Shown here in pieces: positions 1 through 64,000 of a stretch of DNA of 64,000 nt. A program made the position numbers and the translations under genes. The notes beneath the pieces are model-generated. The model searched no databases, was not told the DNA's origin, and was given only the letters and a program-made list of their open reading frames with translations. Origin of the DNA: Patellaria atrata CBS 101060 (taxonomy: Eukaryota); NCBI GenBank assembly GCA_010093705.1, contig MU006095.1:434001-498000 (forward strand), read 5' to 3'. Position 1 is the first letter of the stretch. Each line of letters opens with the position of its first letter.

Positions 1-14
1 TAACTATTAGAAAG

Positions 15-293
15 GAGCTACGAACATCATTAGATTTGGACCAGGACCCAATGGTATGATGCGGACACTAGGTCAATACATGGTTGGATCAGCAGCTACA
101 TTTGGGTATGGTCAACACATCTAGTCCTGCAATGAAGTGTACTAATTGGCGCATAAGATTCTTCATGGCTATCGGGTCTACAATACGTTCGGAAAGCTCA
201 CCTATTGCTGCTGAAGCTTTCACAAGAGCACAACGCCGCCCATTGATCATACCACGACAGCGACAATGGGTATCGAGGAATGGAGAAAGATGA
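15..293 (+). CDS. MGR2: Mitochondrial TIM23-associated Mgr2/ROMO1 family protein, 3' part only (5' exons lie before the window)
   Basis: Splicing exon ~15-105 to exon 158-293 (intron GTATGG...ACTAAT...TAAG) gives [43 protein letters not shown], matching the Mgr2/Romo1 signature (GQYMxGSxATFGFFMxIGSxIR). Confidence 0.88.
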
Positions 294-567
294 ATGGCAT
301 AAAATTAGTGTTCGGGAGTTTAGGACAGACATATTGGGCCACATCCGATGAATTGAAGAATTGTACAAAAAGCTAAGCTCACACCCTCTGCTACATGTAC
401 TTGTAATTTTGTATATATTTTCAGTTTCGGAAGAGGACGACCAAAAGATTTCACGAGAAACCTCCGAGCTGTAACAATGGTGTATCGTATAATGCTAAGA
501 AAGGCGATGAAATTGGGTATCATAAATCAAAACACCGCCCCATCCTTTCGTGGAACGTTTCAAGAGC

Positions 568-1149
568 TCATCTACTTTGTTGCGGTGCTGCCATGCTCAT
601 CCTTAACTGCCTCTCACGCTGGTGAGCTTGCAATGTCAACCTCTCGACAGCATAGCTCAACCTCTCCTTCTTTTGGCGCATCTGCTTAGCTTTTAGCTCT
701 TCTAGACCTTCCAGTTCCCTTCCGCCTCCAGTACTTCCGCCGGCTCTTCCTGTGCTATTTCTCGAAAAGAGATTGTCTCTCGTGTCTTGGGATAATCGCC
801 CTGCCTGAAGATTGTACTTTTGCTTTAAAGTTTCTTCTCTTCTCTCGAGTTTGGCGAGGTAATTAGAGACGCGTTGGAGGAGATTGTCAACTTCTGGCCG
901 GATTTCGGAGATGAGGGATGACTGTGCAACTTGGAGATCGGGTTCCGAGATGAGCTCGAAATGCTTCAAATATATTAGATCTGAACCCCGAGTTCTATAT
1001 TTTCAGCTTGGACATACTCTTGTAGTTTGCAATACTTTCGCTAGCCGGGGGAAATCATTAACGCCAGAATCAAGTATTGAAATGCTAGAATCTAGAAGTT
1101 GCATGCTTGAGCGTAGAGATGCTACGCAGCCTTCAAGAGAATTGGCCAT
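568..1149 (-). CDS. SPC19: DASH/Dam1 kinetochore complex subunit Spc19
   Basis: ATG at 1149, exon 1 MANSLEGCVASLRSSMQLLDSSISILDSGVNDFPRLAKVLQTTR, 54-nt intron 1017-964 (GTATGT...AAG), exon 2 HFELISEPDLQVAQSSL...ERLSYAVERLTLQ. DFPRL..VL.TTRHFEL is the Spc19 motif. Confidence 0.92.
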
Positions 1150-1427
1150 AACGTATCAAATTTTTGGCCGGTCCTAGGATTTTTCAAGAAGAGTAAAATC
1201 AGTTGTCAATGATGTTCCCCGAATACCTTATGTTTACTATCACGAAAAGTGGCTGATACGCCAAGTATTAAAGCTCCGAATCCGTTCAAGTCGGATTCGC
1301 AACATCATCCAGCTTGGCGTCCTTGCTCACCTTTCACGAAACGGCTTCGACCTCTTCCTCGTCCGATATCTCTCGCAACGACCGCAATTGAGCCACGAAC
1401 TTCACATTCCTCACAAAAATCAGCACA
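1150..1427. promoter_or_regulatory. Short divergent (probably bidirectional) promoter between SPC19 and ATP18
   Basis: The two start codons are head-to-head and only ~280 bp apart. Confidence 0.55.
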
Positions 1428-1991
1428 ATGAGTCTTCTAGGCAAGAAATGGCCAGCCCCTGTCGGTACGTCGGATGAACTTTCAATGGATGGAACATTAA
1501 GCTAATAGTGTAATAGCTCAGCCGATGGCTCCCTTCTATGCTGCCGGTACGTAACTTTACCACTTGAACCTTTGAGAACGTCGTGTTGGACCATACTCGT
1601 TAATGGACCTTCTCCATCAACGTGTCTTATTCTGAGGTTTGGGCGGACAGATGCGGATATTGATATCGGCAACGCGGAGAGATAGGAGATATTATAAAAC
1701 AGCCCTACTAACGTAATCATTCAGGTCTTGTCATCCTATACAGTGTTAATTCCTTCGCGAACGTTATGATTGCAAGTCAGTCTCCCTGTTTCAGTTCACC
1801 TCTCTGAGAAGATGTGTTTCTTGCGGACTTAGAACGCTGTATATATCATGCTCCTACAACCTCGAATCCTTACGACTCACTGTACAGCTGAAATAGGAAT
1901 ATGCTAATTACATAAAACAGCCGACGAATTCAAGAATGACCCGCGAAACCCGGCCGCAAAGTCAAACGCGCCACAACCGAATGGCCATTAG
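1428..1991 (+). CDS. ATP18: Mitochondrial ATP synthase subunit j/i (Atp18), four small exons; absent from the ORF track
   Basis: Manual splicing (donors GTACGT, GTACGT, GTCAGT; acceptors TAG/CAG) gives MSLLGKKWPAPVAQPMAPFYAAGLVILYSVNSFANVMIATDEFKNDPRNPAAKSNAPQPNGH*, which has the diagnostic EFKNDPRNP motif. Confidence 0.92.
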
Positions 1992-3764
1992 AGGAAGTCG
2001 AATGGATCAACTGGAGATGTATGATAGCTGTCGAGAGTGGTTGAGATTGATCAAGGGATATGAAGAACGCCTGTATATACGACAAGCTATAGAGGAATTT
2101 TCTGGCCCTTCACATTGCTTTAGTGGGCTACTAAAGCCTATCAAGAAATGTTTTAGCAAAACTTGATCCAGTCAGCTGTCAATCTCTTATCACCGTTACC
2201 ACAAATGGACAGATATTCATCTCCTCATGTTTCTGGATAGCCATTCACCCATTTGCCCGAGTTCTTTTCACATCATATTCCGTCACCTCCATGGTATTGA
2301 TAGTTAAGTGATGCAATCCTAGACTCTACGTCAGACTATATAGATATGTGGCTGTGTATATGTTCAAATCTACACGTCCCACTCATATCTGAATCTGGCC
2401 TACAATAAGACCTCTGCCAAGATGTTACTCATACGCCTTGGAATTATGTCAAAGTGAGTGCGTGGTCGAAAAGTGGGGATATCACATATTAGACGTATGT
2501 TCCTCGGAATATCGTCTCAAAATAACCCGAATACAAGACAAAGGCTTATCAGCTTCCAATCAAGTTGATGCCGTACGGTAACTCAAGTCCGTATGTAACT
2601 GTGTGTAAAGGTTTGGCCGAGCGGCTGGTTGGAAAGCTGCGGCTGCAGAGTGAAGTGGTACTACTTGGATATGGGAACGAGCAAGTCGTGGCTGCAGCAG
2701 AGTTCTGCAACGTGAAGCGGGCATTGGCCTCTGAATACCGCTTCGCATATTGTAGATTGTTTCAGGTGCTTCCATGATTGCCACAGCACAAGTTAGGGAG
2801 TTCTGAGGCTTTAAATTTACGGAATGCGGTGCTTGGGCCAAAGAGTGCCAAGGACATGTATTGAAAAGAGTTCCGAAATGGGGTGCATGAAAAGAGTGAG
2901 GCATTACTGTTGCAGAGATGGACTTATCTGATAATGAATCGAGCCTTGATATCAAATGCGTTGGGCTAATGATGCTATTAAGGGTTGACAGCTCCGAATA
3001 GATTCTAGTGTTTGTTTGTAGTTGCTCATTTCACAGGCTTAATAAAGATTCCTCATTGCCTTCTACTGTATGTATCTTAATAAATCATTGGGAGCTGATA
3101 ATCCTCACACGAATGGAGGTTGAGCTGTCACTCAAAGAAAGAAGTCTGAGCTAGCCGCACCTACTATTTTGGGCTACCGCGCTTAGCTTACAAGTTAGGT
3201 AAGACCCTTCCGGTGCCCACTGCTCTGCCCAAGAGCCCATCCACCGCCCCAAGGTCCATCCACCATTTGTCTCTTTTCTTAATTCTCTTTCAACCACCAA
3301 ATATCCTCCACTTCTTCTTCTCCATACCTCGAGAATAGGATCAGGTTGCCTGGACGCGTTTGGCATATCGCAGCTTTGCTCTGCGAGCTCGTTTGCATCC
3401 CTATTGCCATCCGTCATAGCCGGTACGTCAGGCTTCAATCTACATCTCCACCCTCTCACACGCCCTGCACCGCTTTACCTCAATATACAGCAGTGTGTGG
3501 CTAGAATACTCACGCTTGAGACAATCAACAAGTCACGAGTAGTCTCGGCACCTCAGCTCTCTATTTTACATTTATCATCTCTATCATTCTTCTATTTCAC
3601 ACGCCCTTTATCCCTTGATCATTGTCGGCACACCGCCTCATTGGCGAAGCTCTTTACTGACCGGTTTCTCCTCACTAGGCTGACAACAACTTCTAACCTT
3701 CCTCCACCTACAAACATTCGAAATCTCGACCGTTGTTCTCGAAGAACAACCTCTTAATCCGATC

Positions 3765-5294
3765 ATGACAACAATGGTAGCATACCCTTTGTTCTTTACG
3801 CTCCTCTGCTTCATAGCACGCAACCTGAGAGGCACACCGTCGGTAGTGTCTCGAGGAATGCCCGCTTTGAACATCGCAACCTTATTATCAATGAACTCTG
3901 TACTAATCTTCTTGATAGGATTTACGTGTAGGCAACAAATACCGAATCGGGCGTAAAATCGGTAGTGGGAGTTTCGGAGATATCTATCTTGGTCGGTACT
4001 CCCATGCTTGAAAATATATATCGTCATTAACATTACTTTAGGTACGAATATTATCTCCGGAGAAGAAATTGCCATTAAACTTGAGAGCGTCAAGGCCAAG
4101 CACCCACAGTTGGAATATGAGGCCCGTGTCTACAAGTCCCTCGCCGGTGGTGTTGGTATCCCCTTTGTCCGCTGGTTTGGAACAGAATGTGACTACAATG
4201 CCATGGTTCTGGACTTGCTTGGACCTAGTTTGGAGGATCTCTTCAACTTCTGCAACCGGAAGTTCTCCCTGAAGACTGTCCTTCTACTCGCAGACCAACT
4301 CATTTCCCGTATTGAGTATATTCACGCCAAGTCCTTCATCCACCGTGATATCAAGCCTGACAACTTCCTGATGGGTATTGGTAAGCGGGGAAACCAAGTC
4401 AATGTCATCGATTTTGGTCTTGCCAAGAAGTACCGAGACCCGAAAACCCATTTTCATATCCCTTACCGTGAGAACAAGAACTTGACTGGTACTGCTCGTT
4501 ATGCCAGTATCAACACTCACTTGGGCGTTGGTAAGTCTCAGCCTCATCGTCCCATGTGCTTCTAGTCTAACAATTTTTCAGAACAATCACGCCGTGATGA
4601 CATGGAGTCCCTTGGATACGTTATGCTGTACTTCTGTCGTGGTTCCCTCCCTTGGCAGGGATTGAAAGCGGCAACCAAGAAGCAGAAGTACGACAGGATC
4701 ATGGAGAAGAAGATGACCACTCCAACCGAAGTTCTCTGCCGTGGATTTCCCAATGAGTTTGCCATCTACTTGAACTACACGCGTTCTCTTCGCTTCGATG
4801 ACAAACCTGATTACTCGTACCTTCGCAAGATTTTCCGAGATCTTTTCGTTCGCGAGGGATTCCAGTACGATTATGTCTTCGACTGGACTGTCTACAAGTA
4901 TCAGAAGAACGCCCAAGCCATTGCTCAAGCTGCGGGTAATCAGAATCAAGCCGATGAATCTGAAGACAAGGCCGGGCGTAGCCGCCATGTCACCAACGCT
5001 CAGGGCACCAACGCAGCCGCTGGACCATCTCCCGCTGCCGGTACTGTTAATGACAAACGTCGAGGGCCCGTCAACTCGCGTCAAGAGGGCACTGGAATGT
5101 GAGTTCTTACGACACCTGATCCACTCGTCCATCCTTGTAAGGGACTCTTCTCCTGTGCGTTTAGTGTTCGAAGATGACGCTTGGCGCGGGGGATTTTTGA
5201 CTCATGTTCACTAATCATTGTTCCGTATCTTAGGCAACTTCGATCTGGAGCCAAGCGTGGAGGTACCGATCAGTATCAGTCGACTGGTTATTGA
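3765..5294 (+). CDS. HRR25: Casein kinase I (Hrr25/Hhp1/CK1a ortholog), five exons
   Basis: Spliced product: [44 protein letters not shown]...[10 protein letters not shown]...DFGLAKKY...[28 protein letters not shown]...[24 protein letters not shown]. Last intron 5099-5233 (GTGAGT...CTAAT...TAG); retaining it stops the protein at 5102. Confidence 0.96.
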
Positions 5295-6391
5295 TATACT
5301 CGCCTCATTCCTTGTGCGATCTCATACATTTGGACTCCATACCTTGGAGCACTGGCTGCACAGCCATGTTCGACCCGTTAATTCTGCAAGTGGGAAACGC
5401 GGCTTCGTTGTCGTTGTCGTTAATTTCCCTTGCATGGTGGTCTCTTTTCGTCCTTAACTGCAAACGGTCTATTGTTTATCCTTTTCGATTCCATCCGATC
5501 TGACAGCAACTATCCGACACTTCTTCCGGCTAGAGTCGAAAAGTCTTTGACCTGTTGCTCTTTTATCACCTAGGATAAGCTAGTCTCTCATTGTCTTCGG
5601 ATCGCAGTCGTCATAGGCCCAAAAACTTTCTTTCAACTCTCCAAATAGGATACCGTCTTCACCAGTCTCTCCCCTCAACACAGAGTCTGTATCCTTCTGA
5701 TGGGAGATGGAAACGTTTTGTTCACAATGACTCCGATGCTCTTATGGTTTCCACAAGCATAAATTCCCCTAATCACCCCCTTATCCTGCTGTTTATCTCT
5801 ATACTTTCATCATTATCTGCGAGTTATTGCTTCGAAGTCAGGTTGTGTTTCAATGGCATGGTCTGCCAGCGCGTGGGGAGGTTTTGCGCTAAACTAGGGG
5901 AAGGACAGATCAAAATGACACAATATCACATATCGTCGGTTGAGAGGCCTCTCTTCTCCGACTGATATTCATGAAATTGTAGGAAAGGGTCAAGTCAGGT
6001 CAGAGCAACGTCATATTTGCCCTCTTGACTTTATCAAGGACGGTACTTCAAAAACGGTGTCTTTGACCTGGCTCCTCTTAAATGGGTCAACCTGAAGGAT
6101 CAATGTTATAACGGCTTTAATGAAATAAATCTTGCTTTTTCAAAATCTACCGCTTAGTAGTAATCTTCTGATCGTCATGGAAATCGTGACATTCTAGATA
6201 CCATACCAAAATCAGTATCGTAGTAGGTGGATATAATTGAAATCCGTTGGCAGTGATTGGCCGAGATGGTAAGAAGCTTAGCTCAACTTCATGACTCGTG
6301 CGTCTCTCTTTGCGTCCCGAAAATAAAACGTTGAACGGCGAAAGGGCGAAAACAGTATCATCTACATTCCACCTTAATTCCTTCTGACTAG

Positions 6392-8902
6392 ATGGCTACG
6401 ATGCTCGCGAGACGGAAACTCCATCCTATATGCCTCGCATGCAGACTAAGAATTTTGCCCCGTCAACTTGCTGCTGAAAATATCCTCTCCCAAAACGCAG
6501 TAGCACCTGCATTTCGCTCGCGGCCGCTGAAACCTTATATCATTCGCGTCCAAAAACGGACATTCACGTCGACAGGAAGGGTATCTGATGGAAGCTCTGA
6601 TCTACAGAATAATGTCAAGCACACACTGGTAGATGCACTACCTCCTGATCTCCCTCACTCTCAGGAGCAGATGGAGGCTATTGTGAGACAAACCAGGAGA
6701 ATCTATGGGGATATGTTGCCAGAGGGATTCCTGACAGAAGATGAATATGTGCTGTATGAACGGTTATATGGAGCACCTATCAAGACAATGGGAGTTGGTG
6801 AGGTGGAGGAGGCTGTCGAAGAAGAGACGAATCAGGACTTGGAAGAGGAAGAAGCAGAAGGGACTATCCTTTATCGTACTAGCGAGGATGGGAAGATAGA
6901 GAAGGTTCAGTTAGAGGCTGATGAGCCAGAGGAGTTGGAAAATGCGGAGGAGGAGCTACTCATGCCCGCGGAAATGGATTGTGCAGAGGAGGAAGCGCTG
7001 GGTTTACAGTCCAGTGACAAGCAAGATGCTCTGCAATCTTCCAAGGACGACGCACAACTTGAGCGCGATATAAGAGCTGCGATTGAGATGGGTGCACTAA
7101 TAGAGACGAGTAGTGAGGTAGATGATACGGTAGATGAGGAAGAGGACGAGGACTTCGTTAGAGGACACCCGTTAACTTCCGAGGGTCGTTGGGGTCCATC
7201 ACCTTCAACTATAAAATTACCTCAAGGCACATATGTGGACCCTGCTACAGCACTTCTAGCAAGGTCTTCAAATAAGCACTTGGATGAGGCCGCTGAGCGT
7301 CTGTTTGGTGGTAAAGGATTTCCTCATTCGACATCTACGCCTCGTGGGCCTGGTTTGAAACAGCAACCTATTGGTCTTGACTCATCTCAGACGCAAATGG
7401 GGGAAATTGAAGCGGATGTCTTTACGTCTGTACTCATGCCCGGATTCTATGCCTCTGTAATGAGCAGCTTAGTGGAAGTTCGTAAACGACTTGGCTCTGA
7501 ATGGGTAGAGAGACTATTCTCAAAACCTGGGGGACCAAGGATACTAGATACAGGTTCTGGAGGAGCTGGTGTTCTTGCGTGGCGTGATATCCTTCGAGCG
7601 GAGTGGGATCGAATTCACGAAGATACAATCTCTCGAGAGTCTGTACCGCTAGGACGAGCAACCGTCGTAACAGGAGCTGACTCTCTCCGGCACCGCGCAA
7701 GTCGGTTTCTAGACAATACAACCTTCCTTCCTCGCCTTCCGGACTACGTCTCCCCTAACGATGAACAGACTGCACAACCAAGGAAACAATACGACATCAT
7801 CATTGCCTCCCACACCCTCTGGCCCATCAAAGAAGACTACATGCGCAAACATCAAGTCCAAAACCTCTGGTCCCTCCTCAACCCTTCCGGCGGCGTCCTC
7901 ATCCTCATTGAAAAAGGCCTTCCCCGAGGTTTTGAAGCCATAGCCGGGGCTCGCGCTCTCCTTCTCGACAAACATATCGCATCGCCCGGCTCTCTCACCT
8001 ACCAGACTCCATTGCAAGACTCTACAAGCAACGAACTCTTCCTTGAGAAAGAAACGGGCATGATCATCGCACCGTGTACGAATCATGGAACGTGTCCAAT
8101 GTATGCCGTTCCCGGAACGAGCCAGGGACGGAAAGACCTCTGCCACTTCTCCCAACGCTACATCCGCCCTCCTTTCCTCCAACGCACCATCGGTGCCAAA
8201 GTCAGCAACCACGAAGACGTCAAGTTCAGCTACCTCGCCGTCCAACGCGGTCGCGACCTCCGCAGTCCTACTCCCTCGGATCCAGTAGTAAACGGTATTG
8301 TGCAAGGCGATCCGGCTACCAAGGCCGCGTTCGAGGGCCACGATTCGGAAGCAAATGGACGGGGGGATGTGTCTATGCTCACGCTTCCCCGTAATGTTTT
8401 GCCACCTATTAAGTCTCGCGGACATGTTATATTGGATCTCTGCACCCCCTCCGGCACCCTTGAGCGGTGGACTGTCCCGAAGAGCTGGGGCAAAGTCGCA
8501 TATCGCGATGCGCGGAAGGCGAGGTGGGGCGATCTGTGGGCTTTGGGTGCCAAGACGAGGGTGCCGCGAAATGTAAGACTAGGCGCGCCGGTGGAGGAAG
8601 GCAAGAAAGCGAAGGTCGGAAAGGGAAAGGGGGAGAAAATGTGGAAGGAGGGAAGGGAGAAGGGGGATAATGAGTGGAAACGGGGTGTTAGGGAGAATAA
8701 GGGGATGAGTGCTAAGGAGGGGAAGCAGAAGCAGAGGATGGGTGAGGATTTGGGACGGTTGGACGAGTTGGAGGATATGGTTGAGATGGCGGATGCGATG
8801 GGTTTGCTTAATGGGGGGTTCGAGGAGAAGGAGAAAGAGACGAGGAGGACGAGGGCGAGGGATAGGAGGAAGGGGAGGAGGACGAGGGGAGAGGAGTGGT
8901 AG
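6392..8902 (+). CDS. RSM22: Mitoribosome small-subunit assembly factor Rsm22/METTL17 (SAM-methyltransferase fold, Fe-S cysteines)
   Basis: 836-aa ORF with an Arg-rich presequence-like N-terminus, ILDTGSGGAG SAM motif, LILIEKG.P.GFE, IIAPCTNHGTCPM..CHFSQR, LDLCTPSGTLERWTVPKSWGK.AYRDARKARWGDLW. Confidence 0.93.
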   Translation: MATMLARRKLHPICLACRLRILPRQLAAENILSQNAVAPAFRSRPLKPYIIRVQKRTFTSTGRVSDGSSDLQNNVKHTLVDALPPDLPHSQEQMEAIVRQTRRIYGDMLPEGFLTEDEYVLYERLYGAPIKTMGVGEVEEAVEEETNQDLEEEEAEGTILYRTSEDGKIEKVQLEADEPEELENAEEELLMPAEMDCAEEEALGLQSSDKQDALQSSKDDAQLERDIRAAIEMGALIETSSEVDDTVDEEEDEDFVRGHPLTSEGRWGPSPSTIKLPQGTYVDPATALLARSSNKHLDEAAERLFGGKGFPHSTSTPRGPGLKQQPIGLDSSQTQMGEIEADVFTSVLMPGFYASVMSSLVEVRKRLGSEWVERLFSKPGGPRILDTGSGGAGVLAWRDILRAEWDRIHEDTISRESVPLGRATVVTGADSLRHRASRFLDNTTFLPRLPDYVSPNDEQTAQPRKQYDIIIASHTLWPIKEDYMRKHQVQNLWSLLNPSGGVLILIEKGLPRGFEAIAGARALLLDKHIASPGSLTYQTPLQDSTSNELFLEKETGMIIAPCTNHGTCPMYAVPGTSQGRKDLCHFSQRYIRPPFLQRTIGAKVSNHEDVKFSYLAVQRGRDLRSPTPSDPVVNGIVQGDPATKAAFEGHDSEANGRGDVSMLTLPRNVLPPIKSRGHVILDLCTPSGTLERWTVPKSWGKVAYRDARKARWGDLWALGAKTRVPRNVRLGAPVEEGKKAKVGKGKGEKMWKEGREKGDNEWKRGVRENKGMSAKEGKQKQRMGEDLGRLDELEDMVEMADAMGLLNGGFEEKEKETRRTRARDRRKGRRTRGEEW

Positions 8903-9154
8903 GCCTTTGGTGCTGGGGTTTGTGGGTTTTGGTGTTGTAAGTGCATGAATGGGAATGCGTATTATAGGTATTTGGGTGGGATATAGGGATGGCTGTGCGG
9001 ATGGCGTATGTTTAAAAGTGTATAAATAGTTGTATAATACATCGAATAGAGGGGATTATGCTCAGGAGATTACTGGTTCCACTATCCTATTCTATTTCAT
9101 CAGGGCTTTAGATTGAGTTCAGAATAAACGAGTCCAACCGTATGGCAATGAAGG

Positions 9155-10123
9155 CTAAGTCCAGCATACCATTTTTTCCACCTCACTCCATTCTATCTCA
9201 CCAATACAAGAACACCGGGTATCATTTCCAGACACTATCAGCCTGCCATCATCTAAACCCCATTTCCCCTCTCCCCCACTCACTTCCCCTCCGTCTCCCA
9301 TCCGCCTCCACAATCTCCCGCCCAACCCTGACCGTATCCCCCACACTCCCAGCATCAACCCACACCCTCCCATTCCTCCCCACCGCACACTCAAAGCCTC
9401 TGCCCTCCCCAATGAACCTCTTCACGCCCTCGATCCCCGCGACCCCGTCTCCCTTCTTCAACAGCTCCCGCGCGAACCCGAGCGAGATATCCCAGACCAT
9501 GCCGCCCTTTAGCGGGCCGAGACCGTCGGCTTTGCCGGTGCTGGGGTGGATGCATTCGAGTTCGGTTTCTGGTGAGGAGGAAGAGGAGGAGGAGGTTAAG
9601 TGGGTGGATGAAGGGGTAGAGGCAATGCGGGCGTAGACGAGAGAGCCGGGAAGGAGGATGGGACGGGTTTTCTTTGTTGCGGATTCGAAACTTAGGTGTG
9701 GGAGGAGGGTGGGGGGCGTATACGGGGACAGAGAGCAGGTGTAGGATTCCGGGTGCGATGAGAGAATTGTGGCGATTATTAGGTCGGAGGGGTGGGGGAT
9801 GTACTGTGGGGGTTTGTTAGTTGGGTTGGTTGTGGAAGGATGTGGGTGTGGTATTTCTTTGGTTTTATTGGGGGGAGTGGGCTTAGGAGTTTGGGGACTT
9901 TTTGGGGAGGCGGGAAAGGGCTTACGCGACCGCCGTTGTTCTCAACCCATATTGCGTTTTTCTTGCTGTCTGTGTGGAGGGGTCCTGCGAGGTGTGCGGT
10001 GATTGTCAATGGAGGCGTGTGTCGTAGACCGGGACCGAGGGTTAGAGGTTTCGATGGGTTTTTAGCGTGAGGGAGGGCGGAAGGAGGGATTGTATCGCCA
10101 GGAAGAAGGATTGAGGAGGCCAT
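9155..10123 (-). CDS. RRP40: Exosome cap subunit Rrp40 (S1/KH domains); 3' end uncertain
   Basis: MASSILLPGD...LTLGPGLRH...IWVENNGGR | intron 9925-9804 | YIPHPSDLIIATI...LSFESATKKTRPILLPGSLVYARI...ELEC.HPSTGKADGLGPLKGGM...FECAVGRNGRVWV. The stop is at 9249, or at 9155 after a probable further intron. Confidence 0.9.
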
Positions 10124-10628
10124 TGTGAGCCTATTGACGTTGGTGGGGAATTGGGTTTGGAATATAAGGTCAGAGCTCTAAAATGTTCGTTGAAACTTTT
10201 TGGTGTTGATGGAAGGATATAGTTTAATCTTATCTTATCATGATTGTGATACCCTAACTAATCTAAGCGTGATCTTATCTACACGTGATGAGCTTTAAAT
10301 CGAGGACTTTTCGATAGGGTATCATACCCCTGAAGCACCTTTCCCTCGTCATCCGGAGATCTGTTGTGTACCTGCATGTCTCGAAATGTTTCCTCCGTCG
10401 AGCTGAAATACTCGTCCTCCTCTCTTCGAAATTGTATAATACTATCCTACTTTGATAACCGATCGTTGATTCCATTCTCTAGAACTACCGTAGCTTGCTC
10501 CTAAGAAGTGGACACGTCGCGATCCAAAAGTTCTCGCGCACCAAGCTAGCGTCAAGGATCTCCCACGAACCACAAAGAATATTTGAAAAAGTTACGGACC
10601 GCAAAGACAGGCCTCTCGCATTACATGG

Positions 10629-12782
10629 ATGCCTTCCCATACATCTGGCAATTCAGTCCCTAAAAACATTTTATCCTCGAGCTCATCCTCCTCTACCGCA
10701 CCGATTCTACCCCTCCACGAAGCTCGACAGCAGCAACATTTAACGCGGGATCTGAGGGCGCAAGGACGTCACGGTATTGAATTTGAAGATTTATCTCGGC
10801 CCGGACATAGTAAAAGACATTCTTACACAGATAACAAATACAGGGGTAAAGCGGGCAGTTCTGGTAACTTAGAGTCAAAGCATCTTCTCACTCACCCCGA
10901 CCATTTCTCCGACGAATCCGACACAGAAAGAGCAGACGAGACGCAAATGCCACGGAAGAAAGCCAGATCTCCCCCACCAATTTCTACTGCTCGCGCGACC
11001 TCATCGGACTCGTTGAGAAGTCCCAACGGGCACACATCAGACGGCATGGATGATATACTCGGACGTAGACGCAAGCATGCGTCAATTGACAGTCCAACGT
11101 CACAGACTGAACATCTTATGGGTCGGTCAAGCTTCACTCTCGATGATCCCGTACCTCCATTGATTCATGAAGATCAAGGTTCGTCCAAAGGGTTCTCGGA
11201 ATTGCCAAGACAGGACCAGAGGAACTTCCTTCTACTAGTATTACTCTACTTCCTTCAGGGTATACCAATGGGTCTGGCCGCCGGCTCAGTTCCATTTCTA
11301 TTAAAGTCTCACCTCACCTACGGTCAGATTGGAGTGTTCTCCTTAGCGTCATATCCATACTCCTTGAAGCTTTTATGGAGTCCAATCGTGGATGCGGTAT
11401 GGAGCCTCAGAGTGGGGAGGAGAAAGAGCTGGATCTTACCTATCCAAACACTATCCGGCTTCAGCATGATTTGGTTGGGGGCTAGGGTAGAAAAGATGAT
11501 GGTAGCAGCCGGTGAGAACGATGGTGCGGGAGTGTGGGGATTCACATGGTGGTGGTTCTTCTTGGTCTTCCTCTGTGCCACCCAGGATATTGCTGTTGAT
11601 GGTATAATTGCTTCAAAGGGACATTTGGACTGCATACTAACGATACATAGGCTGGGCTCTAACGCTTCTCTCTGGGGATAATTTATCCTATGCTTCCACA
11701 GCTCAAACCGTAGGTCTAACGGCCGGTCAATTCTTGTCATATACCGTGTTCCTTGCGTTCAATTCCCCCGATTTCGCTAATAAGTGGTTCCGATCTCACC
11801 CTAGTCCTGAGGGTCTAATGACATTAGGAGGTTACCTAACATTTTGGGGTTGGGGATATCTCCTAGTTACTCTTGGGCTGGCCATAATGAAACGTGAGGA
11901 GCGAGCCAAAAATACTGACGGTATCATTGAGGTATATAAGGTCATGGGAGGTATCCTTCAACTTAAGAATATTCAGACCATCATCATTATCCATTTGATT
12001 GCAAAAATCGGCTTCCAGGCCAATGACGCAGTCACCAATTTAAAACTTTTGGATAAGGGCTTCAGTCAAGAAGACATGGCCTTGACTGTTCTCATCGATT
12101 TTCCTTTTGAAATCGGGTTGGGATACTATGTCGGAAAATGGTCACAGACCTATCCTCCCATTCACCTCTGGTGCTGGGCATTTATAGGGAGATTGGGTGC
12201 TGCTGCTTTTGCACAGATAGTTGTCTATATCTTCCCTGCTGGAGGTGTAACAACCTGGTACCTCTTAACGGTCATCGTAGAGCATGTTTACTCGACATTC
12301 ATGAACACGGTCATGTTTGTTGCTATATCTGCATTTCATGCAAAGATCTCTGATCCCTTGATCGGAGGGACTTATATGACTTTACTCGCGACGTATGTTT
12401 CACCCATCCCCTCATATTTATTACTCCCTGAATTGAGCTAACAATCCGCAGCGTATCCAATCTAGGCGGTACATTTCCTCGTTACTTCGTCCTCAAATTC
12501 GTAGACATGTTCACGGTAGCTACATGCGTGCCTCCATCCTCACCTCCAAAGGATTTCAAAGGGACTCTCGTCATGAAACCTTTTTCGTGTGCACTGCAAG
12601 CAGACAAGAACCGGTGCATCGAAGGCGGAGGGAGCTGTGATATCATGACGGATGGCTACTACATTGTCAACGTCATGTGTATCATATTCGGTATCGTTAC
12701 TTTTTGGTTGTATATCAAGCCAAGGGCGCTGAAGTTGCAAGCCTTGCCCTTGAAGGCGTGGAGATCGGCTGAGGGGAGCTGA
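10629..12782 (+). CDS. ER acetyl-CoA transporter 1 (AT-1/SLC33A1, MFS)
   Basis: LLVLLYFLQGIPMGL...YPYSLKLLWSPIVDA...RRKSWILPIQ...CATQDIAVDG|WALTLL...ISDPLIGGTYMTLLAT|VSNLGGTFP; introns 11602-11650 and ~12392-12451. Confidence 0.93.
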
Positions 12783-13092
12783 TTGAGATCTTTACAATAT
12801 GGATTGTACGATAGAATACTATGAGACATTCAGGTTACTATGACAGTTCTGTATAGCTAGGTACCTTAAGGTATGAGTGAAACTTGTACGGTACTGTACG
12901 CGGATACCTGAACGGGTTTGGTCTGCTCCTCGTTTACACTTTCCACTTTTTCAAACCCCAGATTTACAGGGGTACTGGACTCCACTGTACGGGTACATTT
13001 GGCGGCCACGCACGCCGTTAAGTTACGGAAAAGTACCGTCTCTCCACCTGTTCACACAGAAGTCACGGAGAATTCAAAGTGATTGTAAGGCA

Positions 13093-13127
13093 CAGTACAG
13101 TACATAGCAGTACAGTACATAGCAGTA
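13093..13127. repeat. Short tandem repeat (CAGTACAGTACATAG) x~2.3 inside a GTAC-rich intergenic region
   Basis: Sequence reads cagtacagtacatag-cagtacagtacatag-cagta. Confidence 0.8.
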
Positions 13128-14088
13128 GAGAATGTCGTCTCCGAAGTTAATCCAGTGTGCACGTTGGGCATTCAGCGAACTGAGGTGGAGAGATTCTCGC
13201 TGTATAATCCACACGTTCTGGACTGGAGGCAAGGAAGGTGTACAGTACTTACATTGAGCTTCAACCTTTAGATGAGTTCAAGTCAGGTACGGACTCACCG
13301 CCGCTAAATGATGTGCAAACTAATGTATTTTCACCGTTTGCCAAGTTCGGACTTCTCTGTACAGGTCTTGCGTCAGGTAGAGTTACTGTGGAGTATAGAT
13401 AGGTTGGGTGATTTTTCACTACAAAGGTATGTACTTACTGTACAGTAGATGTGCAATAGCAGCCGCACTGATTCGTATTTGCTCTTCCCGCGCTTCAAGA
13501 GTGAATGCACGTCTACTGCAACCTTTTCAGCTGAAATGGATGTCACAATCGTTTCTAAACTTTCTAAACCATCGTTATACAAGGAAATTTGGCCAGTCAG
13601 AGGCCAGGCGATGAAGATGAATCAGCGGAACTAATCCTCGTCCGGAGACAAGGGAACGTGCGGTACAGCAATACAGTAATAAATTGAAAAATTTATGGGA
13701 TAAGGCGAAATCAGCAGTTGCGAATCAGTTCACCCCAGTTTCTGACCAGTGGCCCTCACTCTCTCCCTCATAAATCCTTCATTGATTCATTATCAAGCCC
13801 GTCAACTCAACATTTGACGGAAGAGATACTACACCTGAAACTTCGTTTGTATTCAATCGCGCCTTCCAAATTATTACTCCATCAAGCCTGGTCTAGACCC
13901 GACAGTTGTCCAGGAACTTCCTTCATTTCCTCCAATCTTCCTCCTTTGATAATCCGCTGTACAGACTGCATCCTGCGGCTGAAGTCTACTCGAGTGACAG
14001 AAGACCATTTGCAATCTATTGTTCCAACACTGATCATCCCAAACTACCCGGCAGAGCTTCCACCAGCAACTTCAACCAATTTTCTACT

Positions 14089-14916
14089 ATGGCCTCCAGC
14101 GGTAAAGCCCGGGTCCAAAAGCCAGCTCCTCACTTTTCGTGTACGGCTGTGCTCAATGGCGCATTTGAAGGTACCTAACCCTTGGGGGTGCACAAACACT
14201 ACGTTGACTGCTCCCGCTATGCACGGTACTAACACCATATCTTCCTCACAGAGATCAGCCTGACTACGTATACCGCAACCAAGCAATGGCTTGTCCTAGG
14301 CTTCGTTCCCATGGCTTGGACTTTCGTCTGCCCAACTGAAATCATTGCGTTCAGTGATGCTGCTCAAAAGTTCGCTCAACGTGGAGCTTCGGTCGTATTC
14401 GCCAGCACGGATTCGGAGTATAGCTTGTTAGCTTGGAACAATGCGAGTCGTAAAGATGGCGGGTTGGGCAACGTCAATATTCCACTCCTCAGCGACAAGA
14501 ACCACTCTCTCAGCCGGGACTATGGCGTTCTCATCGAGGAAGAGGGCATCGCCTTGCGTGGACTCTTTTTAATCGATCCTCAAGGTATTGTTCGACAGGT
14601 ACGCTCAAGTCCAAAAAGTCTCGAGTGATTAAACTCTCTTCTCACTAAACATTTTCAGATCACTATCAATGACCTTCCCGTCGGTCGTTGTGTTGACGAG
14701 ACTCTTCGTCTTCTCGACGCCTTCCAATTCACCGAGAAATACGGTGAGGTATGTCCCGCGAACTGGAACCCAGGTCAAGAAGGGATCAAAGCTACGCCTG
14801 CGGGCAACAAGGCATACGTAGAGAAGGCCTACAATGACGAGGTCATGTCCAATGCAGCCACGAACGGTAGCGCATTCCCCAAGCAGCCCATGTCGCACCT
14901 ACCCAACGGACACTGA
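14089..14916 (+). CDS. TSA1: Typical 2-Cys peroxiredoxin (Prx1/AhpC subfamily, Tsa1-like)
   Basis: Three exons (introns 14171-14251, 14599-14658): [16 protein letters not shown]...[17 protein letters not shown]...DGGLG...[29 protein letters not shown]...GEVCPANW. Both the peroxidatic and resolving Cys are present. Confidence 0.93.
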
Positions 14917-15475
14917 ACGAAGCCAGATCTTCTCAATCAGCGTTTAGCGTCATACCCATTGCATGGTTCGCGGAGTTAAATAGGGCGGCTTGTGCAATTG
15001 CACCTACAAATTTGATGTTCGACAATATTCGGACTACTCACTTAGGCGTTACTGGAACTGCTGGTAACTTCGCTTTGTAATTGATTGATTCGGAAGAGAG
15101 TTATGGTGGTGCAGTGACTTTGATTCGATTTCCAAGACGAGACTGGCAGAGTTTCATGTATACCACTTTCAGACAGACAGATCAAAACGAAATATAACTA
15201 TGGTCGCTAATACATGTAATACTGGATAATAACTTCCTACTTTACTGATATATATCTTATCGTTTTCATTCGAAAGCCGTAAGGAAATTCTAAGCTTGGC
15301 GGCTTCTTTTGAGAATCCAGACCATGGGACGGAACATCCTAGTGTCACCCGACTAGATTTAGGATGGTAGGGCTGAAATCCTCAAAACTGACTCCCAACT
15401 CTTTGAGCTCCTCCCAAATAATTATCCCCCTCCCTACAAAAGGTATATTCGATAACCAGATACCTTTATGAGGGT

Positions 15476-17629
15476 ATGGAACTTCGTATAGCCTCTCTCC
15501 TTGACGACCAGAATCTTTTTGACAGAGCCTCGACGATCCTGAACGAGCAACCGACGCACAACCAACTCCCGCCCCTCAACCAACTCCTTCCGCCCACCTT
15601 ACCGGCAATCGTCGTACCCTACGTCCTCGAGAATGAGCCCATTTTCGATATTCCACCTAGGGTGGCGAGAGAGGGGGAAGAACCGGTGGTGAAGAACAAT
15701 TATGTCGCGTTGGCGGATTTGCTGAGCGCTCCAAACGACGAAGGCTACCCTACAAATGCAAACCCTTTGTCGAGCCGAACTTTAGAGACACCACCCCAGA
15801 ATGGAGTTACTAATGCTGGCTCTACGAAAAGGGTCTCAGGAAGTGGCAGCAAATCTTCGGTACCTCTCGCAGAGGTCCTTAATGACGAAACAGAAAGAGC
15901 TTGGTTCGATGGTAGTTTAAATAGTTTGCTGCTCCAGAGCAGCCCGCGAAAGAAGAGGAAGATAAATGCGACAGAGATACTACCTCCGCTACCAAAGCCA
16001 CAACCGAAGGTGGTGAAGCAACCGAAGAAGGGGAGACTGCCTCCGTTGCTGCAAGGGTTGCATCAGCCACCGCCGGATGCGGGGTTATTTCCTCCTATCA
16101 CGGTAGATGGGATACCGAAGGAGATAAGGGAACAGCCTGTAGTCTCTGATCAGAGTGTCCCGAAGCTTCCGCCACCCCCTCCTCCTATTGCGGATGTTGC
16201 AGTAGATGCTGGTAAGACGGCGATGCCTGTGGACGGAGAAAAGGAAAATGACCAAAAGGAAGATGCTGTTTCCAAGTCTGGGAAAGCCAGACAACGAGGA
16301 AAACCAAGGAGGAGGTGGACTGAGCAGGAGACGAAGGATCTACTGCACGGAGTCGCAAAGTTTGGGATTGGCAGTTGGAAGAAGATATTAGCATGTGAAG
16401 AATACAACTTTAACGGGCGATCAGCAGTGGATTTGAAAGACAGGTTTCGGACTTGCTGTCCAGATGCGTATAAGAACGAGAAAGGCAACAACACAGGCGA
16501 ATCATCAATCAGAGAGAAGAGGTCGATTGATAAGACGGTTTCCACACCACAGGAAGCTCAACCTATATCATCCTTATCTGTCTCAAGTCTCATTGAAACA
16601 CACGAGCCTCCACCCGTTTCTCAGGTACCAGTAGAGAGCAACTCATTACAAGCATCACTTCCTGTCCGAAAAGGGAGAAAACACCGTAAAGAGCCTGAAG
16701 ATCTTGCCCGAATAGGCATCCAGGCCCCTTTCTTCAAACGAGAACGCCGCAGCCGGAATGCGTTTACAGAAGAGGACGACGATGCATTACTACGTGGCTG
16801 GGAGAAGTATGGTAGCGTATGGCTAGAGATCAAGAATGACCCGAAGCTGGGACTTGGGAAACGCCATCCTACGGATTTGAGAGATCGGTTTAGGAATCGC
16901 TGGCCAGAGAAGTATGAAGGTGCAGGGAAGAAGTTGGGGGGCGTGAGAGGTTCGAAAGTTAATAGCAAAGAACAAGATGCCGAATGTGCGAAGACCGGCG
17001 CCGAATTTGCTGTTGAAAATCCAGATTCGACACAGGATCAAGAACCGCGAACATCGTCGAACACGGTTCAGAAATCCGCGGAACTCGAGGCACAAGACCC
17101 AAAACCGTCCTCAACAACAGCAATGAAGCTCCTTACATCCGCCTTTCCGGACCGCTTCTTTGATGACCTCGAGGAAGTGTCAACGGGGGATGAGGATGAG
17201 GATGAGGCTCCCATCACTCTAAACCGCAACATCATGCACTGGGCGGAGCAGAATTTACCGCATACCAGTCTCCCGCAATTCAACAGCACAAACAACGCTA
17301 ACTACACATATAATGGGATATCCGATCCCCCAACCTCGCTTTCTCTCATGTCGTCAAGCGCTTTGGTTGCGAGTCTAGACGGAGTTCATATCAACCCTTT
17401 CCTCTCCCTCGATAACGCGGGCAATAAGATTCCTTCCTTATCCATGAGTGGGAACGGGAATCAGTTCGTCAGTCTGCCTGTGCTCACATTTCCCCCGCCC
17501 AACCCGGGTGTGTTGGAGAGGAACGCTGGTTTTGCCGCTGGAAACACACTCCCGCCTATAGAGGCTGGTATGAGGTTACCGAGACCGGGGGAGCTGCTGA
17601 TGGGGTTGTATGGGAAAGATGGGGGGTAG
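15476..17629 (+). CDS. Double Myb/telobox DNA-binding protein (Tay1/Teb1-like telomere-repeat-binding factor)
   Basis: Two TRF-type Myb domains, RRWTEQETKDLLHGVAKFGIGSWKKIL...RSAVDLKDRFRT and FTEEDDDALLRGWEKYG.VW..I...RHPTDLRDRFRN, in an intronless 717-aa ORF. Confidence 0.85.
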   Translation: MELRIASLLDDQNLFDRASTILNEQPTHNQLPPLNQLLPPTLPAIVVPYVLENEPIFDIPPRVAREGEEPVVKNNYVALADLLSAPNDEGYPTNANPLSSRTLETPPQNGVTNAGSTKRVSGSGSKSSVPLAEVLNDETERAWFDGSLNSLLLQSSPRKKRKINATEILPPLPKPQPKVVKQPKKGRLPPLLQGLHQPPPDAGLFPPITVDGIPKEIREQPVVSDQSVPKLPPPPPPIADVAVDAGKTAMPVDGEKENDQKEDAVSKSGKARQRGKPRRRWTEQETKDLLHGVAKFGIGSWKKILACEEYNFNGRSAVDLKDRFRTCCPDAYKNEKGNNTGESSIREKRSIDKTVSTPQEAQPISSLSVSSLIETHEPPPVSQVPVESNSLQASLPVRKGRKHRKEPEDLARIGIQAPFFKRERRSRNAFTEEDDDALLRGWEKYGSVWLEIKNDPKLGLGKRHPTDLRDRFRNRWPEKYEGAGKKLGGVRGSKVNSKEQDAECAKTGAEFAVENPDSTQDQEPRTSSNTVQKSAELEAQDPKPSSTTAMKLLTSAFPDRFFDDLEEVSTGDEDEDEAPITLNRNIMHWAEQNLPHTSLPQFNSTNNANYTYNGISDPPTSLSLMSSSALVASLDGVHINPFLSLDNAGNKIPSLSMSGNGNQFVSLPVLTFPPPNPGVLERNAGFAAGNTLPPIEAGMRLPRPGELLMGLYGKDGG

Positions 17630-19429
17630 GGGTATGTATGATAGCACGGTTTTATATCTAAAGTACTGTACAATGACACACAGTTAAATTTCAAACCACA
17701 CCTGTTTCTTTACCGCCCCTTATCTCGTTCCCCCCTTCCTCCTTTACTTTTCCTTTCGTCTCCACCATATCTATTTCAGTCTTTCATCCCCACGCAGATT
17801 CTCTCTCAACCTCCAATTCTTCCCCCCTCCCCACCACTCCCTCCCGGTGTTCTACACCACCAACCACCATATACTGCTCCATATGCTGCAATATTTCCAA
17901 ATCGGAGATAAAAGAAAAGAAAACCTCCTCAGTATACGTCGTCACACCTGTCCATGTGTAACTCGTTTGTCAATGGAGGGAGAATAACCAACCCGAAAGG
18001 GTTTGCCCATGCCTCTATTCGGTATGACCAAATGCTGGACTCTTCCTCTTTTTCGTGGGGATGGGGTGGCTGGAGTCTGGGATATTTCTTTGTGCGTTTA
18101 TGGGGGAGGGGGAGGGGAGAGGGGAAGGGGACGGTCAGATTGCGGATGGTTGCAGGAAGCCTGGTGAGCGAATAAACGATGAAACAATACTACCTCTTCA
18201 CGCCTAGAATCATCGATACGTTTCATACTGCTGTGATATGTAAAGTATATCTAATTATGTTGATGGCTCCCGGTTGCCATGGTCGTACCGCGAGAACGTG
18301 GGTCTGCATCTGTATTTCTAGTAAACTTCTCGTTCTTTCCTATGGTGTTTCTGTTTTTGTTTGTTATCGTATATCATGATCGCTATACTCACATCACAGA
18401 GAGTATGGAAACGTCTGGTGTTTGTCGGGGCGCAATGGAAGGATGAGGGTGTCAGCGTCAAGTCTTATGCGTTCGTTGGATCGCGTCAGTCATTGGGAAA
18501 GTATCAGTCAAATGGGATTGCGTCAGTTTGTGGAATAGCGTCAGTCAATTGTTTTTGTTTACTTCCCTTCTCATCAATTAGATGTCGTCAGCAACGCGAG
18601 CAAAGGGCATGTTTCAGCCAATTCACCGTCATCCCATATCACCATTATACAATCCTGTATGAACCTCGAGATGCAGCTCACGGTTTTCTGCGCTGTCATG
18701 TTTTGTCAAACTTTACTGTTTCGAACTACCGTATTGAATTGGAACTAGCTCGGTGCTAGTTTAAAATTGAACATAACTCTAATCTTACATGATTTCGTCA
18801 TTCTAGCCGCCACATCATCCATCGTGTCACCGGTCCTCACGCTCGCGCTGCTAAAGTCCAAAGTCGACGTCTTCACCAAGGCGCTGCCGTTGAAGATCGC
18901 GCTCGGTCCGTTCCTGGCCGCCCAGCTGCCGTAGCAGCGATCCCGCGGTGTGGTTCTGCATTGTGAGGCTGGGTACGCCGTTGGCGGGAGGGTGTCTCTG
19001 GACCCTAGGCGGCCGGACGCGAGAGGAGAGACTACGGGTTTGAGTGATGAGCCTTAGAAGTTGAGTGATATATGTTCCCCATGTTTTCTTTTTGTCTCTA
19101 CTTTCAGGGGCTCTTTTCCTTTAGTTTTCTTTTTATTTTTCTAATTCCTCTTTCTCTGGAATACCCCCTAGTTGGCATCTGATAAGGTCCGCCTTCACGC
19201 GTAGTTAGATAGATTATAGAGCTCCATTCAATCTTACAACCGGCTGCTTGGGTAGTAAGTAGTTCGGGGTTGAATACTTTGAATACACACGTGACGCGTG
19301 ATGAAGTGAATTTGTGATAGCCTTTGGAGAGATGATAGCGGGGGTATAATTGTTCGGAGACCTTTATGTGCCTGGGCGAGACGAAAAGTTACTTAGTTGT
19401 CATATTAATGGACACGGCTTCTACCTGCT

Positions 19430-19935
19430 GCAGTGTTGTTGTTGGTGGACTGAACTAGAGTGAGCTGGACTTGGGTGGATTCGATGTCTAATTCGACTCT
19501 GAACCCAATCTAAGTCTAGTCTAACCTGCGGAATCCAGTATATTTTGAATCCGACTTTAGTAGTGCTAAGGCTAAAAAGGACTTATAAAGGGGTAATAGA
19601 AGGGGATTATAATATTTTAAATACTTAAATAAATACTGTTCATTTATATAAACTCCTTGATAGTTATTGTTTTTCTTACCTTAATTTTATCACGAACCAG
19701 CTCTTATCGATGTCAGGCATCGACTCGGATTGCGACTTAAATAGTAAGTTATAAGCAGTGATAGGCTAGAAGGAGTGGATTAGAGTTGGATTCATTTATA
19801 ACGAATAGGCTATTAGGCCGTAGGTACTTAGAGAGATATAATTTATATAATTCCCATATTTCTTTGAACTATTAGTAGTAAATTCCGTATCTTTAGGGGC
19901 TAACAATAGGGGCAGTAGGCTAGCGCACGGATCTA
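19430..19935. mobile_element. Degenerate AT/TpA-rich repeat relic (probable RIP-mutated DNA transposon or MITE remnant)
   Basis: Starts near CAGTGTTG; imperfect inverted repeat 19462-19482 / 19501-19521 whose mismatches are mostly G/A; followed by TpA-rich sequence with no ORF. Confidence 0.5.
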
Positions 19936-20011
19936 GTCACGTTACAAAAGTACTATCTTGTGCTCGACAGAGGCGAACTTGAAACCTATATCTATACATT
20001 GACACGAGTGT

Positions 20012-22120
20012 TCAATTGGTATAAAACTCTGCTTCTTTAATATTTTCAACATGGCGGCAGCCAGAGGTATTTGATTTCTCTCCTGCGAAAGCATCGAAGA
20101 ACGAGGCGAAGTCTAAGTCCTGTAAGACTTTACAGTACTGTAGATCATGTCCCTTTAAGCTTGGGACCGATTGTGCACCATTGTGCAAATGTTCCAGTGA
20201 GCGTGTTATGCAAAACTGGTGGAGATCCCTTACACTGGCTACGTTAAGGACTGCAAGCATTTCCAAAAATACACATCCTAAGGAGAATACATTTGCGGAT
20301 CGTCAGTGTCTTTGAAGACTGCCATCGGCGAGGACACTATGTACAACTTCTGGTGCTCCGTGCATCAGAGACGTACGTGCTGGGCTTTCAGTGGAGGTTG
20401 TCTGGCCTAGGGTAAATCTCGAATACGAGCTGAAGTCCGTAAAGTAAACACGGTCATCACGATGGATGATATTCGAGGGCTTGATATCTTGGTGTAAGAC
20501 CCCTTGCTCATGAATGTAGGCTAATCCAGATGACAGGCAGGCAAACCGCTCCTGAATCCAGCGGTATTCCGTGGACACTACGTCTCCAGTCTCAGGGTTT
20601 CTCAACTTTTCCCCTATATAATCTAAGACATCTTTAAGGTTGTCCTGGCCCACCAGAAACATGAGTATGGTGTAATGCTCTCTCCCGTTGCTGCTACGCT
20701 CCTCATAAAAAGCTATTGACCGAACGGTGTGTGCGTTTCCTAACTCTTGTACGGCTTTGCATTCTGCTTTTATGATCTCAACTCGCTGTTTCCTATTTGA
20801 ATATAATAGTCCAACGCGTTTCCGAACAAAGCTCTTACATGAGCTGTTTCCTGTGTGGACTTCTTCCACAACACCTAATGAGCCATGGTCTAGGGGGGTC
20901 AGCGTAGTGAGGAAGCCAGCCCAAGCGGGGGTGCCCCTTCCGTACAGATCCAATCCGAAGGTATTGAATATGTTATCCTTGTTATCCTGTACCTGGGACC
21001 TTGGCGGTTCGGCATCTACTACGCTTTCTGGACTCAGACCTTGCGCAGTTGAGTCTCCAGTGCATAGAAGGACAATTGATTCATCCTTAGCCATGCTTTT
21101 GCACACTGCATCATCTCTATGGTCCGACGAGGAAACAGATGGATTGTCATTTGTTTCTCCTGCATCTTTCGATGAATCACCCTCATCAGCTACATCTTTC
21201 CTATTAGCGGATCTTTAAGAGGGAAAACCTCCCCTCTTTATTCTCTTTCTCTCTTCCAGAATTTCGATACTTCTGAGTATATTGGCCTGACTTTATCCTT
21301 AGTGTAATCTGTCCACCCTCACGCGTTAATTGATGTTTCCTCGACAGGACGTTCTTGTATACGACGGCGACAGGGTCGACTAAATCCGGTGTTAACATGA
21401 AGTGATGTTTCTTCGATGCTGTAAGGCCACAAAGAACTGAGAGGATAGAAGGAGTTCGACAAAGAAGGAATTTTGATCGTGGCGATGGCCAGGCTGAAGA
21501 GGCTTCGGACTGGTAAGGCTGCCGCGAGGCAGTGCATATGCTAACCCTATCTCAGCCTTGTCGCTGTATCATGTATCTTCGGTCCATACGCTGTCCGCAA
21601 GTGAGCAGTAACGGTCCGTTACTTTGATGATGAAGATGGATCGCGGACGATCCGGTCGTTGTTAGGCGATCTACTAAGGTGGATACTAGTTTGGGCCTCG
21701 AGGAACATAGGTTTCGTCTCTATGACGACGTTGCACCATTTCTCGGTAGGCCGGACCGACTAAGTTGTGATGTTGCTCGGGTTCCATATTTCGAATAACC
21801 GGTTGGTCACGTTGCGGTCCAGTTGGCGTCTGCCGCGATGGCATCAATGGCTGTTTCGACAGACCAGACGGTGGTTGATTGTCGTGCGGAGCCATTAACT
21901 GAGGCGCTTGATGTGGATGCGGTGGACCCGGTGGAGGTTGCGGTGGTCCATACCCGATCGGTTGTTGTGGTCCACATCCGGTCGGTTGCTGTGGACCGTA
22001 TCCGGTCGGTTGTTATGGACCACAGCGCGGTCCATATCCGGCGGCCGGTTGACGAACGGGCGGTTGCCGTTGCTGTCCATATGTTGTAGGGAATGGAGCT
22101 GGTTGCATCGGATACTCATC
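20012..22120 (-). pseudogene. Disrupted Ser/Thr protein kinase gene with a Q/P-rich repetitive N-terminal region
   Basis: Kinase motifs LDHGSLGVVEEV, VRKRV, AEC, HQDIKPSNII, TDFSS, GAPE. An in-frame TGA at 20303-20305 is followed in frame by RSANVFSLGCVFLEML. The upstream Q/P-rich frame has TAA/TAG at apparent Gln positions. Confidence 0.75.
21940..22045 (-). repeat. ~24-nt tandem repeat encoding QQPTGYGP-like units
   Basis: Minus strand reads GYGPRCGP*QPTGYGPQQPTGCGPQQPIGYGPPQP. Confidence 0.75.
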
Positions 22121-23373
22121 TTGGAATAGAGGACTTACGTGATAATACCGCTTATATTACACAACCAGTGAGTCTTGTAATATTTGAGATGGTCGGATTC
22201 CTCAAATGGATTGTGTAGGATGTCTTCTCCTTTTAGTCAAATAAGTAAGGCTAACTAGAAAAAACTGCGGTTGAAGAGAAAGAAAGAGAAGCAGAAGGGG
22301 AGTCAGAGCTAGGAGTATGTAATAATAGATATCCTCAACCCATTGTTGACAAAATTCATTGTCCAAAAAGGGGTTGACAACAAGGGTTCATTAATAGCAC
22401 ACTCACGACAGGGGACGAACAATAGGAGCCTTATTCTACATTATTCTTCAGCAACCTCTGAGCCACTTCCAGAATGTCATAGCCGATATCCAATAGGATG
22501 CGAAACCCTCGCCGACTTATCGATCAGTCACATAAGTATCAAAAATTAACCTGCTCAACTGTAGCATATGGTACGGTTCCATGACAGGACGGTCAAAAAT
22601 GACTCCTGAAACCGGTAAGGGGTACTATTACTGGAATTACCCTTTGCGTGGTGGGAGTTGAAAGCTATAATCTCAGTATTCCTATACCTTCCTTCTTTGA
22701 GTTTCAATCATTGTACTAAGTCTAAGGAGCTATCCACCCGATTCCCCTCTGTCCGTACCCTGTGGTGAAAGGGCCCTGGGGGAAGGGGCATTGTTTCCCA
22801 AGAGGAAGAACTTGGAGGAAGACGTGGAGATCTTTGGGTACCGGTTTGCAGTCCGTATATGGCGTTTAACAGGAAGCAAGAAGCTCATATAGGAAAAGAA
22901 GTCTCCCGAGCACACAGGTACTACTGGATTTTAGGTATACTCCTTATCGGGATGATGGCTCTTGGTGATATTTTGATAAACCCCTGATATGGTAAAACTT
23001 CAAGTCCTACTCCGCGGACATTCAAAGTTGCGATCAAGTCTACTGTACCTCCATTGTCGCCGAATTTTGGTAATTTTCCAAGATGGAACCTCGTCGTGGT
23101 TTGAAGACATTGAAGCAAGGGAAGGACAGGTTACTACGAGGCTATATGATGAGGTTTCTTCATCTGCGCGACAAGCAAATCAAGGTCACCGTAGTTCTGC
23201 TCCCACTTTTCCCTTCAAGCCAACCATTCCTCCAATTCGCACCACGAGATCTACGAAAGCTCTAATTAGTATGCATGATGACCGTAGCATCAATAACAGA
23301 GTGAACACTTCGTTTGGCGAGTCGTTCATTGACATCTTTCTGTAAAATATCAGAATGCGTCCTCGTATATAAT

Positions 23374-25077
23374 ATGCGCGACCGTAACTATATGCTTCTA
23401 TTACTTTTATGTTCATTAGTCCTTGTTGTTGCCTTGTTCCTCGTGTTCACCTTTGTCATGCAATTCTTTTCATTTTCCCGTTCATATATCTTTCCAGTCA
23501 TCTTATCCCATCTATCTACCACTCAGATATCTACTGGTGTATTGGCAAATGGAAACATTGCATCAACGAGCGATTTGGGATGGTATCCCCCCAACGCTAG
23601 CTGGATCAACAATCTCTCAGATATCATCAATGGGACGGGTGTGCATGGTTTCATCTTTAACAGTTCAGAGTTACCTAATGGTATTCCGTACAGGACGTAC
23701 AATTGGTGTAATATGCCTCATGTGAGGCAGTCCGAGTATCCTGTAGCAAGCTCTGAATACGAGCTGGAGTATGTTGAAGTGGTAAGTAAACATTTCTGAT
23801 AATCGCTCCATAGACAGTATTAAAATATTCTTTCATTATTTTCCGTGTTGCAACTGTTCTATTCCAGTCTCACCATCCCCCAGATCCACCGCCATCACAA
23901 ACGCACTCCCTACGCCTCTAACACCTTCCCCAACGAATCCTTCACCTGGGACTGCTCAGACACCCACCTTTTCACCTACAGTGAGCCCCTAGAATCTCTA
24001 GAAACTACCCTGAGATCCTCCGTTCCAACCTACTGGGACATCTTCACCTCCCCTTCGAACCCCTTCACACCCGCAGGCTTCCCCGGCACCTGTCTATTCC
24101 CCCAAATCACCAATCCCGGTCTCGAGGACTCCTACAACCACGGTGCGAACCTTTACTCTGTCTACCATGATCTCCTTAGCTTTTTACCGGATACCGTCAA
24201 TGAGAGTGATGAGAGGGTGAAGTTTAGAGTCACTAACAACCCCATCACAAGCCAAGTCGCCTCCATGATAATCGCCGGCATGTATCCCTCTTTAGCATCT
24301 GCTTCCACACCCATCACTCTCATGATCCAGCCACCCTCAGTCGATTCACTCGAGCCATCATACTCTTGCCCCCGCGCAGCAGAACTATACGCCAATTACG
24401 CCGTGGGGAGCCAGGATCCGCAGTGGACGGCTCATCTTAAAGCATCCGCCCCGCTATTTGCAGCGCTCGATACCATCTCCGGTGTTTCTAGGAGCGATGT
24501 AGGATGGCACAGGAGCTGGGACCACTGCTTCGACAACCTCTCCGCGCGACAATGCCACGGTATGCCACTTCCCTGCTCCTCTTCCTCCCCCAAGCCCCAA
24601 AACACCACTCGATGCATCACGCAGACCCAAGCGGACGCGGTATACAGACTCGGCCAATACGAGTACTCCTTCATCCACCGCGATTCTAAAGACTCGCTGC
24701 GCGCCGCGGTGGCCAGTTTCGGTGTCTGGATCGCGGAACTGGCTCAGAACATCCGGGACCAGGTTTCTGGGAACAGCGGCATTATATTTCGCCACAATGT
24801 TGCGCATGATGGGTCGATGGCGAGGTTATTAGCGGTTTTGCAGGTGGAGACTATGGTTTGGCCGGGGATGGGGAGTGAGGTGGTGTTCGAGGTGTTTAAA
24901 AAGGGGAAGGGAGGGAAGAGGTACTTGAGGGTGCTCTGGGGTGGGAGGGTCTTAAGGAGTAGTGTGCCGGAGCTTGGGAGCATTGATATGCTCGATCTAG
25001 ACGTGTTTCTGGGCTATGTGGACGGTTTAGTCGGGAAGGGCGCGTCGAAGATCCCGGAGCTCTGTGGGGTGAGTTGA
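23374..25077 (+). CDS. Secreted or membrane-anchored histidine acid phosphatase (branch 2)
   Basis: Hydrophobic N-terminus; YNWCNMPHVR...LEYVEV | intron 23782-23883 | IHRHHKRTPY (variant of RHGxRxP); C-terminal catalytic AHDGS and WPGMGSEVVFE. Confidence 0.88.
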
Positions 25078-25212
25078 TACTATGTCAAATATAAAAACAT
25101 TGCTGTAGTTTCGTGCGTTGGTTATCTCACTTTGCATACCACATGATCAACAAATTTACATCCTCATACCAACCCCCCTCACGTCTTCCCCCCCTCCCTC
25201 CTCAAACCCTCT

Positions 25213-26069
25213 CTACGATCCCTCACACCTTCTCCACCCCATCACAACCGTCTGCATCACCGTAACCTCCCGCTCAACCGGAAACGTCCCACTCGGCGTT
25301 CCCCCCATCCTCGTCTTCCTCACCCTTCCCTCGATCCCCAAACTCCCAACACCGCCACACCCCGAATAAGGCGCCGGTTCCGGAACCACAGAACTCTCCA
25401 TCTGGTACGACAACTCCGAATCCACCATCGGCGAGGGGCCTGCGAAATTTAAGGTCTGCGTCATCTACTCCCCGTCAATCACATAACCCAGGAAGACAAG
25501 GAAAGAAAGGGGAATAGAGGGGAAGCGGAACCCACATTCCCAGCCCCGCTGATATCGTAGAGAAAGGAGAAATGGATCCCGACACCGCGGTCGATGGGGT
25601 CGTTTTGGCCAAGGACGGCGGTGTGCAGGACACTGAATTCCCAGTTTCCGCTGCTGCCGGAGGGGGTTTCGTCGCCCCAGCCTAGACCGATTTCGACGGT
25701 GCAGTGGGTCCGGGTTTCGGTTGTGGGGACCGAGGGGCTGATTGAGGGGGTGAGGGCGGTGTAGAGGAGGGTGAGGGAGGACTGGGGCGTGTGAGTTTTG
25801 GGTGGGATATTGGGGGGTAAGGGAGAATGAGTGGAATGAGGAGTTTGTGGATGTGCTGGAAGGGAGTGCGGTAGAGGGTTTTAGGGAAAGGGCTTTACTG
25901 TGGGGTTTGGAGAGGAGAAATTGACGGGTGTGACGGTGCTGCTGATGGAGTTGTCTGGACAGCCGGTTCCTTCGTAGACGAGGGAGAGGAGGCGGGGAGG
26001 GACGCAATAGGTTAGGGCTGGGAAGAGGGAGATGAGGGGGAAAAGAGAGAGGATGGTAGGGTTGCGCAT
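25213..26069 (-). CDS. Small secreted protein, DUF4360-like, three exons
   Basis: Signal peptide followed by YEGTGCPDNS; introns ~25898-25782 and ~25534-25465; exon 2 ...ETRTHCTVEIGL...; last exon ...YSGCGG...VMGWRRC. The GxGCP / C / SxC / WxxC pattern fits this family. Confidence 0.7.
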
Positions 26070-26512
26070 GATGCAGCTTTGCAGGTACGGGGAGGGAGTA
26101 GCTATTCAAGAGAGCTTTGAAGTAATGATAAAGGGTGCGAAAGAAGATTAGGAACTTCAATGGAAGTAGATAGAGAGAAGTCAGAACTCGGAAAGTCGGA
26201 ATGGGGTCAAGAAAAGGAGAGAAAGCAAGTGTAGTAAATCTGAATCTTCATTTTCGAGTTTGAGTGATTTGGTAGAGTTATATACAAATGTACAGCTACA
26301 TCTTCAATTTGAAGGAATCTAGAATCGGTTCGTGTTCGAAAAAACGTTGCTACGTGCGGTTGCGTCTTCGAGATCGACGTTGCATGGGTTCCGGCGTGCC
26401 AAGCTTCGTAGATGAGAGATTCATCTACAATTTATCCGCGGTTGTCATCCTTCAACAGGCTCTTCCGTTCGGTTGTAAGATTGGTAGAACTAATTTTCTG
26501 ATAGTTTTTCTT

Positions 26513-28140
26513 CTAAACATCGTCACCGCATGATTCAAGGTGCCTCTCCCCAACGATCTGATCCCATTCCCACGTCCCAAGATCTCTCTTGTCCAAGGGA
26601 GCACTCTTTGGAATCATTCTCGTCCCATCCTGTGCAAGGATTGAGAGTACATGTGCAGCAGCCTAGTCAAACCTGTCAGTTTGTTTGATACGACGATGCT
26701 TGAAACAAACTCACTTTAGCATTGGTTGTAAGAGTGTCCGGCACAGGGTTGTCAATGGTATCGCAAGCTTGATGATAGCAAGGATCCTGCTCTACACCCG
26801 TCCCCGTATGTAATCCTCCAACAGGCTTGTTCAAGGTTGTCATGAAAGAGGCATAATCACTACCACCAGTGAAGCGAGCCGCGGTGACATTCTTGCCCTT
26901 ACTAGTCAAATCCTCAACGAAGAGTCTCTCAATAACCTCAGAACCAGGTGCACCAGTCAAGTTGTGGGTGCTTCCATCTCCATCAAAGACGCCGAAGTAG
27001 CCTTTGGAGACCATGTCGAAGTTGAGATAGAGGAGGATCTTGGCTGCTTCCGTCTGGTTGAGGTTAGAGGTGTAATATCTGGAACCGACGAGCCCATTTT
27101 CTTCAGCGCCCCACCATGCAAATCGGACACGATTCTTGGTGTCGAACTTCTCTAGAGCTCGGAAGAGTTCTAAGATTAGAGTAGTTCCTGAGCCGTCGTC
27201 ATTGATACCAGCTCCTGCCTTGACGCTGTCGAGATGAGCTCCTAACTGGTAACCATTAGTCACTCCGCATGCTAGATATGTGGAGAAGTTAGCCTACCAT
27301 GATAACATTGTTAGGATCTCCGCCTTTAGTTTCAGCAAAGACATTTTGCGTGATTCTGGTTTCGATCACTTGAGTCTGCTGGAAATATGCCTCGATCTCT
27401 TCGCCGTTGCTCAAACGTTCCGCGATGAGAGTACCATCGTCTAAGTTGATCATACCGGCTGGCACAAAAGCGCTAGGATCGGGGGCAGACAAGGTCCCTC
27501 CCGTTACTTTAGTCGTGACATCGGTGTACAGAACGACGGCAGCAGCCCCCGCAGCAGCCCCGGCTCTAACCCTCGGAGCAAGCGTAGTTCCGTCGGGGCA
27601 AACACTACGCTTAATGAAGGCAATTTTTCCGGTAACATCGTAGTCAGCCCAGCCATCCACGGAGCATGCAGCTTCGCCACTAGGACCGAGAACGAGGGGC
27701 GCGGTGATTCCTTCAGCGCTGGTGGATGGTGAATAGGTCAGACCAAAGACGTAGTATTCAGTCTCACCGATTGAGAATGTGATAGAGTCAACATTGGTAT
27801 AGTTTGCTGGAAAGTCCTGGATCCAAGCGCGATACTTCCTGCTCTTCCGTACATTGTTGTAGATATAGTCACGGGAGGCGGCGAAACCTGGCATACCAAA
27901 AGCTCGGTTTCCACCATTCTCCTTTGCAATTTTATCGAGATCCTTTAGATTTCTCATTAAACTATAGGAATATTAGCGACGGTATTTTGGATAACGACTA
28001 CACCGACTCCCCTGTACGCCTTACTTTCTCTCCTTAATACCCTTCTGAAGCTTCGCCGAAGAGACCCAATTCTTGCCAAATGTCTCAGCGGTGGTCGAAC
28101 CCCAAAGGGTCAGAAGAATTCCGTAAGAAAACAGTTTCAT
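26513..28140 (-). CDS. Secreted M28A aminopeptidase with PA domain (aminopeptidase Y / Lap2-like)
   Basis: Signal peptide MKLFSYGILLTLWG; GNRAFG.PG; PA insert; GAHLDSV, GINDDGSG, WWGAEENGL, YLNFDM, SDYASF, DPCYHQACDT; three introns; last exon AAAHVLSILAQ...SCGDDV*. Confidence 0.93.
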
Positions 28141-28479
28141 GTTTGCGATTGACCAAATGGTGAAGATGACCTAACACCAGGAGGTCGGCACCTGGGCCTC
28201 TCTTTATACATTCTGGGTTATTGGGGATCAACTGGGTTCACAAATGAGTTCACTCTAGATCTTTGCCGATAGGAGGGGCGATTCAATTTACAAATGCTTG
28301 GGATGAATATTTATTAGGAAGGTATCTTTTCGTATCTTCGACGTTGAGGTCACAGCCGGATAGAGGAGCGGAGTGCCAAGAGATTATCAGCGGGCCAAGC
28401 CTCAAACAGCTTCCTGAAGCGTGAATTTGTACGGGGCCTGAGCCTTGGGTAAATATCTCACCTTGTCCTCGACGGATGA

Positions 28480-29223
28480 ACTGGCTGGAGAACTTCTTCC
28501 ATAGCATCATCCATCAACTCCTGTGGGAATTCCGCTTGGGAATGAAGAATATTCTTACCACTGAATATCGAACTTGATCGCTATATTTCCATCGTAGCTT
28601 GCCTTGTTGAGTGACCTCCAGGAGACTTTTTGGAAAGGGACATCCTTCAGGACAATGATAACTTGACCCACTGGCAACAGGTAAGAGGCAAAGCACAGCA
28701 GGTCGTTCTCCACGTCATACGAGGATTATCGCGTAATCCCACGACCGTTACTCGAGCTTCTAGATTCATGGAAAGACTTGCTTTGCGAGCTGCGCGCATG
28801 TACCTTATCGGATGCACAGGAAGATCAGCAGGGAATATTATATTATCGGAGCAAGGGCGTACAGATGTCTTGAATTCTGAAGAGCTGGGGAGCGTGAGGG
28901 GTGTGGGGCCTCCAATAATAGCCATGATGCGGATCTGAAGAATATTGCTCTCTGACAAGCATCTCCTCCGTACTGTACAAAGCTGACAGAGAGGCGAAAT
29001 GATTGATGGGAGAACGCAGGGTCCCTTTGCGGAACTATTATTTGCCCAACCCGCATGTGATCTGGTAGTCTACGCCTTGGCCATTCTTCGCAACGCTGTG
29101 AAGATGACACTTACGGCTTCTTTCAGTTTCAGTGTACTGAAGTTCTACCTGGATTGGACTATTACAAGGCTCTTAGATTTGAATCAAGAAGCGGGTGGGC
29201 ATCCCGTATCGACAACTTACTGA
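28480..29223 (+). pseudogene. Possible decayed protein-coding relic of unknown family
   Basis: Protein-like text in one frame broken by stops (WLENFFHSIIHQLLWEFRLE*RIFLPLNIELDRY...ERDILQDND...IIAMMRI*RILL); no recognisable domain. Confidence 0.3.
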
Positions 29224-29487
29224 AGTACAAGCTTTAATATTCATAATCATAAGTAGTCAATCTTTTTATTTAACTCTATAGGCCAAGTACAAGAGTGTAT
29301 TTACTCCAGCTTATCACCCAGCACTGTAATTGGATCTCGTCCTGAGTCCTTTCAATGTTTATATTTCTTTAGCCTCCTGCAAGTTCTGGTATTTGTTAAT
29401 ATTCTAGTCTCATCAGATGAGTTCTTAAAGACAGTGTAACCTTCTAGTTACAACTATGTTCTGATATCTTCCAGTCTTCCAGTGGTC

Positions 29488-31508
29488 TCAAATCCTCTTG
29501 CATAGTCTCGAACCAGACTCGATGGTTTCCCAATCCTCCGTGCCTGGAGTGGTTCTAGCATAGAACACGCCGGCTGGATCCCACTTCTTACGCAGTTCCA
29601 AGAGACGAGGATAATTGGAGCCCCAGAATGCCTGTTGCCAGTTTGGCTCCTCGAGATTACCTTCATTAACGTAGGCAGCACCATTTGGCGATGCATCTCT
29701 AAGAGCCTTGTCGATGACATTCGTTAGTCTATCCTGGGCCTGAGCCTTCTGTGACAGAGGTGCATTTCCTTCAACGTTGACCATAGTAATGCTGAAACTG
29801 GAGGCATTCCTCCAAGCCGGATGGATTGCGTTATCAACAGTCGGCAGACCTGTTCCGGGTCCAACGATGTGACCGATAATGACAGAGAAACCGCCGGCAC
29901 CACCACCTCCTACAACAGTCTTGTACCCGTTGTTAACGATCCTATCACCGTTTTGTGCGATATCCTGACGTGTGAACATACGTCCACCAACTAAACCGCT
30001 GAAACCAGCACCTTCATCCTGGAACATAGCCGTGTAGAGATCAAAGAAGGTTGGGAAATCTCTAGATGAAGATTGGAATGGGACGTTCAGGCTTCTTAGC
30101 TTGTCAAACAAGGGTTTTAGGACCTCATCGATCTTCGCTTTGTTCATGTTCGGCCCAACGAATGGTTGAACAGTGAGACTCATCCCAGAAAGCTCGTAAT
30201 ATACGAACATACCATTTTCGACGTAGTGATTGGCGAGATTGTGGAAAGCAGTAACACCTTGCCAGAACTTGTTTTGATCTTGAGTGTTGATGGAAAGTGT
30301 GGCACCTGCCGTTGGAACCTCTGGGAATGTCTTCACGGTTACGGAAATAATGGCGCCAAAAGTCGACGGCCCACCACCTTTAAGGCCCCAGAACAAGTCC
30401 GGATTATCTACCTCGTTGGCGTTGATGATATCGCCCGCAGCGGTGACAACCTCGAAGTTTAGGGCATTATCGGCAGCTGAAGTATTAGTCAGTATATTTC
30501 TATTTCATTGTTTAGATTTAGAAGCTGGGGGTTTCTCACCCATTCCGTAATAGGTTGCCATAGGCCCGTGTCCACCACCTTGGATGTAACCTCCGGCGAG
30601 ACCGACAGTCTAAATCAGCTTGATTAGCTCCCTAGTCGAGGTGTAATTAGGTATGGTTTCTCTTACCGGACATTCACCGCCTACAACAACCACCTTGGGG
30701 CTCTGCTGGTTCGCTAATCTGTAAAGTTCGCGGACCTGGGACTCATTAAAGACAGAAAGACCATAAATGGATCATATAACGAACCTGAATACCTGCTCCT
30801 ACAGTAACAGCGGTTCCCTTGTAGGTTCCCGGTCCAGCGTAGTTCTGAACGAAGTTCACTGACTTGAAACTGTGCGTATTGATCGCCAACGCACCAAATC
30901 CAGTAGAACGCCCCATAAAATCATGGCCCGTATTCCTTATGATAAGTCGGATATTGTTCGTTCGAGCAAAGTCAACACCGGCTTTGATATGCTCCTTGGT
31001 TTTCGCCATGATGACATACTCCGGCAGATGCCCGATCGTGCAGACTTGATTCCGCGCATTTATATTCGGGTTACAGGTATTGTTCGTCCAGAAGGTCCAC
31101 ATGTTGGTTACTTCTTGGTCGGCTCTGTCCAAAATTAGCTTTTCTGGGATCGAACTGAAGGATCACAGTGAGTATGGATATTTGAACATACTGCCAATCC
31201 TCCTTCGCCCAGTTTGAGTTTGCAGTGCTGCATTGCTGCTGATTATATGTATTCCTTCCTTCGAAAGAACTATAGCAGGTTGCGCCCACCGGCACTACCT
31301 TCTTGAGGTTTCCACCAACTGTAGTGTTCAGCGCACTCCATACTGAGGTGGCTGGCCAACAAGCGTCCGTCTTGTAGCATTTGCACTGGTATTGCCGTCC
31401 ATTCCAAGTGACGAGCGGAGCATTGCTTTGCCGCTCTGTTAAAGCCAAGGGAGTTGCTGATGCGAAGTGCAGCCCAAGGAAGAGCAAGAAGCCAGTGAGT
31501 GCTCCCAT
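29488..31508 (-). CDS. Secreted FAD-linked oxidoreductase (VAO/BBE-like, AA7 / isoamyl-alcohol-oxidase-like)
   Basis: Signal peptide, CKCY..DACWP, RNTGHDFMGRS (flavinylation His), GGECPTVG..GGY.QGGGH (second flavinylation Cys), C-terminal BBE motif AYVNE...QAFWGSNYPRL..LR.KWDP; four introns. Confidence 0.92.
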
Positions 31509-32712
31509 CGTGGGTAAGATATCGTTTCTAAAGACTGTTTACAACGTAGAAATCGCAGAAGGGTAAGTGATATCGACATCTTTTTATTTATGGGTCCCTC
31601 GAGGATCCCGAATCCCGCACCCACGTGGCTCTCTGCAAATTTCGTTAATTGTGGAATATGCTCACCCCGCAAACAGCAGTTTAAAAGTTCTTGGAAGCTC
31701 TATAAGGGAGAGGATCGATTAGATATGTTATATAAAGAGCATGGCTGTCAGGGATGCGGTTTAACCTTTCTGGGGTTACCCCACATCGTTTCTGGATCCG
31801 GGAGTTTTTAATCCTGGAGCAACACGCGAAGAAAGGCGAATAGCCCGGTGCTTGGCTGTCGCGGGTAGAGGGACCAAGAGAATTCTGTTTATGGGATATG
31901 AGGTTTGGTTTACGGCTGTTAGCAGTTGAATTACGAGTTACAATCTTCGCGGCTGGCGTTCATGCTGTTGAGGCTTATTATAGTAAGTCGAATCTTGTTT
32001 TGCGGATAAGGATAGCGATACTAACCCTTCTGTCCCATATGATATCTTTCGATTTTGATTAGAAGAAAGGAACTGGTCATTGATTCGCTGTTTATATCAC
32101 CGACAGAGGTCGGCAATTACTGTATCTGGACACGCTATCCGCGTTGTGTGCGTCCTGAACACAAGTAAGTCCTAATTAGCAAAGAGGACCTCAACAGGTT
32201 ATCCTTTCCTGCAAGTCTGCGTAAAAGTCTATTTCATGCAATACCCTTAAAGCCTATGCATTGTTTAGTCCAGTACGGTATAATATCAGCTCGACCGGAG
32301 AGGGTCAAATTCTCGACCATCCAGCCGCATCTACTTATCAAAGAGTACAGCTTCCACGTCTCTTCATACGAATTGGTACTCGTGACTATTTCCTAATTGT
32401 TATTTCACCGACTTAGAACTCTTCAACAAAAATACTTCGCTAACGTGGTACAAGAATGGCTCTTATGAATGGAAGTAGTCAAGAATAAAAGCCCTTAACA
32501 TTGGTTTAATCTAACACCAAGTACCTGTCCTATCCCCTCCTTATCTGGATAGATCATTTGGGTCATGATTTTAAACGCAAGAATGGAAACCGATCTTCAT
32601 AAGGAAATACAAATTCATAATTTCATCCCAAGTAACCCAATCCTTCCGCCTACCATACCCCCATCGACCAAACCCCTATATACAACAAGAAGAGATCACT
32701 CTCTGTACCAAT

Positions 32713-33537
32713 TTAACAAGCCGGTAACTTACTCAATTTCCCCTGACTCCCCAAACAATTCGCCGTCGAATCCACCTTACTCGAACTCCCACTCCCCTTC
32801 GTGACCCCCTTATACTCCTGACACACCCTCTTACTAGCCCCACAGCTCCCACTCACCGTCGCCGTATCCCCATAATTGCTATTAATCCCAACCAAATCGC
32901 TCGTCATGCCCTTCACGCGCACGTTCTCGACGACCACGTTCCGCGGCCCCCCGTTGTTGGTGCAGTCGCCGCAGGAGCGATACAGCTTGCCGGCGCCGTC
33001 GACGGTGAAGTTGCGGATCGTGACTGTCCCGCGCCCGTTGTGTTGGACGACTTTGTCTTTTGCGGCGGCGGCACCGCCGCCTTGGATCAAGACGTTGCCG
33101 GTTCCGAGGGCGGAGATGGCGTCTGAAACCGTCAGTACATCAAGCCCAAGCCAAACCCCGAAACAGAAACGGGGGTTTATGCCAGGAGATGAGGGTTTCT
33201 CCTACGTACCTTCGCACACGTCGCGGAACCAGACGTTGGTCAGGGTGCAGGCGCCCTTGCAGTGGATGCCTTCGAGCTGGTTGGCGCCGATGATGACGTT
33301 GGAGATGGAGGCACCGTTTTCGAGGATGAAGACCGCGCTCTCGGAGCCCGTGTCGTCGTCGGTGTTGCAGGCACGGCCGCGGTCGAATTCTTTGTTGCCG
33401 TAGTCTACGGAGCCGGTGATCGTGGAGGGTTGGGAGAGGGAGATGATGGAGCCGGAGCGGGTGGGGATGTTGAGGGTTTGGGCGAGGGAGAGGGTGGAGA
33501 GGAGGAGGGTTAGAACTGTGTGGGTGAGATCCTTCAT
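32713..33537 (-). CDS. Pectate lyase, polysaccharide lyase family 3
   Basis: Signal peptide; FILENGASISNVIIG, EGIHC.G.CTL.NVWFRDVCE|DAIS (intron 33209-33123), DKVVQHNG, GKLYRSCGDC, GINSNYGD. Confidence 0.95.
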
Positions 33538-34545
33538 GGTGATGCGATAGTTAAACGTGTGTTTTTGAACTGTGGGGAGGCTTGGATGCTGGGGAATGAT
33601 CGTAGACTGTGCACTGGAGATGGTGAGAGTCGAAGCAGTTGTCTGTCCGCCATCTTATATACTGTGCGATGGTATGTCCATTCAGGAGTATAAAGAAGAC
33701 GTTAATACTGATCGTGAACTAGGAGATACATGGTCGGAAGAACTGTGCACATCAAATCAACTGTCGTCAAGAATAACGCCGTCTTGGACGTTCAACACCG
33801 AACTTCCAAACCATGCCATATGACGAACCTACTCTTTGTCGAATCTATTTTTCAAGCACCATCTCCTATTCAAGAAATATTTGGTTGGCGGACTATCTCC
33901 GTTTACAGCAAGGGTGTTCCTCGTTTTCTCCGCATTCTTTAAACGCTAGCGCCCACATTGACTAAGAAAAGTATGGGGAATCCCTACGTCGACATCTGAA
34001 GTACCTTAGCGATTCGCTGAGCCTCGGAGAAATTGGACTCAACTATCGTGTAACAAGCGGAGACGTTTTAATATACCTGAGCCTATTGCAATTACTCGAA
34101 GAGTGGTGAGAGTTAGGGAGAAATGTGGCGGTGGTCAGGGGAAGACGGAACCGACTGGACAAACCAGGTTTTCAATACTGTACAAACTGCACGATTGTAT
34201 AGAAAGCGGAAACTAAGAATATTTCCCGAAACACTATAGATGCAGAAATGTACAGAAACCGGGAAGTGTACAATGCGCCTAGGTTGTACAGATCGGCTGG
34301 ACTGTACGAATTCGCGGAATTGTTAAATGACAAGACGGTACAAATCACCGGACTGTAGAAATCACTTGTTTGAATAAAACTGGTCGGGATTGCAGGAAGA
34401 ACTGGACGTTTTAGCTTCTGAGATCTAATAAAGTTTCGGCCATGAAAGTTCAACACCTTACACCAATAGAGAAATGCGAATTTGACAGGGAGAACATAGT
34501 GGACGATATCAGCAATGAGAAGCGTGATCCATAACTCGGACAATC

Positions 34546-36654
34546 TTACGCCGAAGCGTTTATTCTCTTCCTCTCAATCTTCAACACAGTCTCTACAAAC
34601 CGTTTGTTGAGCGTCTCTTTCTTCCGCGATGCCAATAGTTGTGCCGTCTTCAGGATGTTCTTGATTTGTCTGCCATTGAGTTCCACGGCGGCGAGTTCAT
34701 CGAGATCCTCGTCAGAGAACTCATTCGGCTGTGACGAGTTATTCAAGAAGTTCTTCCAGATCATGCGCCGTGAGCTGCTCGTGAGGTCGGGATACTCCAT
34801 AGAGACGTGGATGCGAGATTGGAAGGCAGTATCAATATTGTCGACGCGATTGGTAGTCAAGAACAAAATCCCCTCGTAATATTCCAATGTCCTCAAAAAG
34901 ATTGAGACGATCTTGTTGCGCTCTAGGTCATGGGTTGATCTGGCCTCGAGGAAGACGTCGCATTCGTCTAAGAGCAGGATTGCGTTCCAACGAGCGACAA
35001 GCTCAAGAACATTGTTCAATCCGGACTCCACTTCCCATGGACTGGAACCAAGATCACCGCTGCTAAGAGTATGGAGCGGGACTTTCATATTTTCAGCCAC
35101 AGCCTCTGCAGTAAGAGTCTTGCCTACACCTGGAGGACCGGAGAGAAGCATGATGATGCCTTTACCTTTTCCTTGGACGACGTCGTCGAAAGCTGCACGG
35201 TTCTCGATTTGACTCTCTGAGAATGCAAGAATGAGCTCTTTGTGTTCCTCATCCAGTACGAGGTTGTCAAAAGCGTTGGTGTTCCACTTAACAGGGCCGA
35301 CATAGTCAACGAAGAAGTCAAGCCATTGCTTCGTCTTTAGGGAATAGCCTCGGGTTCTGCTTCGGCAAAGTTGATAGTGATATGGCGAAAGCCTTGCCTT
35401 GGGACCATTCTTTTTCTTATACCATTCTTCGGCTCCCTTGCCCTCTTTTTCTCTGGAGTCTTGGTCGTGAGTCACAAAGGCTACTACGTCCTTCTTTCGG
35501 AACTGTTGAATACGTTCCAGATCTTTCGCATTCCAGTTAGTGACATAACGTGCTCGGTAAGGGCTGTATTTATTGAATGCGTTGATATCGACGACAATGC
35601 GACCGGATACCTGGACGGTCTGCTCATTGCCTTCGCGATCCCATGTGATTGCAGGCCCGGAGTAGCTCCTGTATTCATACCCAGCAAGCTGCTCAAATAC
35701 CTTACCGCGTTCAATCAGACTCTTCCTCACATTCTCTTGGTCAGGATGGAAAGCCAGTGGGAAAGCGTTGAGAGACACGATCTTCTTCGTACCGTAGAAC
35801 TCTTCGATGTCGATCTTCTCTCGACAGCGACCAAAGTTGCTTCCGTTGAAGTCGACACAATCGGAGAAAAGCCTTACAAAATTGCCGCACTGATTGGACA
35901 TATACTCGGAACGCTCTAGTTCGAACGCCGACAGGGGACCTCTGTGTTCCGCAACGATGACAGAACCAGGTTGGAAAACCATCCAAAGATGTTCGTAAGT
36001 AATGACGCCATGTTGGACGTAGTCTTCGAATGCTTTGATAGCATCTCCGATCTCATATCTGAGGGTGTCCATGAGAAGTTTGAGGTGTTCCCTGGTTGTC
36101 TCCTCGAGATCCCGTCTCTTCTCATATGCTAACAAATCTGCCCATCGGTGCACGAATGGTTTGAAAGGTGCCTCAAATATTAGTCTCTTCAATTCGCAGG
36201 CAACCCCAGGATAGTCCTTCAGTACTTCAGAGAGGACATCCTTCAACCGAGGGCTCTGAATCACTATTTCCGCTGCTTCTAGTCTCTTGCGGCTGTCTGG
36301 ACTTTTTGCGTTCCGTACAATGATGGCGAATTTCGCTGTTTCGTTGTTTTCGGCGGCTTCAGGAACATCTGTTGGTTCTTCAGCAACCCACGTCCAGTTC
36401 CCGTCTGCGTCTTTGGCTGATTTGTAAATATTCTTGATGGTGCTAATTGAACCATCTTCGATTTGACCGTCCGTGGTATCCAAAATTTCTTCGGCTTTCG
36501 ATTCACCATTCGTGGTAGTCTCATTGTTCTCAGCTTTGGATTCACCATTCAGGACGGTGCCATTGCTATCAGCTTTGGATTCGCCATTCGCATTGCTTTT
36601 GATGGAGAACCCACAAGCTTCAGCCACTGCGTTTGCGCCATTAGGGACCGCCAT
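34546..36654 (-). CDS. Fungal-type single-domain AAA+ ATPase of unknown function (TOB3/ATAD3B-annotated family)
   Basis: Walker A GPPGVGKTLTAE, Walker B LLLDECDVFL, FLRTLEYYEGILFLTTNR, AFQSRIH, NGRQIKN; three N-terminal NGESKA repeats; intronless, 702 aa. Confidence 0.9.
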   Translation of the reverse strand: MAVPNGANAVAEACGFSIKSNANGESKADSNGTVLNGESKAENNETTTNGESKAEEILDTTDGQIEDGSISTIKNIYKSAKDADGNWTWVAEEPTDVPEAAENNETAKFAIIVRNAKSPDSRKRLEAAEIVIQSPRLKDVLSEVLKDYPGVACELKRLIFEAPFKPFVHRWADLLAYEKRRDLEETTREHLKLLMDTLRYEIGDAIKAFEDYVQHGVITYEHLWMVFQPGSVIVAEHRGPLSAFELERSEYMSNQCGNFVRLFSDCVDFNGSNFGRCREKIDIEEFYGTKKIVSLNAFPLAFHPDQENVRKSLIERGKVFEQLAGYEYRSYSGPAITWDREGNEQTVQVSGRIVVDINAFNKYSPYRARYVTNWNAKDLERIQQFRKKDVVAFVTHDQDSREKEGKGAEEWYKKKNGPKARLSPYHYQLCRSRTRGYSLKTKQWLDFFVDYVGPVKWNTNAFDNLVLDEEHKELILAFSESQIENRAAFDDVVQGKGKGIIMLLSGPPGVGKTLTAEAVAENMKVPLHTLSSGDLGSSPWEVESGLNNVLELVARWNAILLLDECDVFLEARSTHDLERNKIVSIFLRTLEYYEGILFLTTNRVDNIDTAFQSRIHVSMEYPDLTSSSRRMIWKNFLNNSSQPNEFSDEDLDELAAVELNGRQIKNILKTAQLLASRKKETLNKRFVETVLKIERKRINASA

Positions 36655-37382
36655 TGTGATGGTATGAGCTGGTAATTGATTCTGAAGATGAAATTTGAAG
36701 TTTGAAGATATTCACTCTGCCTTTAAACGTGAAACTGCTTACCGTTTATATACCTCGAAGATTAGGCCAACGAGTCAAGACTACAGTGGGGAAACGAGCA
36801 TTGAATCCTGTTGCCTTGTGCGGTGTCCTGAAATCCTATTGATGATACACAGCCGCCTGGAATTTTCGAGGCTGCGATGAGTCTTCGTGTAGAAGATCAG
36901 CGCTATGCTTGCTCCGAATTGGCGTAGTTAAGAATCGTGGGTCAAGGCAACAGAATCCCTCCAAGTAATCGCAACCAGTCGCTTAGTAGTCGGTTCGACA
37001 CAAACAATATTACTATTACGCTTTTCCAGATTCCTTTATTTTACCTTATATATTTTATACCCTATCGTTTAACACTTGCATTTCCATAATTTTCATTTGT
37101 TTTGGCTTAACGAGAAATCGTTATCACTAGTATACTATATTAATGTAGTTCTAGAATATTAGGTAGAAGAATTGACATAATAATATACTTATTATGATAG
37201 TGGAATTCTCGAGTTCCAGTGGCTTCTCTCTGAGGAGGTTTATTGATAACATTGCGATTTGACATGCTAAGTATACTTGACCAGAAATATAACAAGGGCT
37301 GAGCATTGGGTCCCGGGTTAGGTTACATGACCTGCTGGGCATGGGTCATCGAAACATCAGATAGCCATAATGTCAATTTGTT

Positions 37383-39103
37383 TTAATCATCGACTTTCGG
37401 GTGAATACAACGCAGCGCATGAAGTAAGTGTCCTCTTCTCCTTCGGACGTAGCTTGTGTATAACCCGCCAGCCACATAGACGACTCCAAGTCTTAAGACA
37501 ACAGGCTACTTGAATTATTCCGGCCGCGAGAAGATGATAGTCATCGCATAAGATAGGAGCTCGAAGAGGTTCTGGAATGACGCTTCAAGTGACGAAAATG
37601 CGCCACGATGGTCTTCATCGACCTCCTGGACTACTACTTTAGACAACTTGACAGAAAGCGAAGAGTGAGCCCTTACAGCTTGGACAATAATTTGTGCACA
37701 CAGATCAAATCCCCAAAGCCCGATACGACTTAATACCACTCCAGCCACAAGTCCACTCGCTGCTAATACTCTTCTTCCTCCCTGATCCTCCCCGAAGAAC
37801 CAAATGACCCCTAGCGCTAACCAGGCTATTTGCCAGCACAAAAACCAAATACCTCCTCTTACTGGACCGATTTTCTTCGTCAATATTGACGCGATCCAGG
37901 TTGCACTTAACTCAAGGATTGTGCTGACTGTGCGAGTAATTCCCACATGAATGGAGTCATAACCGGAGAAGAGTAGGAAGGCAATCATTTGACCAGAAAA
38001 AGAGAGAATAGTGAAATATAGGACGGAGAGAGAAAACGAGGGAGAAAAGCAGAATGTCGGAAGTAAAACAACAGGGATCTCCATGGTATCAAAGCGGCGA
38101 ATTTCGAGTAGAGCCATACCTTTACACAGGAAATCCGTCCCCCTGTAGCGTATTGTGACGAAGGCATGCCGACATCTCTGCCAGAAGCTTCAGGATCAGT
38201 AATTGTCGGAGGGCGTTGTAAGGCTGGGACCATTTTAAAGACCTTGATAAAGTATTAGTAATATTCTTACGGATTAGGATGATATTTCATCACTCTTGTT
38301 ATGCAAATATACTCAATAGATATGGATAACGTATTCATGCCCAACGTAACCCATATGGCAGCGATGGGTGAAGCTCCATTGATCAAGGAAATAGCCAGGG
38401 GACCAAGAAGCTTACAGAATAGGTCGATGCGACGCATTCGAGCATTCATGATTCGACGGGCAGCTTTATTATCTTCAGCGATCACGACAACCTAAATTAC
38501 ATTAGCGATGATTAGGAAATATGAGAAGTGAAGGCTTACCCAGTCTCGTTCGACCGCGACGATATTTATCACCGCACACAACTTATCCATGCACGCAAGG
38601 ATGACAACCTAAGCAAATAAAGCTGTCCTTAGAATCTCGCGGGCGTTTGATTCCTACTCTAACATTCAAAAGATCACACAGGACGCAGCAACAGTCAATC
38701 GTGGCCCTATAATGGATACCCTCACGACAATTAACCGATTTCCTTGATCAATCCATGAACCCACAGCTGGGGAGAAAATAATTACGCGCCCATTCCGCGC
38801 AAGAGCGTATACGGACATGGGTAGCAGTGTAGCTGGATAAATGGACACGAGGAATAAGACAGCGCCGAACTCAAAGAGCCGAGAATTCCATGTTGATAGG
38901 AAGTGTGAGGTATAGAGGCGGACCTGGAGAGACCTTGGAATGATCACCGGCAGCTCCTCATATCGCTGCTCGTCGAAGCGTTCTCCATGGTTAGATGCTG
39001 TATGAGTACTAGATTCAGTAGCGAGTTGGATGCGTTGATTATGAGTTCCGTGTATACCGTAGGGTAAGGTTATAGGTGTAATTTCTTGGCCTGGGTGATT
39101 CAT
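37383..39103 (-). pseudogene. Ferroportin (SLC40A1/FPN1-like iron exporter) pseudogene
   Basis: Family motifs LYTSHFLSTWNSRLFEFGA, AVERDW, NARMRRIDLFCKLLGP, LYFTILSFSGQM, SRIGLWGFDL, QNLFELLSY. In-frame stops at 38666, 38654, 38609, 37515 and 37506, plus a frameshift near 38040. Confidence 0.88.
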
Positions 39104-39737
39104 TTCTCAACCGGGTTGTCATTTAAGGCTAGGATTCTCGTCTATGTATGGTTATTTAAATGGAAAGCGGCTTATAAATAACATTCAAGGTCGTTAAATA
39201 ATTTACTCTTATCGGGTTCTACTCCTTTACCAAGTACGGAGTTAGTGATGTTAGTTCTAAATAGTTATAACGCGTTAGAGCTAAAGTTAGAAACTTGCCG
39301 TTGCCTGATTTGGGAGACGAACATCTGCGCCCCGTATCACACAGAATATCAGCCACAAAATCATCTACTAACAACAAAGACTCTCGATTGGAAAATTGCT
39401 AAAACTAGGGGAGTTTCACCGCCATCATGTATGTTGTAGAAGAGGTTGAGTGTCTGAACCTTGACGTCAGATTCATCCCCCATCGCACTAATTCACCTGG
39501 AATTGCATATGCCAACCATCAGAACTTCTTTTGTTCCAATTCGCAGTTTGTAACGTGTTAGCGCTTTTTGTACCGTCGGTGTTCTTCGATCACTGTACGT
39601 TACTGTACAGATGAAGGCATAGTTCTATCATCAGTATCAATATTCTCTCAATCTTCTACGTCTCTGTACGGCTAAGGCAGACTCCTCTTTCCTCATAGCC
39701 ATACAGCAAGATAACCCTGACAAGGGAGGGGATACCG

Positions 39738-42099
39738 ATGGACGCCACTTCAGAGCCCCATTATCACGCACTGGGAGTCGACGAAATCCGCGTACTAAAG
39801 CTCCAACCCGGCCAAGAAGACGACAAAATAGTCGTACACCTGATCCACGTCCGTCTCTCCGACAATCCAGAATACGAAGCCCTTTCCTACGTCTGGAGAA
39901 ACAGCATCGAACCCGACCACGCGATCGACATGGAAGTAGAAGTCCAAGTCACTCCTCTAATGCCACATGCCGTGGACGACATGGAATGGATCAGAAACAA
40001 TGTGATGAAAATGAAGTTCCGCGAACTGGCTCATCATCCAACGCACTCGTTTCTGTACTATAGTCGCGGTGGAGAGAGATTTCCGGAGCGGATATCTTGC
40101 GACGGCTCGGATATTATGATCGGTGGCGAGTTGCACTTCGCGTTGAAGAACCTACGCCGTGCGACTAAGTCTCGGACATTGTGGGCCGATGCGTTATGCA
40201 TCAACCAAAGCGACCCCCTGGAAAGGGGGGAGCAAGTTAAACTGATGGCCAGTATATATGCGCGCGCAACGCAGGTTGTCATATGGTTAGGTGGTAGCTA
40301 TATGGAGGTAGAACATGCCGCAATGACGCTTTCTGGTATTCGGTTTCGACTGGCCTCGCACATTTTTCACCATGATAATAAACCTACGACAGCGCAGATG
40401 TACGAGTTGAGCCAGGATCCGGAATGGAAAGCGCAGCATTGGGATTCCATTGCTGAATTGATGAGGCGAAACTGGTTTGGAAGAGTAGGTGAACCTATTG
40501 CCCTTTTCTCTCCAAAGCTATTTCCAGTCTATTGTATGCAGAAATGAAGAGGAGGCCTATTTGGAAATAATAACAAGCGAAGTTCTGTACGAAAACAATT
40601 TTCGTATTATGGGATACTTGTACAGCAATCCTACGACAGCTGAGGAGTGTCGAGAGTGTCATACGAGCAGATTTGTCATTTGACGCTAAGCTAATCGCAC
40701 TCATAGGTATGGTGTCTCCAAGAAGCAGTAAATGCGAAGAAAGCTGTGATGCAGATAGGGTACGTATGAAGACAGGTTAAAGAACCATTTGCTAATTCAT
40801 ATTAGCGATAAAACAATAGAAATGGAGTCGCTGCTGGATACTATCTACAGACTCTATGTATTCGGGTTGGATACACCTCTTTGGTCCAAAGGTCGACCTA
40901 CGGGTTTACTTGCCGTACGCACAATATACGGACTCCGTGCCTCTGAGGAGAGCCAAAGACCGTCGATGTTAGAGCTACTACACCACACTCGAACGTTCAA
41001 GTGTACCTTCCCAAGCGATAAGTTCTACGGGCTCCTCAACCTAGTTTCAGATAATGAGACCAATGGGGTCGTGATCGATTATACCAAAGATCCGTCTGAG
41101 GTTTTCATCGATTTTGCCGTGCATGATATGTTACGGAAGAAGTATCCTGTTATATTGCACTTTTGCGTGAGGTCCAACGAGAAGTCTGAGCTAAACCTTC
41201 CATCATGGGTTCCTGACTGGACTCAGCATGTTTGGCAGGAGTCTGTAACCTATAATAAATATTTTAACCTGGGTACTTATAATGCATCGCGAGATAGAGC
41301 TCCACACTTTTCTTTCTCCGAAGACCGCAGGATACTATTCATCGAGGGCATAATCCTCGACATAATCGAAGAAGTAGAACTCCTCCGCGCCATCCCTCCC
41401 CGCGAAAGACCAAAAAACGTCTTCAGGGGAGACAAAGACAAACCGTTCTGGGACATCGACGCCCCGGAGACCGAAAAGCCCTGGCACATCCGCGACACCG
41501 ACAACAAGCCCTTCTGGGAATCTAGCCACGAGAGCTTCCTAGACGAATACCTCTCGAACCGGCGAACCTGGGTCAAAAACGCCATCTCGATCGCCTTCCC
41601 CGAGAAATCGTGTACGCCTGAGCAATATGAGGCACTCTGGCGAACGTTCCTCTGGGATCTCGCGGAACAGCGCGAACGGCCTGGTCCGGAGTACGAAGAG
41701 TATTTTTCCCTCTGGTTTCAGGATGTTAATAATAAGACGCACATTTCAGCAAATTTCAGAAAGGAAAAAGATGCGCCGGGCTTAGATCTGAGGAGGCTAC
41801 CGGGTGATGCTATCGAGGTGGATGAGGAGGGGAGGATGAGTCTGATGTTTGCCAAAGCGCATGAGAAATGCGATAACAGGAGATTCTATCGGACATCGGG
41901 CGGGAGATATGGGTGGGCTCCAGACACGACACGGAGCGGAGATCTAGTGGCTGTCCTCCATGGGCTTGAAGCACCGTTTATACTAAGAGCTGCTGAGGAT
42001 GGACGATATGTGATTGTGGGGGATGCGTATTTGCATGGGGTGATGTACGGGGCTGCTTTGGATATGGGACTTGAGATGCAGACGCTTGAGATCGTTTAG
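39738..42099 (+). CDS. Heterokaryon-incompatibility (HET, HET-6-like) domain protein, three exons
   Basis: IRVLKLQPG, YEALSYVW, LWADALCINQSD..ER..QV.LM..IY..A..V..WLG, WFGR|VWCLQEA, DKFYGLL, LPSWVPDW, RRFYRT..GRYG, GD.VAVL.G...PFILR, IVGDAYLHGVM.G; introns ~40486-40707 and ~40761-40806. Confidence 0.92.
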
Positions 42100-43143
42100 G
42101 TTGTCTTAAGTAGGACCTTACCTTTGGTCGGTCATTCTAATCTTCAGCTTACATATACCGTACGCCCTAAGCAGCAACAGAGAATCTGATCTTCTTTCAT
42201 GGATCTGTAGAGTACAGTACAGTTCATGTCGGATGAGTTTTTGTTGTATTCTTAGTCGGGAATGCAGTGACAACCGAAAAGATGCTTAGTTCTGAATCTA
42301 GAACGTGAATATAATAGTATAACGTCGTATTATGACGACTGCGATAAGAATGAGTATTTAAAGTCGCGTACGGAATACAGAAGCATTCAACAAGCTCCAA
42401 CACAGTCTGTCGATGTCAAAGACGCTTGTGAATTACATCATGAATTCCCTTTGATCATCTGGTAATTATTTTGTTGCCTATTCAAGAAAATTGGAGTGAT
42501 CACAACTTGGGGTGAGCTTAAAGAATGAGATGAGTTGGAAAATGAACCGGAGCCCGCGGCACCCTTTGCCTGGAAGAACCTTAGTTTTCCTGTATCTGTA
42601 CCGCGTCATGTAACGTAAAACTTATCGATCTGTTAGGATGGATAACTAAGGTATCGAATAAGAAATTCTATGGCTGTCTGTGAATACCATCATCCCCAGG
42701 GTAGGGAGAGAGGTGGTTAACCTGGTGAGGTGGAGGTAAGGTAACCGCTTGGTTCCATTCTATGAAATGATATTGACGGATCTTGATTACCTAGTGTGAC
42801 ACGTCGGAATGGAAAATGAGTGATAACTTGGTTGCTCTTTCCGATTGCAGTCCTTACACAATGAGTAAGGAGGTACCCAGTGGTACCTCAAGGAAGGCTC
42901 GGAACATACTCCAGCGACCGCAGTCACGTGAAACAACGGTTGATATCCCGATGATGTAGTTGTTTGTCGTCGAGAAAACATAAAACGATGTTGTTTGCAG
43001 TCGCGCGCTGTACTTGCTCTTTCCTCCCCTTGGCCCACCAAGACTGCGCATCGTCATCTCAACCTGTCTTCCTCCTCTATCTTGAGGTCTAACTTATCCA
43101 TCATCAAACTTTCCATCGTAGTAATAGAAAGTATTTCTTCGAA

Positions 43144-44373
43144 ATGAATATCGCAAAACGCAACGATGCGCTTCGTGTCAACGGTACGCTTCTTTTCTTC
43201 ATCTCTTCCACCATCCACAGCTAATTTTGATCGTCAGGCAACATGGTCAATGGCAAATCTGTCGACATCCACCAGACTGTCCGCGGCTCTGACTTCTACT
43301 GGGCCATTTGTGCTGTCATGGGTTTCTCAACCCTCGCCTTTTTGATCCTCGCGATGAAGAAGGCCCGCCCGGACCGCATCTTTCACTACATCACTGCCAG
43401 TGTGTGCATGATTGCGTTCATCACCTATTTCACCATGGCCGCCAATCTTGGTTGGACTCCCATCGATGTAGAGTTCCGTAGGAGCAGGCACACCGTTTCC
43501 GGAATCAACAGGGAGATCTTTTACGTCCGCTACATTGACTGGTGAGTTGGCTCGTAATCTCTTTTCCGCACTTTTGAAAAACTTTACCAAAAGACGCGTA
43601 AAACCCAGTTATTGATGACTAGAAGGTTCATTACTACTCCTTTGCTCCTCTCGAATCTCTTGCTCACTGCTGCCATGCCCTGGCCTACTATTCTTTGGGT
43701 GCTTCTCGTCGACGAGGTCATGATCGTCTGTGGACTCGTTGGTGCACTTACGCGTACACGCTATAAATGGGGATACTTCGCATTCGGTAAGTTCAAACTA
43801 GACATTTACTCTTACCTGCTTCTAATGACCCGCATTAACATTCCATAAGGCTGCGCTGCTCTCATGTATATCCTTTACCAGCTTGTTTGGGAAGCGCGTC
43901 GCCATGCCAACGCACTCGGTCGCGATGTTGGCCGTACCTTCTTGATCTGCGGCTCGTTGTTGTCATTCCTCTGGCTCTTATATCCGATCTCCTGGGGATT
44001 GTGCGAAGGTGGCAACTACATCGCTCCAGACTCTGAGGCTGTTTTCTACGGTGTCCTCGACTTCTTTGCTAAACCCATTTTCGGTGCTTTGCTTCTCTGG
44101 GGCCATCGCAACGTCGATCCCGCCCGTCTTGGCCTCCGCATTAGGGACTACGACGAGGATCCGGCGGTCCATGGCAGCTTAGGAGGCCCATATAACCGCG
44201 AGAAGGTTGCGCCTGGTGGTGTCCACAACGAAGTCAACAACAGTCTTGACAACAATGGGGTCCATAACGGTGTCCACAATAATGGAGTCTCCACTGGGTT
44301 CCACACCGGAGCTCAAGACGGCATCTTTCATGGAGCTAGGACTGGACACACTGGACTTGAGCCAGCAGTTTAG
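43144..44373 (+). CDS. Fungal type-1 rhodopsin, CarO/auxiliary ORP-like subgroup, retinal Lys retained, DTN motif
   Basis: Four exons give MNIAKRNDALRVNG...RGSDFYWAI...YFTMAANLGW...REIFYVRYIDW|FITTPLLLSNLLL...YKWGYF...LYPISWGLCEGGN...DSEAVFYGVLDFFAKPIFG; helix G carries DxxAK. Confidence 0.92.
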
Positions 44374-44739
44374 ACTTTCTTACTGTTGGATGAAGTTGGG
44401 ACATTGCTCTCTTATATGAAGTGCTTGATGACGTGAAGAATAGACATGGTATTGTTTCTTTAACGGCCTTATTGAGAACTTAACGATGGATGTTATATGT
44501 ACTATTACCACTTTACATTATGATCTTTAATAGTAGATCAACGAAACAAATGGATACTCGTGATTTACGTTAGGCTTACAATGACTTGCAGTAATACTGA
44601 TTGTGTAATCCGCTTACCCTTGATATGACAAAATTCGCAGGATACTTGAAAATAGGCACAAATTCCAGAACACCTCGAAGTTCTCTTTAATGATGAACCT
44701 ACCCCCAGGACATTTATTCTTCCTACATAGCAGGAACTC

Positions 44740-46062
44740 TTCATGTCGAACCAGGAATCCCAGATGGCGCACAGTTTTCTCCGTCTTTTTCATTCTAACG
44801 ACAAAGGGCGTATACGATCTCCGTTCGGCTTCTTACTCGAGATAGAAGCGTATACAATCCTATTCCGGCCGGACCAGAGATGGTTCTCTCTGACGGGTAA
44901 GGCAATGGGAATGCGCGCCCACAGTACTCGCGACAGTAATGATAATTCGACAAATTCAACATGGTTGCTCTACAAAACAACATTTCGAAAGAAACAGGGG
45001 ACGTTGGTATCTTTATAGCCTTTAACCATTTAGGGATAGGGGAGATTAACACGCCGCTCCTAACGAGACCGGGTTAGAATCAACCGAACATGCGCCCTGG
45101 GCGGGACAACGTGAAACGGTCCAGCCTCGACCAAGGGACGACCCAAGTTCTAGCGATATCGACGTTCGGACTTCAGACGGCAACTGTTTTGTCTGATGAC
45201 TTTGCTGCTTTCAAGTTTTATTTTGTTTAGGTTGGTGGGCGCGTACTTGGGGATACCCCTACTGTACTTGAGGATTTCAATACGGTATCGTTCTTCAAAC
45301 TTCAGAACGTCCGGGTGAGGAGCGATATTTTTTTTTGATACAGCGAGAAGGAATGTGTGGATTTCAGAAAGCCCCCGGAAATAGGGGAAATTGTTGGCCT
45401 TACATATCTGCCTTACTGTATTACTCCGAGTTCCGACATCCAAGTTCTGGCCCAAGAGGCTAAAGGCCCTTAAATTTTGATTCGATGGAAGACTGCGCAC
45501 TCCTGAGATCTATTTCTGGCCCCCAAACTATGAACCCTGTACGATTTCGAAGAATCCCACCTTATCAATCTTCATCAATGTTTCTTTTCCAGTCCTTTGA
45601 AGAGAAGAAAGTGTAGAGGATAAGAGATTGGGAAAGGTTGATTGAAACGGCTCGCTTTGAAATACATATCGCATTTTTCGTTACAAAACATCGTGGCAGC
45701 TGCAGTTTCATAACGCTCTCTTGGGAGATCGGATCGGCTGTAAGGTTGTGCATCGTTCAACCAACTTCAGGCGCCCGGTTGAAGGAATAGAAACCCGGAT
45801 ATTGTGGCGTCGGCACAGCCAACGAGAATGCATCGCTAACGCCCATCAGGTCACGCATGAAAGCTAGCCTAGGATGGTGCTTCAGAAATATCGACATGCC
45901 GGACCTTGGGCCTTGGGGAGATCCGGGGGGGGAGGGGGGGATTGGGGGGGTGGGGGGTTGACGAGGAGTGTTGTTACGAGAAGACCCTTCTTGGCCCAAA
46001 GTTGAGCTGAGCAGCCTGAGCAATTCACATCTTTCCCTTTGCACACGGGAGCTTTCTTTCAC
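44740..46062 (-). pseudogene. Possible decayed gene: chain of short ORFs in shifting frames
   Basis: Consecutive minus-strand ORFs 46062-45757, 45760-45575, 45500-45150 and 45052-44795 with protein-like composition; no identifiable domain. Confidence 0.3.
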
Positions 46063-46259
46063 ATGGTCTAATCTACTTTCGACTTCCTCATTGACGACTC
46101 CTGTCTTGTTTCCATCCTCGTCATCTCCTTTCGAGAAGGAGTAATATCGTGTGGCCGACTACCATAATATCTCCACCTCGTGCGGACCGTGTAGAATAAC
46201 CAATCTTGCGCCGACACGAACCTCGAAAGTAAACCCACTCAACAAGCTCTTTTCACCGT

Positions 46260-47954
46260 ATGAGCATCGCATACACTCCACTCGTCGACATGGACTCTCA
46301 ACTTCCGTCGCCACCCGCACGGCGATACTCTCATGAAGCTCCCCAAGTCGACTTTTCTCAAGCGTCGCCAGAACAGGGATACTACAAACCACCGGTCTCG
46401 CACGGAGAGCAAGGCGTCTTCGTTCCACCGGGCCAATCCGGATACGAGTATAATAATGATAAATATGTCGTTCCGCAGCAGCAGCGAATACCGGGAGGAG
46501 AGGATAGTTACAAGATTGCGTATGGAGGGGATCATCAGCAGCAGGTATATGGAGGACCACCGGTTGCCGGAGGAATGGCACCCGGGGATATGGGGCCGGG
46601 AGGTGTAATGGCGGGTTCACAGCAGGGACAGAAAAAGAAGGGCTTCTGGACGAAGAGGAATAAGATTATCGTTGGAGTTGTTGTGGCGATTATAATTATT
46701 GCGGCAGCGGTGGGAGGAGGGGTTGGCGCGTCAGTTGGAGGTTCAGATTCAGAGTATGCCTCCACATTATCTGGCTTAACTACCCTCTTGTTTTCGCAGA
46801 TTACTGATTTTATGCCATCTAGTTCGTCATCAGATTCAAGCTCAGGGTCCGATTCGCGTCCTACTCGTACGGGGGGCAGCTCCCCCCAGAGTACTTCAAC
46901 CAATGCACCAAGTGCATGCAGAGACTCAATGTGTGGCGGCGTCATGAGCGCGGTCTCCTGGACCTCAGACCAACTCTTCGCCTTCGGCGTTACCACGGAC
47001 GGTCAACTCGTCTACAAAGCCGGCAACGGCCGTGTCTGGGACCGGGAGTTCAAAAATGCAGGGGCCGATTTTACAGCCACGGGCGCTCCACGGGTAACTT
47101 CCTCCCGAGACGGCAACCTAGAAGTCTTCATGATCGGGACTGAGGGCAGCGTATGGACGACATCCTATGCGGACGGGCAGTGGGAAGACGAATGGCTGAA
47201 CCTAGGAGGCACGTGGAATACTCCCCCCGGCGTCGTGGATCAAGGGACCTCGCAACTAGGCCTCTACGCCATCAACACAAACGGCGATATCTGCGATCGA
47301 TGGAGGAACAACACGAATACGACAGAGTGGGGAGGAACCTGGAATACAGTCGATAACGACTTGTACGGGGAACCAGTCGTCATCCACCTATCGGATAATA
47401 CCTTCTCCCTATTCGCCTACTGGGGCCAGAACCACCTCTATCACGACTATTACAACGGCACCGCGTGGGAAGGCTGGGACGATCTGGGCGAAATGTGGAA
47501 CAATACCCCCGCCGCGGCGTCCTGGGCGGAGAACAGACTCGACGTCGTCGCACTAGGCGAAGGCGGAAGTCTGTACCACAAGAGCTGGAACCGCAACAGC
47601 TGGACGGACACGTGGGAAGATCTCGGCGGCAGCTTCGAGAGCGAGCCCGTGCTCGTCGTCAGCGATAGCGATCGTCTGGATCTGTTTGCCCTCGGGGATG
47701 ACGATCAGTTGAGGCATAAGGCGCTCGATGGCCGGGATTGGCAGAGAGATTGGGATGTCATACCGAGCGGGAATATCACGTTTAATTCGGCGCCTGTGGC
47801 GGTTAGCGCGAGGAATCGGCGTGTTGATGTTTTTATTTTGGGCACGGAGAATCAGTTGCTGCATCGGAGTTTTGAGACGAACGATGATGAGGCGTGGACG
47901 GCGGAGGATGTTGAGTGGAGAGATCTTGGGGGGGAGTTTACGGGAAATTTTTAA
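46260..47954 (+). CDS. Type II membrane protein with C-terminal seven-repeat Trp-rich beta-propeller (PLL/PHL-like lectin fold predicted)
   Basis: P/Q/G/Y-rich N-terminus, basic KKKGFWTKRNK, TM IIVGVVVAIIIIAAAVGGGVG, S/T linker, then seven ~47-aa repeats (P.vvs....rLdvFa.G.dg.l.hk.w.g..W..W..LGG). Probable 69-nt in-frame intron 46754-46822 (GTATGC...CTGAT...TAG). Confidence 0.82.
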   Translation: MSIAYTPLVDMDSQLPSPPARRYSHEAPQVDFSQASPEQGYYKPPVSHGEQGVFVPPGQSGYEYNNDKYVVPQQQRIPGGEDSYKIAYGGDHQQQVYGGPPVAGGMAPGDMGPGGVMAGSQQGQKKKGFWTKRNKIIVGVVVAIIIIAAAVGGGVGASVGGSDSEYASTLSGLTTLLFSQITDFMPSSSSSDSSSGSDSRPTRTGGSSPQSTSTNAPSACRDSMCGGVMSAVSWTSDQLFAFGVTTDGQLVYKAGNGRVWDREFKNAGADFTATGAPRVTSSRDGNLEVFMIGTEGSVWTTSYADGQWEDEWLNLGGTWNTPPGVVDQGTSQLGLYAINTNGDICDRWRNNTNTTEWGGTWNTVDNDLYGEPVVIHLSDNTFSLFAYWGQNHLYHDYYNGTAWEGWDDLGEMWNNTPAAASWAENRLDVVALGEGGSLYHKSWNRNSWTDTWEDLGGSFESEPVLVVSDSDRLDLFALGDDDQLRHKALDGRDWQRDWDVIPSGNITFNSAPVAVSARNRRVDVFILGTENQLLHRSFETNDDEAWTAEDVEWRDLGGEFTGNF

Positions 47955-48768
47955 GGTTTCTTGACACCCGCTTTAGGTTGATGTGTAAGGTAATGATTTT
48001 CGCATCTTTTTTCTACGTAGCGATTTTCTTTTTTTCTTCTGCATTTGGACTTGGTAGTGTTTTGCATACCTTAGAGGAGTATGGGAAAATGTATGTACTC
48101 ATCCCCGTTTTGGAACTTACGTTTCTTTTGTTTTTATGCTAGGGTCCAATAGGGATTAGTTAGGGTATCTTATAGGCGGTGGATTACTGTCTGAGTATAT
48201 TTGGTACTACAATGCTCGCAAGGGTTATGTTTCCAGCCACACTTGCCTCGTTGGTGCAATGTTGGATGTTGGGTTTGTGTGGAAAGGTATATTACTCTAA
48301 TAAGTACTTCACGCTGGATTTCATTTCTATTCTTGGGTTGAGGTCTATAATTCTTGTTCAGCAGGTTTTCGTTCAAATCTTACCCAGTCCACACAACTAT
48401 CTTGGTCCCACGTCCACCTCATACATGATATTTCTCACGCACTATCTCTTGCATTGAAACCTCACCCTTACACATTACTCACTCGCCCAACCCGCCGTCA
48501 GACTCACACGTCACTCCACATCAATTTCTTCTCTCCCTCTTATATATCTTCCCTTCGCTTAACTCAATTCTTCCACTCTAGTTCAGAAGCGCTTCTTACA
48601 GGTCGGGGCGCCCAGGAATTCGACATTGTTCGTCTGATCCTAAAGAAGTCATTTCCGTATTGGGCTTGTAGGGAGACGCTGAAGAAGAGGTATATTGTGA
48701 CGTTCTAATCACAACTGTTGAAGATATCGGTTTTGTGTCTTTCTCGTTGGTTGGGGGTGTTGGGGGGG

Positions 48769-49598
48769 NNNNNNNNNNNNNNNNNNNNNNNNNNNNNNNN
48801 NNNNNNNNNNNNNNNNNNNNNNNNNNNNNNNNNNNNNNNNNNNNNNNNNNNNNNNNNNNNNNNNNNNNNNNNNNNNNNNNNNNNNNNNNNNNNNNNNNNN
48901 NNNNNNNNNNNNNNNNNNNNNNNNNNNNNNNNNNNNNNNNNNNNNNNNNNNNNNNNNNNNNNNNNNNNNNNNNNNNNNNNNNNNNNNNNNNNNNNNNNNN
49001 NNNNNNNNNNNNNNNNNNNNNNNNNNNNNNNNNNNNNNNNNNNNNNNNNNNNNNNNNNNNNNNNNNNNNNNNNNNNNNNNNNNNNNNNNNNNNNNNNNNN
49101 NNNNNNNNNNNNNNNNNNNNNNNNNNNNNNNNNNNNNNNNNNNNNNNNNNNNNNNNNNNNNNNNNNNNNNNNNNNNNNNNNNNNNNNNNNNNNNNNNNNN
49201 NNNNNNNNNNNNNNNNNNNNNNNNNNNNNNNNNNNNNNNNNNNNNNNNNNNNNNNNNNNNNNNNNNNNNNNNNNNNNNNNNNNNNNNNNNNNNNNNNNNN
49301 NNNNNNNNNNNNNNNNNNNNNNNNNNNNNNNNNNNNNNNNNNNNNNNNNNNNNNNNNNNNNNNNNNNNNNNNNNNNNNNNNNNNNNNNNNNNNNNNNNNN
49401 NNNNNNNNNNNNNNNNNNNNNNNNNNNNNNNNNNNNNNNNNNNNNNNNNNNNNNNNNNNNNNNNNNNNNNNNNNNNNNNNNNNNNNNNNNNNNNNNNNNN
49501 NNNNNNNNNNNNNNNNNNNNNNNNNNNNNNNNNNNNNNNNNNNNNNNNNNNNNNNNNNNNNNNNNNNNNNNNNNNNNNNNNNNNNNNNNNNNNNNNNN
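48769..49598. other. Assembly gap (run of N)
   Basis: ~830 Ns, preceded by a G-rich run; ORFs spanning it are artefacts. Confidence 0.99.
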
Positions 49599-50299
49599 GA
49601 CAGATAGTTGACAGATCCACCAAAGGACCCATACTTCAACATTACCCCTGGTCGCCAGTAGCACCAATACTCCAACAGCTCCACCATCTAACATGTTAGC
49701 TTGAGACGTTGTGTCAAACTGTATCAAAACAGATCTCTAACACAACATCTATCTGTGTTGTTTTATCTGTTTTCTTTGATTCATGCTCGTTGTCTTCGTT
49801 CTGTATACAAATAGTCCGCATCTCTCAATAGTAGCAAATCAAGCGATATATTCAGTGCACCTGCAGATCCAGTTTATCTAACATATTGCGAGACTTCTGA
49901 CGGTGGGAGATTATTCTCTTGGGAATTAGCTCAAGGACTTGAGTCAATATGAGGTTGAATAAACCTAATGTAAGACGGTCTACTGCCGTGATGATAGAGA
50001 TCGCTGTCAGTGGAGTAGATATCGTCGTCAATAGGAAGTTGAGATATGTAACGATTGTGGCATAACTAATCTCAGTCATCATTAGTGACCCCCGATATAC
50101 CTCACCATAAACCACCTCCCCCCTCACTTCTTCTAGCCAACCTTCTCTCCACCAGAAACAAAACTTCTCCAACCGTTGCAATCATTAAAGGTTTACCCCC
50201 GACGCTAACGAAATCTCGGATATGATAAATTGTGCTCCACAAGACCCCAAAACGCCGCCGCAAGACCAAATTCCAAGATCTCGATTTTACGGGATCTAG

Positions 50300-53200
50300 A
50301 ATCTTGATAGGAGAGCTATCCCTTAACGAGAAAGAAGACACTATGGAAAAAGGGGATCGGGAAGGTTTATATACCCCTATTCTCATAAGAGACACCCACG
50401 CATGAGGCCTTTGTAAGCCACGCATGATCTATTACCACAAGCCAACTGCACCGTCCCGCTCTGCAAGTCCGCCTACACTCCATAAAGACCGGGTTACGAG
50501 CACCCGACATAAGACCCCTATTCACTGATTTTGCTACTTGGCTGCCCTGATGAAAGAAGTTTGTGCATGACACCGTGAGTAAAGGGGTATTTAAGCCGGG
50601 CTCACTTCTCTCAGTCTCTTTCCACTGAACTAAAAGCTCCATATGAGGAGAGGCAAAGAAGAGTGGTAAAGGCCACTCGGAAGATATGTGTATTCAATTT
50701 TGCGTTGCGGCATTGTGAACAAGCACCGAACCCCAAAGCATTCAGCGAGACAAGCATTAAAATCGCATGACTTAACAAGAAATGTCTCCATGTCCTTCTC
50801 GTTGATTGTATACCGGAGGAAGCGCTGCCGATTGTTGAAGTCAGTCCAGTACGCCAAAACACCACGACAAACGGTCATGTATTCTTACACGAACAGTTGC
50901 CCCTTAATTACTGCTTCCCACCTACTTCCCAGAAGAACATCACATCCAGAAGGCAACGCACCATACATGGGACTTCAACCAGTCATCAGTTAGGGGGTGT
51001 TGTCAAACAGTTTGGTCTGTATTATATTATACCCAAAGCACTACAGTTGCACACCACGGGTTGAGCCTTGCCATCGTACTGGTCAGCTTCTTTTTTGTCT
51101 TTTTCTTTTCTTTTTCTTCACTTACATTAGCAATCATTAGGTGTGGAAATGTACATTTCTTATTTATCTATAGATTTGAGTTCAGAATAGAATCCTGTTC
51201 GACTTATCGTAGGGGAAATAGGAAGTCTAACAAGTAAGACGTATCCGTAAAGAAGGTGGATGGCGTCGATGTCGGTGACATAAACGATGATAGAGATTAT
51301 CAGAGCATTAACCAGGTAGTTATCATTATCATTGAGGATGACGAGTTCGGGGGAGATCAGTCTTTATCATGAAGTCTACCAGTATGGCCCTCGGAAAACA
51401 CACCTAACCATGGTTCCGTTGACGAAGACTCTGTACCATTTTCCCAAAATTCAGAACGAATTGCTTGACTACCAGTAAGCTCTTCGTCATTGCTTCTCCG
51501 GTACTCCGAGACAGAGGCCCAAGAAGTAGAGTTGAGACAAATCTCATGCCGACAACGCAGTCTAACGCTGGAATTGATCTCACGGCCACAATAGTCCTCA
51601 GGAAATCGTATTACCGCAGCGAGTTTCAGGACCAAGACTGATTTAAGGAAAAAAAGGCAGGGGGCGGCGACGGTTATATACCTCCATCACTCCGCCCAGA
51701 CGCGCACAAGGGGTTAGATGTCGCGTATGCCTAGCATCACGCATTTATGTCAATATTGTAACAGGCTAGAGCCTAGTGGTATGAGCGCGCCCTGCATCCG
51801 AAGATCAGCCAGTAATATTTTCCTCAAACCTGCCTTCAGACTCTTCTCTTCTTCTTTATCTTGATTGTAGATAGCATCTGGACTAGATAGTTGGAACACA
51901 ATTACTAGAGGCCGCTCACAAATATCTGTAGGTCTGACATGTCACTATCAAAGCCGAGTAAGCAAATATGTCATCTTAAGGTAACCTGGAATTAAACAAC
52001 TAGTGGATGGGTATATAACCTTACCTCTATGCCCTTACCTCTCTCTTTCCCCCCTTAAGCTTGAGAGCCGTGGACTAGAGTCGCCTAAAACAATCATCAA
52101 AATCCACTTGGGTGTGGTTGCTGAACTCCAAATGTATCGGCTGTTACGTTTAGGGTTTCTATGAAAGTAGCCATAGATTTCCTTTTAGGGGGAAATTAAA
52201 ACTAAAGACATCAGTCACACCTCATGACTTATGTCCCATTCGTAACTGCAGGTACAAACAAAATCCCTTCGCCAGAGATGCCCATCATAAGCGCTCAAAC
52301 AGTGGGAAATTTCAATTCTGGCGGCAATACCTGAGTGGTAATTTTCCTTTGTCATATTTCCTTCAGTCAATTTCTTATAGTCGTCAGTTTGAGCCCCAGC
52401 TCCGACAGAATATAAATTTAAATGCGTTCGCCGGGTTAGCTTTCCCTCTACGGAGGTTTTCTTTTGCCATTTTTTTTTTCTAATCCTTAAAGGTTCTGTC
52501 AGGTGTGAGAGGAAGTGATGGGCAAGGACATAAGAAAATGATCCGATAGACACGTATGGCGGCGATGATATACATCGCCGTGTCTTTTCGATCTTCATCT
52601 TTACCAAAAGGAGGGATCAATTTGATTTTATTATTGCTCACCAAGACGCACCTCATCATCAATCCATCGATATAACCTCCCTACAAGGTATAGCTGAAGC
52701 GACATACCGAGCCCTTAAGGTCTAATCAAATGTTGAGCCGCCTCTCCAATAGGGGACGTCCAGAACGCTCAAAATGATTTGGTCATACCCACTCGAGGTA
52801 GCCAAAAATCGCAGGGCTTAATCCTTATGATACCCCAGAACAACAAAGGCGACTGTACGAAGGAAAAAAAAGAAAATTGCAGACAAAGTAGGAGAGGTTT
52901 ATATACCTGTCTCCCTCGACTGTAGCACATGTCCAGTAAGCAGCGTCGACATCTGCACGTCTGACTAGGTTTTGTCAAAATCGGGTCAGATGGGCATGAC
53001 GTGTTAGGGATGCTATGGAATAATGGATCGGTGGAGGGATATTTAAATCGAACTTGGTCCTCTCTCTCTTGGATCTCCAACAACTTTCCCGAGCGGGACT
53101 AAGGCTTTTGACAACACGGTGGATATACATTGGTGCGGTGGTGTGTTCCAGGGTCGTTGGGCCCAAATATCCAAATTGTGGTTTGGGTGTGGAAGCAAGC

Positions 53201-53775
53201 ACAAGAGCTCTAGCAGCTTGCTCTCGGTGGCTCTGTATCAGGAGGCTGACCGCGCTGGTGAGGATAATGACTATCATTATGGCTGGGACCCTTGTAGATG
53301 ATTGTCTCCATCGATATGAATATAAGTTCAAGGCGTACAGTTTTTTCTCCTCACCATCGCTCCCCGAACATTCATCTCAACATCACTTTCAAAGACTACC
53401 TCTACGGGAGACATAGAGCCCTCGTGCTTTAACCCTTGATGATATATGTTGGTGCCCCAATGACCTATAAGTAGGGAAGCCACCACAATCTTCGAGTAGT
53501 CGAGTCCCTTAACCCCCAATGATATCTTCTATTTCTCCAATGACCTATAAGTAGGAAAGCCACCAAAATCGTCCAGGAGTTGAGTCCTCACCGGGCACCA
53601 AATGAATATCTTCCTATGAAAAGAGCGTCCGAATCGCTCAATGTTCAAAGTTCCCGTCAGACGTGAGACCCTATTGCTTGAAGAAAGGAAAGAATAGGAG
53701 ATAGGAAGCTGGGAGGTTTTATATACCTCTATTGTACCGGCCCTACGTATGATTAGTAAGCTAAACATGATCGAC
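50300..53775 (-). repeat. Dispersed family of degenerate TATA + pyrimidine-tract modules (at least three similar copies)
   Basis: Copies at ~50300-50430, ~52850-52955 and ~53670-53775 share GCTTAC...CAT...GGTATATAAA(A)CCT followed by a C/T tract; copies 1 and 3 also share GATCATG and AATAGRGG. Confidence 0.6.
53431..53590. repeat. 80-bp tandem duplication (two copies plus a trace of a third)
   Basis: Copies start at 53431 and 53511; the core CCAATGACCTATAAGTAGGRAAGCCACCAMAATC is shared with two mismatches. Confidence 0.9.
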
Positions 53776-54015
53776 TCGCATGCGTCCAGACCGCCACCTT
53801 CCTGTCCGTACAGCTGACTTTATCCTTGCCGAAATTTAGAGCAGGCGGACTTCATGACGTCGAGAAAGAATTGCTGTATCGGTATGTAATTCCATTCTTT
53901 GACCTTACAATCGTACATTACGGCCCTAATCGCTTGTCTAAGGCACCACTAGAATCGACATATTTTCGTACGCTGCTAGGGGAAAACAATTACCTAAATA
54001 ACTTCACATTCCACC

Positions 54016-55242
54016 TCAATCTAGACCCATTTCCATCCTCCTCCTCTCCGCTTCCACAGGATGTCTCATAAGACTCCTCTTCTCCTCAGGCCTCGGTAAT
54101 TTACCCCTGGCATAGATCGAACTATCACACAAAATCCTCTGCCTCAACACTCCCAGCTCACCCAACAAAACCAACCTACAAACCACAACGGACGCCATAA
54201 AACGAAGGATCAAAAACGCGGCATCAACCACAGAGATAAAAATCATGCTCGAGAACACGAGCGTGCCGTATAGCAAGTGCATCCCAGTCAATATGGTCGT
54301 CAACCATGTAATTAGGATATAGGGAAAAGTGGGTTTGCGTACAGTGACGCGAAATAACCCGCGTTTCTCCAGGGTGATGAAAAAGCGGGTGAGCCGGGTC
54401 CGAGAGGATGGGATGAAATGCACGTTCTGGTCAGGACTTTGCGGGTCAGACTCTGCGTCTATACCCGTTTCTTCGACGGATACACGAATACGCAGCGCAC
54501 AAGCGCTCAACACGTGGATCAAAGAGCCAACGAACGCCCATATCGCGGGCAACCAGACTGCGTTCTGAACTAAAGAAAAAGAAACCCTGAGCGGGAGCTC
54601 GTAGCTCACAATCGCGATATTCGCGATCGCCGCCATGATCAAGATGTATTTGACGAATAAGACGGCAATACCGTTCCGGCGAAGGAAACCAGGGTGCGGT
54701 ATCCGATCTTTGGGGTCTTTAAGCTCGTTGATTGCGTGGCGATAGTGGAAGGAGCGCTCGAGGTAGACAGCCGGGGAGCCGAAGGCGATTAACAACGATA
54801 GCAATGGGCGCTTCCCGACTATGGAGAGGAGCGCCGTTTCCTGCACGCTCGGGCCGAGAGTCGCTAGAGCGGTCGGCATGAGGCCGAGCAGGACCTGTGC
54901 GCTAGCGAAGTTTGATTTGATGTACTCGGGCGTGCAGTCTAGGATGCATTGGATCAGGGTTGTGGTGGACGTGTCGGGATCCCATACTGAAAGTTCAGGG
55001 GAGGAGATGATGACGGTGTTGGACAAGTGGGCTGCGTATTCGGCGCTGCAGTTATTCTCGACGATGTAGTTGAGCGCGTGTGAGTAGCGGGGATACCAGT
55101 CTCGGAAACGGGTAAGGTATGCGGAAGCCTGCTGGATGAGAACTGCTAGGACGAAGTCATGGGAAGAGGACATTTGATTGATGGAATGGTCAAGGTCCCT
55201 TTGTTCCACTTCATATGTATAGTAATGACTTGGGAGGGGCAT
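54016..55242 (-). CDS. Uncharacterised fungal multi-pass membrane protein
   Basis: Intact 408-aa ORF with several hydrophobic segments and the motif ASAQVLLGLMPTALA.LG...E.ALLS...RPLLSLL.AFGSPAV, which I recall from hypothetical fungal membrane proteins. Confidence 0.75.
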   Translation of the reverse strand: MPLPSHYYTYEVEQRDLDHSINQMSSSHDFVLAVLIQQASAYLTRFRDWYPRYSHALNYIVENNCSAEYAAHLSNTVIISSPELSVWDPDTSTTTLIQCILDCTPEYIKSNFASAQVLLGLMPTALATLGPSVQETALLSIVGKRPLLSLLIAFGSPAVYLERSFHYRHAINELKDPKDRIPHPGFLRRNGIAVLFVKYILIMAAIANIAIVSYELPLRVSFSLVQNAVWLPAIWAFVGSLIHVLSACALRIRVSVEETGIDAESDPQSPDQNVHFIPSSRTRLTRFFITLEKRGLFRVTVRKPTFPYILITWLTTILTGMHLLYGTLVFSSMIFISVVDAAFLILRFMASVVVCRLVLLGELGVLRQRILCDSSIYARGKLPRPEEKRSLMRHPVEAERRRMEMGLD

Positions 55243-56372
55243 GATGATAGGTTTTTAGCGTTTCAGCCCCCAACCGCCCATCCTTCGCCAACAAGTTACA
55301 TATCATTCTGACACGCATCAGGACGGGAGACTCGTCGTGTCATCGCAGTGGAAAGTCCATCCACATTTCAACTCCTATAAGCTCAGATCCGTGCTCCTAA
55401 TAAATGTGAGTATAGTATGAACACCATGGCCACGATCAGAGAAGCAAGTTGTACTGTATTGTACAGTACTATTGAGTACACCAAGCAGTCCTACTCGGGA
55501 GTGTTCAATACTATAATCTATCCTAAGGATATATACCACCTTCTCTAAACAACGGTAAGGTATCGATAGAAATCAATTTGGGGTCATGGCTAGAAGAGGG
55601 GGACAGTATTCGACAACTTGAGGTCGAAAGTCCAAAGAAGGTGTTTGCGATAATCTAATCTTATCCCTCACGTGACTAGAAACCTCACGTGCCAACCCCC
55701 AATTCCTACAATATCCTCCCAATCCGTCCGTCCCGGCAATTCCTACCCTTTCCGTCCGAAACCGCAACCCCTTTCGTAAAAGACCCTGAAAGTGCCCAAC
55801 CAAGCACGTGCCACTCAAGCCGTTTCGGACAGCGATAAGGCTGATAACCAGCTCCATCCCTGCTGGACCCTGAATCTCACCGCTCTTCATCTCAAAACTC
55901 ATACAAACAAAAATTGCATATTTAGGAGCGAAATCGGCGCATACATCCCTAAAAGTTATAATCCATTATTTCCTAAGCATCTGGAGAACGGGTACCGGCT
56001 CTCCCCCTGACGATTCCTGCTGAAAGGGGTATAGTAGCTTGAGAAGCTAGGGGTTAGAGATCCGGCTGCTCATTTGATCGATTCGACAAATTATCAGATA
56101 ATCTCGCCTTTTCGCATCGGCCAAGATGGTCTAGAGCGCGCTCATACCACAAAACTTGGGCTTATCTCAGGTTGCTGGCATGTGTGACGGATGGGTGTGT
56201 CGGAGGGTTTAAAAAGCGCGTTGGGTCCGGGAGAGCGTCCCGGAGGTTTTTTCTTTCCTTCGATTCTTCTTCTTTCATTCCTTCACTTGTTCAATTGCGG
56301 AAGGGTAGCGTGTTGCTGTAAGACTGTACGAGTTTGAATTTTGGAATCAATTGCTTCGACAGTTCTATCGTT

Positions 56373-57275
56373 ATGGAAGAAATAAACCCTCAGAAAGCAT
56401 GTGGCTTCCTACGTCTCCCAGGCGAGATCCGTAACCTAATTTACGCCCTCGCGCTCACCTCTTCGCATACTATCACCGACGCGAGCCCACTGCCAAAAGA
56501 CTCTGGAACCCATGAGGTCAGTGTCCACCACAGTCTCCCACCCCTCTCGACGCCTCTCCTCCGCAGCTGCCGTCTCATCGCCCAAGAAGCGCCTCTCCGC
56601 CTGCTCTACGCTTCTAATACCTTCCGTTTCACCTCACCCACCAACGCGCACAAGTTCGCCGCGTCGCTTCCACCGGAGTTGTCCAGTCGTATCCAGGACG
56701 TCGAACTCGATATGCGTAACACGGGCTCACGGGAAGAGCAATACCCCGCGTGGACGTGGTACACCTCTTGGCAGCGGGGCTTCTGGGTCGAGCAGTTCGG
56801 CAGCTTATCGCTGGACTTTCCTGGACTGAAAGTGCTGCGGTTGAACTTCAATGCGTGGCCGCGGATCCCGGTTGCTGGGCGGCATTTGTGGGATATCCTA
56901 CGGAGATTGTTGATGAACGTTGATGGTTTGGAACGGATCATCCTGACTGGCGCAAGTGAGGGTTCTTCACCGGAAAAGGAGCCATGGAGTCCGGCGCACT
57001 TTATTGGGGTCGAGGATGTGGCTTTTGCGGATGATTTGGTCGACAAGATGTGGCAGACGGTTCAAAAGGTGCAGAGACATGCCGATGATGGTATTATCAG
57101 GTGGTCGCGATCGAACAGCAAGGTCTATTTAGAGGTGTCGTCCACGATGTATCTTCGAAGGACAATCGAGACACGATTCAATAGGCCAGTTTATCTCGAG
57201 CGTTCTGGAGATTGGCCTGAAAGCGGTTACTGCAGCTTTACCGATTACAGGAACCAGAAAGAGGCGTCTCTCTAG
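56373..57275 (+). CDS. Fungal hypothetical protein with F-box-like N-terminal motif (FLxLPxEIRNxIY; DUF7730/2EXR-like)
   Basis: GFLRLPGEIRNLIYALAL...LLRSCRLIAQEA...LYASNTFRF...FPGLKVLRL; ATG at 56373, preceded by a TATA-like site and pyrimidine tract. Confidence 0.78.
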   Translation: MEEINPQKACGFLRLPGEIRNLIYALALTSSHTITDASPLPKDSGTHEVSVHHSLPPLSTPLLRSCRLIAQEAPLRLLYASNTFRFTSPTNAHKFAASLPPELSSRIQDVELDMRNTGSREEQYPAWTWYTSWQRGFWVEQFGSLSLDFPGLKVLRLNFNAWPRIPVAGRHLWDILRRLLMNVDGLERIILTGASEGSSPEKEPWSPAHFIGVEDVAFADDLVDKMWQTVQKVQRHADDGIIRWSRSNSKVYLEVSSTMYLRRTIETRFNRPVYLERSGDWPESGYCSFTDYRNQKEASL

Positions 57276-57382
57276 GACGCTGGATTGCGCGTTATAATTA
57301 TCATGATATTGTTACGCTTAAATGGAATCCGAAGCCCGGGGATAAGATCGTAGTCTGTGGTGTGTGATGAAGCATGAGGTCG

Positions 57383-58906
57383 TTAGTCCCAGCGTCTTCG
57401 GATAATTGGTCGCGCCGGATCCCAAGGACCATGAATCTCATTTTTGTACTTCTGCAGTCCGATCAACCACCAACTGCACATTCCCATCCCAAGGCAGGTC
57501 AAAATACCACCTAATATCGTACCGGCCAAAGCAGCTTTCCAGCCGCCACCAGAAATGGTCACACCCACTCCACCAGATGCACCCATCACGAGTAGGATAG
57601 TGAGAGTCAGGTGACCTTGCCAGGATATCTGTCGTAAATGGCGACGAAAGACGGGAAAGAGTCCAAAGACTTCGATGGAGAAGAGAGTCAGTGAGAAGAC
57701 CGAAGTTGTTGAATCGAGGCGGGAGGCTAGAACTGTAGACGCCATGAGGGCGGCATTTGTTGAGACTGCGTTTGGATACCTTAAATTATTAATACCCTAG
57801 ATAGGTATAGAACATAGATCAAGAATTTAAAGAGCACTTACTTTGCAGCTCCTCCACTATAATCGAAAAATGCGACATTGATGCACATCAACCAGCAACT
57901 CATTGCCCAAATCGAGTCGCTTGTCGTAGACTTAGTCAGCGATTTAAGGATCGGACTGAGGCCAAGTAGGGCGCAGTATATCAGTATTGCCGATTTTACT
58001 GTAGCGATTCGTTGCTGATTACGTGGTGATAATGTCGAGCTTGTCTCACCATATGGTGGCAGATAACTGTAGGTTGCAAAGCTTGGTGCCCCAGTAGGAT
58101 GCCCTGTCATGACTGGAGATGCAATAGATACTGCTGATCCGAGAGATGCTACACTGGGGCTGGCGGTGAGACCTTTTCCCGATCCCATGCTCACATTAGG
58201 AATTGTAAGGCCCAGACCCTGAGTCTCTTTTAAATGAATTGCACCGGTAGAACTATCTGTCGAACTGGTGCCAGGTGTTCCCTCTCCGACATCAGTGAGA
58301 GCTGCCTCTGCCGCAACACGCCCCGCCTCTTCCTGTCCAACCCAGGAGTCCCAGAACGCCCAACCAAGAATTGTCCCAAGGCTACCCCAACTGACAACAG
58401 TGATGGGAGAGACGCGGTCTTGAACAATGCCAGTAAAGCAACATACGAAAATGGTGACGGAGCATATGTGCTGCACAATGACCGTAGAAGCTGCTACGAG
58501 AGGCCAAAATTCGTAAGGTTGGAGGCGGGGATTGCGTTGGAGATGATCAAGAAAGGTTTCTTCGTCCGTATAGTTATCGGGATCTAGAATTATCATCTTT
58601 AGTATAACAGTAATGACCCTAGACAATAGCTATTTGCTTAAAATGATGGTCTATTGTTGACTTACAAGACTGAGTTACCCAAAGGAGTTTCTTCCACGCC
58701 TTCTTTCTCCTTCGGCTTCCACTCCGACCTCGCTCTTTATCTCTCTTCCGCCTGGCTTCCGAAATTCTAGAGCCAGACCCATTGGTTGCGCTTAATGCAA
58801 GCGGGCTATGTTGCCGTCTTCGTGGTGGTGAGTTCGCATAAAAGGCATCGTCAGGTGCTAGGCGTGTAGGGTCGAGAGTTGATGAGTGATATTGAGTAAA
58901 AGGCAT
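57383..58906 (-). CDS. GPI2: GPI-GlcNAc transferase subunit Gpi2 (PIG-C)
   Basis: WKKLLWVTQS|YPDNYTDEETFL (intron 58665-58584), LSPILKSLTKSTTSDSIWA, S.NAALMASTVLASRL, FGLFPVFRR, LQKYKNEIHGPWDPARP. Confidence 0.95.
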
Positions 58907-60337
58907 CGATTACAACGTAACTCATATCTTAGGGGTCACCGTACCCCAGAGTTTCAATCAAACATCATCATCAACGCGGTGAATCGTGAGCGAGTGGAAT
59001 CCAGGTCCCGTCCCGTAATAAAAGTATCTAAGGTTGTTGAAGTGCACTGTTTTGTAAGGAAATTCATAACTTGGCACGTGCGTGAAAGGAAAACGCCCAT
59101 TTGGTATGGTCAAATTACATAAACCTATCATTTTCAGCCTTGTAAGTCCGATATGCGCACGATCGAACAAACGCTTAATTCTCTACAGCGGAGTTAAAAA
59201 TTTAGCAACTGGGGTATGTTCACTTTCATCTAAGAGAGGACAGGATGAGCGTTCTGAGGAACATGGCAGTACGCCTAGGGAAAAGCATTGGAGTGGGAAT
59301 ACAGTATCTCCAATATCGGAGTTATAGTTCACTCTAGTAAGTCAACCTGAATTTAGAACTACACAAGCAAAGTAAAATACACACCATGACTACAGTAATT
59401 GTTGGTGGATGGAGAGGGAGTGACATTTCTTGCTAATAAGTACCAGTTTACCACTGGAGCAACTCCGTCAGCATTTAAAAATACCATGTTCCTGTTCCCC
59501 AGTCTCCAAATACGGTTGAACATGGGGATGAACGGTACTGCATCAACGACGGAGTTTGCTTCGATTATGGATGGACTTGAGGACCATGAGTCAACACCGC
59601 GATAGTGTATTAGGTATTGACATGACGTTTAGGAGTACGTAGAGTAAGAATGGGAGCTGTCACAGTGTTTTCTGTCACCATCTTACGTTTGTTCTTAGTC
59701 AATTAATGCTGGTATGGTCCAGCTCGTGTTTCGAAAATATTCGTTATGACAATATTTTAAAACAGAGAAAGAACACTTTATCAATCCATCGAATTTGAAA
59801 CAGTTAGGTACGCAAACGTCTTGTCGGGTATACTGTTAATATTTATATTAATTCCGAGTAAAATGCAGGCCATGGAAAAAAAAAATAAAAAAAAAAAAAT
59901 AAGAGAACGTACGCTTTTAGCCCCCAAATCCTGCCAAAGAGCGCCAGATCTTGCCGCCGAGATCAGTCAGCTTAGTTTGATAGTTGGAAGACGTGAGGGC
60001 GAAGAGCGAGCAGCTTTTGAACTCTATCCACCTATCAAGTTGCTTAATAATTCCAAGTTGATGCGTCCATGGTATGCAATTCGGGCATAAGCGCGGCTGA
60101 AATTGATACCGGTCAAGTTTGCTATGAAGTTCTATTTCTAGTTCTAATAAGTTCTAGCGGGGGTTGGTGGATCGAAAGCTGAGCGCGTCCCGCCATTCGG
60201 ATTTTCGACTACAGTACAAATATGAATCATTATATATCTTCTGTTTTCCAAGTCTTCTCTTGTCCTGTGATACAAACTTCAATCTATCCCATTCATCATT
60301 GCTGCCTAGAATAGCTTACAGTATATATCAGCACATC

Positions 60338-62697
60338 ATGTCGCTTAAACCAGACAGTGGTCGATCGGGTCGATCAAGATCAAAATCTCCAGGTCCTTCA
60401 GGTAGATCGCGTTCACGCAGTAATGTTCGCGCTTCAGATTCAGGGAAGGATTCAAGGTACGGTTTAGTTTCTTCCGCCGAGGGTCCTTCAGGTGCGTCAG
60501 GAGGATACGGTGCGGCCTCGCCAGCATACGAAGTCAGATCACCCACACAAGCTACCCCGGGCCTCTCCAGCTTTGCCCCGCAATCAACACCACAGTACGC
60601 TACCCCAAGCTCTTTATTAGGAGGAGGACCGCAGCAAAATACAGAGACAAGAGGATCGAGTCCTGGGTCAGGTCCCGGGAACAGTAACAGTATAGCAGGA
60701 TATGCGCCTCAAGGTCAACAGAACCCGTATGGATATACAACTTCTCCACCCGGAGCAAATCAAGGCCCAGGGGGAAATATACAGTATTCACAGCCATTGC
60801 AACCACAGTACTCACAGACGCAACCATTCAACTACACAGCATCTCCTGTGGGTTCTGCTCCCCCACAGCAGCCCACGAGAGCTCCAGGACAGTATAACCA
60901 GCAAGGTGGTGGATTCCAATATGCTAGCATCCCGGATCATATACAATACACCTCAAGGCCTCAGGGATCTCAGGGCGAAGCTCCACCACAACAGCAACAT
61001 CAGACAGGTGCCCCGATGCAACCGCCTATGCAACCTCCACTGCAAAATCAATATACTCCCAGTTCACACCAGCAACCACCCGGTCCATATCAGCAGCCAC
61101 TTTCACAACCCAGCTCATACCAGCAGCCACTTTCACAGCCTGATCCGCTTGCCTATGGTGGACAGCATGCGAATATCAAGGAAATCACCCCCGGTGGTGG
61201 TAGCATGAAGCCTCCCCCATCCCCTAATATGCGTCCACATGGAGCATCTATGAGCGGTGGACGTCTAGATCTAGGGACCCTATCTCCTAATACCTTATCC
61301 CCCGGCGGTCTTGCCCCACGAATGGATCGATTGTCCGTTAGCGGCAACAGGCCTGACATGAACCAGATTATGGGTGGTGGACTTCCCCCCGGTAGTCCTC
61401 TCCTAGAAGCTTACAAGGGAACGTGGCAATCGCTCTCCCCAATGCCCTCGCCTATGATGCTCCCTAATGACGATGTCGACGATCTTCCACCGCTAGAGGG
61501 CCTTTCATCCCGAGAGGAACGTAAACGTGAGAAACGTAATAGAATACGAGACGACGTCTCGCCCGGGCCGCGTTCATCACGGAAGGAGAAGGAACGAGAA
61601 AAAGAGAAGCGTGCCAAGTTTTATGATGCAGAGGAAGATGCCCTAGCGCTCGTAGATGCGCTGGGTCATCGTACCCCTGACACTCGAGTTATCGCCAATA
61701 TCATTCCAGCTCTCTCACATGATCAACTCATGGAATTGCGGAGTGAATATAAACGCCATTGCAAGGTTCAGGGCCGTGGCATCAATATTGCTAAACACCT
61801 TAAGATGAAAACCACCGGCAACTTCGGAAAGATATGCTACGTCACCGCCCTAGGACGATGGGAGAGCGAAGGCTATTGGGCGAACTACTGGTACCAGTCG
61901 CAAGGTGCGAAACGAGAGCTGCTCATCGAAGCGTTGATGGGACGGAGCAACTACGAAATAGAGGAGATCAAGGACTCGTTCAGGGACAAGAGATACAGTG
62001 ACAACCTCATCAAGTGCATGGACAAGGAACTCAAAGCGGACAAGTTCCGCACCGCGGTCCTCATGGCTCTGGAAGAGAAGCGACAGGATGAGCGGGATGT
62101 GTATCCCGAAGAATATCGGAATCGAGATGTTCATACGCTGCACAATGCCGTCAAGTCGAGGGAAGGAGGCGAGAGCACAATGTTGCAAATAGTGATTACG
62201 AGATCGGATGCGCATTTACGGGATATCTTGAAGAGATACGAGAGAGTTTTTCAGTCGAATTTCGCCAAGGACGCATTGAGGAAGAGTAATAATCTTGTGG
62301 TATGTATACCCCCTATTCTAAATCATATTCTATCACCTGCTTACCCCGTCCCCAGGGCGAAGTCATAGCGCACATTCTTAACGGCATCATCAACAAACCC
62401 GCCCGTGACGCAATGCTTCTTTACCACGCGCTCACTGACCTCATGGATACCCCTGCTCCTACCTCATCCGGCCGGTCTTCCAGCGATAAAGTCAGCTCCG
62501 CTAAGCACGAGCGTCAGCAGAGGTACGAATTACTTATGTCCAGGTTGGTGAGATTGCATTGGGACAAGATCCACCTCATGAGGGTCAAGAATGAGTATAA
62601 AGACAAGTATCGACGCTATTTGGAGGAAGATATTGAAGATGCGACCAGAGGTGACTTTCAGGAGTTTTGTTTGGCACTTTGTGAGGTGCAGCGGTAG
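60338..62697 (+). CDS. Fungal annexin C4 (ANXC4) with long P/Q/S/G-rich N-terminus
   Basis: PP.SPLLEAY.GTWQS.SPMPSP, LR.EYK, GINIAKHLK, ALGRWESEGYWANYWYQ, RELLIE.LMGR, SNNLV|GEVIAHILNGIINKPARDA (intron ~62301-62356), LVRLHWD. Confidence 0.9.
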
Positions 62698-63012
62698 CTT
62701 GTGAACGACTAAGGCGGTTGTGTTAAGGATGAGATGGTGATATATGGGAGTGGAAGGTTCTATCCAAAGATGTGTTTCGCATATGGGCGGATGTTATTCT
62801 CATCACTTCAATCCGTTTGGTTGAGTATATGTCCTCGCTTTTCAATTAGTATTATCGGGTTTCAGCATCGCATGTTCTTATCAGTCTCTATTCAACCCCC
62901 TTCAGATTCACAGAAGATGTTGTAATTGGATGTAACACTCGTCCCATCCCCATCCATTCAACTCCAGATCCACCGAGCGTAATTCAAACCAGAGACCCAA
63001 GTACGAAACCCC

Positions 63013-63902
63013 TTACTCCCCAACCCAACCCTCTTCAGCGCCCCCAACAGCATCTGCATCCTTTTCGTCGCCACTTTCATCATACCTCTTCTCGTCCTCC
63101 TCTAGATCAACCTCCCCGTTCCAAGCACCCTCCTGCGCTTCCGGCATATCGTCCCAGCCGAGCGCGCCAATCCCAGCTTGCGGGATCCGAGCGCGGAGAG
63201 GTAAGTTAGGGGTGTTATGAGGGGGCCCGGCGGTGATGGTCTGGGCCTGATGAATTATCCTCACCACGCGCGCTTCGCTAGCGGGGAGAGCATTGGGTTT
63301 GACGCCTAGTCGTGCGGGTCCAGCATAAGCATGATATAAGCTTATGCTAAGAGGACCTTTTGGAGCAGGGCGCAGTTAGTAGAGACTCATATTGCTTCGC
63401 GGGTGGAGGTATTACCGGTATGTGTAGATTCCCTTCTACGGACAATACTCCCTTTATACCCGGGTCCGGGTCCGGGAGGTTGACAAGACTGCTTCGAAGT
63501 CTCTTGATACGATCCTCTGTTGTTATCGTAAGCTTCACTCTGGAATACATACAAAGACGCCACAGAAGTGAGAAATGTCCAGGAACGGGATATACAGTAC
63601 TCTTCCCCAGCCGACGCAATATCTCCCACAGCACGGAACGCCGCAGCATGAAACACCGCATCATACATATACCCCCCGTCGAGATAGTAGCTCACGCGAC
63701 CGGTGAGGCGTTCATGGTAGATCTCCCCCGTTGTGCCTTCGATGACGGGGCGGTAGGTGTGGCCGTTTTCGTAGAAGGGGATGCCGTTGTTGCGGAGGCT
63801 GCGGAAGCGGGGGTCGGGGTGGGATTTGTAACCTTCCCAGGGAGATGTTGGAGGTTCGTGTGTGCTTGATAAAGGGTTGGAGGGGTTAGAGTTGAGGGAC
63901 AT
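63013..63902 (-). CDS. Hypothetical protein (~275 aa), two exons
   Basis: ORF 63902-63416 joins ORF 63356-63013 in frame across intron 63415-63357 (GTAATA...ACTAAC...AAG); acidic C-terminal tail; no recognised domain. Confidence 0.55.
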
Positions 63903-64000
63903 TGGAGTGCTGGGGGGGTTAGTGGGAGGTGTGGGTTTGATGGGGTTGTGATGGAGTGTAGGAAGAAAGGGTTGTGGATGGTGGATTAAAGGGAAGTGAA

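Follow-up and report, generated by a model that had tools for sequence, protein, structure and literature searches.

The rhodopsin gene of Patellaria atrata CBS 101060 analyzed here appears to encode a CarO-like rhodopsin whose cytoplasmic uptake site has been dismantled and whose retinal pocket and extracellular half are intact. By analogy with characterized proteins, the explanation that we favor, with a confidence of about one half, is that the product would be a retinal-binding, donor-less, slow and conditional pump under partial constraint. In this lineage, fast pumping would no longer be selected, and a folded retinal-binding protein still would be. The gene lies in a stretch of 64,000 nucleotides of contig MU006095.1 (positions 434,001 to 498,000), which was analyzed as a whole and is called the window; all coordinates below are those of the window, and all parts of the gene are on its + strand. 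The gene has four exons (43144..44373) and encodes a product of 342 amino acids, and the spliced product is 100% identical to a database protein (P0001) whose source is named as Patellaria atrata CBS 101060. Exon 1 carries the start codon (43144..43183), exon 2 encodes helices A and B and the start of helix C (43238..43541; PF01036, E 1.6e-9), exon 3 the remainder of helix C and helix D (43626..43786), and exon 4 helices E-G, the tail and the stop (43850..44373); PF01036 was matched by all three coding exons tested. Intron 2 (43542..43625, 84 nt) splits the Trp115 codon, and intron 3 (43787..43849) ends in AAG.

The residue register was taken from an alignment to bacteriorhodopsin (BR, 4xxj) and the Leptosphaeria rhodopsin LR (7bmh), of which the residue numbers D150 and K270 come from an excerpt of PMC8245419. 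In this register Asn125 falls on BR D96 and LR D150, and Lys243 falls on BR K216 and LR K270. Asp114 (GAC, 43537..43539) corresponds to the proton acceptor BR D85, Thr118 keeps BR T89, and Ser124-Asn125 (TCG AAT, 43651..43656) corresponds to BR L95-D96, with Asn in the donor's place. The DTN motif (BR positions 85, 89 and 96) that an earlier note on this DNA had reported thus holds, with the codons given there. Its claim that the Schiff-base lysine, the D212 and D115 equivalents and both release glutamates are intact was likewise borne out: Asp239 (BR D212), Ala242 (BR A215) and the Schiff-base Lys243 (AAA 44071-44073) lie at 44059..44073, Asp144-Glu145 (BR D115-G116) at 43711..43716, and Glu221 and Glu231 of the proton-release group (BR E194 and E204) at 44005..44037. 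Thr66 (43393..43395; BR T46), the helix B partner of the donor, is also kept. In the AlphaFold2 model (mean pLDDT 87.7) the protein has seven helices, and its closest structures are CsR 6gyh (rmsd 1.5 A) and LR 7bmh. The seven-helix bacteriorhodopsin fold, the PF01036 match and Lys243 make the protein a type 1 rhodopsin, and the presence of Lys243 separates it from the opsin-related proteins of the Hsp30/Yro2 type, in which the Schiff-base lysine is absent.

It is extremely improbable that a sequencing or assembly error produced the Asn codon. Contigs from both public runs (2/2), at a depth of ~300-445, contain no letter differing from the window and agree with AAT, and the second donor-site change 300 bases off goes beyond one miscall; the agreement has to be read with the fact that both runs represent one sample, which is probably the source of this DNA and of the assembly, and that contigs drop rare variants. 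Neither run, both being probably of DNA, contains splice joints. RIP was considered as a cause of the change and rejected. Asn125 (AAT) is preceded by TCG, so that the mutated G follows G and not T, and the RIP indices of the gene are ordinary (0.67 and 1.20), in agreement with the earlier view that the implied GAT-to-AAT change does not result from RIP.

The CarO-like identity proposed at the outset is supported both by the tree and by a diagnostic residue. In quick trees the Patellaria protein nests among Dothideomycete DTD orthologues, in a group of 23-25 rows that includes Fusarium rows named carO (SH-aLRT 98 and 93); it matches named carO with ~60-67% identity over exon 2, and its best orthologues are 72-73% identical. 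Glu or Trp at BR G116 defines the CarO-like (auxiliary ORP-like) proteins (PMC4295100, excerpt), and E145 occupies this position. Judged from tree and residues, the protein was inherited vertically as a CarO-like (auxiliary ORP-like) orthologue, and its change is specific to the lineage or the strain. The P0001 cluster has one member, and only one strain is known to carry N96 in this gene. In the donor column of the first 120 homologues listed, 116 have Asp and 3 a gap, and the Patellaria protein alone has Asn. Fusarium fujikuroi CarO, ApOps1/2 and PhaeoRD2 belong to the same clade and have the same type of tail, and the Patellaria protein shares with the CarO-like pumps D85, T89, Glu at G116, E194/E204, D212 and K216; it differs from them by Asn for the donor Asp, Leu for T178, Ser for L95 and the absence of car neighbors. 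The canonical DTD fast pumps (BR, LR and CarO) likewise share the acceptor D85, D212 and the release group, but the carboxylate donor that they have is missing here (N125).

The replacement of the donor is not the only change in the uptake site. The Patellaria protein has Leu206 (TTG, 43960..43962) at the position of BR T178, which lies in helix F on the cytoplasmic side. Of 155 close orthologues, 154 have Thr there, and no Thr codon can be reached from TTG with fewer than 2 base changes. Helix C was readable in 193 of the 197 homologues compared, and none but the Patellaria protein has Ser at BR 95 (Ser124). Thus, T206L and S124 are further departures besides N96 that the first reading overlooked. 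Its statement that the gene has no other lesions applies to the annotated frame, which is intact, but not to T206L, S124 and a stop-giving first acceptor in intron 2. Researchers have found that the Thr equivalent to BR T178 lies near a conserved water and influences pumping, that ascomycete rhodopsins rarely deviate from it, and that all Ustilago maydis rhodopsins carry Leu there, two of which pump (PMC6467936, excerpt). The finding that Leu178 alone is compatible with pumping, as in CsR, Acetabularia ARI/ARII (by alignment) and the U. maydis pumps, was counted against our explanation. Within the retinal pocket, 18 of the 19 listed positions carry the commonest residue of the 155 close orthologues, and the exception is T178.

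In the mechanism that we propose, Lys243 would bind all-trans retinal, upon illumination Asp114 would receive the proton of the Schiff base, and proton release would proceed via Glu221/Glu231. As an internal donor is missing and the cytoplasmic channel is more hydrophobic, the proton that reloads the Schiff base would have to come from the cytosol; the M state would be long-lived at neutral pH and turnover low, and acid or weak organic acids would accelerate the cycle. A slow, pH- and weak-acid-dependent photocycle is what would best be expected because of the behavior of two proteins. The first is engineered bacteriorhodopsin D96N, which has the identical substitution at the identical position, while the Patellaria case is natural and adds T178L and L95S. 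The second is UmRh1 (UmOps1) of U. maydis, a CarO-like pump that shares Leu178; it differs in being a DTE protein with a carboxylate, Glu129, at the donor site, in its basidiomycete origin, and in having been measured, the Patellaria protein being known from sequence. The M lifetime of UmRh1 follows the proton concentration like that of BR D96N, with reprotonation directly from the bulk; indole-acetic acid (IAA) speeds its M decay, UmRh1 still pumps, and BR D96 variants are rescued by weak acids (PMC8913941, excerpt). Weak-acid stimulation is not special to DTN proteins, as it is described as a general CarO-like trait known in DTD and DTE pumps (PMC6467936, excerpt).

We also considered that the protein may be an efficient pump in vivo, with direct uptake or ambient weak acids substituting for the donor, and we judge this very unlikely. 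Acetate lifts CarO and UmOps1 currents many-fold (PMC6467936, excerpt), the release group of the Patellaria protein is intact, and bacterial DTG/DTS pumps such as PspR are outward pumps that function with no D96-type donor residue. However, in the DTG pumps, which work without a donor, the cytoplasmic cavity is hydrophilic and lined with His, and these pumps became two to four times as active when Asp or Glu was added (PMC8927995, excerpt). The PspR-type pumps have His at BR T46 and a polar cavity, whereas the Patellaria protein has T66 there, and T206L would make its channel more hydrophobic. A further precedent is UmOps3 (DTS), which is, like the Patellaria protein, a natural CarO-like protein without a carboxylate donor that keeps the Lys and has Leu178, differing in having Ser instead of Asn at the donor site and in its separate origin. 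UmOps3 is non-electrogenic, shows no current, is probably sensory and is expressed in planta (PMC6467936, excerpt). The lack of current in this one tested donor-less fungal relative counts against a slow pump.

The earlier note had proposed a survey of fungal rhodopsins for a DTN clade. Wider protein searches gave 418 proteins among the matches listed (the best 120 or 150 per search), of which 349 had a clean helix C; of these 349, 243 had K216 aligned, with 189 DTD, 20 DTE, 14 DTN, 10 DTT and 10 others. On a tree of 250 rows with the two trait columns excluded, Asn versus Asp at the donor site needs 5 changes. Thus, DTN is not unique and, on this tree, arose about five times among fungal opsins. 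The survey also revealed one conserved DTN clade, but the Patellaria gene lies outside it. A protein search with residues 106-146, designed to bring DTN proteins to the top, found no other DTN among the best 120 of 466 matches and missed P0360, so that this survey is incomplete. When a metagenome collection was scanned with a degenerate DNA pattern encoding helix C with Asn, 26 matches were obtained, 0/26 of them in a rhodopsin; the pattern has low sensitivity and is blind to proteins without the second Thr, such as the conserved DTN clade. In a full-text literature search, with subscription papers mostly outside its coverage, no paper combining 'DTN motif' with rhodopsin was found, nor did a search pairing Patellaria with rhodopsin find anything; title listings contained none on DTN fungal opsins, and residues of this type may already be visible in figures or supplementary alignments. 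Fungal rhodopsins that lack the donor are known as a kind, to which the Patellaria protein would add a DTN variant with loss of T178. Other donor-less fungal opsins that keep K216 have the motifs DTT, DTS (smut fungi, UmOps3-like), DTA, DTL, DTM and DTI (P0222, P0346-P0351, P0233, P0236, P0221, P0395, P0207 and P0209).

The loss of the donor and the loss of T178 seem, from the alignments, to go together, as though the donor site changed as a unit. In the set with K216 and D85 (n=244), 172 of 187 DTD proteins have Thr at BR178, and none of the 14 DTN proteins does; their residue is Leu, Ile, Val or Met. Kin share residues, so that this table overstates the evidence. A natural pair offers a closer view. 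P0360 and P0420 (99% alike) are CarO-like DTN proteins with Ile178, and the third member of their cluster, P0419 (93% identical to P0360), is DTD with Thr178, as in the three outgroup rows of the branch; P0360, P0420 and P0419 all have Thr at BR A215. P0360 and P0419 differ at 14 core positions, including T46S, D96N and T178I. A clade of P0001 and P0360 was rejected (AU p 0.003), indicating independent origins. On the P0360 branch, two or three near-invariant columns changed besides D96N, and the chance of hitting 178 there is ~2-3 in 100 by arithmetic, the site having been picked beforehand from the Patellaria protein. An independent-pairs test, which is underpowered, gave 4 pairs with a mean of 2.6 changing the same way and 0 the opposite way (median p 0.25). 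The coupling is compatible alike with relaxed selection on the whole uptake site and with directional change.

The conserved DTN clade consists of nine clusters with 49-59% identity to P0260, with named members from Paecilomyces variotii, Paecilomyces lecythidis, Penicillium psychrosexuale, Penicillium roqueforti, Xylogone sp. and Scytalidium lignicola (P0260, P0352-P0358, P0242, P0421, P0423 and P0425-P0427). D85, T89, N96, D212 and K216 are present in 14/14 sequences checked. The clade lacks D115 and T90 and has Phe/Tyr at M118, Phe/Leu/Tyr at G122 and Thr/Ser at A215, whereas the Patellaria protein keeps D115, M118, G122 and A215 and is excluded from the clade, which has 100% support and a long stem. 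The retinal pocket of the clade may be blocked, as its sequences suggest. Because the clade is conserved, N96 can persist over long times. Its distribution is patchy across two fungal classes, no description of it was found in the literature searched, and the ESM Atlas queried with P0260 returned generic PF01036 clusters only. In SRII, the signaling residue is a Thr located where BR has A215 (PMC3274258, excerpt). On this basis we speculate, though we would not expect it to prove right, that CarO-like pumps repeatedly became donor-less photoreceptors with a long M state through coupled D96N and a hydrophobic residue at 178 (sometimes with T46S). The Patellaria protein would then be one natural, pocket-intact case of such a switch from pump to sensor, and the Penicillium/Paecilomyces/Xylogone/Scytalidium DTN family with its SRII-like Thr/Ser215 an ancient end point.

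The same observations bear on whether the gene is simply decaying, that is, whether the light function was lost, perhaps with the car genes, and the gene is on its way to becoming a pseudogene or to encoding an opsin-related protein without retinal, in which N96 is merely tolerated. We regard this as possible but rather unlikely. Of 89 near-invariant columns, 6 are changed in the Patellaria protein, where the mean is 0.94, and only 5 of 145 DTD orthologues have 6 or more such changes. The count for the Patellaria protein is inflated because it is the sole sampled member of its order on a long unbroken branch. This excess would also fit general relaxation. Intron 2 lacks the CTRAY branch motif, and its 3' end is a tandem acceptor (TAG 43620-43622 / AAG 43623-43625). 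The proximal TAG would give an in-frame TGA at codon 115 and intron retention a stop at codon 115-116, so the annotated protein requires the distal AAG, the sole stop-free option as read from the DNA. Intron 2 may therefore be spliced to a premature stop, which was counted against our explanation. N96 is also found in Lys-less opsin-related proteins (motifs GSN, AAN, GAN and YSN), the conserved DTN clade is bulky at BR M118 and G122, the other DTN proteins are mostly on long branches, and car genes are absent nearby. Nevertheless, the annotated model has no frameshift and no in-frame stop, the pocket and K216 are intact, and the fourfold-site pyrimidine share of 0.82 is the strongest codon bias among 15 coding stretches measured in the window (HRR25, for comparison, has 0.77 and 0.73), which argues against a long-dead gene. 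A Thr-to-Leu change requiring at least 2 substitutions, next to an unchanged pocket, suggests that constraint was lost partly and not totally.

The absence of car neighbors deserves a separate comment. Pfam scans covered 249 ORFs of at least 75 aa across the window and, in three stretches flanking the gene, 89 ORFs of 40-74 aa, and they detected no domain of the carRA, carB or carX products (phytoene synthase, desaturase and carotenoid oxygenase), with 830 N at 48769-49598, an assembly gap 4.4 kb downstream of the rhodopsin gene, remaining unread. This agrees with the earlier statement that the window contains no such neighbors. The CarO-like gene was found clustered with car genes in 8/11 species (PMC5796164, excerpt), an arrangement that is usual and not universal, and a location outside a car cluster is not rare.

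The earlier note had preferred an adaptive sensor, in which donor loss was selected for a long-lived signaling state that is relayed via a partner. We consider this distinctly unlikely, although part of the idea stands: a donor-less CarO-like protein with a slow, pH- and weak-acid-dependent cycle is also what the analogy with BR D96N and UmRh1 would lead us to expect. A long-lived signaling state has already been proposed for NOP-1 and UmOps3, UmOps3 is expressed in planta in spite of being non-electrogenic, CarO-like proteins are presumed to bind transducers (PMC4295100, excerpt), and Asn seems to have replaced Asp about five times, with the donor-site partners co-changing in two CarO-like lineages. 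Neurospora NOP-1 and Fusarium OpsA (DTE, slow, sensory) are possible functional analogues with a slow cycle and little pumping, but they belong to a different clade; NOP-1 has Gly at E194 (PMC6467936, excerpt), whereas the Patellaria protein is DTN and keeps the Glu (E221). Against a sensor, Ala is kept at BR 215 in place of the Thr linked to SRII signaling, no transducer is known for fungal rhodopsins according to an excerpt of PMC10056346, no candidate partner was seen among the neighbor genes, and the change is known from one strain only.

The part of the sensor idea that did not stand is the H/N/G-rich low-complexity cytosolic tail (44152..44370), which the AlphaFold2 model predicts to be disordered (pLDDT ~50). 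The tail comprises 86 residues from position 257, against a family median of 53, and 13 of 163 proteins have an equally long one. NG-V/H/A/T units, at least 2 per tail, are found in 44 of 84 close orthologues, and the H/N/G share of the Patellaria tail ranks 10th of 84. A signaling module was therefore rejected, and the tail is regarded as a longer version of the common family tail.

Sequence by itself does not separate a sensor, a slow pump and decay. The natural pair P0360/P0419, as well as the Patellaria protein and its N125D and L206T revertants, makes the transition from pump to sensor directly testable. The same pairs bear on the site of weak-acid action: the M decay of UmRh1 points to uptake, whereas release has been proposed for UmOps1. 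A single Asn in one strain is of less interest than the coupled changes by which the uptake site seems to have been lost repeatedly, and than the test pairs at hand; if the gene were merely decaying, it would be an unremarkable case of lost pumping in a fungal opsin.

The surroundings of the gene provided some further observations. Upstream, a HET-domain gene adjoins the rhodopsin gene, and before it lie a ferroportin gene and a DUF7025/AAA ATPase gene (39699-42099, +, and 34549-39106, -). No Pfam match was obtained at ~48000-54000 of the window. On the - strand, a divergent protein-kinase-domain frame at 20306-21214 is without a clear start nearby and may be a fragment. Downstream, a frame of 573 aa (46233-47954, +) encodes one hydrophobic segment, a Ser-rich linker and Trp-rich repeats with a weak DUF346 match, and its product may resemble a membrane-anchored, beta-propeller lectin-like protein.
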